Positions 1 to 64,000 of a DNA stretch of 64,000 nt are shown piece by piece. The notes below the pieces were generated by a model. It ran no database searches and was not told the origin of the DNA. It saw only the letters and a list, made by a program, of their open reading frames with translations. The position numbers were made by a program, and so were the translations under genes. Numbering within the stretch: position 1 is the stretch's first letter; each line of letters starts with the position of its first letter. The stretch comes from Pelomyxa schiedti (Eukaryota; Protista; Evosea): positions 310,001 through 374,000 of the forward strand of contig JAHLWZ010000790.1 in NCBI GenBank assembly GCA_020536535.1. Reading direction: 5' to 3'.

Positions 1-24
1 TGGTTTTTGGTTTTATTTTTCCAG

Positions 25-2415
25 AGTGATTACGCCGATGACGAAAACCTCGAAGCCACTATAGCTGTTGGCAATTCCTCCTTTTTTGGGCGGGTCTTCA
101 TACGTTACCTGGTCCAATCCTTCTAACACGAGATGTTAACAGAGAATAGCCGAACTGGAAATACTTGAGGCAGCAACAACCCGCACCCAAACAGAACCCG
201 ATTCGGCCGATTTCGCTGATTTCCCAGAGCCAACTCAGGCGACCACAACTTCCTCTTCGTTGTCTACAGCAATTTTGAATACCACTGAACCACTTCCGGA
301 AATTGAGATACACTTTGACACGACAGACGACACCCCCCCTCCTTTGCCTCCTCCACTTCATCGGACCAGCTCTTTAGTGGCCACGGCCCCTCCTCTCAAT
401 CAATCAACACGAAGACCTCCCCCGCCGGTACCGGATGAGGCTCCTTTCGATATTACATCGGATGTCTCTTCTTCGGAGGTTCCCAGTGAGGATGAACCTT
501 TGACATTAAAAGAAATGACCTCTCGGCTAGCAAGCTTCAAGGATCTCTTGTGTGTTATTTTCCTCCAAAACTGTCTGTAGAAAAGCTTACACGTACAAAG
601 AAATGCCCCTTCAACAGCAGAAACTGAGAGGGCTCTTACAGAACTCTATGAAAACGGTATTTCCAAGCTTCAAGAGCGTGTAACTGTGCTTATAAATCAA
701 GTATGTTAACTTATTGTAGCCTTTGCCATCCTCACCCCCTTCAGTATGTTGACAGTCCTACAATGCTTCAAGACTTGATGCTACTTTATGAGCAAGTTGA
801 TGTGATACAAACCCAGTGGCAGAACAGGCAGCAGCAAGGGGAAACAGCAAGTGAAGTGATTCGCTCTTCCATCCACATGGTCAGCTTATTTTTTCTTTTT
901 CCATAAACAAGCACTCACAAAAATTAGGTGGAAACACAACCACTCATCGACCTCCCTGAACAAAATTCAACTGCCTATATAACTACTCCGTTTTCTGGAA
1001 CTTCTTCGACATCATCTTCATCCACAACTTCATCTTCATCTGCAGCTGTATCTACACCCCCAGGCACTAGTACAAGAAGTTCTTCTCTTCTCAAGCAAGT
1101 GCAAATCAATGATGCAGAACCGGAAGAACCTGTATTAAATCCCTTTCTTGCATTTCAGCTCACTCGAGAAGCTACCAGATATATCCTGTCCAATTTGTAT
1201 GGACGATGTGAAAGGATCTCTCTGCTACAGGCTTCGAGAGTGCAAACATCAGTACTGTGTAAATGTAAAAGTCTACTTCCATGAACCACCCCAACTTTTA
1301 CTCAGTGCTTTGATGACTACTTGTCAACCTTGATAAAAGATGGTAAAGTTTTGGATATTAAGTGTCCCAACCCCACGTGTACTGCTGTTGTCAGCTACCA
1401 TGATGTATGCCAAAAAAAAAAGTTTCAGTGCCAATAAAACTCTGGATACAGGTCTCTGTGCTCATTGAAAATGATGAGCTATTTGCAAAATATGAAGAGT
1501 TTTTGTTCCTCGCTGCTCTAAAAGCTGAGCCAGGCCTTCGTTGGTGTCCAAAGTGTGTGCCCTGGTTTCTTTCTTTTTAATTACTCTTTCAAGACCGGGT
1601 TGTGGAAATGCCATGATTGGTTCTGAAGATGATCCACGCATGGTTTGCAACAAGCCTGGGTGTGGCTACGAGTTCTGTTTCAAATGCAATGAAGAGGCAT
1701 TCCCTCATCACTGATGTTCTTGTTTTGTCATGACTTTCCCTTAGTGGCATACTGGAACTTGTGAAGATCTCCAGAAATGGAAACTTGAGAACGGCACGGC
1801 AGATAAAAAGTAAACCCATTTGGCATGTGGCGTTCGGTTTAATTCCTTTAAAGGTATGCAGAATGGGCCAAACAACATACTAAGGCTTGTCCGAAGTGCA
1901 AAGCGAAAATAGAAAAGAATGCTGGTTGCAACCATATGTTCTCTTCCATTCTTAGGTCTATTCTTTCTGAAACCATTAGGACCTGTGTCAACTGCCATTA
2001 TGAGTTTTGTTGGCTCTGTGGTGGCAAATATTCAGTATGGTCTTCCATCAATTTACATCGATTTATTGGCATTGCAGTCGGGACACTTTGATAAGTTTAA
2101 CGTTCTTGGGTGCCCAGGAATGCAGTTTTCCGATTCCGAGGCATCTGACTCTCATCCACACTTGGCCATGGCAAAACGTGTGGGAGTGAGGGCTCTAATA
2201 GGTGCGTGCCACTCCGTCATTGCCTAACTCACCTTGCATAGGAACGGGCGTGGTAGTAGGTGGCTTGGTTGTTGGCGCTTTAGCTATTCCCGGAGTACTT
2301 ATTGGTGCCCCTATCTATGGTATCTTGCCAACTTTGATCTAAAACCTCCTATTGACTTTCTCAAGGTGGCTACAAACTTCATCAACGAGCGAAGAGAGCA
2401 CGCAGAGGGTGGTAG
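25..2415 (+). CDS. RBR (RING1-IBR-RING2) E3 ubiquitin ligase with C-terminal transmembrane helix, RNF144/RNF217/RNF19-like; 5' end lies outside the window
   Basis: Manual splicing of about 14 short introns gives RING1 [51 protein letters not shown] and RING2 [30 protein letters not shown] (catalytic Cys in GCNH). A hydrophobic [25 protein letters not shown] stretch and a basic tail follow, ending at TAG 2413-2415. Confidence 0.9.
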
Positions 2416-2592
2416 ATACTTGAGCAATTCTATTTGTAAATTTCTAAAATGATACTATCACCCTGTCCCCGACACCAAGTTTTTCGTTTCCCAGTGGTTT
2501 TATTGTTTAAAAAGAAATACCATTCTAGAGACAAAAAGTTGCTATGACAAAACTTAGATTTTGGTTTTTTCTTCCATAAATATCATTTACAA

Positions 2593-5500
2593 CTAATGCT
2601 GTTTGCCCTTTGGTTGCCTGTGACCTCTCTTAAACGATACCGCGTAGCCCAGTATCACTCCACAAACTGATAGAGCCAGTAATAAACCAAATGTGATGTA
2701 CACAGACATATCAGGGCCAGCCACTGTGGTGGAATAAGGTTTTTTGGTTTTAATTAGAAGGCGAACCTTTGCAGTCTCCATCATCAAAATTGCATTCTTC
2801 TATATCACACCCTTCCTGGCAAATGTTGTCCCCAACCCATGGATCAATGCACGTGGGAGCACAATCTTTTTTTTGTGAGTGTTAGTATGAGGAATCTGGC
2901 TTTTGTTTTGAATGAAAATACCTCCCATACAACCAAGGAATGATAGGCAGTCCATTTGACCAACACTGGGAAGTGTGGATACCAGGGTGGCGTAGCCGTG
3001 GGTTGGGTCAATGGAGTAAAGAACGGAGGAAAACCGGTTCTGCTGAGCAGTCATGTACAATACGTTGTTGCACAGGTCGTAGTCCATGCCGAGCGGGTCG
3101 TAGCTGCTCCCCAGTAGTCCTATGTATTGTACTTCACAGGTAGAAGCATTGATCCGTATCAATGCATGTAACTCTGGATCAACGGAATAAAGTTGCCCTT
3201 GGGAATCGGCAGCCAGTTCTAAGGCCCAGGAAACTGGTATTTCGCAAATTGGGGTGGTGGCGGCATTGCTTATGTCTATTGTATACAATGTAGTATTCAC
3301 TATAGCATTCAGCGTTGAATTGAGGTTGTTGCATGTAAAGGACACAAACATTTGATGATGGACAGGGGACCATGTCATCCCCCCAACTCTGCAGGAAGGT
3401 GCAGGAAAGTTGGTTGATCCAACAAGTGTGCTCTCACATGTATCGGTTGAAAGTTGATACAGATTGTTGCCAAGATCAAAAGCATACATGGCAGATGGGT
3501 CACCAGCAAAGAATTCTCCAGTATAAAGATGCTGGGCAAGATTATACCTGCACGTTATGGAGAGGTCCACAGTCGACGGGACCGAAAAGTTGAATAGGCC
3601 AGTGGGTTCATAGACAGGCTCGTAGCTTATTCCAAAGGCGCGTGCCGTCTGTTTTTCTGTGAAAAGGACCTAAGGAATCAGAAGGGACGGCAATGGCAGT
3701 GTGAACTGCAGGATGAGTTACCTTCGTGGACTTCGAGAATAAATGGGTGTATATCACCAGCAAAAAAAAGTGGCATTACGGCAATATAATAAGGAATTCC
3801 AGCTTTTGCACTCCAGGAGATCGTTGCATGTTCACAAGTGACATAGTCAGATTGGCACGTGGAAGCAACCCCAGAGCTACTACACTCGGAAAAGATGAGA
3901 ACAATGCACGAGACCTCACTTCCACAAACACTTGCTGTAATTACTTGGTCCACTGAAGATTCATAGCGGAAGTACATAGCTTTGGCCAAATATTAACAAA
4001 AAAAAGTACCTAAAACCTACCCTGAGTTTCAGAATTCTGGTCATTACAACTGTAAGCCGACGCGTCTTGTAATAACAAAGACCCGGAAACTGTGTAAGGC
4101 AATTTTGTGATGACATTGGATTCAAGACAGTTGTTGCCCACTGCTGCTTCCACTACCAAACAAAGAGGTAAAAATAGTGTGCAATCAAAGAAAGAAGAAA
4201 TACAGCTGGTCAATTCCATTTCAAATGAGACAAAGCTGGAATATGATGAGGGTGCTATAGCGATAGTATAGGCAGTGTTGGCGTATGCTGGCCATAGAGC
4301 AAGGTGTTGACCACCTTCCTCACAGTCCCCTGGTGTGTAATTAAAGCATCCTTGCCCGACGTCATAGAGGCACTCTTCAATGACAAACAAATTGAATGAT
4401 ATAGTGGCACATAGGTCAGCAACAAGTACTGTATCCTGTGCAGGTGTATAGATAAAATACATCCCTGTCCAAGAAAACTCAATGGAAAAGATCGGTTTGT
4501 GGATTACCTTGCTGCTGGGAGACTGTTCCATTGCAATTGATCGTTGAGATTGCTTGTTCAGCGATATTCCCCACAAGTGAGATAGGTATACTTGGGATTG
4601 TGACTGCTGATGAACACTGGCTTGCTTCATTGTAGTAAACTAAAAGAAGTATCAGAGAAAGGTGAAAGTGGATTGGGAGATATGACCAGAATACAAACGC
4701 AATTCATAGTAGGACCCCACATCCCAAGTATTAGCTGTAACAAAGATTAAGTATGTCGTGCCCTTAATAGCTCTCCAAGTTGTACTGGAGCCTGTAACGC
4801 AGTACTCTGTACTTAAATTCAAGACACAGTCTAGTCCAATGCCTTCACTACAGGTGGACATCACAGGAAGCACTCCAGGCTCTATATTTGTATTATCACT
4901 GCATGTTGTAGCGTGCAGGAGGCCATCCTCTCTTGCCAGATATGCATACCATACCCCTTTCCTCTTTGTTTATTTCAAAACGCAAGGTAATCCATACCTC
5001 TCACAGTTACTGAATAACTACACGAATATTGTGATAGTGTGTTATACGTGTCACTTCCACTTTGTATAAAGGGTAAGGTATCAATGTAAATAGGGGTAAG
5101 ACAGGAGTTGCCTTCATCATTGCCAGCTGCTTTGGGTAAGGAGGAAGTAAGGAAACTTAGGGCAAAACTAACCGTCATATACAGTAAGATTAAATCTTCC
5201 TACAGTATTTTGAACACCCGTTACAAATAAGTAATATGTTACTCCTCCGTGTGCTGTCCACTTTATTTGAGACATCATATCATTGCATTCGTTGTCCCCA
5301 ATGTCAAGGCAACCATTCGCCACAGGAGGTGAATCAGCAGTGCAGTTGGTAAAGAGGTAAATCATTGTATTGAATGTTGTTGCTTCTGCGCATGTCATAG
5401 CCACAAAGGTGGTTGTATTTGGAGGTGTCACAGAAAACCACACCCCTGTTTTTTTTTTTTTATGTTATCCTTTTTTTCCTCTGTGGTATATATTTTGTAA

Positions 5501-6795
5501 AAGTGTACAAGACTAAAACCACCTGGCACCTTTCTTTGATTCAAGAGTTGGACAAGCATACAGAGAGAAACCTTCGACGTCAGTGTACAGGGTCACAGTA
5601 AAGGGAAAGGATGAAATCACAGTTGAGTCAGAGCACGAAGATGAAATCTCCTCTTTCCGCGTGTCAGAAGAAGACATACAAAAGAATGTCTTACCTTCCC
5701 AAACTGAGAGGGTAAAGATATCTCTCTGACCCACAGAAGAGCTTGTTACAAAGAGGTAGTATGTTTCAGATTTTGTTGCACTCCAAATCACTTGAGATGC
5801 GCGATCAAGGCAAAAACTTTCGTCATGCGTGATGCAGCCTGATGCTGTGTAATTTCCCGCATTTGATGTGCAGCTATCAAATACGTAAAGTTCCGCATCG
5901 TATGATGTCAGGTAGCTGCATGTACTGGCCACGGTAAACGAAGTGTGTGTCGGTGTGTATTTGAACCACATCCCTGTGGGGCGTCATTTGTGTATTTGGT
6001 TCTGTGGATAAGACCTCTTCCTGAAGTCAATGAATCACAACTGTACCAGGATGACACTTTTGTCAAAGAAGGGGATCCAAGAAGGACATATGGTAAAGTG
6101 GAAATACTGAGGGCACTATTACAGTCGGGGCCAACGGAGGTTTCAGCTTATGACTTAGTTACTATGATAAAAACAAAAAAAATACAGTGAAGAATGGAAC
6201 CTCGTACAACAGATAAGGTGAAGGTCCCTACAGTAGCTCCATGCTTGTTTGTATCTGAGTTGGAAACAAACAAATAAAGTCTGTTGCTTCCTGGTTTTGA
6301 AAGCCACCTATATGCACTGCCCCAGCCTGATGCCCCACATGGTGTTGAGGCAGCAGTAGAACAGTTCAATCCAATTCCATTAACACATGCGCGGAACACA
6401 TTGATATATGTGTTGAAAGAAGGAACAGGTTCACAAGTCGAGGCCACAATAACAGATGCATTCGGTGTTGCGTCAAAAGCAAACCAGACACCTAACTTTG
6501 GTTTCAAAAAAACAAAAAAAAACCAACAAACAAAACAAAAAAAAACCCAAACAAACAAAGCAAAAAAAGCAAACAAACCTCTTTTGATGTGGTCTATTGG
6601 ACACACATATTCCGACGTTGGAGTTGAGGATGAGGTGACTTGAGTGGTCATGAACGGCAGCACGTCAACCACTATGGGCACGCTGCAGTTTTCCCCTTCA
6701 GCATTTGTTCCCCACACATTGCAAACTAATACAACCGCCGCGAGTATCGTCGTCGGCACGCAGCCCACGAGGTGTCGCCCGCCCCACCACCCCAT
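2593..6795 (-). CDS. Type I surface protein: signal peptide, 6 Cys-containing beta-sandwich-like repeats, beta-propeller, LNR (Notch) repeat, TM, short basic tail
   Basis: ATG 6795 is followed by hydrophobic ILAAVVLVCNVWG. Six repeats share C..P.V...LPF....C.....G/W F....TC.......YVF..C.....C......S...W.A....YYLFV......F.L.V..G. A ~725-nt exon (2922-3648) encodes YTID/YSID-type propeller blades. Exon 2767-2865 encodes CAPTCIDPWVGDNICQEGCDIEECNFDDGDC. The TM is VYITFGLLLALSVCGVILGYAV. Confidence 0.8.
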
Positions 6796-6978
6796 TCCGG
6801 TATCGAATTCGTTACAGATCCACTGGAACATGCACATTGGTGTGATCTCGCTCTGGATCTCTGGAGAATCCTTTTTTTTGCTTGTGGTGGTTCCTCGCAA
6901 CCCACTGCACTCCCAACTATAAATTGTCGATCCCCAAGTACCAGAAGAACTTTCGAAAAAATTTAAAAACAGAAAAAA
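6796..6978. promoter_or_regulatory. Probable bidirectional promoter (~180 bp) between divergent genes
   Basis: Divergent start codons at 6795 (-) and 6979 (+). Similar short divergent spacers occur at 15591-15849, 21243-21442 and 44312-44607. Confidence 0.55.
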
Positions 6979-9900
6979 ATGGACACCAAGGTGACGCGCC
7001 ACAACCTGCGACGTAGCAACGCACTCCTTTTTTTTTTTTTTACCCCTTTGTGTCTTCCAACACGTTAGTTTTTTTTTAGTTTTAACTCGCTCACAGACTG
7101 GTGGGCCACCGGTGGCACAGCCAGGACCGGGACCCCAGACGACAACACAACAACAACAACAACAACAACAACAACCACAAACACCCACACAGACACAACA
7201 ACCGGACCAACAACAACAGCAACAACCAGCACTAGATCCTGAGCAACAGGCTTACTACTACTCAGTACTTACCCACTTTTTTTTTTTTTTTTTTTAGTAT
7301 TTGTTTGTTTTGTTTGATGTATCGTGGGGTTTTTTTTTTTTTCCCCTCCGCAATTACGCCTTTACTCACTTCTTTTTTTTTTTTTTTTTTTTATTTACGA
7401 AGCTTTATCAAATGTACGGGTGCATGCCAACGGACCCTTCGCAGTACAGTGCGTGGGCTCAGCAACAAACTGCTGCAACTGGCGCGGCACCCCCTGCCAA
7501 TGGAACAAGTGCTATGCAACCTTTTCCTCAGCAAGGCCAGCAACAGGCACCGGGCGCTACACCGCCAGGCTATCCTGGGGGTTATCCATACTATAACTAC
7601 CAAATGGGCGGATACCAACAAAGACCCATGATGGGGATGGGCGGAATGGGTGCGCCACTACAACCATCAAAGTCTCTATGGGTCGGGAATCTTCCTTCTG
7701 ACATTACTGAGGATGAGATAAGGGAGGCCTTTTCTGCTTTTGGGTCTGTGGAAAGCATTAAGGTAGGATTCATATCTACCCAAAAAATGCTTTAACTTTT
7801 TTTTTTTTTGTATAGCTTCTACAAGCCAAGAACTGTTGCTTTATCAATTTTGAGGATCTGCAGTCATCCATGGCTGCTCATAGTGGGATGACTGGACATA
7901 TCATGCACGGTCAACAAATCAAAATTGGTTGGGGAAAGGTTGTAATTCAAATGCCAAAACAATTCTAATAGTTCCTAGACAGAGGCTGTTGAAGATCACG
8001 GACCTCCACCTTGCCGTAACTTATGGATAGGAAACATCCATCCAGATACGACGGAACAAGATATTTCTGAGGCGTTTCAGCAATACGGGGCAATTGAAAG
8101 GATAAGGGTCATCCCTCATAAAGGATGTGCCTTCGTCAATTTCCAAACATTGGAGGCGTGTGTGGCAGCCAAAAAGAATATGCAGGGCAAACAATTGCTT
8201 GGGCAACCAATGAAGCTCAACTTCGGAAAGGTAAGTTGTACTACCCTGTATGCAACTAACACCCCACAGGATTCGGGCCCTCCAACTGCTCCTGCGTCAT
8301 CTGCACCGTCTACACCATCTACTTTCTTACGACAAGATGAACCACCACCACCGAGAGCACCTCCCCCAGGTGAGCAGACACATGTAATTTTTGGTTTCCA
8401 ACTTGCATTTCAGCAGGAGTAGAGGAAAAAAATGTTATTGACAAACTCGCAGAGTATGTTGTAAGAAATGGAACTATGTTTGAACAGATGATGATATCGA
8501 AGCAAAAAGACAATCCAAAAATGAGTTTCCTGCAACCCACTGACCCCTTCCATGCTTATTACAAGTGGCGCGTGTATGAAATAACGCAGGGTTTGAGTCC
8601 TTTTCCTCTCCCATCCCTTCTCACTATTTTGCAGCTGAAAAGTCCTCAGGCACTCCCATTGTGCGTTGTCTTTCTTTAATGCAGTGGCAAATAACTATTC
8701 CAAACAAAGATGTAAATCACGGATTTCCCATTTATGCACTAATAGGGACCGCCCCTCAGTGAACAAGACGTGTCTGAGCTCAAAGGAATACTCACTCAAC
8801 TACAAGCCACAAAGGAATCAATCAAAGTACCTTTCCACTTCGTCAAACATAGAAAAACTGACAGCTCTTCAAAGGCTGCTAAAGACTGGATCACAAATCA
8901 TTGCAAACAACTGATTGGTGTTGGACAAATCCTCAAGAGTACCGTTGAGGCAGTTCCAACTTTTGAGAAGAAATTGAACATTGTCTATCTTATCAACGAT
9001 ATTTTGCACCACGGGTATTTCATACACAACCCAGACTATTTTCTCACGTTCCTTCAGATTTCGCCTTCGTAACGGAGAAGCAACAGACGAATACAATACC
9101 GGTTTACGGACAATTCTCCCCTCTGTAATGAGTGCCTCCTTCTCCAGTGGGCAACCCCAAGACCAAGAAAAGATTTTGAAGGTGCTACAAATATGGTCCG
9201 ATAAAGGGATCTATGAAAAAGATTTCATGGATAAACTGAGGAACTACACTATAGGACATTCCATAGAAGTGGTTAGCATCTCGTTTTACTGTTTGTTTTT
9301 AACGCCCTCTTTAGCAAAGACAACCAAATGAACCACAGGGAACCGCACAGTTTGGGAGTTCTAATCCCCACATGTATTCGGAGTCATCAGGGACTTCAAT
9401 AGGCGGCTCACTACCTGGTGCTGCCAGCACAGACAGTAACCAGCCTGAGACAAATCGAAATGCACAACTGGTAAACCGTATGGAAACATTTTATCAGGAA
9501 GCAATGGGAGGCTCCACAAAGGGTGGTCCTCCTGACATGACAGGAGAACAAAGTGGGTGGGGAGGAAGGGGGCGAGGCAGATTTGGTGGTGGTGGAAGTG
9601 GGTGGGATAGGGACCCAAACAACAGCGGGAGCGGAAGAGGGAGACCACATGATAGAGACAGAGACAGGGATAGAGACCGCGATCGTGATCGCGACAGGGA
9701 TAGAGGCAGAGACTGGGGGCGAGGAGATAGAGGAGGCTACAGAGGAGGCAGGGGTGGCCGAGAGTGGGGTAGAGGTGGCAGATGGAACGACTACGGGGGC
9801 GCACAGTCCCACCATCACCACCACCATCACCATTCCTCCCACAGACACTCGCATACACACAGAGGCAGACACAGCCACAGCCGTTCCCGCAGCCCCTCCA

Positions 9901-10202
9901 ATAGCAAAAGCCGCAGCCCATCTCGCAGCCGGAGCAGTAGCCAGAGCCGAAGCATGAGTATCAGCGGGAGCCGGAGCCGCAGCCAGAGCAGGAGCCAGAG
10001 CAATAGCAAGAGCAGGAGCCCCAACCGAGATACCACAGCCACAGCCACCAACCCACAAGCAACGTTGGTTCCCAATCAAATCCCACAACAACCACCTCCC
10101 CCACCACAACAAATAATACCACAGCAAGTGCCCCCACCACCTCCACCAACAAACAATACAACAGTAGCCCCTCCAATGCCACCTACCCAGAAGCAGAATT
10201 AA
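6979..10202 (+). CDS. Spliceosome-associated RRM-RRM-SURP-CID protein with RGG/RD/poly-His/RS tail (CHERP/U2SURP-like)
   Basis: RRM1 SKSLWVGNLPSDITEDEIREAF..CFINF; RRM2 RNLWIGNIHPDTTEQDI..KGCAFVNF; SURP IDKLAEYVVRNGTMFE..SFLQPTDPFHAYYKWRV; CID TKESIKAAKDWI..KKLNIVYLINDILHH..KILKVLQIW; then RD and RS dipeptide repeats. Confidence 0.8.
7148..7174 (+). repeat. (CAA)9 microsatellite encoding polyQ
   Basis: Nine perfect CAA units in exon 2 of the SURP/CID gene. Confidence 0.9.
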
Positions 10203-10318
10203 ACAAACTCCATCATTTCCATTCTATTCTAAACGAAACATTATTTTCCCGGTCGTTCTGTCAACCGCAGCAGCCCGCAACCAAGCAGAAAAAAATCAAA
10301 AAAAACAAAAAAACCCAC

Positions 10319-13300
10319 ATGGCATCCAGTGTTGCGGATGAGAGTGTAAAACCGCCTCGTAAGAAGTGTCGAGTGGTAAAACACAACGGATCAGACTCGG
10401 AGAGCGACAACAAAGCAAGCCCGACATTGGCAGCAACCACAGGCACTACAACGGCGACATCCTCGCCACGTGCAACTACGAGCGGTAGTGATACGGACAC
10501 GTGTGCTACAGCCAAGCCTAAGAAAAAGACTAGCACAGGCAGGGCAACAAGGGGAAGCGGGAGAGCAAAAAGTGGTGGCAAGAAGAAGAAGAATGACGAA
10601 AAAGAGGAGGTTGACGCAGCGGGAGAAGTGAAAGAAGAGGCCAAGAAGAAAAATACCAAGGGGAGGCGTAGCTCACGGCGGAAGGACAAAGATGAAGATG
10701 GCAATGTGAGTAAGGAAGATGACCAGGGTACTGAGAAGAAAGGAAAGAAGGAAACGGCAGAGAAGACTCCGGCAAAAGCTGCCAAGGAGAAAACGACAGG
10801 GAAGCGGTCAAGGACAAAGACACCAAAGGGGAGTGCCACCAGGAAAAAAAAAGACAACACAGGCCATGTGGAAGAGGCACCCCTCATTCATGAAGAAACA
10901 ACAGTGGCAATCACCACTATTACAAATACGGAGAAACTTTACTGCAATGACCAGTGTGTAAATGTAGAACTGATCAAAGAAAATAAAGAAGTGGTACAGA
11001 CTGAGGCAGCACCTTGCAGCCCAAAACCAACGACGCCCATTGCTCCCCTTGATTCACCTATCTCACCTTGCCCGTCTACTCCACCATCCTTACAGACAGT
11101 ATCCCTGGACCAAAGGGAATCTCATTCACTGAGTGATCTCACACATGTCACCTCGACTGTTGTCAGCACGTCTACACTTGTTACTGTTTCAGGTACCTCG
11201 GTAACACCCGAAAAAATCTTAGATCCTCCATTATGTGTGGGTGCACCACTGACAGTGAACCCAAAACCGCCGATCAAACTCCCGTACTATGGCAGGTATG
11301 ATCTGGCTGATCATTATTTGCATTCCTTAGTGATGTAAGGAAACCGAAGGCTAGTGATACTATGTTGATGCGATGCCACAATAGGAGCACTTTCAAGAGC
11401 GGTGCTGAGACTCCTATGTGGAGCATTTCTACCGCTGCCCGTGGATTCATCGGCGATAGACCAGAAAACCAGGTTTCCTTTTCTATCACTTCTCAAATCT
11501 CAACATTTGATATCAGGATGTCTTTCTTATAGATTTTAGTACAGAAAATCCCCTTTTTGGAGTATTTGATGGGTACAACCCTTTCTTCCATTTTTCATTA
11601 TAAGTGTTATTAGACATGGGATTCGAGGTGCTGAAGCGTCCGGGGATGTCGCAGAAAGTATAGTTAAACACATTGCCTCAACCCCGTATGGTACCGACAC
11701 CCGCGCTACTCTTACAGAAGCATTCAAGTGAGCTTGTTTCAATTGCAAGGGGAAAGAACTTTCTCAACTCATAGATATTTAGGGTAGCTCAAGCAGCTCT
11801 AGTCAGTAAGGCGTCTAAGTATCCTCTTGAGACTTGTGAATATGGTACCACTGCTGCAGCTGTAATAGTAAATGGGGGTTTTGCAACGTGTGCTTGGGCT
11901 GGTGATACACGAGCTGTACTTTGTCACCCGAAACGTCCTCAAACTTCCAGCACAGCTACATTCACACCACTCTCTATTGACCACTCTTTATACAGTGACG
12001 ATGAACAAAAGCGAATCCAAAAGTTACTAGCCCTCTTTGCGTAATGCCTGTCTAAATAACCAAAGTTGCGGGGGAGTGATAATTGACAAGAATAAAGTTC
12101 GAAGAATATTACCAAGCACCATTGACTATTCATATGCTCAAATAGCTGAACACAAAGCAAGTGGCCACCCTCTAACCTTATAAGATAAACCACATGTGAT
12201 AGCTAAAAGTTAATGGAAAAATAATACGTTTGGGATTAATCAATCATAGTTGGCACTCAATATGAGTAGATCACTCGGTCACATTATTCTAGGCAAGTAT
12301 GGAGTTATAGCTGTACCTGATGTTGTCTCGATGCAAATAAATGACGGTGATCGACTTGTAGTCGCATCAGATGGGCTGTGGAACCTTTGCACCAACGCTG
12401 AGGTAGCGGAATTCGTTCAAAAGAGCTCGACAGCAGATGGAGCATGTCTGGCACTGGTGTGGATAGACAATATAACCGCCACTAATGATACACTTACTTT
12501 CATTTAGTGTACTGAGGTTAAAGAACGCTGCAGACAGCGTAAATCGCGTGCTGACAATACAACAGTGGTAGTCGCATTTTTCCACAGCAAGAATGATGAC
12601 GACAGTGATGATGATGTAATAAAAGTCCAGTTACCTCCAACAGAAGAAAAGCCAAGTTCACGGTTGCGACCAAGGCAAAGTAAAGGGCAAAAATCCCCTA
12701 CACCACGTTCCCCATCCAAGAAGCATACAAGGAAGAAAAGTTCGAAGAAGACCAGCCAAACTGCAGTCAGTTCTACCACTTCAACTTCGGCACCAACGTC
12801 AGTGCCAGTGCCAGTACCAGAACCAGCACCAGCACCAGCACCAGCACCAGCACCAACCCCAACTCCATCATCAACTCAAATTCAGCTCACAACAACTTCT
12901 CGAAATGAAATGGACCCACGGCAATCTCGTGCGGAAGTCCCTCCACAGCCCATAAAACCAGCAATTCCCGCACAATCCACAGAAACTGCCCTGCCTGAGA
13001 CACACCAACCAATTACGGCACTCAAAACACATGAGCCCCTTCCCACCTCCACCCCAACCCCAACGCCAACACCCACATCCACATCCACACCCTCACCCAC
13101 CCCCAAACCCTTGCAAACCAATGCCATAAGGGAATCACCACCCTCATCGCAAGTACCGGTCCCTGAAGAAGAACAAGAAGAACAAACCCAACACAACCAA
13201 CAGCAGCCACAACAACCGCAGGAACCATGTCAGCCTTGTGAGGAAGCACACCCCGACAGAGACGAGGATGAGGATGATGAAGAGGTTGTGTTCCGGGATG

Positions 13301-13377
13301 ATGACAGGCCCCTCGATTCACCACCAGTGTCCCCCCTGAGACCTCCCGTTTCTCCATTTTCACCTCTCAGTTCCTAG
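10319..13377 (+). CDS. PP2C/PPM-family protein phosphatase with long K-rich N-terminal and P/T/E-rich C-terminal disordered arms
   Basis: Spliced motifs RPENQD, GVFDGHG, GTTA, AWAGDTRAVL, SIDH, MSRSLG, VASDGLW and ADNTTVVV are all intact. Confidence 0.9.
12805..12852 (+). repeat. CCAGNN hexamer tandem repeat encoding (PV/PE/PA)n
   Basis: Eight CCAG-NN units in the PP2C C-terminal arm. Confidence 0.8.
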
Positions 13378-13393
13378 TGGTACCACTAGCCAG

Positions 13394-13436
13394 CAAAACA
13401 AAACAAAACAAAACAAAACAAAACAAAACAAAAAAA
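13394..13436 (+). repeat. (CAAAA)n simple repeat just downstream of the PP2C stop
   Basis: About 7-8 perfect CAAAA units. Confidence 0.9.
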
Positions 13437-13658
13437 GTCCTCGTCTTACGATGGTGTTCAATAGGAAAGGTTTGGTCTTTTAGAGAAGAAATTTAAACGA
13501 GACGCGTCAAAATTCAATTGTTGCAGTTGCGGCATTAAATTTTTTTTTCTTCCTGCGAGATTAAAAAAAACAATAAACTCGCTGTTTTTTTTTCTTTTTT
13601 GGCCACCATCGAATCTACACCACCCGCCGTGTGAGGGGTTCCGGAACTACGACAAACA

Positions 13659-14539
13659 ATGCCCTCAAGGAGGTACTCAGTCGAGCCCGAAAACGCGACA
13701 AAGAGTGAGTATTTTTTCCGTGTCGGCCGATACCATTTTTTTTCGCCCGACGCGTCCACCTTGGACCGTTTTTCTCTTCCTATTTTGTTTGTTCCATGCG
13801 CTCCACCTTGTTGCGATAATCATCTCACTGGCACCAAGGCTGCAAGGCTCGCGGTTCTGATTTACGTGTTCACTTCAAGGTTTTTTCAATCGCACCTCCC
13901 CCAGCGCAGTAAATTTAAAATGACAGAACACACGCGAGACTGCATCCGCAATAAAGGGAATGAAGCTCCCACGCGCCAAGGCCTACCTTAGCCACGTTAT
14001 TGCACACAAGGAAATTGTCCCGTTCCGCCGCTACTGCTATGGCGTCGGACACAAATCTCAATGCAAGGCCTGGGTGCGTTTTCAATAGAACGTCACCATG
14101 TGTGTAACATGTTTGCTTGTAGAAATGCAATGCCGGTCGCTGGCCCAGAAAATCTTGCGAGTTTTTACTGGCACTCCTCAAGAATGCACAGGCCAATGCC
14201 GAGGCAAAGGGACTTGAGTACGAAGCCCTTCGCATTGCCCACATTCAGGTCCAGAAAGCTCAAAAGCAACGCCGCAGGACATACAGAGCTCACGGCCGCA
14301 TTAACCGTGTGTTTCTTTTCTCACACCTTCAACTGTTTGCCATTTGAATTCTAACCCTGTTTTTCTCCTTTTCCTTTCTCTTTTCCACAGCCTTCATGTC
14401 ACAACCCTGCCACATCGAGATCATTTTGACAGAGGATGACCACGTTATTAAGAGCACCACCGAACCAGTGAAGGAAACCAAACCAAAGAAGATTTCCAGG
14501 AAGAAGCAGGCACGCGAGAGGGCCGAGAGAAGGGATTGA
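13659..14539 (+). CDS. RPL17: 60S ribosomal protein L17 (uL22)
   Basis: Four introns removed give [79 protein letters not shown]. Confidence 0.97.
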
Positions 14540-14588
14540 AGTAAAGAATAGGAAATTTTCTACAACAAAGTTTCTTATGTGTTCTGTT

Positions 14589-15590
14589 TCAGTTTTTTTT
14601 TTTAGCTTCGATTTGTTTCTTAGACTTGTGTCCTTGCTTCTTGAGGATAATAATAAGCACTGATATTCCAAAGGCCACGAAATTGAAGACCATAACGGCT
14701 CCTACTATCCCACCAGCGAGCGCTAGTGTCCACAGTTCTTTTGAATCGTAGATAAAGAAGGCGTAGAGTCGCATGGTATTATCAAATTCACCGGGGTAAG
14801 AGAGAACTGTAAGGACATGAGTGGGAGGTGATACAAACGAGCTGTTATTGGAGAGGGAATGGAACCTTCTGCGGGGTCACAGTGGCAGTCATATGTTTGT
14901 CCAACCTCGAACTGTTCAATATCTTCATTTGCTGTGTCTTCGTCAGTCCACACAGCATGATGAGTAGTCGCCAGAGCAGTTCTGTTCTCGTATCTAAAAT
15001 AAAAAGAGATGTATGTTGGAAAAAGGAACCCAGGAGAGCATGGAGTTGGCTCTCGTACGTTTCACCATCGATTGTTATATTAACACTCCACTGAGCACGA
15101 AAATTTCCTAGGCCGTCACCAAAGTAAGTATCCTCCAAAACGTCTGTTTTTTTTTTTTTTGTTTTGTTTTTTTTTGTTTGTTTTGTTAGCTGTTGAAAAC
15201 CACTCAGCTATTATATTTCTCTACATATATATATATAATATATATATATTTTAAAAAAGAACCGCTGTCCATAATGAAGCAGGAGCCCAAAACTATAGCA
15301 TTCTTGTTCCTCACGTGCTTTGTGAAGCCCCAGGCGCCCAGGGCAGCGAAGCCACAGGCGAAAGCGCCAAACACCAGCACGAGGGCCAGGGCTCTGAGCC
15401 ACTTGCGCTTTAGCAGCGACCTCCCGCGAGCAGGGAGCGGGGCATCAGGGACCCCTGACTTGCGGTTGGCCTCCTTGGCTTTCTCCGCTGCCTCCTTCTC
15501 GGCGTTGTAGGTGTCGGTGGTCCCGTGTTGCAAGTCGAGTACCTGGATGTCCGCTTTGGTGTCCGTCGCCGCGCCGGTTGCTCCTGACAT
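14589..15590 (-). CDS. Two-TM membrane protein with Cys-containing extracellular loop, BK-channel beta-subunit (CaKB)-like topology
   Basis: TM1 WLRALALVLVFGAFACGFAALGAWGF; loop with GSC..AQWSVNI..FEVGQTYDCHCDP; TM2 LALAGGIVGAVMVFNFVAFGISVLIIIL; K-rich tail. The family assignment rests on topology and the loop motif only. Confidence 0.55.
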
Positions 15591-15849
15591 TGGGATTATG
15601 GGTGCGGGTGTTGGGCGGTTGCGAGTGACGACGAGTGAGTTGGGATCTGAACGGCCGTTGCCACGCAATTACTTTAAAGCACCACCACGAACAAAGACTG
15701 ATCATTAATGATCTCTGAAGTTGCCCAGCTCCTCTATAAGGAGTTCACCAAGTGCTACACCACTGGTCTGAAACCATTCCTTCATCGGGGAAACACTTGG
15801 GGCCTCTGGGCTTGATTGATCAGAGAAAAACTGCAAGGCTTCCTCCGGA

Positions 15850-18800
15850 ATGGATGAGATTGTGCGTAGCGTGCAACAGACCACGCGCACGTCCCATAAG
15901 TCGTAAATAAATGTCGTTGTGTTGGAGAAGCGTTTAAGGCCGGTGGGTGACTTCTTCTTCTAAACCCACACAGGAGGCACTAAGGGAACAATTGAGGCTG
16001 TTGCAAGCACAACCAGCCAGCTATGTACTGACTGAAAGGAATGTAGTTGAACTAGGTGCTTTCTTTCATATACTGATTTTTTTGTTGTTTTTTTTTTACT
16101 CACGGTTCAAAAAGTTTTCAAGTGTTCCAAATTGCACATGCTTCCTCAGTTGATTTTCACACTGGATGGAAAGGTACTATGGACACAGAGTTATCCACCT
16201 CCTCTTAATAGCACCACAGGAATTCATGACTCCAACAAGGCTTTACCAGGAAATTGAGGACGAATTGAATGCACGTGGCGGTATCGCTTCACAATATGGA
16301 TGCCTAATCGCCTTACAATTAATTTCCAGGCCGGGCAGACACTCTCTCCTTTGCAGACTTCCTGCACATCAATCAATCCGACTTTGATGAACAATTGCCG
16401 GCATTCCTTAAAGCCAAACCAACAATAGTTTTAGTGGGATCTGATCTTATCTCCAAGTGATATTCATGCCTACTAAACCTTTTCTTACACCTCCACCAGA
16501 CTGTACTTTGACAGAATGTGTGAAGAAGTGAATCAGGATCTGCGAGTTTCTGGAGAAGTAACTATTGATGAGTTATGTAAGAAATTTGAGCTGTCTTCTG
16601 ACATGTTTACTCAAGTAAGCCAATTGAATTGACAAATAAGTACCCTCAAGTTTTTATTTTAGGTTCTCACTGAAAGATTGGGTACTGTTGTTCATGGAAC
16701 TTTGGATGGTGGTGTTATCTACACCCAAAGTACCTCTGTGTTGCCCTTTTTCCTCTTTGTCTCACTGTTTTAATGCAAAGCCTTAATTGATAAACATTAT
16801 GCCATGGCACGGGGTTTATTGAGAGCCGCTACCTATCCCATTGATTTGCGAAGTATAACTCATAAGAGAAAACTGAATGACAGTATCTTCATGTCTGCTG
16901 TGGAGGAATTGATAAAAGATCATCAAGCTGATGGGATCGTTGAGTCGGGAGTCTGTGCGTTGCCAACATGTCCTGTTTATTCTCATTCAGCTTTTAGTTA
17001 CTCCTCATGTGTATTTGAAGGCAAGATCTCAATATGTTAATTCCTTCTTTACTCAGAATGGGTTCGTTGGTAGCATTTTTTTTTTTTTGAATTCCCCATA
17101 ACAATCCCCAGAATACAAGATGGCTGAGAAATTGGGGGCTGGCAGGTATTTCATTGAGAACTACTTGCCAAAAAACTCAGCTGTATTTTTGTCTACCTGC
17201 TGTCTTCGCACATCTTTCGTGGATTGCATTGAAACAGTGCTTATTGATGTGATAACAGATAAAAACTGGATTGACGTGGCCGTATGCACCATTGAGAGTT
17301 GTTTCCATAAAGACCAACAACTGAAACACACAAAAAGCAATACCTTCCCTCAGTGGTAACCAAGGCTGATATCAAGCAGCTTCTTGAGAAGTGCCCTACA
17401 GTATGTGACAGTGCACAACCAAAGGTCGTTATCTTGGACTCCACTGTTATCAGCTTGGATTTGCTGAAAACCATTATGGCATCTTTCGAAAAAGATCTTT
17501 ATGTCAAAGCAGCAGCCCATGCAGGAACAGTCAAGGCAAAACCAACTAAACCGAAAAAAAAAGAGGCCCCAACAAAGAAAGGTCGTGGAGCAGACCGTAG
17601 AAAGAAAATTGAGGAGGAGGAAGAGTTGGAGGAGGAACCGCCAGGGTTACAAGTTTCTGTGGAGGAAATCACAGAATTTTGCAAAAAATTCATAAAGGAT
17701 GACCCTGATGGTGAAGTAGCTGAAGCAGTGGCCATTCACCTTAGCGAGTACTCTAGCCATTACATTCCACAATCTAACTCTTTCCCCACAGCCAGGTTGA
17801 AGAAATGTATGCCAAGCTCGTTTCAGCCCTCAGTGTTGACAAAAGTGCTCTGCAAAAGGACTTATTTTCCAAGCTTCAGGAGCACTTGTGCAACCTTCTC
17901 ACGGATTCCACGTTAGGAATAAATGTACTGTCACTCCTGCCAGGTTTTGGTTCTTTGCCACAAAAATTTTTTAAAATCTGTGTTTGCATTAGCTGAAGAG
18001 GGAAGCTTTACTGAGAAGCACATACTTCGAACCTGGTGCACAGACATACTCAACATCCTAGTTTATTCCCAGGCAATAGACCAGGGTGTTCCAATTCCCC
18101 CGTCAGTTCCGTCAACTGCTCCTCCCACGCTCGTCACTTCCCCGGAATTAGTGTTTCTAGAAAAAGATGCCCCAGCGCCGCATACGGCAACACCACTGCT
18201 AACTCCTCAAGAGAGGGGAGCATTGATGAAACAGTTGTCGGAAGATGTAGCGGAAACACTTAACACCTTCCTTGCTCTAATTCAGAAAGGGGTACCTGCT
18301 AAAATTCAGATTTGATGAAGTTTAATTCTTTTCCTCTAGAAATTGAGACCATTTTTAGACGCGCTCCCTGATGTATGTGAGACATACCAATTTCATCTTA
18401 GGAAGATTGATAAGCGATTGGAGAGGTATGATACCTTAGCTTCTTTTTTTAACACTATTTCCTTAGAGAGAGGGTTTTGTTGTGGCTACATAACCTTGAG
18501 AGGTGGCTCAAACAAGAATCTGATTGTCCTACTGCCTTGCATCTTTCCCTTGAATTACTCAATTCACGGAAACACAATGCAATAGTTTTCACACCCCCCA
18601 GGTTTAGTGGAATTCAATATGAAAATCAAATTTACACATCACTTTAGGTGCGTACCTTGGCTACTTGGGAACATTGAGCATAGTGTCCCCGCACCAGTTC
18701 TTCAACAACTCGAGGAATACCACTCCTATGTAGGCAAGTTCCTCAGAATCCACAACACCGGAGCCGAAGTAGTGCCGACACAAACAACCACCACATCCAA

Positions 18801-19020
18801 GTCCAGCAAATCAGCACCCACAACACTAGGTGACACAAACACACTAGCGGAGCTCACTACCTCTATGACGGCCAAACTTCCGGCTCTAATTACCGCGACT
18901 CTCCAGTGCACAGAACTTCAATCATCCACCCCAATCTCTGCACCACCACTTACCACACCACAATCCACACAGCCCACACCCTCAGCCTCCAAAGACAGGA
19001 GCAGGAAGGGAAGAAGATAA
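15850..19020 (+). CDS. UFL1: E3 UFM1-protein ligase 1
   Basis: Spliced MDEIEALREQLRLLQAQ..LTERNVVEL, FTLDGKEFMTPTRLYQEIEDELNARGGR, YFDRMCEEVNQDLRVSGEVTIDELCKKF, RGLLRAATYP, QNGF and WIDVA match the UFL1 N-terminal winged-helix array as I recall it. Confidence 0.92.
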
Positions 19021-19090
19021 ATGAGGAATCAAAAAAAAAAAAAAAAAGGGGGTTCAAAAGAAAAGCCTTCATTATCTTTACTCTAGGTAA

Positions 19091-19459
19091 TTATGAAGAG
19101 AAACATGGTTCTATGCACAGAACAAAAGGGTCTGTGGGCTCCCCCAAGGCATTCGCTGAAGCAGATTGGTCTGGAGAATGGTCCTGCGAGAATTTGCGGC
19201 GTAGTAATTTCGCAGGAGATTTTCTGCACGAGGAGAGTCGCTCTTGTAGTGACTGCTGGTATTGGTCCCATTCCTCAGTGGCAGGTAGGGAGCAGATACC
19301 AGATCCAGAATCCGCCGCTTGTGAGGGACCGAGGAACTCTGACGAAAGCCACTTCACAAACACAGCGTCGTAGGCCCTGAGCCTCTGATCGCACACACGA
19401 GCCGAGTCCGTGTTTTGGTCCACCCACAAGTCTCGTGCTCGTCGTGACTTTTTCTCCAT
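19091..19459 (-). CDS. Mdm35/TRIAP1 (UPF0203)-like protein with degenerate twin-CX9C motif; may start upstream at ATG 19646 via one intron
   Basis: VCDQRLRAYDAVFVKWLSSEFLG...C...EEWDQYQQSLQERL aligns by eye to Mdm35 [41 protein letters not shown] and TRIAP1 CTDMKREYDQCFNRW..KRYQQCV (reference sequences from memory). Confidence 0.7.
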   Translation of the reverse strand: MEKKSRRARDLWVDQNTDSARVCDQRLRAYDAVFVKWLSSEFLGPSQAADSGSGICSLPATEEWDQYQQSLQERLSSCRKSPAKLLRRKFSQDHSPDQSASANALGEPTDPFVLCIEPCFSS

Positions 19460-19732
19460 GTTAGTGCCACAACTCTCCACCCGAGAGTCACAACTACCTT
19501 CACAGCAGCAGGATTTCGTTGTAGTGGATGAATGCTCTACCCCGACGGCGTGCACTGGTTCCCCGTGGTTAGCGTCAGTATGTTGTGACTGTGTATTCCA
19601 GTTACGAAACGTGGGGTTACAGGACGAGTACTGTTCCGGTGCCCATGTTGATCACAATCTTCGGTTCAAGTCGGCTTGATGATTCTTGGAAATCCAGGAT
19701 AATCGGAAAAATCGGAGTTGGAAAGTCGACGA

Positions 19733-20760
19733 ATGTGGGCCGTTGGCCACGCGGCAGCGAGTTATTTGGCGGCCACGACGCTCGTTTGGTGCTACAACGC
19801 CGCGTGCTCTGCGAAATTGCTGAAAAATCACACCCCAATTGACTTGAGCGCGCGCCTGCTGTTCTGCGTGGTGTTGTGCAGTAACTGGCCTGATTTCGCG
19901 CATTATGGGAGCCTGCGTATCCTTACCCATAATGGGCTCGCTGTGCTTTTCGCCCCCGCGATAGGCATCATTCTGCTGAACATGGCATTGGGCCCAATGC
20001 GAGTTTGGCTCCTTTCCCCTCCCTCTCAGTTCATCATGACTCACCCATTATTGCAACTCACCTCCGTTTTCTCGTTGGGGTTGGTATGTTTGTTGACGAC
20101 GACGCTCACTTGCCTGTACACTGACAGAGGCTTCATTTGAACCAACTTGGCGTTGTTGTTGTGAGTAGCTTGTGCCATGGCTTGTGTGACACAGTTTTCG
20201 GCACATTTCATTATCTCTACCCCTTTTCTTCCAAGTCACTCTCTGTGTACCTATTCAACACCCCGCATGACAAGGTTTTCGATTCATCTCAAATTCTTTT
20301 TCAAAATATATCCTTCGCTGTAATAGTTCTAACCCTGGGTTCGCAGGCAGCGGAAATTGCTCTTGCAATTCCTTTCCTGGTCATTTTCCTTGTGACTGGG
20401 CACCGGCAGCGTATTGCACACTTCTTCTGCTGCAGCAAACACAACTCTAAGGGGGCCTCTGGCTCTGCTACCAAAGCAGAGAAGCTTGTTATGTGGCTGT
20501 ACTGTGTGTTCCTGACACTACAATATGCACTGTTCATACGGACAAACCCAGAGTGCCTCACACTCAACAGCCGGTGGTATGCCTGGCAATTCACTGTGGT
20601 GTTCGGCTTGTTTTATGGGGTGATGGCCTCAATTCCCCTTCATGAGGTTTCCTGTATGTTATTTCAAGGGCGTTGATTGTTTATTGCAAAGTTCACCGAG
20701 CCATTGGAACAAAGGAATAACTACCTTGCTTTGCCCTTTCCTTTTTTTTTAAGACCGTGA
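19733..20760 (+). CDS. Multi-pass membrane protein, YdjM/DUF457-like putative metal-dependent hydrolase; 3' end uncertain (20676 or 20760)
   Basis: MWAVGHAAASYL start; SNWPDFAH, RILTHN, LCHGLCD and LYPFS motifs in the order typical of PF04307; multiple hydrophobic segments; one intron joins ORFs 19718-20140 and 20137-20676 in phase 0. Confidence 0.55.
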
Positions 20761-20897
20761 CGATGATCGAATTCCCTCACAACTACTCTGTGAATTTGGT
20801 TGTTCTTCATCTGGTCTCAGAAAAGTTTACACCACATACAATGATGGAATCCATTGTCACAAAGCCAAGACGCTTATCAAAGGGCAAGTTCCTGACA

Positions 20898-21242
20898 TTA
20901 GAACTTTCCTGTAAGAATAATATAAGTCACTCACAGCGAAGAGATGTAGAGGTTATTTCATTTTATTTCATACCAAATAGCAAGGCCAGTCCAGTCCAGT
21001 CCATGCTGTCTGCTAACGCAAGCTCTGGTGAGAGTATAATACCTCCCGTGCCTTGTCCCTGGAAATACAGGTCCACACCAAGTCCAAATAGCTTCAAGTA
21101 TCTAGCTTTAGTTCCCATGATATGCTGTTCACAAAGAACAGCTTAATCGTTGACAGTGTTGACGGACTTGGATTGAGTAGTGAGCCAAACGGACACCGCA
21201 TGAAGGCGAGCCACAGACAGTACAATAGAAGGGAGCGGCCAT
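20898..21242 (-). CDS. Hypothetical small (~75 aa) Cys/His-motif protein
   Basis: ATG 21242 plus a GT-AG intron (21196-21142) gives MAAPFYCTVCGSPSCAVLCEQHIMGTKARYLKLFGLGVDLYFQGQGTGGIILSPELALADSMDWTGLALLFGKF. The 3' splicing is ambiguous. Confidence 0.3.
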
Positions 21243-21442
21243 GATAGTCTGGAACTGCAGCCATGAACAAACTGTCTTCCATGGAGGCCCTGGACATCAC
21301 CACTGCTGCTTCGTGTGTCTGGCTGCTGTGAATCCCACGCAACTGGTCGTTGCAACTAAGAAGTGTTTGGCTATCCGGACCACGACAATGCCATCAATCT
21401 GGTAACCAAATTGCTTAGATTCAGAAAAGATGTTTTTGTGCT

Positions 21443-22190
21443 ATGATTTCGTCTGCAGCCAGTGTGTTCACTCCGAGCCCTCCATCTACCATTATTTCGT
21501 TTGCTGTAAACCAGCACAGTCCCGGTGTTGTTGGTCGGCGAGCAAATGGCACTGCAGCAACCCCACAAGTCGACTTCACAGTTGGTAGGCCTTATGCACT
21601 AAAGGAAGGAAACGAACAACGGAAACAAATAAACATTGCTCTTCTTCGCGTAGTAGCCATTTCACTTGTAACACAGAGGACCGATGGGGCAAACTGCATA
21701 ACGTGAGAGCCAATGTTGGTACTTCCGTTTGGGAAGCAGTGCGGAACGCCGGTATTGAAATCGAAGGTCAGTATTTGAGGTCACATTTATATAGCATAGA
21801 CACATTTATTTTATTTATTCGTTTACAAATTAACGAACGTTTTACAGGGGCCTGTGAGGGTAGCTTGGCTTGTGGGATGTGAGTGCATTGTCCTTGTTAT
21901 TCCTATTTTTTTTTAACTGAACTGTTTGGCGTTACATTACATAACACTTCATTCACGTTCTAGGTGCCATGTTCACATTGATAAAGAACACGCTAAGAAA
22001 TTCCCACCACCAGTACAACAAGAAAAAGATACCTTAATGTTTGCTCCCAATAGATCAGCCACGTAGGGAATAGACCCAAGCCACACCACAATACTCACCA
22101 AAAACCAAAACCAGATCTCGTCTTTCTTGTGCCTTACTTATCAACCACGATTCATCCAGCATGCTCGTCAAGATACCTAACTCAAGTTGA
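21443..22190 (+). CDS. FDX: Adrenodoxin-type [2Fe-2S] ferredoxin with N-terminal presequence (absent from the ORF track because of introns)
   Basis: Four introns removed give ..QVDFTVEDRWGKLHNVRANVGTSVWEAVRNAGIEIEGACEGSLACGMCHVHIDKEHAKKFPPPVQQEKDTLMFAPNRSATSRLSCALLINHDSSSMLVKIPNSS, with the C-x5-C-x2-C..SRLSC ligand set. Confidence 0.9.
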
Positions 22191-22362
22191 CCGTATCGAA
22201 GATACTAAAGGGGCAAAGTCAAGGAGAGACCACTATTATTCGGCGTAAAATAGGTTTTCTTTTTCGCCTTCGTGCCGGGCAATTCTGCCACCGGTTACAA
22301 CCAAAGGAAAAAACGAAAGTTAATCTGTTTTTTTTTTTTTTTTTAAAAACTGAAAAAGGCTG

Positions 22363-25300
22363 ATGGACGGCAGCAAGGCCGGATCTTTAACAGCGACAAA
22401 CGGCAACATAAGACCAACAAACGGATACCAGTCCAACACGTCCCAGCGGTTTACGACTACAACTCCCGACGGCCAGATCTTTCCATCGTCATCGCCGATG
22501 TCGCAACAGTCGCAACAACCACAGCAACAGCAACAAGTACCTGGTACTTTGCCTTCGTTCGCTGCAGGAAATAGCGCGATGCCTTGGACCTACCAGAGCG
22601 CCAACGCGCCGGGGGACCGGCGGCACGGCGGCCCGTGGCCCCCGGGAAGCCAGCAGCAGTACGGTGGTGGCCGAGGGAGCAGGCAGCCATTCAGGGGACC
22701 GCCGCGTGAACCAGGGGGAAGCCGCAGCAGAAGGGAACCCATGGATAGGAGGGACAGGGACCGTGACCGAGCGCGAGACAGAGAGGCCGATAGGAACCGG
22801 GATCGCGACAGAGACCGAGAGCGCGAGAGGGAAAGGGACAGAGAAAGGGAACAGAAAAACAAAACCAAGGACAGCCACGACGACTCTAGGATGGCCGATA
22901 AGGGAATGCAAGCAACCAACCAGAGCGGCAACAGGCACCGGGAAGATGAAAACACCACTGGTGGACGAGACTGGCGGCCGGAAAGCGATTCTCAGCAAAG
23001 GCAGCAAAGACCCAAAGATAGAGACTGGAAAAGAGACTCGGACAGACATAACGAAAGTAACAGGACGAGAGAAAGGGATGGGGATGTAGACACCTCTAAT
23101 TTTCCAAGAGGTGGTTCTAGCAGGTGGCACTTTGTATCGTGATTATTTCCACCAATCAATATTTTTCTTCTAGGGAGCCCTATTCTTCTGGTGGAAGTTT
23201 CCCAAGCAATTATAATTCCAAGCAAGAAAGGCACTTTCCAGAAAATGAACCACACAGTGCCAATTTTCCACCAAGTCAACATTTTCAGCTGTACTCTCAG
23301 TCTGGACACAGTCAGCCTAAAACTCCTTTCAATCCAGACATTCACACTTCTATCAATACTTCTACAGAAATACTCTCTGGGCCTCTACAAAGCCAAAGAG
23401 CCACGGATGGCATTCCTAGTACTCAGAATGCACCAAGCCAGAGTGAAAGCGGGAACAATATGGCTCTGAGACAGCATACAGATTCTTTGAAACAACCACC
23501 TGTGTCTCTAAATTATGTACTGCCCCCTGCTCCTCCTATTGAAGATTTCTCGGAGGGAAATGCAATGGATGAAGATGAGGCTAGGGAAAAGCAATCCTCA
23601 GCAATACCAAATTCCTACAATCAAGCGGAAGTGTATGCTACTAAACCCTAAAAATATATATTCGCATGAAAAAAAATCCCAATTGCTTCAGAAGCAAGGG
23701 TCTTGTACCCTCTGGAATCCCGAGTACGTTGTGGCCTGGTTTACAAGATTCACATCAACAACAAAGAACTGCGGTTGTGCCAGTGGTGATGGGGTCTTCC
23801 TTTCTCCAGGAAGGGAAACAAGCCAACTCAGCCAGTTTGACTTCGACTTCTGGTTCCAAGGCACAGTCGTCTACCACACGTGATGGTTCACTTACTGAGT
23901 ACTCTTACATTTCCTCTGGTATTTTCGTTCCTGTGTTTGGCGCGCCTGACATAGAAGCAGCAAACTTGGCTTCAACTAACAAGCTTGTAACGACGAGTTC
24001 CAACACTTACCCTGCACCAACTGTTGTGAGTGCCGACTTTTATGAACCACAACATATCACCAATATTCAATTAACACAGGCACTGCAATCTGGGCCAATG
24101 CAAGGCGTTCAATCACAAGTGTTTTCAAACACTCAAGCTGAAACACAGAAAGTGCTACCTGACTCTCGATATACTCCACATTCCCATGCGCAGTATCCTG
24201 TATCTACAATGGGGATGAATATGTCTATACCTCACAGTGATACAACTCTTGGGCCCAGCTCTAACAATGGTAATTACGCAGTCAATCACTTTATGTCCAC
24301 TCTGGATGAAAGCTTGTACACAAATTATAACTTCACAGCGCTTTTTATACTCCTTACCTTCCCTCATCTATCCTTGCTGTCTGGCAAGCTTGGCTAATAA
24401 TACTAAATGCTATGAAAGGTGATATGCCATCAAATAAGAACAATGACAAGCCCAGTGATTTAACATGTACACACTCGGAGGTTTCTGACATCAACCCTAT
24501 TGGTTCGAACCCGAATCTTGGAAACACTTCTGTGAAGGGACAGGACTACCGATTTCCAGAAAATACTGGGGTAGAACAGTCAAACCACAGTCGGAGCTGG
24601 GACAACAAAGCTGATTCTTCAAAACCCGGTAACTGGGCTGAGGAGAGGATTCCGTCTCAGGCATCTGCCCATGCTACCCGTTCCGCTCATACACGTGGCA
24701 CTCATCAGCATCGGACACATTCATATGTGCACTCGCGTTCATCTCGGGCGCATATCAAGCCGCACTGGAGGCATTCAAATACTTCACCTCCAAATGTCAC
24801 CTCGTGCAGTGTCCACAATATCCAACTAGAGGAGTTTATAAAGTGCTCCAAATGTGCTGTACTAATGTGTCCGTCATGCAATAAAAAGGTTTTTATTCCT
24901 GAAAACCAAACATTATCTCAGACATAAAAGATGTGCCCTGCATGTACAAAAGACTATGGGAGCCCCCACCAAGACCTGAAAAGCAAGGAATCTCCACAAC
25001 ACAGAACCGGGCCGCAACATAATAGACCCATACCACCAAGTATTCCCTTTCCCCCAACGCAGACGGTCCAGCCACCATTCCAAGTCTCTACCCCACCAGT
25101 TGTTCCTGTTCCACAAGTACCGGCAACTCCAGTACCACATAAAGTTCCTTCTGTCAATGTGCCATCTAGTTCTGAATCTACTAGCAAATCCACCCAAAGC
25201 ATCTCACATGCAGATACACCACCAAACAGCCCCATGTCACCCCACAGCGCGGAAGCTGGCCGTTCGGCCCACGGGGAATTGGGTTCTGTCCCAGTACATA

Positions 25301-28300
25301 CTACTTCATGTACCACTATCACAAGTAGCAAGGGAGAGGAGTCCATGCTAAGTTCCTCTTCACGACCCGTCAGCAGTCAGAACTTAAGAAAGTCAAGTTT
25401 CCCGGAAAGTCAAAATACCTCCGGGGACAAACAGCTAACCACTGCAGGCGCCATTAACACCAATGTAACAAATTCTGGTGCTGATACTGTGAAAATACTT
25501 GGAAGGAAGAGTTCAAGCAGAGGTAGGACTAGAAGTAGAACAAGAAGTAGATCCAGAAGCAGAACCAGAGGAAGAAGTGCAAGCAAAAACATCCCCTCTT
25601 CCAGTAAGGGGCATAGAAGTAAAAGCAGGACAAGAAGCAGAGGGAGAAGTAGAGAAAGAGGCAAATTGAGTCGGAGAAGCAGAACCAGGAGTAGAAGCAA
25701 AAGTAACAATACCCATGGCAACAATGCAACCAAGAACAGGAGCAAAAGCAAAAGCAGTCGAAGTCGAAGTAGGACCAGGAGCAAAAGTAGAAGCAAGAGA
25801 GGGACAAATGGAAAGACCCAGGCAGAAAGTGGCAAAGTATCCAAGTTACCGCCTGACGTACCTGTAACAGGTGATGCTATCACAATTTCTTCAGACAATT
25901 CCATTCGTGGGTCCAAACCTGGGAGGAGGGAGCCAAACACTGTCAATGAAGATCTGGAAGACCAAGCTGTTAAATTCGGCGAACAGATGTTTGGTACTAA
26001 AGTCCTAAGTTCTCCATCCGCTCCATTGCAGACAATGGAGGAAGAGAATGCCTCAATGGTTTCTGTTTATCAACCAAATAGCTCTCCTATCACTGCTACT
26101 GCAGAACCTATTTCTCCATCCCCATCACCCTCCCCTCATTCACTCATCCCTCTTCCAGCAACTCTCAATGCAATGCCCCACCCACAGTTAGCAAGTCAAC
26201 CTCAACTACAATCCCAGTTCCCAGTCAAACTGTCACAAATCCCACCAGTACCTTTGCCAACAGCAACTCCAGTACCGCAGGCCCAGATAAACTCTCAGAC
26301 TCACATCCACTCGACACAAATACCGTCACAGTGTCCTGCAATGACAGAATTTCAAGCAATATCCATGTCTCCGCCACCAATATATCTGTACTTATATGTA
26401 TCTCGATCAGTGGATCCGGAGCCACCACATACTGTACGGGCTACACTTGGACAAAGTACTCTCACAGGCTTCCTGCTTGCTTTATCTTTTCTGACTGTTG
26501 CCCACAGATCTTGGACTGACACCTCCCCTGAGCGAAAGGTTACACTTCACACCAACTATATCTAGTGCAACAGTCTCGGTGTCTCCCCGAAAGTGCCCCA
26601 ACGTGACCGAGTTGGGTAACACAACAGTGCTATCAACAACCGGGCTTCCGTCTGTTGTTCCTTCTGCAGTACTGGTGCCAGTTACTCCTAAAGTCGCTCC
26701 TGGCATTCCAATTACTTCACCACATATGGATGATGCTTTAAACCACCCTCCCTCTGTCCATCCGTTGCTGCCACCAGCAAACACTAATGGTATCTCAGTA
26801 CTATGTACAGTAGTTCAATATTTATTTCTATTGGCACAGATGTTCAAGATCCACAGCAGAGTGCTCCAAAAAAAAGGCGCATAGAGACCACTCTATCGGC
26901 TGTTAGAAACCCAGTGGAATGCAGTGCTGAGAGTAGCATAGCACTGGGTTCATCATCCAGTAGCTCGGTTGTTGCCACTCAACCACTTCCATCCCTACAA
27001 GTTATTCCCCAGGCTATATCTGGTGCTCTGCCACCATGTGCTACCTCTTTCCCCCAGCAGTCAACAACAGTCAATCAGACCGCGAATAGAAAAAGATCAC
27101 GTTCCAGGGGAAAGGTGAGACCGTCAACTAGAACATCCCGGAGAACCAGAAATAAATACAGCTCAAGCAGAAGTCGGACAAGAAGTCGAAGTAGCAGCTG
27201 GCACCACAGCCATAGCAGAAGCAGAAGTAGGAGCAGGAGTAAGAGTTCCCACCATAGAACAAAAGCAAAAAATTACAGCCGTAGTCCAAGTCCACGTTCT
27301 GGTAGAGCTACTAATGCTCGACCTGGAAGAATGAACAGAAACGAAAGACGGGGCACACACACCAGCTCAGTGAGGTTGTTCATAATTTAAAGATCCATTC
27401 AATCAAACTCACTTCAAATAGTAACTCCCATATGGACACTAAAAATCCAGACCAGTCAACCCGAAACACACAATACGGCCCATTGCCAGGCTTCCAATTT
27501 AGTCAGATACCACCTCAAAATCAGCCTAGAGCGATCCCCTCACAACCCCCACAGTTTCCAGGTAATTTTTCGGGGCAGCAACCACTTCCAGCTCCACAAG
27601 TATATTCCCTACACCCAGCACCTCAACAGGCACAACTGATGCCTGCAACTCAACCACAGTCTCAACAATTGCAGGCATACCCGCAAGCGCAACAAATGCT
27701 CCTGTCACAACCCCAACTGCCGGCACAGCCACACCAGCAACCACAACCGCAACCTCCGTCACATCTGCAGCCCCAATTGTCACTGCTGTCGCAACAAAAT
27801 ACACAATCTCAAGCACTGACACTAACCCCATCACTTCGATCGCAACCACAACCACAACCGCTACAGCAGCAGCAACCGCAAAATCAACCGCTGTCACTAC
27901 CACATTCAACACTACCGCCTCAGCCTCCAACACAAACACCAGCACAGCCACAACAAGCACAACCTCAAACTCAACCGCAATCACAACCACCACCACAACT
28001 ACAGCCGCAGCCACAACCGCAACTGAAACAAGAACTGCAAGTGCAACAAGAACACGAGCAAAAACAAAAGCAACAGAAAGACCAGCAACAACTTACAGTA
28101 CAGCATACCCCCCAAACAGATCAGGTGCAAGCCCAAACCCAACCAAAATCGACAGTGTTCTCCCCTTTTCAGCTGACCCAGCCGCAAACCCAACCACCAG
28201 CAACCCCCACTGCACAGATTTCATCTCAAGTAAACCAAGTACCAGCAGTGTCACCACTTCGAGCACAATCTACCCTAACACAATCCCTTGCGCCCTCAGA

Positions 28301-29147
28301 AACCAGTGTGAGCCAGCAAGATACACAACCCCAAGTTATTGGCCAAGCGCCAGAGCACACGCCACAGGAAAAGCCAAACCCACACCGTTACATCAGTACT
28401 TCCGTCACCAGTCGAAAACCCTCTTCTCCTTTGTATTCATCCTTATCTTGTGATTTCTATACCTTAACTGATCACCTAGAGTTTCCAGTACTCCAGATGG
28501 ACGACGTGCTGAGCGCAACATAATAATAACAAAGACTACTGAAAACCGGTGTGCTATGCTATGCTTTTGTTATCACCTCCTATTCACGTAATCCCAGTAC
28601 TTCTCCACTTCTTGATAACGAGCGCTATGACATGCCTGTTGATAGGCGCCGAGCTCCGGTAAGAGTGTCAACACGTTCTTTACATCTTGTAACAGTAATA
28701 CAGGGAGAATACAGTGACCAGGGAATGCGTTGGAGTGCACAGCAACCATTCAGGCATAACGCAAATCAGTGGCAACAACAACAAACGGTTAACGTCCAAC
28801 AACCACAAGAATACAACAATGGTTGGGTGTCACACGTTCCCGTACAGCACCAGTCACAGGCCCCACGTAACCAGCAGTGGCACAAACGCACCAAGTCACT
28901 GCACAACGCACACAGCGTACAGCAACAAGACCAGGACTACACTGAGGCCCAGTACTTCGTCCCCCACCCGTACAACAGCGAAGTCTACTACGAAGACCAG
29001 CAACCCCAACAGCAACAACCACCCAACACCTACAGCTCCAACCACAACAGTCACACCCACAGCAGCAACACCAACAATAATACCGGAGCGGGAGGCCGTA
29101 GGCGGTTCACACCCAACCAAGGGCACCCAAGGGGCAACAGGAGGTGA
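22363..29147 (+). CDS. Very large (~2000 aa) intrinsically disordered protein with RD/RE, RS/RT, P/Q-rich blocks and one small Cys/His cluster; could be two genes
   Basis: Nine consecutive + strand ORFs can be joined by short introns. The junctions near 24330-24420 and 27370-27455 are the least certain. The only folded-looking motif is CSVHNIQLEEFIKCSKCAVLMCPSCNKKMCPAC (~24805-24945). Confidence 0.65.
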
Positions 29148-29481
29148 AGCAAATGAACGACGCAAGCCCGGTACCAATCGCTCTTTTGGTTGCTCTGCCT
29201 GTACTATCATATCAAAGCGTGGTGGATTTTCTCTCAATGAGAAATAAAAAAATACAAAAATCAAGATACAAACCCAAATTTGTTTTGGGCGGAAAATGGA
29301 TCGTCAAACGCACTAATTTACGGAACAAACAAGCAGAGAAACGGACTAAAACCGTATTCGCCCACGTTGAACAGTAATCTCCAGAACAAAAAGAAGCGTG
29401 GAGCAGACCAGTGCTACGACGAAACAAAAACGGTGTAGAGTAACAACCACAAAGGGTGACCTTTTAGTGAATTTAGCCTTC

Positions 29482-32400
29482 ATGAGGCAATCTCTGTTAA
29501 TCTTAGGTCAGTTAATTCCTCCCCTCTTGCCATTTCTCAGGGTGCTGACACAAAAAAGTGGTGGCGATATGGTCACTTGGATGCGAGGGCGGTGGGATCA
29601 TCTACTCTTCGACAGCAGCATCGACTTATGGGACAGAGGAAACCACTATCACGGGGCAGTCACTTTTGCCGCCCAGTGGATGGACTAGCAGGGGTGTTTC
29701 AATCAACATGCTGCCGTGCTCAATTCGCTCGTGGAACAACACTGTAATTATTTGCGTGGCTCCGGCGGGCGTAGGTGCCAACTTACCCTTGTTGGTCACT
29801 TACAATGGGAATAACTTGGTGGCCCCTCAGTCTAATTTCTCCTACAGACGTAAGATTATGTCTTGGGCTTTTTTTTTTTCTTTTCTTTCTATTCCCTTCC
29901 TCTCGCACTATTCTCTTCGTTATGTGTTGTCTCTTCTTTTTCTTCTTATTCAAATTGTACTGATTCAGTTTTAATGGGTTTTTCCTCAGCACCCATCATA
30001 TGGGAAGCTTCTAGTGCACCCACAAGTGGAGGTTCGGTTTATATCTGGGGATCGAATATCGGCTCTGAGTCAACATCAGTTCTAGTTCTCATAAATGGGA
30101 AAGAGTGCACAGGTGCAACCGTGGTTGATTACTCTACTATTACTTGTAAGGCACCAGAGGGCACTGGCCGCGGACTCCCAATTACTGTAGAGGTACCAAA
30201 AGCTTCAGTTTATAGCCAAACTACCACCACTTATGCATTTTGGTATGAAGGTGAGCAGAAATGCAAAGCCTTTTAATGCTTCTTACATTGCACAACATAG
30301 CACCAACTCTGGAATACACTAGTTCTGCACCAACACATGGATATTCACCTATTGTTATTTATGGGACCAATTTTGGTTCTGGTGCCGACGGTCTTGTTGT
30401 AACAATTCAAGGTCAACTGTGCACCTCACCTATTGCTTACCACACCAAAATAACATGCTATCCACCTCCTGGTGCTGGTCGCTGCTTAACTTTGTCTATT
30501 GATGTAAATGGACAGGGCTGCTCCCGTGCATGCTTCTTCTATTATGATGGTATGTAGACACAGATCCAAAAAAGCAAGTAACATGCAACAGCACCATTGA
30601 TTTGGTCCAATGATCCTCCACCTACCAGTGGTGGGCCCACTACCATTTATGGGCAAAACTTAGGCACCACCAATACTTCTGTACAAGTGTATATGGGGGA
30701 TTACTTCTGTGAGAGTCCTGTGGTAAACAGAAATGGGACAGAAATTCGGTGCATTGCCCCACCAGGCACTGGTAGACTTGGCTGGGTTTTTGTAATGGTG
30801 CCAAGCGATGAGAACTATATCCAATACGCATCAAACTGGATTTTTACTTATCAAGGTACACAAATTGCAAGATTTTCTTGTGTTCATTTTATGGTTTCTT
30901 AGCACCTACCATTGACAATATCACCTCTGCTGATACTGATGGGAAAGAAAGTTTCCGGATTTATGGAACCAACTTTGGGGCAAAAGGGAGCTATGTGGAC
31001 GTTGCAATATCTGGCCAATGGTGCAGACTTGCATCTGTGATAGTTGACGACACAGTCATAGAAGCTTGGCCACCAGCAGGTTGTGGATCGGACTTGTGGT
31101 TATACGTCAATATTCCCTCCACTATTGAGGGATACAGCCAAGGCATCAGTCATTTTTTTGATTACAATCGTATTTCTTCTATCCATCCAAACTTTTTACC
31201 AAGAAAAACCTCCAGCACCATCGATTTCTGCTGTAACTGAAGCTTCAACAAATGGTCATGAAATAACCAACATCACTGGGAAAAATTTATGTGCATCATC
31301 CAGACTTGTCTCTGTAACAATTGGAGGTCATTCTTGTGTAGATGTTGTAGCTGTGAGCCATTATCTGGTTCGATGTTATCCTTTCCCTGGTGTAAGTGGA
31401 CCTCATGAGCTTATTTTAAGTGCGAGTGGCCAACTTGGTTACGCCAATTTTTCCTTTCAAGGTATCCCTTCTTGTTTTTCCTTCCTTAGCCAATATAATA
31501 TAAAAAGCCCCTGCAATTATCTCCGCAGTTGGTTACCAGGGGTCAAGTTACACAGGGATTATTAATGGTGTAAATTTTGGCCCAGAGGATACTATTGCCA
31601 AGGTAAAAGTGGGTGGTCTAGACTGCATCAATGCCACAGTTACAATTGCTCATACTCAAATAATGTGTTTCCTGCCACCTGGTGAGGGTGATCATGTTAC
31701 AGTAGAAGTTTTCGTCTCTGATGGGGTGCATGGATCTACCACCTCAGCCGATGTTTTTGAATATAATGGTCCCTTTCCCCTTTCCTTTCTGAAACTCAAA
31801 CCCAAACAAGGGATGGCAATAATTTCAGCCTCAACTGTTGACGCAACACTTTATCAATCTACCTCTGTTTTGGGAACAAATTTCAATTTCATTGGGGCAA
31901 TATCTGTGGTCATTGATGGATACATTGCCTGTAATAATGCAACACTTGTGAACTCAACAGTTGTAACATGCACTCCAAGCATTGGTTATGGCAAGAACCT
32001 TCCCATTTGTATAACAATTGGATCTCATCTAGCTTGTGCTTCTGTTTTTTCCTATGCATGTAAGCTCATTTTTTTCCAAAGTTAAACCCCTAATTGCCTT
32101 GGAGCACCCAAGATATATGGTGTTGTTGGATGCAACACAACTGGAGGTTGTAACTTCGTACTTCTCTGTTGCTAACTTGTTTTAGGCAAGATAAACATAA
32201 CTGGGAAAAACTTTGGCCCCAGTGCCAAAGTTCTTGTAAATGGAATTGAGTGTAACGAGACTAGAGTAGAGGCCAGTACTTTCATTACTTGTGTTGCCCC
32301 ACCTGGTTCAGGCAGAGTTCCTCTTGTGGTTATCACACCTATTTCGGACTTTCATTCGCAATCTGTGGCATCGTACATGTGCTACAACAGTACTCCTCTT

Positions 32401-35400
32401 ACTTCATTTTCTCACTAATGAAATTCAACAGAACCTATCCTCCTAGAAGCTACTAGTGTAGCTACAGACGGCAGAGAGGCAACTTTTATTACAGGTTCCA
32501 ATTTTGGTGTCAATGGAACTGTGGATGTCACAATAAGTGGCGTTGCCTGCAAAGAAGCGAAGATTACCGTTCCTCACACGCAAATCTCTTGTATCCCACC
32601 TCCTGGTGTTGGGACTTGGAAGCTTCTCAATGTATCTACATCTTCTATTTGCTCGAGTTCAGCAGCAGCAGCCATCTTCTTCTATTCATGTTATTCCTGA
32701 TTCCTGGCTTAGTTGCATCACTTATACAAGCAAATAGGCCCAGTAATAATATCTGCCACTAACTACGGAGACTTTATTGTCATCACTGGGCTTAATTTTG
32801 GCCCCTTTGGCACAGATGTAACAATCACAATTTACAAAGGATTATGCTTCAACGGGACCATAGAAACACCACATACCAGAGTGAGGTGCATCCCGGACAC
32901 TGTCCCTGAAGATAGAACATCTCTTACTGTAAGGGTAGCTGATCCTATAACATTAAATTTTTGTGAAGTCTCAAAAGTTGTTATTTTCCAAGGTTAGTGA
33001 GGGTTTATTTGTTGTCACTCTTTTATACCCTTTCAGGGCCCCTCATACAGAGCACTTCAACGCCACCGACAGACTGCAACAACAGCTGGCTTGTTATTAA
33101 TGGGGAAAACTTTGGACCAAACACTACTCAAGTAGAAGTGTACATAGCAGAATATTCTTGCATGGATGCTTCCATTCTCGAACCCTACAAACGAATCAAG
33201 TGCAGGCCACCATGTGGTGCTGGTTCTGAACTACCTCTTGAAGTCCGTATAAATGCTGATGGTTCCCACACCTATTCCGTGCGTGCCAATTTCAGCTATG
33301 ACAGTATGCAGGCTCATTTTCTAATTGTACTAAGTTTTTCTAGGTCCGACTGTATTTGATGCAACACCTGTTCCGACTTCTGGTGGCTGGACAATAATTA
33401 CTGGAGAAAATTTTGGTCCGATTAATTCCACCGTTTCCGTGTGGATTGGTGGAAGAACGTGCTTAAATGCCGAAGTAGTTGTAAATCATACTCATATCCG
33501 TTGCCTTGTCCCAGCTGGAACAGGAGCTAATAGTACCGTTTTCGTCACAGCGTTAAGCTTCAACACTGGGAGACCCACTACTGGGAAAAATACCTCTGTT
33601 TTTTCTTATCTAGGTAGTCGCTAGCAACGCAATGGTCTTACTCACATAGGATAGCACCACAGATTACTTCTGCAACTTCTGTCAACACAGATAACACGCA
33701 CGCTGTAAGTACAATAAGTGGAAGCAATTTTGGACCTATTGGAACTGAGGTGAGGGTAAAAATTGCAGATCAGCCTTGTACAAATGCAATTGTTCTTAAT
33801 CATACTACTATTACCTGTGTTCCCCCACCAGGGGTGGGTGTCTCCCTTCCAGTCCAAGTTATCATTATAAGTACCACTGGGGGTGATTCCTCTTTCAATT
33901 CCAGCAATGTTTTTTCCTATAACAGTAGATCCCTCAAGCACATATTTCCTCACTTATACCATGCCCAGTTCCCACCCTGAGCCAGGCAACATCAATAAAT
34001 ACATATGATCTCGCTGCGACTATCATTACAGGCACTAATTTTGGGCCAGCCTCCCTCAGCCATGTAGAAGTATGGGTGGGTTCCCAAATTTGTGCCGCTG
34101 CAAGTATTATACAAGACCACACCAAGATAGCTTGCTACCCCCCAGCTGGAACGGGGAAACAAATCAACGTTACTCTTAGCATATCACGAGTCGGAAGTGG
34201 CAAGCCTGTCACTGTCAACAAAGCAATTTTTTCCTACACTGGTAAAAATTTGTCAAGGGATTACAGGATCATCTAATACCATTTAAGCACCCCAAATTAT
34301 GCTTGTTACTAGTACAACCACAGCTGTTTCTGGGAACATTACAATTTATGGGACCAACTTTGGACCTTCAGCAGCAAATGGGGGAGTATATGTCGAGATA
34401 AAAGGATCAGAATGCACATCACCTGTCATGAAAGTCCCCCACTTTCAAATTGAATGCACACCTCCCCCGGGTGCTGGTGGTAATCTCCCTGTGATTGTTT
34501 ATGTGCCAGGAAAGTCCGTCACCAACCCTGTCCCGCAGTTGGCCTATGGCTCTTTCTCCTATTCAGGTTCTCCCCTCATATGTTTGACAAGCAATAACGC
34601 AGCACAGCACCAGAAATTTTTCTTGTTACTGAGGCTGCGACCAGTGGTGAAGAGTCCATATCTATTACAGTTTCACTCCCTTTACCTATATATCTTATGG
34701 CTTATCTATCTTAGGGAGCAAACTTCGGCCCAAATGGCACGGATGCTACTGTTACTATTGACGGGGTTATCTGCTCCGACGTGAAAGTGAAAAATCATAC
34801 AATTATTGAGTGCCTCCCTCCACCAGGTTATGGTCAAGGGCACCGTTTGGTTGTGCATATTCCAGCTGATGAAAGCTTCTCTCAATCTGCTCAGTATCTA
34901 AACTTTATTTACCAAGGTTCTCTTGTCAGTGTGCCATTTTTTCAGCTGACTTGAATACAGCTCCCCAAGTTTTTACAGCCACACCTTCAAATACAGAAGG
35001 AGGATACATCACAACCATCAAAGGAAAAAATTTTGGTGATAGCACCCAAGTTAATATCTCTGTAACCATCAGCTTATGTAATGTGCCTATGGCCTGCACA
35101 AATGCCACAACTACAATACCTCATAAAGAAATAACCTGTTTCTCCCCCCCGGGGACTGGGACTTCAAACCTTGTAAGTGTATGGGTTCCAGCAGGAACTT
35201 CCCAAGTTGGATCTAGCTTTGTGTTTGACTATAATCGTAAGTATTCTTCTCATTTCTTTTCTCATTTTAAACTCTATAGCCCCGGAGATAACGGATGTCC
35301 CACTGTGTTCCACATCTATCAGTTCAGTATTCCTATCGGTTTTTTCCTTTCCCATAAACCCAACACATGAATTAACTAACCTAAAAAAGGGAAAAAACTT

Positions 35401-37797
35401 TGGGCCTGGTGCATCCAAAGGTGACTCCTATGCAATTATGTATATTCTCGACAATTCTACCCAACTTATATATGCTGCTGGTTACGTAAATCATACCACC
35501 CTGCAAATATACATTCCTGATGGGTCTGGTGCAAATCATACAATTTCTGTACCCTCCACCACACAATCCTTTTATTTGACTAAATACAGGTTAAAGTGAA
35601 AGACCAGATGTCAAATATTTTCAATTACAGCTATTACGGTTTGTAACTTTTTACAAAATTTCCAAAGTTAATATCCCCTAGGTCCTGAAGTCTCATCCGC
35701 AAGTGCCGTTGATACTTCCGGTAACCAACAGACTGTAATTTCTGGAAAAAACATGGGGCCAGTAGGCACAGAGCTTCAAGTTACAATTAATGGCCAACTG
35801 TGCGCAAGGCCATCAGTTACAGAAGCCCACACCACGATTGCCTGTACTCCTCCAGTTGGTGCAGGAGCAAATCTTACACTGAACCTTTCTGTGGGTGGTC
35901 AATCTTCCTTCTGGAAATATTTCAGCTATAATAGTGCGTGCCTTACCCCTCCATTCACGACTCACTATGAATAGGCCCAACTGTAAGTTATATAACGTTG
36001 GCTCCCACCAGTGGCCTTTCCCCAATACAAATCACTGGGACAAATTTTGGTCCAAATAATACACACTTGAGTGTCACCATTGATGAGGGTAGTGTTCCTT
36101 TGACCTGTCAAAATCCACGAGTCATTGAACCCCATACCACAATTTCGTGTTGGCCTCCAGTGGGTGTTGGAGCTCTAAAGACACTTCGTGTCAGTGTATG
36201 GGTGGACGGAAGTCAACCTCTTTCTACATTTGGGGTGTTCTCCTATCTTGGTAACTATTTCTATTCTCTTCACTATTCTCAAAGCCACTAGCCCCAGTTA
36301 TTCACTCTGTTACACAGTCCAGCACGGCTGGCCTGGATCTGATTACAATTGTTGGTGACAACTTTGGTCCCCTTGGTACAAATATTACAGTAACTGTCGG
36401 AGAGAACTCATGTGCCAATGCAAGTGTTATTGTCAATCATACACACATAACATGTTTATCCCCTCCTGGAACTGGAAAAGAACTACCAATTTGTGTTTAT
36501 ATCGCTAACCAGATTGGGTGTGGAAGTTTCTCATACTTTGGTATTCTTAAACTATTTACCAAAGTGATAATGTTTCACTTAGGCCCCTCAATAACTGGTG
36601 CCACACCCACTCCTACAAGTGGTACATTCGACACAATAATCAATGGAACCAACTTCGGCACAAGCAATGAAATAAGTGTCTATATAAATGGACTTCCTTG
36701 TATAAATGTGGCTGTTTCCATCCCGCACCTACAAATTTCATGTACCACACCCCCTGGCAGTGGGAAAAACCTCACCTTAGAGTTGTACATCCCAAGTCGA
36801 GCAAGTATTTACTCACAGAAAACCTCATCTGTGTTCTCATACTTCGGTTTCTTCCTCCCTTTTGCTACCCTGTGCTAAATTTCTCACTCAGCTCCAATTG
36901 TTGTATCCGCGACTTCAACTCTCACTGACGGGACCACCCCAACAACGATATTTGGGTCAAATTTTGGTCCTAACGGAGGAAGTTTGGCAGTGAGAATTGG
37001 CGGGAAGGAATGCTCCAATGCACAGATACTTGATGATAGCAACATAAAATGTTATCCACCACCAGGAGTTGGAAAGAACAATCTGGTTGAAGTCGATATT
37101 CCAGCCACATCCAGATATATGCAATCTACCTCTGCTTTGGTTTTCTCGTACTACGGTACTAGTTATTATCCCTTTATGATACTTACTCTTTTCCCCTCCC
37201 TTTTGAAGCTCCTACTTTCTCTTCCTCCACTCCAATTGCCACCGATGGAAGTGCAACGCTGTACATTTTTGGGACTGGCTTTGGACCACAGGATACTATT
37301 GTTTCAGTAACAATAAATAATGAAACTGAGTGCTCAGGGCCTATCGTTTCCTCCGCACATGGGGTAATTACTTGTACACCCGGGGCAGGAGTTGGAAGGA
37401 ACAAGTTAATCACAATCTTTGTACCAGCCAAGGGCATGCCGTCTACACAATCTGTGAGTGGCTATTTTTCGTATACTGGTAAGTTTATCACATCTTTGTG
37501 CAACTACTTATCCACTTGAATGTAGAACCTACTGTAATATCGTCCACACCAGCCAATACAGATGCTACCTCTTATACAATAATTACGGGCACAAACTTCG
37601 GCCCTTCTGGAACTACTGTTGGTGTAACAATATCAGGACAACAATGCACGAATGCAACAGTTGCCGTTCCTCACACACAAATCAAATGTTTACCACCTCC
37701 TGGAGTTGGGGCAAATAACACTCTCAAAGTCATCATCCCCAATCCTGATGGACAAGTGGCTTATTCTCAGTTGTTTTCTTATAACGGTCTGGTTCCG

Positions 37798-37828
<31 letters not shown>

Positions 37829-40800
37829 GCACTCAAGGCCCAGTTATCCACAGTATTCCAACTCCACCAACGTCGGGGAATCTGACAATAATATCGGTAT
37901 ATCTCTAATGAGTGTATAACAAAGCCCAACATTTATTTTCAGGGGGCAAACTTTGGGCCAGGAGGAATGAATTATGGAATTGGATATAGGATTGACAATG
38001 GATCTCTAATCTCAGCCACATGGCTTAGTCAAACACACCTCCTTATCCCATTCCCCGCTTCATCAGGAAGCTTCCACACTCTGCAGGTTGTGGTTCGAGA
38101 CTTGCAGTCTGCTGTGGTTTCTTTTAGCTATGCTGGTATAGTATTAACTAACTTTTTCCTTTATTGACAACTCCAAGCTCCTAGTATAATTTCCGCAACT
38201 CCAGCTACTACTGACGGTCTCACCCAAACTATTATCACTGGCGTCAATTTTGGTCCGCTCGGAACTCCTGTTCTTGTTACAATCGAGTCCCAGGGAGTGC
38301 CTGTTGTCTGTTCAAATGCCTCTGTGTCTGTACCACATGTACAGATAACATGCATTCCACCACAAGGAACCGGACAGTCTCATGCTGTAAATCTCGAAGT
38401 TCCACTTGGTACTGGAGCACAATTTTGTTCTGCAAATGTGTTCTCCTATTCAGGTTTTGATCTTTTTTTATGCAAAAAAACAAAAAAAACAAAAAGAAAC
38501 ACTCTCTAATATCTTTCCTGTTTGTTTACATAACAGCTCCAGTAGTGTTATCAGCATCATCAGTTTCCCATTCTGGTGGAGAGACAACTATAAGAGGTAC
38601 AATTACCCTCTTTGTATCTGTTTTAACGTTCAAAGGTGCAAACTTTGGGCAAAACCCTTCTCTTGTCTCCGTCACAATAAACAAGAAAACCTGCAAATCG
38701 CCCACCATTAAAACAGCTCATACTATATTAACATGCCAAGCCCCAGCTGGAAGTGGGTCTTCTCTTGACGTTGTTGTCCTTGTTGATGGCCTGTACTCTG
38801 AGGAGTACCCTGTCTTTGATTATATACAATCTGGGCTCTCAAAGGGTGGGATTGCTGGAATCTCTGTGGCTAGTATATGTGGAGCTGCTGCTCTCTGTGC
38901 CGCCGCTGCCGCTTTTCTTGTTTTCAAGTTTTTCACTTTCCTCCACGCTCTTAATGTTAATATTGTAAAGGCGCAAGAAGGCGGATGCAGAATCCGAAGT
39001 ATCCATGAATTCGTTGCTGCCGGACAACGGGGCATCTGTTGCGTTTGAAGATACCTTCAATATTCCAGACTCAAGGTTGGCTAATATTGAGCCATTGTTT
39101 AACACTATACAGGAATGTGATTCTGAGTGATTTCATTCTTGCGGTGTGAAATCTCATTTTCAAATTAGGGTAACGTCTTTCAGACTTCTGTGTCAACATT
39201 GACTTTTGGCCTGGAATCGCGTCAAGCGGAAGTTGACCAAGTGCTGGAAGAAACCTTGACACTTCACAATGCGACAAAGAAGACAGTTTCATTCAAGTTC
39301 TTTGCACCACGATCATACAAGTACAAGATTGCTTTTGAGCCAGAAGCTGGGGTGATAGATGCGGTTCGTTTTAATACTTGGTACTGTCTCCTGGATCCTT
39401 CTTACTTCATGTAGTCTTATGAGCAAGAGATTACTATAAAGGCTATCATACTGTGTACAACAAGAGTTACTTCCCACGTTACTTTAGCTGCCAACTCAGG
39501 TTATTCCCAAATTTGATTGGAATTGATACTGAAATGTCTACAGGGCATGATTTTGCGAAGGGAGATGTGCAGCACTCCAAAATTGACTTCCACATTGAAT
39601 CGGCTCTTTCTGGTAAGCTAGACCCTGAGGAGATTTCTTTGTCACGTCCTGCTATTGGTAATGCACTGGTAACTACCCCTTTGTGACTGAAAGCATATAG
39701 GTGAAGGGTCTTATGGTTTTGTATATAAAGGTACAAGATTGCTGAATTGCAAGATCTAACAGTACTTTAGGTGATTGGCGAGGCCAACTTGTTGCAGTGA
39801 AGGTATCAACAACGTTTTCTTGTATCTCCATTGTGACATCAAAATAGATTTTAAAGTGCCAGGAATCAACAACCACTGCTATTCGAGAAGATTTCTTAAA
39901 AGAGGTTTGCTTGTTTGCCAAGTGGGTGCCAATTTAATGTTGTGAAGGTGAAAATTATGGAGTCATTCCGCTGTCCACAGGTATTTTGGGGTAAGCCATC
40001 TTTAGTATAACCAACCAAACAAAACAGATTGTCAATTTTGTTGGCGCTGTGTATGTCCCGTCAAAGCTTGCTATTGTTACAGTTTGTTACACTAATTGCA
40101 ATGCTCAAGTAATTACTGACAAACAAGGAATTTATGCCATTTGGCAGTCTCGCTACTCTACTACGCACACAAAGGCTTACAGCTGTTCAAAAAATCAAAA
40201 TGATGCAAGACGCAGCACGTGGGATGAATTTTTTGCATAAGGTGTGCAATTGCAATTGGGTTTTGTAACCTTCCTCACCCTCCCTCAGAGTGGCATACTT
40301 CACAGGTATCAGTTAGCCTCTGGTTTCACTAATACGACAAAGAGATTTAAAACTTGACAATGTTCTGGTTTCCTCTTTGGACCCTGCCTGCGCAGTGTGT
40401 GCTAAAATATCTGACTTTGGCACTACCCGAACAGTGCAAGCAGAGAAAGATGCACTCCAAATGACTCAGGGGATAGGGTACCACTCAAGTGATTCATTTT
40501 GAATGACTTATTTGAACAGAACTCCCGCGTATATGAGCCCAGAAATTTTGAGAAACAGTGACTACAGCTCTTCATCAGATGTGTATAGGTGAGTTCACTT
40601 TGTATACACACTTTCTCACTGAGAACAAAGCTTTGGCGTTCTTCTTTATGCTGTCTTCACGGAGCAAGGTTTCCTCCTCTTACTTTATTTTCTTTTTTTA
40701 CTGGGAAATAGATCCCTATAGTGGTGCAGAATTCGCCACAGCATGGAGTATGTTTGAATTCATGTAGGACAATTCAATCTGACATTTTTGCAGAATTGGC

Positions 40801-40993
40801 TGAATTTGTCATATCAGGGAAAAGGATGGTGATTCCTAGTACAGTTCCAAAAGTGGTGTCTGATTTGATGACAACATGCTGGGACCAAGAGCCCTTGGCA
40901 CGGCCAAGTAATATATATATATTTTATGCTTGACACTCACAGCTCACAGGTTTTGCCGATGTTGTAACAATTTTGGAGCAAATGAAATTATAA
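29482..40993 (+). CDS. Receptor-type TKL (tyrosine-kinase-like) kinase: signal peptide, 29 IPT/TIG repeats, TM, juxtamembrane Ig/MSP-like domain, kinase
   Basis: Signal peptide MRQSLLILVVAIWSLGCEG; 29 repeats of xP.I....P.T.G....I.G.NFG....V.I....C.......I.C..PPG.G....V......FSY; TM GIAGISVASICGAAALCAAAAAFLVF-KRKK; kinase GEGSYGFVYKGDWRGQLVAVK, LHRDLKLDN, KISDFG, GTPAYMSPE, SDVYSFG, CWDQEPLARP. Confidence 0.93.
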
Positions 40994-41084
40994 CGATCTG
41001 TTTACATATTTTTTGTTGTTGGCTTTTGAAAGGGGCGGGATGATTCCTTCCTAACCATTGAAGTTACTTCAAACCGTACCGCGT

Positions 41085-42625
41085 TCAAGAATCGTTTTTC
41101 TGAACATCCTCAACTTGAATCTATGGGGGAGTAAGAAGTGTAGGCCAGATTTGGGTCGCACAGTTTGATTTGTTGTCAGGCCACAATGTTGAAGTGTGCC
41201 TACACGTAGCTCACGAAGTTTTAGCCCAAAAGCCACAGTCCAAAGAGTAACTGAGTCTACTGGTACATTGATCTTTTCACACAGAAGTTTCTTACCAGAG
41301 AGTTAGCGAGTCACAGAGTGCTAAAGAGGAAACCTTCAAATCCGCTACAGAGGCATTTCCACTCATTTTCAGGGTGTGGGCGGTCGTCCCATAGACCAAA
41401 TTTAGTCTAAGAGGCCTCAATTCGAGCTTTCCGCCACAGCGATGCCGTAAAATTCGTGGTCCTCCCCCGTACCTGTCCAAAGTTCAATAGGAGGCATGCA
41501 CGACTGTCAGTAAAATATTTCTGCAAACCAGTTCCAAAGGAGTTGCCACGCCTTCAATGTGATATCTTCATATTTGTCAGAAATCCTTTCCTGCAATTGC
41601 ACATCATTATCGCCAAAGTCACCAGCACCACCTGGGACAACGAGAGTTGAGTTGTCAATTTGGCCTGGAGGATGTGGATTTGTCTGGAACTCCCGCAACC
41701 ATTTTTTGTTTATGAGGCAGAACACTCCATCTGAATTTCTGATGTCTGCCAGTGACACACTCTCCCTTTGTTTAACAATGGGTGGTAGTCTGTCTAACCA
41801 ACAAATGAACTGTAAGCAATAGCCAGGTAGAATAGTCAATTGACTATGTACACCAACTCTGGAGTGATGCCCACACATCAAAGCAACATGCCTGTTATTC
41901 TCCCTTTCAAATCAACTATGCTTTTAGTGCAAGGCCCCAAGGAAAGAGTAGATTTGTATTAAAAACGGGCCACCCACCATTCATCGAAATTCCTTTGCTC
42001 GGTTGTGTCAATGTCACGAGACGAAGGGACACTCTCGAATGATGGGTCTTCCCACGTGCGGTACTGCCAATTCCGCCACAACATGCTGTCCTTATATCGG
42101 AGAAACCGTTTGTGCAAATTGTGGGAAGGCGGCGATGAGAGGCCGACGTGGCTGATGAAAAAACACTTCCCGTTTTAAGGTGAAACTTTAAGGCGTGGTC
42201 GGTTACAAAGGGAAAAAAAAAGGCAGGACACATGGACGTTACACACATCTTTGCAGAGCAGCAGGCCATAAACGACAACAATGTACTTGGGTTGATGTAC
42301 ATCCCCTTCTTCTTAGATGTTTCTTGTAGAAGTGCTTCCACTGCAACGCGGCCAACCCCAGATGGGCATCACACACAAACGGAATTTACGTGTGTCTAAA
42401 CTGTGCGGGGCTCCATCGGGCACTGGGGGTGCATATCTCCCACATCAAGTAAGAGACATCCGTCAGCAAATTTGTTGTTGACTGTTCCCCCCAACTTCGT
42501 GCCACTAGGTCACTGACACTGGATACATGGAAACCTGCTGAAGTTCAGACAATGCAACATGCCGGGAATGCTGTATTCCGGCGATACCTGATGGATCACG
42601 GCGTCATGGACATGTCACCGAACAT
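41085..42625 (-). CDS. DUSP-domain plus C-terminal ubiquitin-like domain protein; N-terminal exons unresolved
   Basis: FCLINKKWLREF..PPGQIDNSTL..DKYEDITLKAWQLLWNW.YGGGPRILR is a DUSP signature. LNLVYG..HTLKMSGNASVADLKKLLCEKINVPVDSVTLW..TLQHCGLTTNQTIQVE is UBL-like. The start is approximate. Confidence 0.6.
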
Positions 42626-42713
42626 GTTGTCTTCTGATGTGGCTCGTGGTTGGAGGGAGTACCTTGCCTCCAAAAAGGACTAAGTTTATGATTTAAGATA
42701 GCTTGTCTTTGTT

Positions 42714-44311
42714 CTATGAGTGTTTTGTCAAAAATGTTGTGAACATATCCAAGCACGCAACGGGTTGTGCGGCTGGAGCCTGGTGACTTGCACCAAGCAC
42801 TATTGTGTGGGTGAGAGTGCGGGCTGTCTTGGTAAAGCCAACAGTTGCGCCATCTATCAACCATGGCTCTTGAACTGCGTTCTTGTAGTCTGCATTTCCT
42901 GTTGGTATTGTCAGGCACTAGGTATGCTGAGAAAGGAGCTACCTGCCCAGTCCAGATTGGTAAGAATATTTTCAGAACCAAGCAAGTTACAAACTAAATC
43001 GAATTGACCTAATCGATTGTGAAAAACGAAGCTTTTAGACTTGTCACTGCATACCACTGTACACTATTATTGGGTAATAATCCAGTAGGTACGTTAAGGT
43101 ATCTACTGCTGGTCTTACAACATCCGACTGGAGGTGCATCTGTACAGCCCCATTTCCAAAAGACCAATCCGTAGTGGCATTGAGTGAACTGGGTTGCTTA
43201 TCATGGATTGCTAGAGAGTGGCAAGGAAGTACCTTTTAATATCGGGAGTATTAAGGTACACAGTCAAGGCGTCAATATTGGGATCAAGTGGATCTCCATT
43301 GAAATATCTCACATCGTATTCATCAACATTTCCGGCTTTTGTGATTACACAATTTGTGACCTACCAGAACTATAAGGGTTCAAGAAAGTTCGTGGAAGCA
43401 CCCACCTCATCAGCTGCAAGAGCTGCGACAACGTATTTTTTGTCCTCATCGGAATCAATGGCAGCCTGATAAGCGGTCTCAAATTTATCTTCAACTGCTT
43501 GGCATCTAATTCAAAGTTAACAGCTAGTTCAATAACCTTTCATAGATACTCTGAAACTTCACGAGATCCAAGTAAGCCTAAAGCAACAGCCCATGGAATG
43601 AGGTTGCGAGTTTGCATGTATGGATATACCCATCCATCACCAAGTCCCAGTCCGTGGAGATTTACAGTAGCACCCTTCAGATTTTCTTGAAGAATTTTAT
43701 TTGCAATCGCAGGGATATCTTGTAATGTGAACAGAAACTTTGGAGAAGGTGTTTTGTACATTTTCCAGCATAACTTTCCCCAAAGATAAACAGAGGATTG
43801 CTCTTGTAATCCGGGAAAAGAGAAAACCATTGTTGCAAACCGTAATAAAACTCAGAAGCAATCTGGGACTCGGAACGGACGTAACTCGAAGAACTTCCTT
43901 TACAAATAAAAAGTGAGTGCAGAGAATGCCATAACAGAATGAAGTAGCACATTAGATACCTACGTAGCCATAACCTGTGCCAGCCGGCTGGTCGAAGTAA
44001 ATCATATTTGAAGCTGTGTGCCACGATAACGGGTTGACTGTGACGGTGCCATCGGCGGCGCACAGATAAGGCCCGTTTTCCAGGTAAGCGCCAGTCAAGG
44101 AACTAACACCTGGGCCACCAGACAACCATATAGTAAGAGGGGCGGTCTTGGGGGTATACGTAGTGCCACCGTACTCCACAAAGTAGTAGTACAGGTGGTT
44201 GTTGTTGGTCTCATTGCTTGGAACATAACCACAGTGAAGAACAGGAGCTGGGGCGGCATCGAGTGTTACGCAAAAGGTGACCACCAACAAGCCGAGGAGC
44301 ACTGGCACCAT
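42714..44311 (-). CDS. Secreted serine carboxypeptidase, family S10
   Basis: Signal peptide MVPVLLGLLVVTFCVTLDA; IWLSGGPGVSS, ENGP, FDQPAGTGYGY; catalytic triad motifs GESYAG, GQFDLVCN and GASHQAP. Confidence 0.95.
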
Positions 44312-44607
44312 TTTTCCGCCTCTTATTTTTAGGGTTTGTCTCTTTGTCGCTGTAAGGCATTTGGGTGCCCCACACGAAAGACCTGCACGAAATAAAGAAA
44401 AATCGAGTGCCGTTTCTGGCGAAGATTCAGGAAATGACAATATTTAATCAATTGGGGGATTTATGCAATGCTGCAGGGAACTAATGCCACCCACTGACAC
44501 CTTTCTACTCGACCATCTGCCAGAGGAGTGGCGCAGATTTGTTGTGTTTGGAAATTTCGCGTTTGGCTGCCTGAAATCATTCTTGTGTATTTTTTCGGAC
44601 CAAGTAC

Positions 44608-47600
44608 ATGAAGCGGACATTCCGACGCAAGCAACAGCACTCCGCTGACGATGACAACGTGACGCCGGTACCTCCCGAATCTGCGCCTGGCACACAGACT
44701 CCCGTGCTTCCAGATCTGGCGCAGCAACAGCAAGCCCAAGTGCCTTCCAATGTAACCCCTACTCCGTCGGTGCCGACTACAGAGGTGTCAGTTTCCAGTG
44801 TTACGAGCACGACGCATGCAACCCACACACATTCCAAGAGAAAGGGTATCTCTCGTGCAGCAATTGCAGTATCGTCTTCATCGCCCCCTAGTGGCGCGGC
44901 CACAACGGGTACCACTGCATCCACCACTATTACAACAACAAAGACTCTTCTGAGCTTTGGTGAGGACGAAGAACCCACACCACAGGTACCTTTAGGCAAC
45001 TATCGTACCGGTTTTCTTATTCTTCCTTCAGTTCCATACAAAACCCATCCAACTTGTAAAGAAAAACCCAAGAAAATTGTCACGGTATTATGTCCTTTCC
45101 CCTTATGTCCTTGTGACACTACGCAGGGACACTTCAGCAGCCACTCCTAGCACGGCTACACGAGCATTTGGGAGTGACACAGGTTTGTACCCCATATATC
45201 GAGGGTGTAGAATGAGCTCAAAAAATACTTTTTAGGTCAGTACACACCTGACAAACTTGCTGATTTGCGACGGAATAGCACCACCATAAAAGCACCTACA
45301 CCAGAAGCTGCACACACACTGCAATCTACAATTACGGTACAGACTTCTACATCACCTGGAATCGCATCCACTCCTGGAAGTATACCAGTCACTCTTCACC
45401 AACTTCCTGCCTCCACACCAGTTGTTTCCTCGGTCATTCCTTTATCCGAAACGGCCGCCGAACTGACTGGGGAAGATGCTATCTCCTTCATGGACAATGG
45501 TATGCGAATTCTCATCTCATTTTTTTTTTAATGAGTGAAGATGGAAATGGAGATGTGCAGCTCACTGAAGAGCAACAACAAGCAGTAAAGGCCAAAAAAA
45601 TGCACATGATGAACGCCATTCCCAGCAAGTCCCCATCAGCGCAGCCTGACTTCATTCCCCTCGACTCTCGACTTGCCCCCAAAATAGGTCTGGTCTCTGC
45701 TGATTAAATTACCATAAGGTTCGACTGTATTTATCGTACCCTTAGGTACACACATGGCCCCTCAGCAGCAGCACTCAAATCGCATCAAGTTCGCAGATCC
45801 GGGGAGGGACACGACAAAAGTTGTTTTGGTTGTGATTTCATACAGTTATTTGGTTTTACATGGTTTTACTCTATTTTAACTTTTTTCTCTAGGAGCCATC
45901 CTCACTCACTGGGGGGGTTGTGGGGGATGACGATGACGATGAAGTGCAGCTCTGGGTCAATGAACAGATCAAGAAAGGGTGTGTTAACAAAGGGGAACTC
46001 GCCAAGTTGAAGGTACGCTCCATTCTTGTGTAATAAATTTCCAAGTTAAAATAATCCCAACAGGAAACTGTGAAGGAGAAGCCGCTAAAACAAGTTCAAC
46101 CTATCCCGTTTGGTGGCAAGTAACCCCAACAAGTCTTCATGTCTCACCTCTTGTAGCACTTCTCCTGAAACCAATTCCAAAAATCAGTGCTGAAGAGTTT
46201 ACTGTAAAATTGGAAGCAGAGCTGAAGTTATCTTCCGAAACTTATTCATCCCAGCAGAGCCAGATGAAACAAGTAGACTGTTTATGACATTTCTTCCGTC
46301 TCACACGCACAGATAAATACTGAAATCGATGAGTGCAACAAAAATCTTAAGGATATTGCAGAATCTCTCCAAAAAGCAACAACTCAAAGCCACATGTTTA
46401 TTGGAATAAAGGAGTACTTGAAAAATCTATTGGATTTGTTTGCTGAGAAGGTATGCCAGAGTTGAAACTACATCATTTTTATGCGAATTTGCGAGCAGGC
46501 CCCACAAATAGAGAGTCTGGAAGAGCGAGTGATGCAAATTGAAGCCCAGCGATCACTTACACGACTTCAAGCTTCTGAGCTTCAGCTGTCATTAGAACTA
46601 AAAGTCGCCCTGGGGGGAGTTGACATAGGTACTCAACACTTATTATTACGTAATTTTACTCCCATTCCACAGAAACTGTGGAGCCAGTAACAAGAACCCG
46701 ATTCCAAAAGAGAAGCTCAAGGTCCGAGTCTCTTGGGGGAGCTGATTTTTCCGACTCTGAAGATGAATCTGCCTTGAAGAACTATAATAGCACATTTGGT
46801 ATGGAGCATGAGCCAAAGCTTTTCCTTACCCTCATTCAGATGCCATCAACCAGGAGGCAGATCGACTCTTTGAGGATGTGGAAGACGACTACAGAGCCAT
46901 TTCTCAGATTAAAGCAGTCTTTGAGGAATGGAAGAAAAATGACCCTTACAGCTATCGTCAGGTTTTTCCAACCCCCAATTATTAAATTACTTACAATACC
47001 AGGCCTATGTATCTCTAAGTGTTCCGTCACTTTTCTCGCCTCTTGTCCGATTTGAAATGTTACAGTGGGACCCCCTATTCAATATTTCCTTTGATAACTA
47101 TGAGTGGTACAAAGTACTACTAGATTATGGCGTTGGTGATGTGCGTCTCTTTAAACTTTGAATGCATAAGCCAATCATCACAGAAAGAAATAAACCCAGA
47201 CGATATGGATTTGTCTTTAGTTCCAACACTTGTGGAAAAAGTTGTGATCCCAAGGGTGAGGCACACAATATCTCGCTGCTGGGATCCCTATTCGCGAACG
47301 CAAAACAAACAAGCTCAGAAGTTAATTGCAGAGTTGTTACCATATGTCGACGCTTCTGCACCCAACTTCAAGGTAGAATCCCTCACTTGACACCCTAACC
47401 GCTCCCCAGGAAATTTTTACTGATGTTCTGGTTTCTATGCACGGGGCAGCAGATAGAGCACCCAAACTTCCAAAATCCCCAGCGGAACCAAACACCCCAG
47501 CCTACAAGAGTTGCATGCGACTTGTATGGCGGATAACACGGGTATGCTCACTTCTTTCTGCTCTTACACTCACACAGTACGTAATAGCTTATCTGCAATG

Positions 47601-47941
47601 TTGTGTCATGGCACGAGTTATTGGACACTAGCAGCGTGCAAAGGCTGGCATTTGACAACATTCTCAACATGAAACTCCTCCCACACTTAAAGACCCTCAG
47701 CGCACCCAAAGATGCCTTGCTCGTCTGTGAGCACATCGTAAACTCCGTCCCGCCAAGCTGGCTACCTGACCACAAGGTGTTAAGTAATTCGTCACCCACA
47801 ACGGCCTCGGCACCAGCACCCTCGTTTCTCCTGCTTCTGGCTGATTTTGTGCGCATACACCTGTCTATGGCACTGGCGCCTTCCACGCGTGGCGCGCCCA
47901 ACACCAACTTGACAAACTTGCTGCAGAAACTTTATGGGTGA
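44608..47941 (+). CDS. PAXBP1/GCFC2-family (GCFC domain, NTR2-like) spliceosome disassembly factor
   Basis: LLSFGEDEE, DDDDEVQLWVNEQIKKG, IKAVFEEWKKNDPYSYRQAYVSLSVPSLFSPLVRFEMLQWDPL, VPTLVEKVVIPRVRHTISRCWDPYS. Confidence 0.88.
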
Positions 47942-47991
47942 GGAAAAAAAAAACCTCTTGCTTTTTTTTTAGTTGTTCTTGTTGAGAGGAC

Positions 47992-50317
47992 TTAACTGCT
48001 GGTGGTGGTGTTTGTGTTTGGGTCGGTGGGAGGTGTGCACCTAATTGTGTTTAGTTCCCGGCGATTTGTACAGTTATGTGAATGGGGAACGCACATAGAG
48101 TCTGGTTGAGCGACACACGACTCGGGGAGAGGGACGGGAGCGACACCCTGAGTGAGGTACTGGAAAGAAATTAATTAAGGAAAAGTGGGGGTGAAAAAGA
48201 AACCTCTCTATCTTGGGGGTAGTAATACTCTCCTGAGGGTGTAATGTAATTACTGGAGGAAAGAGACGAAGTGAAACTTACGAGGGTACATGGCGTACTG
48301 GTCGTGGTATGGCTGTGGGGAATGTGTGACTAAGATGGTAAAGGGGGAGAGCCTATGCATACTTTGCCGAAGTTAACTTTGAAAGGCGCACCGCCAAGGG
48401 TTTTGCCCTGTAAACCTTGAACGGCATCTGAAGCCTCTTTTTCGGTTTGGTAATTGATGAAGCAGCACCTACAAAGAGGTCACAATACATTGCGGCTAAG
48501 CAGACAGGGAAGGAACGTGCTTGTTCTTTGGGAGGCACTTCAATGACACAATTGTCCCAAAATGTTCCGCTAGGCTCCTTATTTCATCTTCTGAAGTTGT
48601 TGCCAAGTCTCCTACCCACACAGCCCTACTAGGAGGATTGGGGACAAGAGGTGCACGTGTGTAAAAAGCAGTTGGTGCACCATACCCAGTGGAAGAGGTG
48701 GGCTGGGATAGGTTAGATTTTTCATTTGAGTAAAAACAAGCACAACCGGTTGCCTTGGTTTACGGAAATGAACAGATAATACGTGTTCATGGAAATTTAA
48801 CTCATGGAATTTAGCCTTCGCCTTTTGTGCTTGTTCCACTGAATCCAGTGTAACGAATGCACAAAACCTGCAAGCTTTCAGAAAAGAGGAGGGGGGAAAA
48901 AAAGAGCATACTTGTCGGATTTGATAGTAACCGCTACATTTTCACAAAACTCACGGAATAATGCTTTAATATCATCTTCTGAGATGTTGTCACCTATATT
49001 CCCCACCCACAATTCCTTGGATGGAACTTCTGGTGTGGACTATGTCACAATGAGCCAAAGGTACAAAGCACACCCCGACATACCACTTTTGGAAGAAACG
49101 AGCGTAATGTCAAAGGTTTTGGGCCAGAGTGTTTCACATTCTTTCCGTGCCCTTGTGTGGTTTGTTGTGGTGCCTGATGAGGCTCTGGCCGCTTGCTCCT
49201 AAGTTTTGTGTGTTTGTTCTTGCTTTCGGCAAGAGAAGGGAAGTTTGCATCGCCTGTTGGGAGAGGTTCCTCTTCAGCAGCAGAGCTTTTGGTGTTACAG
49301 TTGAGAAATTGTTGACAGTAATGTTAAATCTCACCCAGTAGTATGAGAAATGGAAATCTTCTCTATTTGGTTGGATAAATCGGCTGCAGTTTCTGGGGCC
49401 TTTCCAATTTCTTGTGTGGGTGGCTGTGGCCGTTGGGTTACATTGCGCGTTTGTTGGCGTATAGTAGGGTGATGTGGTTGAGTAGTTGCTTGGTGAAGCA
49501 CCTGCCCTTGATGGGTGGTATAAGTTTGTGCGTCTTGTGGCTGTGTAGATTGTTGATCTTGCTGATTATATTTCCTGAACAGTCTGTTTGGATACTGTTG
49601 TGCTTGCTGGGAAGGAATAAATAACCTAGAGGTAACGTGAAGAACGGTACATACATTGTACGGATAAGGTAGATATGGCGGTATAAGTGGAACATTATAG
49701 GGGTAGAACCCATACGGGGGCCAGCCACCTTGCACCATTGGATACAGACCTCTTTCGGCCCCACTACTGGCACCAGTTTGTGATTGCGCGGGTGCATTAA
49801 ATCCACCCGAGGATGTACCACTTTGGTCCGCTGAGGAATTGCGTGCTTCAGTCGGGGGTGTTGTTTCCACTTTGGGTGAAATGGGGGATGTGCTCGGCAT
49901 GGATAACATTGTGGATGGCTTTGGTGTAGGATAGAAGACACCCTTCGAGTAGAAACCCGGAAGGCCAGGTTGAATACGAGGAGGAGGGTAGTACGGCATA
50001 TTTGGATCTATGTACTGTGGGTAAAACTGTCCCCCATAGGGCTGAATACCAGAGAAACAAACGTGAGACTTGGGTTGAAAAAAATAAAAAAAAAGTCGTT
50101 TACTTGTAAGTCTGGCTGCCCGTTGCTGTACATTCACAAAAAGGGATCTGTGTGTTGCACATCAGAAAGAAAGGAAGATCGGTAGATCTCGACGCATTAC
50201 CACGAGGCACTGCCCTTCGGCTCCGGGCCTTTGTTGTATGTTTTTCTTTTGGTTTACTTTCCCAGATCTTCCAAGAATGATGATTGACACCTTAGGATAG
50301 TTGAGGGGCAATTGCAT
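47992..50317 (-). CDS. RNA-binding protein with P/Y/Q-rich N-terminus and two RRMs; start uncertain (ATG 50317 or 49999)
   Basis: RRM1 PSKELWVGNIGDNISEDDIKALFREFC..CAFVTLDSVEQAQKAKAKFHELNFHEHVLSVHF; RRM2 VWVGDLATTSEDEIRSLAEHFGTIVSLKCLPKNK..LQGKTLGGAPFKVNFGK. Confidence 0.75.
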
Positions 50318-50397
50318 GTCCCAAACGACGGGAAATAGAAAAAAATGCTAATCGACGGTCTAAGAGGCAAAAGAGGAAAAATAAGCAATCGAAGGTG

Positions 50398-52099
50398 ATG
50401 CTACGTGCGCTTCTGTTGCGCGAGATTGGGGCGATGCGGCCGGTTTTGTTTCGTCATACGATGTGTGGCAGAGATTCTATGCTTCTAGCTCCAAAGTGCA
50501 TTCTATTTCGTTTAGTTTGTTTTTTTTTTTTTTTTTTGACCAAAGAAAAAGTCCTACTAAAGACGTTCAAGTACCAACAAGCCTACCAATTCGTTGGCTT
50601 GACATTGATCAGGCTGAAGGGCGTTAGTATGCATTTTATTCCCTTTCCGGAAATTTGAACACTTTGCAGTTTACTTGCTGGAGGGACTGATTCTTGTATC
50701 AGTGTCATTGATGTTGCATCTTGCAAATCACCCATAGAACCGTTGTTTACAACTGCCAGGTATGGCTCTTCTTGCCACAAGGCCAATATTTACCCTTTAT
50801 TCATTCATGCAGTGATGAAGGAGCAATGGTGAACATGGTGCAGTGGTTCCCACATGACTCTGGTGCATTTGTCTCAACATCACCTGATGGTGTCATCAAG
50901 CTGTGGGATACAAATAGCCAACAGGTAGCATTTCTAAAGCTTTTATTTAAGGCTGATATTCTGCTCTTAGGTGGTATCAAAGTTCCAGCCAGTGTCCCGC
51001 ATAAACTGTGCATCAATTTCCCCACAGATGTCAACTCACATGCTAATAGCTGGTTTTAACCTTACTCAAACATAATTCTGTAACTCTACTTATAGTTGGT
51101 ACTGAAACGGCTCACGTACAACTATGTGACCTTCGATCTGGTATGGGGTCGCACACCCTTATGGGTATGTGCCCCTTTTACTTTAGAGAAAGACCATGAC
51201 CACGTTCTTTTATGTTCACTGTAGGACATTCCAAGGAAGTTAAGTCTGTTTCCTGGCAACCAGCTAATGAGTATATCCTCGCTTCTGGTTCTTTTGATCA
51301 AAGTATAAGACTATGGGATATACGGTTTGCTTATGTAATGGTTGTCCTTTTCACACTCTATTAGACGGGCTGGTGCCTATATAATACTTGACCAGAGCAA
51401 TCACTCAACTGAACGTTTGCACTGTGCTACGCTTAAAAGCCGAAGTTAGTCTCCATCTCAAATGCATTCATTAACATCCTATTAAGGTAGCAAGCCACAA
51501 CCAATTCGTTCACACAATGGGTGCATCAATTCCTTGCATTTCTCATCTGATGGGCATTACCTGTTTAGCAGTGGTTTGTAACTTCTACCACCATATGTAA
51601 TGATAGGTATAAGGCACTGACTGCCAGATGCGTGTATGGGACCCTGAAAATGGGAAAAACTGTCTTGTAGAGTCATTTTCCTCCACCCAATCATAACTGA
51701 AACACAGGTAAACTTTGGTCGGATAAACAATCCATCACTACTTTCCCTTCAAATTACATCCTCAATCAACAATTATCTGGTGTACCATCCCGAAAAAAAT
51801 GCTGTGCATGCCTTCAATATCAGTACAGGTGAGAAGTTCGCAAGCTACACTGCCCATTTCGCCCAAGTGAATTGTTGTGTGTACAACCCTTGTCAAGAGG
51901 TTTTCCCCCTAAGTGTTGCAACATCTCATTTGAAAAAGGAACTGTACAGTTCTGGTGAGGATCACCAAATAGTGATTTGGAGTCCCCAAAACCATCGTTG
52001 CAATCAAGTTAGTAAACTGTGTCATCCTACCCCAGCTAACATCCCACAAAGAAAAGTAAAGTGGATGCAGAAGACACTTGGAGTGATATTAATGAGTGA
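50398..52099 (+). CDS. ERCC8: Cockayne syndrome A WD40 protein (DNA excision repair ERCC-8)
   Basis: MLRALLLREIG start; WLDIDQAEGRYLLAGGTD; VQWFPHDSGAFVS; LCDLRSGMGSHTLMGH; EYILASGSFDQSIRLWDIRRAG; HFAQVNCCVYNP..ELYSSGEDHQI; C-terminal EDTWSD. Confidence 0.9.
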
Positions 52100-52151
52100 A
52101 CTTGTAAAACTAGAACACCTAATTTATTGGTATAATCTCCATTCCCCACTC

Positions 52152-55100
52152 CTACCATGAGCGAAGGTCTGTCTCTGACTTACCAATAGGCAATGGGGGA
52201 TTTCTATCAAGCCAAGATGGCCCCTTCCCAATTATTGCCATCCCAGTTGCCAGATCATGCTCTGGCCCATATACACGCACTGCGATTCCCTTTGCCTGCT
52301 TCAGCACCAAGGCGGCAAATGCCTGAACCATATTGGCACTAAGGCCCAGGGATTCTTCCAACACTCTGTCACCTCCTTTCTTGCCAGTCATGGTCTCATA
52401 CATGCGGAAGAGCAGCTGGGCCAATTTACTAAGGCATATGGCTACCTTGGGATCACCTGGGCCTATTGTGGAGTCATAGATGTTGAGTGCCTTGAGCCGC
52501 AGTAGAATTCCTTTCTCATATTCACCAGTGTTGTTAAAAACACCCCCCAGCATACTGGAGATAGAACAATTTTAGAAATGTAATTGTAACTTAAGAAATT
52601 TGGTTTTGTTGTTGGAGTGTACCTGAGAGTATCTGCAATTTCAGTGGGCCCTTGATGGTTCCTGAGTTTGCTTTGTAATGACTTGTTGTACAATTCTTCC
52701 CCAATATCAAATTGATGGTCCTGGCTTATTGGTTAGGACAATTTTCTTACGCAACAGACGGAAAAAGAAAATGTACCCAGATACATAACTGAGCATAGTT
52801 ATCTGCAACACTAGATTCGAGTGTTGAATGGGTTGGAAACCGCTCGTCAACTAAATGTACTCATTGGTGTGCATTGGGGATTCAAAGAGTACTAACTTGG
52901 AATTCTGTCTAGAACGTGAAGTGCTTGTTGATAGTACCACACGGCTTCATCCATTTCATCTCCACTCCTTTGGAATGTATTTCAATAGTTGTTCATGATT
53001 ATTTGGAGAGGAAAAGCTAGGAAGGAACCTCCGGAAGTACCCACAATTTGAGTACCGTGCGCGTGCATTTAGACACATGCTACAGCTCTGAGCTGCGAGT
53101 GAAAGGATATTGGCACATGAATACTGATCCTGAACGGATTTGGCAGCGCCAACCCACACACCAACTTGGGACTTCGACAAGTATTTCGTCACTCTTGCTG
53201 GGAAGACTTCATAGAGCATTGAGAGTACTCTTTCAAGAAGTGTGAAGTCAGCCTCACTATTTACTTTCTCAATCAGAGAGGTCATTACGTTGTAACTGTG
53301 AGCAGTCAACAGCTAGAAAATAATATATGTGGTAAGTACTTTTGATAACAGATGCCTCTCAGTATTGTGATATTGGTGGTATCATCCAACATCTTTTTGA
53401 AAACACGAGGGTTGGAAACCCACTCTTGTGCACGTTGTTCATTTTTGAGCTTACCCAAAAGTTGACCATACTCTGTCATCATTCTTGGATGATCAGGGGC
53501 ATAAAGCCTTGAAAGAACTGTGGCCAAAGAGTTGTGCACTTCAGTTTTTTCATTGTTGTCATTGTCATTGAGATATCGCTTTGAAACAGCTACTTTTAGT
53601 GCTTCACTTTTGATTCTCCTGATCCCGTTTGTACTTGCGGAGTTCATTAAAAAAGGCTCCAACGCTAGTGCAAAGCGGAACCACAGCGCGTGCGTTGTGT
53701 TTCCAATGGTCACAATTTCGTCATCTGTTAGGCCACTGTGTGAAGACACAAGATGTACTAATATGACTTTCACTACTCCGGTGGGCACAGTGTAGTCTGC
53801 TTCCCACTGCTTGAGGAACAGTTGCATTAATTTCCAAAGGGAATCTTGTGAGAGGCATTCTTCAAGTTGTGCTGAAAGAGTTTCAAAGACACCATAAATC
53901 CGGAGGTAATCAAGTACTGTCTGAGTGATGATTATTTACCTCCCAAATTGGGGTCGTACCTTCAAATGCAGGGGATTTCCAGTTCGTGCATTTTTGCATA
54001 GGATCTCTAGTTTCTGCTGATCTAGTCGCTTTGAGTGATATGAGAGGTAGTTTGAAGCAAAAGACTGCTTTTGCGGTTCTGTGAATAAAGCCATGGTGTG
54101 CAACACAGTAGTTTTGTTGGTTTTCCGAGGTGTGTAATGTATACACCCCGGTGCCGCGACGGAAAAAACAACGGCGTTAGGAAGATTTTCAGGGAAAAGC
54201 TCGATGTTGGGGGTATTTAGTTGGTCGGTTGAATCGATGATTACCACAACACTAACTGGGGAAGAGGAAGGGATCTCCCTGAATATAGCGATGATATTAT
54301 CATGTGTAAGCTGTGTATTCGGAGGAATTGCCATGGTTATCCCGTAACGTTTCTTTATTAGAGTGCAGACGCGCCGCACAACTTCGGAGCCAATGGAACT
54401 GCGAAAAGAGGTAGAGCATGAGTGATAAATGACAAATAGATCTCTGTCAGAAAAAGCTTTCTCTGCGTGAACTTTCCAGTTGCACAGTAGTGTGGATTTT
54501 CCACTACCTTCAGGGCTATAGATAATGACAGACTTCTCTTCTCTAATACATTCATCAAGAAAGAGAAACTCTTCGTCTCTTGGAGTCCAGTAGCTACATT
54601 GGTGGGATTTCACAAAAGCTGCTTGCCTGGCTTCTTCACCACGTTCACTATTCTGGTTTCCTTCAGAGTCAAGCGGGAAATCCTGCTCAATGGCATTTTT
54701 CAGAAATTCAATGCATAGATCTCCCAATTCAGTAGGATCGGAATAATTGTATACTGGTAACCCTGAAGAAATTATTCTGGTCTTTAAAGAGTGTAGTCTC
54801 TCTTCTGCTTCTGATAAAGGATCAAAGGACTAGACACAGTAGTTTTTGTCATACCAGGGCTTTCTGCTGCATAAATCCTTTGTTCTTCTTCACTCAATTT
54901 TGTGACAAACCCAAATTTGTTTCTCAAGAAAAACCCAGCATGTTTGGCTGATGTTACATCATTCAAAGCACCATGAAGAATTTCCAACTCTGTAACTGAA
55001 CTGTCCAGGGTGTTTTGAATCCAAGGAAATCCACAATCCTCTGCTTGTCTAAACGACTTTGTCAGCGTTGCAGAGTTCTCCCCAGAAGTACATCTATTAA

Positions 55101-56360
55101 GTGAAGTTCAGTAATCGCAGTTAGCCAAAAAAGCTGCAGCCCACCTAGACCATCCATATCTCTCCCCAAGCATACAAAGAAAGTACGGCTTGCACCTTTC
55201 TACCTGAACTGACATCAGTAACGTAAATAGAGGGGGGAGGGATCCACCTGCTCAAGGCATACGCGTATTGTATCCCCGCCAAGTGTTTCCTCTTCAGTGA
55301 TACCCCACCTCAAGTCAACAAAAGAAATAGAGATATCTTGCCCTTGAAATATACGCTGGAGCTCTGGGAAAACCCTTTTGGCAAGAACATTCCTCTCACT
55401 GACAAAATCTCGAAATGTTGACGAACAAAAAACCTAACAGGGAATGAAAACGCCGATTGGGGCTAGTGCATGGGATAGTGCCTTCACAACTCGGGGGGTC
55501 GAATCACTGCCCAAGGGTAGGTTCCTATGATGTTCCAGTGCAAGTAAACCAAAGTCATCTATAGATTGTGCAGGAGCTGCAAGGGACAAAGAGCTACTAG
55601 AATGTTGAGACCATGACAGAAGCAGTGACTGCAAATCAGGGTCCAAAAAAGAGTATGTCAGTTCTGTAATTGTACTAGTATCCATGGACGTTGCACCAGA
55701 AGTGAGTTCAAGACTGAGTTCAGGGTCTAAGTTCTCCAGCTCTGCACAAAATTCTGGTTTTGAACACAAGTACTCCTTGAGTGCAGACTTTTTTTTTTAA
55801 GAAAGAAAAGGGCTTGGGCTTTTTCACCAACAAATTAGAAAGGAAAAAAATAAATGCCATAAAACAGCACAAAAGAAAAGAGAAAACAGAAAACGGCGTA
55901 GGGAAGAAACCCCAGCAGCAGCAACGAGTTGTATTCTATTCGCAACGAAAGTATCGCTATCCCTAGCCAACAACTTAAACCTCCTACACGCGTCCAATAC
56001 AGTGTTCCCCATCCTCACGTCCCACCCAACGAAGCCCTGCCACGCCGACTCTCCCCTTCCCCCCTTGCCCTCCTTCCCCGTGCTCGTGCTCGTGCTCGTG
56101 CGGGGCGCATCGCTGGGGGGCTTGGTCTCCGCCGTCGCAGCCGCCGCTTCGGGTTCGGTAGGGGCGTCGGCGGCGGCGCCGGGGCGTTGCTGGAGCAGCT
56201 CGCTGTTCTTGTGGAGCATCTGGACGGCCTCTTGCACGGCCTCGCGGGATCGGCCCGGCACCAGGTCGATGTTGTCGGCCAGGCACTCGAGGTCGTCCAG
56301 AAGCGGCCACATTTCGTCCAGGGTCGTGGGTTCCTTGCGTATCGTCGGGCGTTGCGCCAT
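52152..56360 (-). CDS. DUF4062-NACHT(STAND)-TPR protein, NPHP3/TEP1-like
   Basis: FVSSTFRDF..ERNVLAKRVFPEL, DLRWG, CLEQVERCKPYFLCMLGERYGW (DUF4062-type); Walker A SPEGSGKSTLL; Walker B VVVIIDSTDQL; GNPLHLK; KLC-type TPR KALNIYDSTIGPGDPKVAICLSKLA. Confidence 0.85.
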
Positions 56361-56489
56361 GTGCCCTTTGAATAGGTGGTTTCTTAGTGACAAAAAACCG
56401 TTATTCTGCGAGGTGGATGTCCTCCTTTTCGATCGTCTGGGAAGGAACTTTTTTTTGGAAAAAAATCCCATTTGGTGAGATATCAGGTA

Positions 56490-59400
56490 TTAGCATGACA
56501 GGGTGTTTGTTGTTCCTGGGCCCACATATGCTACGAATTTGACCACTCCTTCGACGTCTGCTTCGATGCGTTGTGTTCTGTGTTATGGTGAGTTTGGGGA
56601 GTTTGGGGAAAGGAGGTATTACATTCCACTAGGTGATTGAACCAATTTGTAGTAAACCATTGGATGCAGGTGTCCAATGGTGAAATACTTTTTTCCATCC
56701 CCAGGCAAGTTTGAAAGTACTACTAGATCAGTGGAATACGAGATAGTCACAGGAAGGCTGCCGGTGCCCATGGTATAGTAGTACGACGTGCGGGAGAGTG
56801 GATTTACTGTGATGTTGTTTATTCCTAAATCAATGCCGTAAGCGACCTGTGAAAAGCGTTGTTAAGTCGCGTGTGTTTTGTTGTTTTCATTTACCTCATG
56901 TATCAGTTGAACCAGCGTTTCTGGGTATTCATGATAATAGGGGTTGTGTGTTGGCTTCGCTTCACATGTGTACCGCTCATAGAGCCATGTGCTATCAAAG
57001 AGATCATTGACCAAAGGCTGCAGCAGTAGTGATTCAAAGGTAGTTGCGTCTTGTACCTGGGTGTTGCAGTGAATGTTTACGCACTGGAGAAGTGATAAAG
57101 GATACAGCATAACGAGCATGCGCATCAGCCCACCCAATTCTGCCCATTGTCACAGCTGAATCACCAGTGTTGCCATTGTAGCAGTTCTAAAATGAAGCTT
57201 ACATGGAAAAGCTGAAAGGAAGTGGGAGTATACTGCAGCGTCATAATACACCTCAGACACATATGTAGCACGTGCATGGGTGCAAGGTCCCGCATCTACA
57301 CGTTTTAAAATCTTCAGCCAGGTTTCAGTGCTATCCGAAAGATTAAAAGAAAAAGAAAACCTTTGTTGCAAGATCGGAGGATGGGATATTGAATGCAACA
57401 GCTAACAAGTTAGAATCGTAATCAACAAAATCCCTTGTGGTACCATCAGGATTCTAGCAGGTTTTAGTTGTGATCCCTCGTAGGGGTGTTACCAGTTGTG
57501 TGATATAGTGGTCTCCATCTGGTGAGAGTAGGAGAGAGTTGATTGCAGAAGCCATGTTAGAGGCATAGTCCCTAAGTTGATCTGCAGCTGAGGGGTTGTT
57601 CAAGAAAATTTCTAGTTCAGCCATTTCTTACAAATTTGTCAGAAATTTAAAAAAAAAAATAGTCCTGACCTCGGAAGAGATAAACAAGTAGAGAATTAGT
57701 ATCAGATGTATAATTGTTGCGTATGAAGACATCGATCCACAGAGGGCCTAAATAATTTTAACATTCCCTGTGATTGTCATGGCTAAAACCTGGGGCCAGA
57801 ACAAGGTCATTGGGGGAAATTAGATTGGTGAGAAAAGAGACAGCCTTCCTAATGGTCTCAATATCTTCCCGTCAAGTTAACATAAGTGGTTAATGATATG
57901 GTATCTACTCTCTGAAAGCCACTCATAATCCCCAGTAATTTTTACGTATCTATTTGTGTTAAAAAACCAAAAAAAAAAAAAAAGGCAGGGGCGAGTACTC
58001 AAGAGCTGCAAGGGTCCAGAAACAGTTCGGGCCTGTCTGAGTTGCCCCTTTTTAGCAGTGAGAATGACCATATTCACTTCGTTTGACACACCACTAATGG
58101 CTATATAGGTCGGCTCATTCACAATAAAGTGGTGAGGAATTTGTCCTGTTTCAAGGATGTAATCGCCAGATAGCTCCACCAATTTACGTGCTTCGTTGTG
58201 TAAGAAAGGATCTCCTGAGTACAGAAGAGATGTTACACAGAACCAGGTGTCTGATTGCACTCAAGTAAATTGATTGCGTAACGTAATGTTATTAGTAACC
58301 AGGGTCGTAGAAGTTATACAAATCAGAATAGGAATGACTTGGGGTTGCAAGGGTGGGTGACATCTAGATCAATGAATGAATGAGGCATGTTTTCAGGAGG
58401 GAAAAAAAAAATACTTCTCCGGCTGTTTCGTTGTAGTAACTGACAAGTGCCCCAACGGCAGTCCCATATATGGAAGTGAGTCTGGCCCTAACATCGTCAA
58501 AGCAACTAGAAAAGAAAGGGTCAAATGGAATACAGTTGCGTAATTGTATACCACTCCAAATCTTCTTCAGGCGCCATACTTGAAGGAAAATCATACTCTG
58601 ATGCATAAATTTGCACAGCAACAGTCCATGACATAGTTGTGTCAATAGATAATTCGGGTGCATCTTGCCATTTCTGTGATAGGTCCCAGTTGTCACAGTC
58701 AGGGTATTCCCCAATTGAAATGATGTGAAACCCTGAACAAAATGAGCAAAATGAGGGACAATTCGCCCCTTCAACTCTATCATTCTCACCAGTTCGCATA
58801 AGCTGATCAGCCACAGTTGAACTGAAAGTTGTTGTCTTGGAGATTGCTGCTCCAGATGGCCATATCTCCACACTGCCCCCACCAAGTGCATACATTCGAT
58901 TCAACACGGGCCCATTGGTGGAAATTGAGCGACCTGGAGAATCCATCATTTGAATAACGCCCCTGTCATCAAACAGTGTATAAATGCTCTTGGGAACCAA
59001 GTAGCTAGGGAGAAGTCGGAAAAAAATAAGGAAAAAACCTGGAATTACATACAAAGCCAACTGTGAAGAAAGAATGGATGTGGATGTGACAGGTTGTACA
59101 ACCACAGACAAGTCCATATAACGAGAGGTTGATTCAAGGGACAAAGTCCAATCAGATGTGAGAGTGGGATTACCAGGGTCATCAACAACATTGTGCACAA
59201 CGACAGTGCTACCACTAGTGTCATTTCGCAGAACTTCCACCTTTTTGTTACGTTCAAATTGCAGTTGCAAAAAAAAGGATAGAGCTGAAAGGAGATGATA
59301 GAATCCACACTTACAGACAAGGAACTGGAGGCACCAAGAGATGATGCCGTAGTGTCATAGCCCAGCAGTGTTTTGTAGTTCATCTCCAACACAATTCCCT

Positions 59401-59691
59401 TGCGATTCAATGAATCCCGTTTTGGGGTTGATAACACATTTGGGGACTGCGAGAAATCCCCAGTGCCCAACACTGAGCCTTTGATAACATCGATGCATGG
59501 GTTGGCTAAATCAAACCTGGTTATATACAACGTTAAGGAACAGCTTGAGTAACAAATTGACACAGTAACTCTGAATGGAAAAAATTGTTTGACAATGTCA
59601 CACGGTCAGAGGTAATGACGAGATCCCCGGCCACAGTTGCCGTTAAAATTACAAAGACAACGGCCAACACAACCGCAAACGACGCCATCAT
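56490..59691 (-). CDS. Secreted uncharacterised protein with probable (alpha/alpha)6 six-hairpin glycosidase-like catalytic domain
   Basis: Signal peptide MMASFAVVLAVVFVILTATVAG; beta-rich N-terminal part; then GQIPHHF, AISG..QTGPNCFWTLAALE.YVKITGDYEWL, DFVDYDSNL.AVAF, MGRIGWAD, WLYERYTC, YYHEYPE. The fold assignment is inference. Confidence 0.6.
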
Positions 59692-59769
59692 CAATTTGAA
59701 GAAACTTTCAGAGAAATCTCGCGTAGGAGAAAAAAGGTTTTCATAAAACCAGTGTCTCTTGTATCAGTA

Positions 59770-60618
59770 TCATGTGTGGAGTAAAGGTTGGGACACAGGG
59801 AGTATGGAGGTAGATGTAGTTGTTGGTGTGGGGTTTTCCTGGCTGTTATTCTTGTTCTGGCTCTTCTTATTCTTGTGCTTGTTTTTGTGCCTGGGTTTGC
59901 TCTTTCCCTTTCTTGTGTGCTTTTTTGGTGTTTTTGCGGTGGGAATAGGAACCGTGACTGTGCCTTGTTTGATCGGAGCCACATCCACCTCCATATTGGT
60001 GCCTGTAACATTTACATCATTCGTTGTGACAGTGGAATTGCCACCAGAAGACCCCTGCACGCCACTCTGTTGGAGAAGGTTCTGATTCTTGTTCTTGTTC
60101 TTGTTCTTGCCCTTGCTCTTGTTACTGACACTGATCTTGCATTTGCCCTGCTTGCTTTTCCCCCTTCTCCTTCTTCTCCTGCTGCCTCGTGTGCAATCGC
60201 CGCAGCCACCAGGGGCGACCGCGGGACCCCCGCCGCCCGGCGCGAGCAGCATCGCGGCGAGGGCGCGGGGGGACACGGTGTGGTAGCGCCTCAGGGCCCC
60301 GCAGGTGCGGCAGCGCCACGCGACGTGGGTGCGGCGCCAGGGGCACACCTTGGCCCGCGCCGTGACCCCCGCCACCAGCGGCGTGCTGCAGATGCGGCAG
60401 AGGGAGCGCTTCAGGCTGGGCGACAGCCGCAGCACCTGCTTCTGTGCGACTGTGCGCAGGGTGCGGGAGTAGATGGCCGACAACTGGGGCACCGCGGGCA
60501 GCAAAAGCAGCGACGCCTGGTGCAGGTAGTTCATCCTCTTGAAGCTGTCCTCATTACAATACACCTTGAGTGCCTTTTTACTCGGTTCCGCTGCCGTTCC
60601 GTTGTTTTCCTCCATCAT
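59770..60618 (-). CDS. RPP21: RNase P subunit Rpp21/Rpr2, intronless, with K/N-rich C-terminal extension
   Basis: DSFKRMNYLHQAS..SAIYSRTLRTVAQKQVLRLSPSLKRSLCRICSTPLVAG..HVAWRCRTCGALRRY is the Rpr2 Zn-ribbon signature. Confidence 0.9.
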   Translation of the reverse strand: MMEENNGTAAEPSKKALKVYCNEDSFKRMNYLHQASLLLLPAVPQLSAIYSRTLRTVAQKQVLRLSPSLKRSLCRICSTPLVAGVTARAKVCPWRRTHVAWRCRTCGALRRYHTVSPRALAAMLLAPGGGGPAVAPGGCGDCTRGSRRRRRRGKSKQGKCKISVSNKSKGKNKNKNKNQNLLQQSGVQGSSGGNSTVTTNDVNVTGTNMEVDVAPIKQGTVTVPIPTAKTPKKHTRKGKSKPRHKNKHKNKKSQNKNNSQENPTPTTTSTSILPVSQPLLHT

Positions 60619-60669
60619 TTTCGAATGTTTTTCTTTTTTGTGATTGAATCTTGGAGAAAGAACTGGTAT

Positions 60670-63600
60670 TTAGCAGTACAAGAGCAGACTGGAAGTTGCT
60701 GGTTTGGGAGAACCAATTTCGATTATGCGCTCCATGTCACAGGGGATACTGAGTTTCCTTCCATCTGTTGTGGGATTGATTAACTGCTCTGTTTTGGTAT
60801 GTTTGGGTACTTACTTGTGGTTTGTTTTGAAATGGCAAGGCTCTCAGTGTAGAGTGGTATGGTTACAATGGTTGAGGCTCCAGGCTGTAGCATTGACACC
60901 CTATCAAACCCAAATAATTTACGGAATGGAACAGTTGTTCCATTTCCAGTGATGAAACCTAAGACACTAACATCACTGGCAACGGGCCCAGTGTTAGTCA
61001 CTTTGACTTGATAGTTTGTCACAACTGAGTGATCCCTTATGAGTATAACTAAATAAGTTGATTAACATGGATAAGCACAAACCTCTCAAGCTGCGCTTCT
61101 AGGTCTTCAGTGGAAAACTTCGAAACTGAGGATGATAATAGTTGGTAGTCAAATGTAGTATAACTCAGGCCAAAACCAAATTCGTACAAAGGCGTGCTCT
61201 ACAGGAAGAAATCCGTGATTGGTTTGAGGCACAAAGATAAAAGACCTGGTAATACAAGTAGGTTATTCCACCGTTATCTTTTATAGACTGATCCGTCATT
61301 TTCCTCCGATTGACGAAATCTGGTTTTCATTAGGTAAATGCTTTTTATAGCTTCCCAAACCTGCGTCATACACAGTATATGGAAGTCGGCCTGAAGGAGA
61401 AACATCTCCAAAGAGAACGGAGGCAATAGCGTCTCCACCAAGCTCTCCAGGGTAAAAAGCATCTACTATTGCTGGAACATTTTCCTGTAAAAAAAAAAAG
61501 GTCTGTGCTGAGCCCTAGAAAGGACAACTTACAATAAGCCACTCTACTGCTAGCTGTCCACCATGAATGAGCACCACAACAGTCGGTGTTCCAGTGCCAA
61601 AAACCGCTTGTATTAACTGGATTGTGTTAGTTGCATCCAATCCAGTGGTTTGTTACGGGGAGCTGTTGGCCCGGAAGAGAAATATCAAGTCTGTCATGGC
61701 CCTCATCTTCTCTTGCATCCCCTCCCCCTTGACCAGGGTGCAACCCAACAAACACAAGTGCTACCTGTGAGCTGTTACTCATTCATCCACTTTTATGGTC
61801 ATAACCTCAGCTGCAGATGCTACAGAAACGGCTTCGGCAAAGCCACTTGTATCATCTCCACTTAGCTGGCAGCCCATAGCAGTACCAACCACATTAGCAT
61901 TACCAATAAGACTCTTGATAGCTTTTTCTGGGGAGTGATCTTCCACGAGAGTATTCGTTCCCCTATAAATTGATAGCATGTCTTGGGTTGCATTGAAGTG
62001 CTTTGATAGGAAAATAAGTGCAGGAGGAAGAAAGGATTAACAGTACCGGTCCTATTAACGCCACTCGTGTGGTTTTGCTCAGTGGCAGAATGTTGTCATT
62101 CTTCAACAAGACAATGGACTGAGGTCATGTTAAAAAGTTTTGTTGTTGCCATTATTAGTATTATTATTGACTCTTGCCTGCTGTGAAGCTTCCAAAGCCA
62201 CTTGACGGTGCTCGGGTGAGTCAACTTGTTCTGGCCCATAAGTGCTCCATGGAACCTGGAACTATTAGTACATGTTGCAGTGATAACCGAGAAAAAAACC
62301 AGAGAGGGGGTATCCAATTCTCCCAGTGTAAACACTTGGGTCCAAACTCGTACAAAAGCTGCATCCAGTGCAGATTCTGGAACAGCACCATCTCTTACAG
62401 CCTTTGGTAAATGCTCACCAAAGAATTTGTCACAAGCAGCGTCACAACCAGATAGCACAGCAGCAGCGGCGGTTTCATCATAGTTGTGTGTGTAGTGATG
62501 CTTATGAAATAAGTAAAAAGACTTGTTGTATGTGAAGATGGACTACCGATGAGAATATTTCTGAGACAGCATTGCACTATAAAGGAATAAGTCAAATATT
62601 CCCAAATAAGAATCATACATCAGAAACAAAGAATCCCTCAAATCCCCACTCTCCTCGAGCCACTTCATTCATGAACTCATTGTTAGCACAGGAGGGTACA
62701 CCATTCACAGCGTTCTATTTTATGTGAAAACTTTCTAAGGTTAAGAAAAAACACACATAGGCACACATGATGGACCGTAAATTTGCGCGTTGTATAGCTG
62801 CCTGGAAAGGTGGGAAGTAATAGTTGTATTGATCATCCTCAGATACAAGTGCATTGTAAGAACTGTTGTATAGCCGTTGAAAATCAAAATAGAGGAAAGA
62901 ATGACGAACCTTCGATCGTAAATTAACCAGCTATCCAGATCTTTTGATTAAAGTTTAAACTTCCAAAAATATTGAATTTTGCAGGCCTGGGAATACTTAC
63001 CATAATCAGCATAATGTTTTGCTGTTGGTACAGACTTCAGGTATAATCCATTCACTGGATCTGGAGCAGTTGTATTTTGCATGGCTGTGATCCAATATGT
63101 TGCATACTCGCTTGTTAAGTAGGGCTTTTTAGAGGTCAGTACCATGGAGAAAAGGTGGTCTGACGCATTACATCTTCGCCTGGAACTTCTTGTCCCCTTC
63201 CCCATCGAGGATCGCTATACAAATTAAGTAAATAGAATAAGAAGACAAGTAAGACGTACCGGAAAAGGTTTATATCAGGGGCCCATAGAAGCAATCCAGC
63301 AATGTCTTGATTATACAAGGCACGAGCTTCAGTAGAAATCATTTCTCCAATCTGTATTTACTTGAGACAATGATTACACTTCTGAGAAATAAACTGTTGT
63401 CCACAAAGTGCGATTAAATGTTGCCCCCAGAGCTAGGGCATGAGGAAAACTAATGTTGAAGTTAGAAATTCCTGTATTGAAGAAAAATTTGGCTGCCTTG
63501 TAGGACATCCAGTGTTGCCATTGTAGGTAGCTCCACAGTCAGTACAAACACCATGTAGCGCCTCTGAATACCGAAGAAAAGGTACCCCCAGTCGAGGAAT

Positions 63601-64000
63601 GCCTGGAGCACCACCAGCCCTGCTCCACATATTCAGACACTTTTCTTCTAGTGTCAATCGACTAATTTCAAGTAAGGGAGATTTAAAAAGCTGTGAAAAG
63701 GAGTGTACGAAACAAGATCTTGAGCTCTAACGGTGGGATCAACAGATGGAGAACAATAGGGATAAGAGGAGAAAGGAGTGGTGAAACATGAAGCTGTCTC
63801 AGGAGTGGCATCAAGGCACAACCCAGTAGCATTGTGCACAATAAAAGAGGAGGCAGAGTCATAGTACCATTGCTGGAGGAAATCATCTCTACCAATTTTT
63901 AAGAGAAAAAAAAGGAAAGATAATAGAACTACACTCGGCATTCCATCATAATAAGACTTGCACCTTCTGCGTCACCTACTGTTGATAGGCAATAGTGTCT
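60670..64000 (-). CDS. GH3 beta-xylosidase/arabinofuranosidase (BXL-type) with an N-terminal ricin-B-like segment and C-terminal Fn3-like domain; 5' end lies outside the window
   Basis: [71 protein letters not shown] (nucleophile), [49 protein letters not shown] is ricin-like. Confidence 0.93.

What the first reader, a model, noticed from the sequence alone, without database searches (positions are those of the whole stretch)
29482..40993. Giant receptor kinase built from 29 interchangeable phase-1 IPT/TIG exon cassettes
Seen in sequence: by manual count there are 29 IPT/TIG repeats. All 28 junction introns fall at the same point (after F-S-Y-x, before x-P) and all are phase 1, as is the intron after the signal-peptide exon. 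Each ~250-280-nt module can therefore be skipped, duplicated or swapped without a frameshift. The repeats are strongly diverged and fall into loop classes: short V..GQ loops versus long IP...SYSQ loops. Established: tandem IPT/TIG ectodomains underlie Dictyostelium TgrB1/TgrC1 kin recognition, which have no kinase domain, and Entamoeba has large TM-kinase families with different, Cys-rich ectodomains. Inference: a candidate variable-length, polymorphic recognition receptor (self/non-self, prey or symbiont sensing) wired directly to a TKL kinase and diversifiable by exon skipping or unequal crossover.
Basis: partly seen in the sequence, partly recalled or inferred. Interest (0 to 1): 0.82.

Follow-up and report, generated by a model that had tools for sequence, protein, structure and literature searches.

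The report
Giant 29-IPT receptor kinase of Pelomyxa
This is a real gene of the anaerobic amoeba Pelomyxa schiedti for a very long cell-surface-type receptor kinase with 29 Ig-like IPT/TIG domains, almost one per exon; the exon pattern looks like an old trace of how the array grew, and nothing found here shows that the cell shuffles the domains today.

Summary
On the + strand, 29482-40993 encodes a 54-exon, 3,014-aa type I receptor: signal peptide, 29 IPT/TIG repeats, one TM helix, a cytoplasmic ASH/MSP-like beta-sandwich and a catalytically complete TKL kinase. All 28 inter-repeat introns, and the signal-peptide intron, are phase 1 at the same point (after F-S-Y-x).

Corrections:
- Five repeats (R9, R17, R19, R27, R29) carry extra internal introns, four of them phase 0. 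Only 24 modules are single symmetric exons.
- The organism is Pelomyxa schiedti. The gene is in GenBank as KAH3758301.1, but that model is probably a chimera with the upstream RS/Q-rich gene.
- At least eight more P. schiedti paralogs (about 10-34 IPTs) and four Mastigella homologues share the architecture. Two mapped paralogs follow the same intron rule. The scan noted one on another piece (s1-378000).

The diversification reading is not supported:
- Repeats are anciently diverged (mean 32%, maximum 51% identity), with no neighbour similarity.
- No DNA tract could serve unequal crossover.
- Mastigella isoforms show no cassette differences.
- RNA contigs confirm kinase-end splicing but do not cover the ectodomain, so skipping stays untested.

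The closest characterised relative by architecture is Dictyostelium VSK3/DrkC. The cytoplasmic ASH-kinase part is shared with Entamoeba kinases annotated only as protein kinases. I rate it a new variant of a known kind, of moderate interest.

The parts
29482..29506 (+). Exon 1: start codon and first 8 residues of the signal peptide (MRQSLLIL|VVAIWSLGCEG), followed by the phase-1 intron 29507-29558
   Evidence: First ATG after an in-frame stop at 29368-29370. The hydrophobic N-terminus was read directly. The GenBank model skips it.
29559..29849 (+). IPT repeat R1 (divergent), plus the end of the signal peptide
   Evidence: Pfam TIG E=1.2e-9; HMM hit.
29990..32059 (+). IPT repeats R2-R8, one exon each: 29990-30250, 30301-30549, 30592-30855, 30903-31169, 31216-31461, 31508-31768, 31811-32059. 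All flanking introns are phase 1.
32105..32389 (+). IPT repeat R9, two exons (32105-32149, 32186-32389) split by a 36-nt phase-1 intron
   Evidence: The 45-nt exon restores the A-strand PKIYGVV..GG. The GenBank model omits it.
32432..34566 (+). IPT repeats R10-R16, one exon each: 32432-32689, 32738-32992, 33037-33303, 33344-33613, 33655-33924, 33969-34241, 34288-34566
34608..34916 (+). IPT repeat R17, two exons split by the phase-0 intron 34670-34714, just before G-A-N-F-G
34961..35236 (+). IPT repeat R18, single exon
35280..35638 (+). IPT repeat R19: Cys-poor 'type B' module in three exons (35280-35338, 35390-35548, 35590-35638), with two phase-0 internal introns
   Evidence: My first model had an 8-nt micro-exon here. 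I replaced it with the annotated exons because HTISVKVKDQMSNIFNYSYY parallels R27 HTLQVVVRDLQSAVVSFSYA.
35682..37786 (+). IPT repeats R20-R26, one exon each: 35682-35933, 35975-36250, 36292-36540, 36583-36846, 36892-37155, 37209-37478, 37526-37786
37838..38135 (+). IPT repeat R27: Cys-less 'type B' module in two exons split by the phase-0 intron 37897-37942
   Evidence: The same subtype, with an A-T-W motif and a phase-0 intron at offset about 20, recurs in paralogues P0002 and P0004.
38178..38453 (+). IPT repeat R28, single exon
38537..38843 (+). IPT repeat R29 (membrane-proximal), split by the phase-1 intron 38597-38635. The intron sits at the same position in the last repeat of both mapped paralogues.
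38844..38927 (+). Transmembrane helix (GGIAGISVASICGAAALCAAAAAFLVF), followed by K-RKK after the phase-2 intron 38928-38970
   Evidence: The phase-2 intron position is conserved in P0004 and P0002.
39113..39620 (+). Cytoplasmic ASH/MSP (PapD-like) beta-sandwich, in exons 39113-39143, 39184-39363, 39415-39499 and 39544-39657 (first part)
   Evidence: AlphaFold2 model with mean pLDDT 95. Foldseek matches OCRL1 ASH, CEP192 PapD-like and VAP MSP domains, all at probability 1.00. Pfam Motile_Sperm scores above its cut-off in paralogue P0158. Intron 39500-39543 is confirmed by an RNA contig.
39621..40993 (+). TKL-type protein kinase domain in 14 small exons, with GEGSYG, VAVK, HRDLKLDN, DFG, SPE and CW..P..RPSF; stop TAA at 40991-40993
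   Evidence: Pfam PK_Tyr_Ser-Thr E=2e-62 on P0001:4230-4705. RNA contigs confirm introns 40242-40288, 40306-40342 (flanking the 17-nt exon 40289-40305), 40478-40519, 40589-40630, 40669-40711 and 40748-40793. Exons 39848-39904 and 39948-39980 were fixed by homology.

Best explanation
This is a genuine, transcribed gene of Pelomyxa schiedti (Archamoebae) for a type I receptor kinase. Its parts, in order, are a signal peptide, a roughly 2,540-aa ectodomain of 29 IPT/TIG Ig-like domains (49 N-glycosylation sequons), one TM helix, a cytoplasmic ASH/MSP-like domain and an active TKL kinase. About 24 of the 29 IPT domains keep a conserved Cys pair. The gene belongs to a family found in Pelomyxa and Mastigella. 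That family grafts IPT arrays of about 10-34 modules onto a TM-ASH-kinase tail that is also found in Entamoeba kinases and in a Dictyostelium kinase. The one-repeat-per-exon, all-phase-1 structure is a historical footprint: the array grew long ago by tandem duplication of an 'exon plus phase-1 intron' unit, starting from two module types (type A, and type B with a phase-0 intron). It has since diverged to saturation. Today it is most likely a fixed, elongated stalk or binding rod rather than a shuffled cassette set. Inferred mechanism: a multivalent ligand or particle (prey, a symbiont surface or the substrate) clusters the receptors at the plasma or phagosomal membrane. Clustering leads to trans-activation of the kinase. 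The ASH/MSP module would couple this to membrane-traffic partners, as for Dictyostelium VSK3 in phagosome maturation. Shown: the gene structure, the domains, the family, 3'-end transcription and splicing, and the antiquity of the repeats. Inferred: the ligand, the localisation, the activation mode and the role of the ASH module.
For: Gene model and phases. TIG domains: with plexin and MET IPT matches. Kinase: and motifs read. RNA junctions in the kinase half. Organism and paralogues sharing the tail over its full length (E from 1e-80 to 1e-135). Same intron rule, and conserved juxtamembrane introns, in P0004 and P0002. By contrast, the 28-IPT receptor tyrosine kinase of Planoprotostelium has only 29 introns at scattered positions and phases, with many repeats per exon. 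The 1-1 pattern is therefore a lineage-specific duplication footprint and not a property of IPT arrays. Old repeats: mean identity 32%, no lag effect, no collinearity with paralogues, no long DNA repeats. ASH/MSP fold. The tail aligns with Entamoeba and Dictyostelium kinases including the ASH module. VSK3 precedent: PMC2064856, PMC1420674.
Against: No RNA coverage exists for the ectodomain, so its 35 introns are not verified by transcripts, and alternative isoforms cannot be excluded. Two RNA-library contigs are unspliced (38932-39087 and 39445-39631). They may be pre-mRNA or DNA carry-over, and they leave introns 38928-38970 and 39076-39112 resting on paralogue conservation only. High divergence between repeats would also result from fast diversifying evolution, not only from age. 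No second isolate or sister species was available to tell these apart. The ligand, localisation and function of the ASH module are inference by analogy.
Confidence: 0.6

Rival explanations
1. This is a variable-length, polymorphic recognition receptor (self/non-self, prey or symbiont). Its symmetric phase-1 IPT exons are actively used for diversification by in-frame exon skipping and by unequal crossover.
For: 24 modules are single 1-1 exons, and all 28 junctions are in phase. Family members differ widely in repeat number, about 10 to 34, so repeat number has changed over evolutionary time. The last loops are length-variable. P. schiedti lives with obligate prokaryotic endosymbionts (PMC10579272), so a symbiont- or prey-sensing need is plausible.
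Against: There are no recent duplicates, no neighbour similarity, and no DNA homology long enough for unequal crossover. Five modules contain extra introns, four of them phase 0. Isoforms of two Mastigella homologues show no cassette differences. Uniform phase follows automatically from tandem duplication. No polymorphism data exist.
Confidence: 0.15
2. This is mainly a structural adhesion or glycocalyx-spanning rod. The IPT array acts as a spacer or substrate adhesin, and the kinase only reports mechanical load or attachment, with no specific ligand recognition.
For: 29 tandem Ig-like domains, mostly with a conserved Cys pair, and 49 N-glycosylation sequons suit a stiff, extended, glycosylated rod. 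Giant IPT-only proteins without a kinase are common in free-living protists: Protostelium (54 matched IPT stretches), Entosiphon, Fabomonas, and P. schiedti's own 'zymogen granule membrane glycoprotein' models.
Against: A complete, apparently active kinase and a conserved ASH module are kept in every paralogue. The sequence data cannot separate adhesion from sensing.
Confidence: 0.17
3. The deposited 4,705-aa model (KAH3758301.1) is correct. The receptor part is the C-terminal two thirds of a fusion with an N-terminal RD/RS- and Q-rich region, and it has no signal peptide.
For: It is the annotated GenBank product, and it maps exactly onto 22741-40993 with GT..AG introns.
Against: The join needs a 740-nt intron (28952-29691), whereas all 53 introns of the receptor model are 36-140 nt. 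That intron would delete a canonical ATG-plus-signal-peptide exon and the first third of IPT-1. Read on, the upstream frame reaches its own stop at 29145-29147. Several paralogues start with a signal peptide directly. An RS-rich, nuclear-type region is topologically incompatible with a type I ectodomain.
Confidence: 0.05
4. It is a decaying pseudogene or an assembly artefact of repeats.
For: The assembly is single-cell and amplified. Public contigs break at the poly-T tract 37786-37834.
Against: The 9,045-nt spliced frame is open across 54 exons, all kinase motifs are intact, RNA contigs are spliced, two DNA runs reproduce the sequence without differences, and the repeats are too diverged to mis-assemble.
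Confidence: 0.03

Closest known systems
Dictyostelium discoideum VSK3 (= rk3 / DrkC), DRK family of TKL receptor kinases
   Same: Amoebozoan type I protein with a signal peptide, an extracellular or lumenal TIG domain, a single TM helix and a C-terminal HRDLxxxN TKL kinase. It has a characterised function in phagosome maturation on late endosomes and lysosomes (PMC1420674, PMC2064856).
   Different: VSK3 has one TIG domain, not 29. The D. discoideum TIG-kinase P0223 aligns with the window protein only over the kinase (35% identity), not over the ASH/MSP module. Orthology is therefore not shown.
Entamoeba proteins annotated only as protein kinases (P0175, P0179, P0181, P0186; that these belong to the transmembrane-kinase, TMK, family is my inference from memory, not checked here) and Dictyostelium DDB_G0278879
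   Same: The cytoplasmic ASH/MSP-like module plus TKL kinase is homologous, at 32-38% identity over about 380 aa including the module.
   Different: Their ectodomains carry no TIG match in the precomputed Pfam lists: some show PF07699 or PF03302, others none. Here the ectodomain is a pure IPT array. I did not check the TM helices of these Entamoeba proteins.
P. schiedti paralogues (KAH3765385.1, KAH3746093.1, KAH3766163.1, KAH3767653.1, KAH3756150.1, KAH3760936.1, KAH3742724.1, KAH3764321.1) and Mastigella eilhardi homologues
   Same: Same full architecture and the same intron rule: phase 1 after F-S-Y-x, a phase-0 intron in type-B repeats, and conserved juxtamembrane introns.
   Different: Repeat number is about 10-34. 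Some paralogues have an extra 170-230-aa Cys-containing N-terminal region. Repeats are not collinear with those of the window gene.
Planoprotostelium fungivorum PRP82680.1 ('receptor protein-tyrosine kinase', 4,467 aa)
   Same: A giant amoebozoan receptor with about 28 IPT domains and a C-terminal kinase.
   Different: Its kinase is TK-like (HRDLAARN), has no ASH module and matches over the kinase only. It has only 29 introns at scattered positions and phases, with many repeats per exon. The combination probably arose independently.
Metazoan MET/RON receptor tyrosine kinases and plexins
   Same: The IPT profile of the 29 repeats matches plexin-A1/A2 and MET IPT domains in the PDB. IPT domains form the membrane-proximal stalk of a signalling receptor.
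   Different: There is no Sema or PSI domain: IPT-1 follows the signal peptide directly. There are 29 IPTs rather than 3-6. The kinase is TKL, not TK.
Dictyostelium TgrB1/TgrC1 allorecognition proteins
   Same: Tandem IPT/TIG ectodomains on an amoebozoan surface protein (established knowledge; bioRxiv 10.1101/2025.08.01.668227).
   Different: Tgr proteins have no kinase. The only Pfam Ig_TgrO1 hit here is sub-threshold (E=0.049, 14.3 bits against a cut-off of 27.9). No polymorphism is shown for the Pelomyxa gene.

Membership tests
IPT/TIG domain (Pfam PF01833) | Sequence match to the TIG profile above the gathering score | tested here: met
   27 of 29 repeats match at E<=0.01, best 1.4e-12. 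The profile of the 29 repeats hits plexin and MET IPT chains in the PDB.
Eukaryotic protein kinase, TKL-like | Complete catalytic core: G-loop, VAIK Lys, alpha-C Glu, HRDLKxxN, DFG, APE-like motif | tested here: met
   GEGSYG, VAVK, FLKEV, HRDLKLDN, DFG and SPE are all present. PK_Tyr_Ser-Thr E=2e-62. Substrate specificity (Ser/Thr versus Tyr) cannot be tested here.
Type I single-pass receptor | N-terminal signal peptide and one TM helix between the ectodomain and the kinase | tested here: met
   MRQSLLILVVAIWSLGCEG at the first ATG, and a 27-residue hydrophobic helix followed by KRKK. No dedicated predictor was available. The 5' end is not verified by RNA.
Archamoebae / Entamoeba-type receptor kinase tail | Homologous ASH/MSP-like module plus TKL kinase C-terminal to the TM helix | tested here: met
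   Alignments to E. marina, E. invadens and E. histolytica proteins span residues 86-475 of the 476-aa tail. The module alone finds them at E from 5e-13 to 4e-4.
   The ectodomain consists only of IPT repeats from residue about 20 to the TM helix. No other domain fits between them.
Dictyostelium DRK/VSK family | Orthology of the kinase to DrkA-D, beyond shared architecture | tested here: inconclusive
   The architecture matches VSK3, but the D. discoideum TIG-kinase P0223 matches over the kinase only at 35% identity. No phylogeny was made.
Tgr allorecognition family | Tgr-type Ig/IPT profile match, and extreme allelic polymorphism | tested here: not met
   Ig_TgrO1 scores only 14.3 bits against a cut-off of 27.9, in one repeat. 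Polymorphism could not be tested, because only one individual was sequenced.
MET/plexin-type receptors | Sema domain and PSI domains N-terminal to the IPT stalk | tested here: not met
   IPT-1 begins about 20 residues after the signal peptide, and the whole ectodomain is tiled by the 29 repeats.
Class 1-1 symmetric module exons (exon-shuffling type) | One domain per exon, flanked by phase-1 introns on both sides | tested here: met
   27 ectodomain exons are 1-1, and 24 of the 29 repeats are single 1-1 exons. Five repeats have extra introns. Actual shuffling or skipping is not shown.

The most novel reading that the evidence does not exclude
The Pelomyxa/Mastigella IPT-array kinases could form a Dscam-like or Tgr-like recognition system in an amoeba that houses obligate endosymbionts. 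In-frame skipping or mutually exclusive use of the symmetric phase-1 IPT exons, or allelic variation in repeat number, would generate receptor diversity for telling prey, symbionts or kin apart. The signal would pass directly through a TKL kinase and an ASH/MSP trafficking adaptor at the phagosome or symbiosome.
Probability: 0.07. Interest if true: 0.85.

Novelty: new variant of a known kind. Interest (0 to 1): 0.45.

Why it matters
TIG-plus-TKL receptor kinases are known in Amoebozoa from a single-TIG example (VSK3). IPT stalks are also known from MET and plexins.

Four things appear undescribed in the literature I could search:

1. A family in Pelomyxa and Mastigella that scales this design up to about 10-34 IPT domains.
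2. A strict one-domain-per-exon, phase-1 organisation outside animals. From memory, 1-1 modules are usually treated as a hallmark of metazoan exon shuffling. Here the pattern documents array growth by exon-plus-intron duplication in a protist.
3. Two ancient IPT module types interspersed along the arrays.
4. A cytoplasmic ASH/MSP-like domain conserved between the TM helix and the kinase across Archamoebae, including Entamoeba, and in Dictyostelium. This hints at a link between these receptor kinases and vesicle traffic.

Practically, the GenBank entry for this gene appears to be a chimera and needs correction. Pelomyxa is not genetically tractable, so functional follow-up will be hard. The homologous Entamoeba and Dictyostelium tails are testable.

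Tried and rejected
1. Two automatic splice-chain models. The first retained introns. The second over-split the gene and invented micro-exons. An 8-nt exon at 35631-35638 and a 10-nt exon at 39981-39990 survived into my first manual model. I rejected both after comparison with paralogues and the GenBank model.

2. RNA evidence for cassette skipping. The only RNA runs are single-cell libraries with depth only downstream of about 38900. The ectodomain has zero depth, so nothing can be said.

3. Recent duplication or concerted evolution. I looked at pairwise identities, a lag analysis, best hits to 183 paralogue repeats and a DNA repeat search. All were negative.

4. Isoform comparison in Mastigella. 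Differences lie only in the kinase tail, from retained introns or truncations.

5. A Tgr relationship. There is only one sub-threshold Pfam hit.

6. Literature on Archamoebae IPT kinases, or on an MSP domain in Entamoeba TMKs. Nothing was found in the held library. The P. schiedti and M. balamuthi genome papers do not discuss these genes.

7. I considered an AlphaFold model of a repeat pair and dropped it, because the tool returns no inter-domain geometry.

Full report
**What is there**

The region has about 43% G+C and is cut by very short GT..AG introns. Three-frame ORF listing showed a long series of IPT-like peptides on the + strand, ending in kinase motifs. I built an HMM from 13 clean exons. 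It finds exactly 29 repeats between 29597 and 38790, and nothing significant elsewhere in the window.

For each junction I listed every frame-compatible GT..AG intron and built a curated model. I then corrected it against homologues. The final model has these features:

- ATG at 29482 and TAA at 40991-40993
- 54 exons, and 53 introns of 36-140 nt (median 44)
- 3,014 aa with no internal stop
- intron phases: 37 phase 1, 11 phase 0, 5 phase 2

In the ectodomain 31 of 35 introns are phase 1. In the cytoplasmic part the counts are 7, 6 and 5 for phases 0, 1 and 2.

**Check of the observation**

All 28 inter-repeat introns are phase 1. They lie after the last strand (consensus F-S-Y-x) and before x-P. 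The signal-peptide intron 29507-29558 is also phase 1. 25 of the 28 junction introns are identical in the independently produced GenBank model. Pfam TIG matches 27 of 29 repeats. The repeat profile finds plexin and MET IPT domains in the PDB. The count, the position and the phase are therefore confirmed.

Five repeats are not single exons:

| Repeat | Extra intron(s) | Phase |
|---|---|---|
| R9 | 32150-32185 | 1 |
| R17 | 34670-34714 | 0 |
| R19 | 35339-35389 and 35549-35589 | 0 and 0 |
| R27 | 37897-37942 | 0 |
| R29 | 38597-38635 | 1 |

24 repeats are single symmetric 1-1 exons.

**Transcript evidence**

Two single-cell RNA libraries hold parts of the 3' half. Their contigs confirm these introns:

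- 39500-39543
- 40242-40288 and 40306-40342, which flank a 17-nt exon
- 40478-40519, 40589-40630, 40669-40711 and 40748-40793

Two contigs are unspliced (38932-39087 and 39445-39631). They may be pre-mRNA or DNA carry-over. Depth over the whole IPT region is zero, so exon skipping could not be examined.

**Identity and annotation**

A search of 1.84 billion representative proteins with repeat R26 returned many giant IPT proteins. Fourteen of the 150 share the window's C-terminal 453 aa. Cluster look-ups name them as Pelomyxa schiedti proteins and Mastigella eilhardi transcripts.

The window's own product is KAH3758301.1, 4,705 aa. Mapped onto the window, it starts at 22741 in an RD/RS- and Q-rich gene. 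It reaches the receptor through a 740-nt intron (28952-29691) that skips the ATG and signal-peptide exon and the first part of IPT-1. No intron of my receptor model exceeds 140 nt. The upstream frame, read on, has its own stop at 29145-29147. Several paralogues begin with a signal peptide. I therefore treat the fusion as an annotation chimera.

The deposited model also deletes parts of R5, R6, R8/R9 and R14, which my model keeps as complete domains. In the other direction, the annotation corrected my R19 and two kinase exons.

**The family**

P. schiedti has at least eight further IPT-array kinases. By my HMM they carry about 34, 33, 20, 11, 11, 10, 10 and 10 repeats. It also has relatives with the same tail but other ectodomains, such as LRR. 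Mastigamoeba has a relative with pentraxin and laminin-G domains.

Exact exon maps of P0004 (locus L001) and P0002 (locus L002) show the same rule:

- a phase-1 intron after F-S-Y-x at nearly every junction
- a phase-0 intron before G-x-x-F-G in a subset of repeats
- a phase-1 intron inside the last repeat
- the same phase 2, 2, 0, 0, 1 series in the juxtamembrane part, which supports the window introns that have no RNA support

The repeats with the phase-0 intron form a distinct, often Cys-less subtype with an A-T-W motif. This subtype is present in all three genes.

The 28-IPT receptor tyrosine kinase of Planoprotostelium has only 29 introns at scattered positions and phases, with many repeats per exon. 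The 1-1 pattern is thus a lineage-specific legacy of duplicating an exon-plus-intron unit. It is not a general property of IPT arrays.

**Is it being diversified?**

- Pairwise identity among the 29 repeats averages 32%, with a maximum of 51%. It is the same at lags 1 to 7.
- Each repeat's best match among 183 paralogue repeats is also only 35-55%, and there is no collinearity.
- The longest DNA similarity inside the array is 70 nt at 64-76% identity. The rest are 20-40-nt motif matches.
- Trinity isoforms of two Mastigella homologues differ only in the kinase tail.

So there is no recent duplication, no gene conversion, no substrate for unequal crossover, and no observed cassette isoform. Repeat number has clearly changed between paralogues, but long ago. 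Polymorphism could not be tested, because both DNA runs come from the sample that gave the assembly.

**The cytoplasmic part**

After the TM helix (38844-38927) and a linker of about 55 aa comes a 130-aa module. AlphaFold2, run on a 33-sequence family alignment, folds it with a mean pLDDT of 95. Foldseek places it with OCRL1 ASH, CEP192 PapD-like and VAP/MSP domains. Pfam Motile_Sperm passes its threshold in one paralogue.

The kinase has all catalytic motifs. The module plus the kinase aligns with proteins of E. marina, E. invadens and E. histolytica, and with Dictyostelium DDB_G0278879. The Dictyostelium TIG-kinase of VSK3 type and the Planoprotostelium protein match over the kinase only.

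**Comparison with what is known**

- Goldberg et al. 2006 describe Dictyostelium rk3 as a TKL receptor kinase with an extracellular TIG domain (PMC1420674).
- Fang et al. 2007 show that this protein, VSK3, sits on late endosomes and lysosomes with the TIG domain in the lumen, and that it is needed for phagosome-lysosome fusion (PMC2064856).
- The P. schiedti genome and symbiosis papers (PMC8887013, PMC10579272) and the Mastigamoeba genome paper (PMC8136499) do not discuss these genes.
- Searches for Archamoebae TIG kinases, or for an MSP domain in Entamoeba TMKs, found nothing.

**Verdict**

The architecture-level interpretation is right. The 'interchangeable cassette, polymorphic recognition' reading is untested, and the available evidence leans against it.

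Best reading, at about 0.6: an ancient, now static, 29-IPT rod on a receptor kinase with an ASH-kinase tail like that of Entamoeba kinases. It probably senses particles or surfaces at the plasma or phagosomal membrane.

Novelty: a new variant of a known kind. The gene is already in GenBank but mis-modelled, and the family is undescribed in the searchable literature. The scan noted a paralogue on another piece of this genome (s1-378000).

Noticed in passing
window 22741-29147 (+) and 28952-29691: GenBank protein KAH3758301.1 fuses an upstream RD/RS- and Q-rich gene with a Cys-rich zinc-finger-like stretch to the receptor, through a 740-nt intron. Read on, the upstream gene has its own stop at 29145-29147. 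This is a probable chimeric annotation.
   Followed up: partly
window 39113-39620; also P0175, P0181, P0186 (Entamoeba) and P0192 (Dictyostelium): A cytoplasmic ASH/MSP (PapD-like) domain lies between the TM helix and the kinase (pLDDT 95). It matches OCRL1 ASH, CEP192 and VAP MSP folds. It is conserved in Archamoebae receptor kinases, including Entamoeba proteins, and I found no literature on it.
   Followed up: partly
window 40289-40305: A 17-nt micro-exon (AGTGGCATACTTCACAG, encoding SGILH of the HRD region) is flanked by 47- and 37-nt introns. An RNA contig confirms it directly.
   Followed up: yes
window R19 (35280-35638) and R27 (37838-38135); L001 and L002 paralogue repeats: A second IPT module type recurs every 4-10 repeats in all three mapped genes. 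It has a phase-0 intron before G-x-N-F-G and an A-T-W motif, and it usually lacks the Cys pair. The arrays appear to be built from two ancient module kinds.
   Followed up: partly
window 37786-37834 and 38470-38507: A long poly-T tract lies inside intron 37787-37837, and an A-rich tract inside intron 38454-38536. Public contigs of both DNA runs break at the first one. These are likely weak points of the single-cell assembly.
   Followed up: no
window 41120-41162 (-): An RNA contig joins 41120 to 41162 with CT..AC ends, that is, a 41-nt GT..AG intron of a minus-strand gene. That gene starts about 130 nt beyond the receptor's stop codon (convergent neighbours).
   Followed up: no
all 53 donor sites, 29507-40908: Donor sites are relaxed. 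Only 20 of 53 have +5G, 37 of 53 have -1G, and 9 lack both (for example atc|GTATTT, tct|GTACCC, caa|GTTTTT). This agrees with the scan's separate note on this stretch.
   Followed up: partly
L001 1386-9349 (-) and 10001-24081 (+); P0013/P0003: IPT-only gene models ('zymogen granule membrane glycoprotein') sit next to IPT-kinase genes. KAH3746092.1 lies head-to-head with KAH3746093.1. KAH3766164.1 lies on the same contig as KAH3766163.1, and the latter model starts inside an IPT repeat. Some of these may be split or truncated models of even longer receptors.
   Followed up: no
PDB 21nr_A: The best solved-structure match of the repeat profile is an entry called 'TLP-IPT' (344 aa, four IPT stretches, E=1.7e-21), ahead of the plexins. 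I could not identify it.
   Followed up: no
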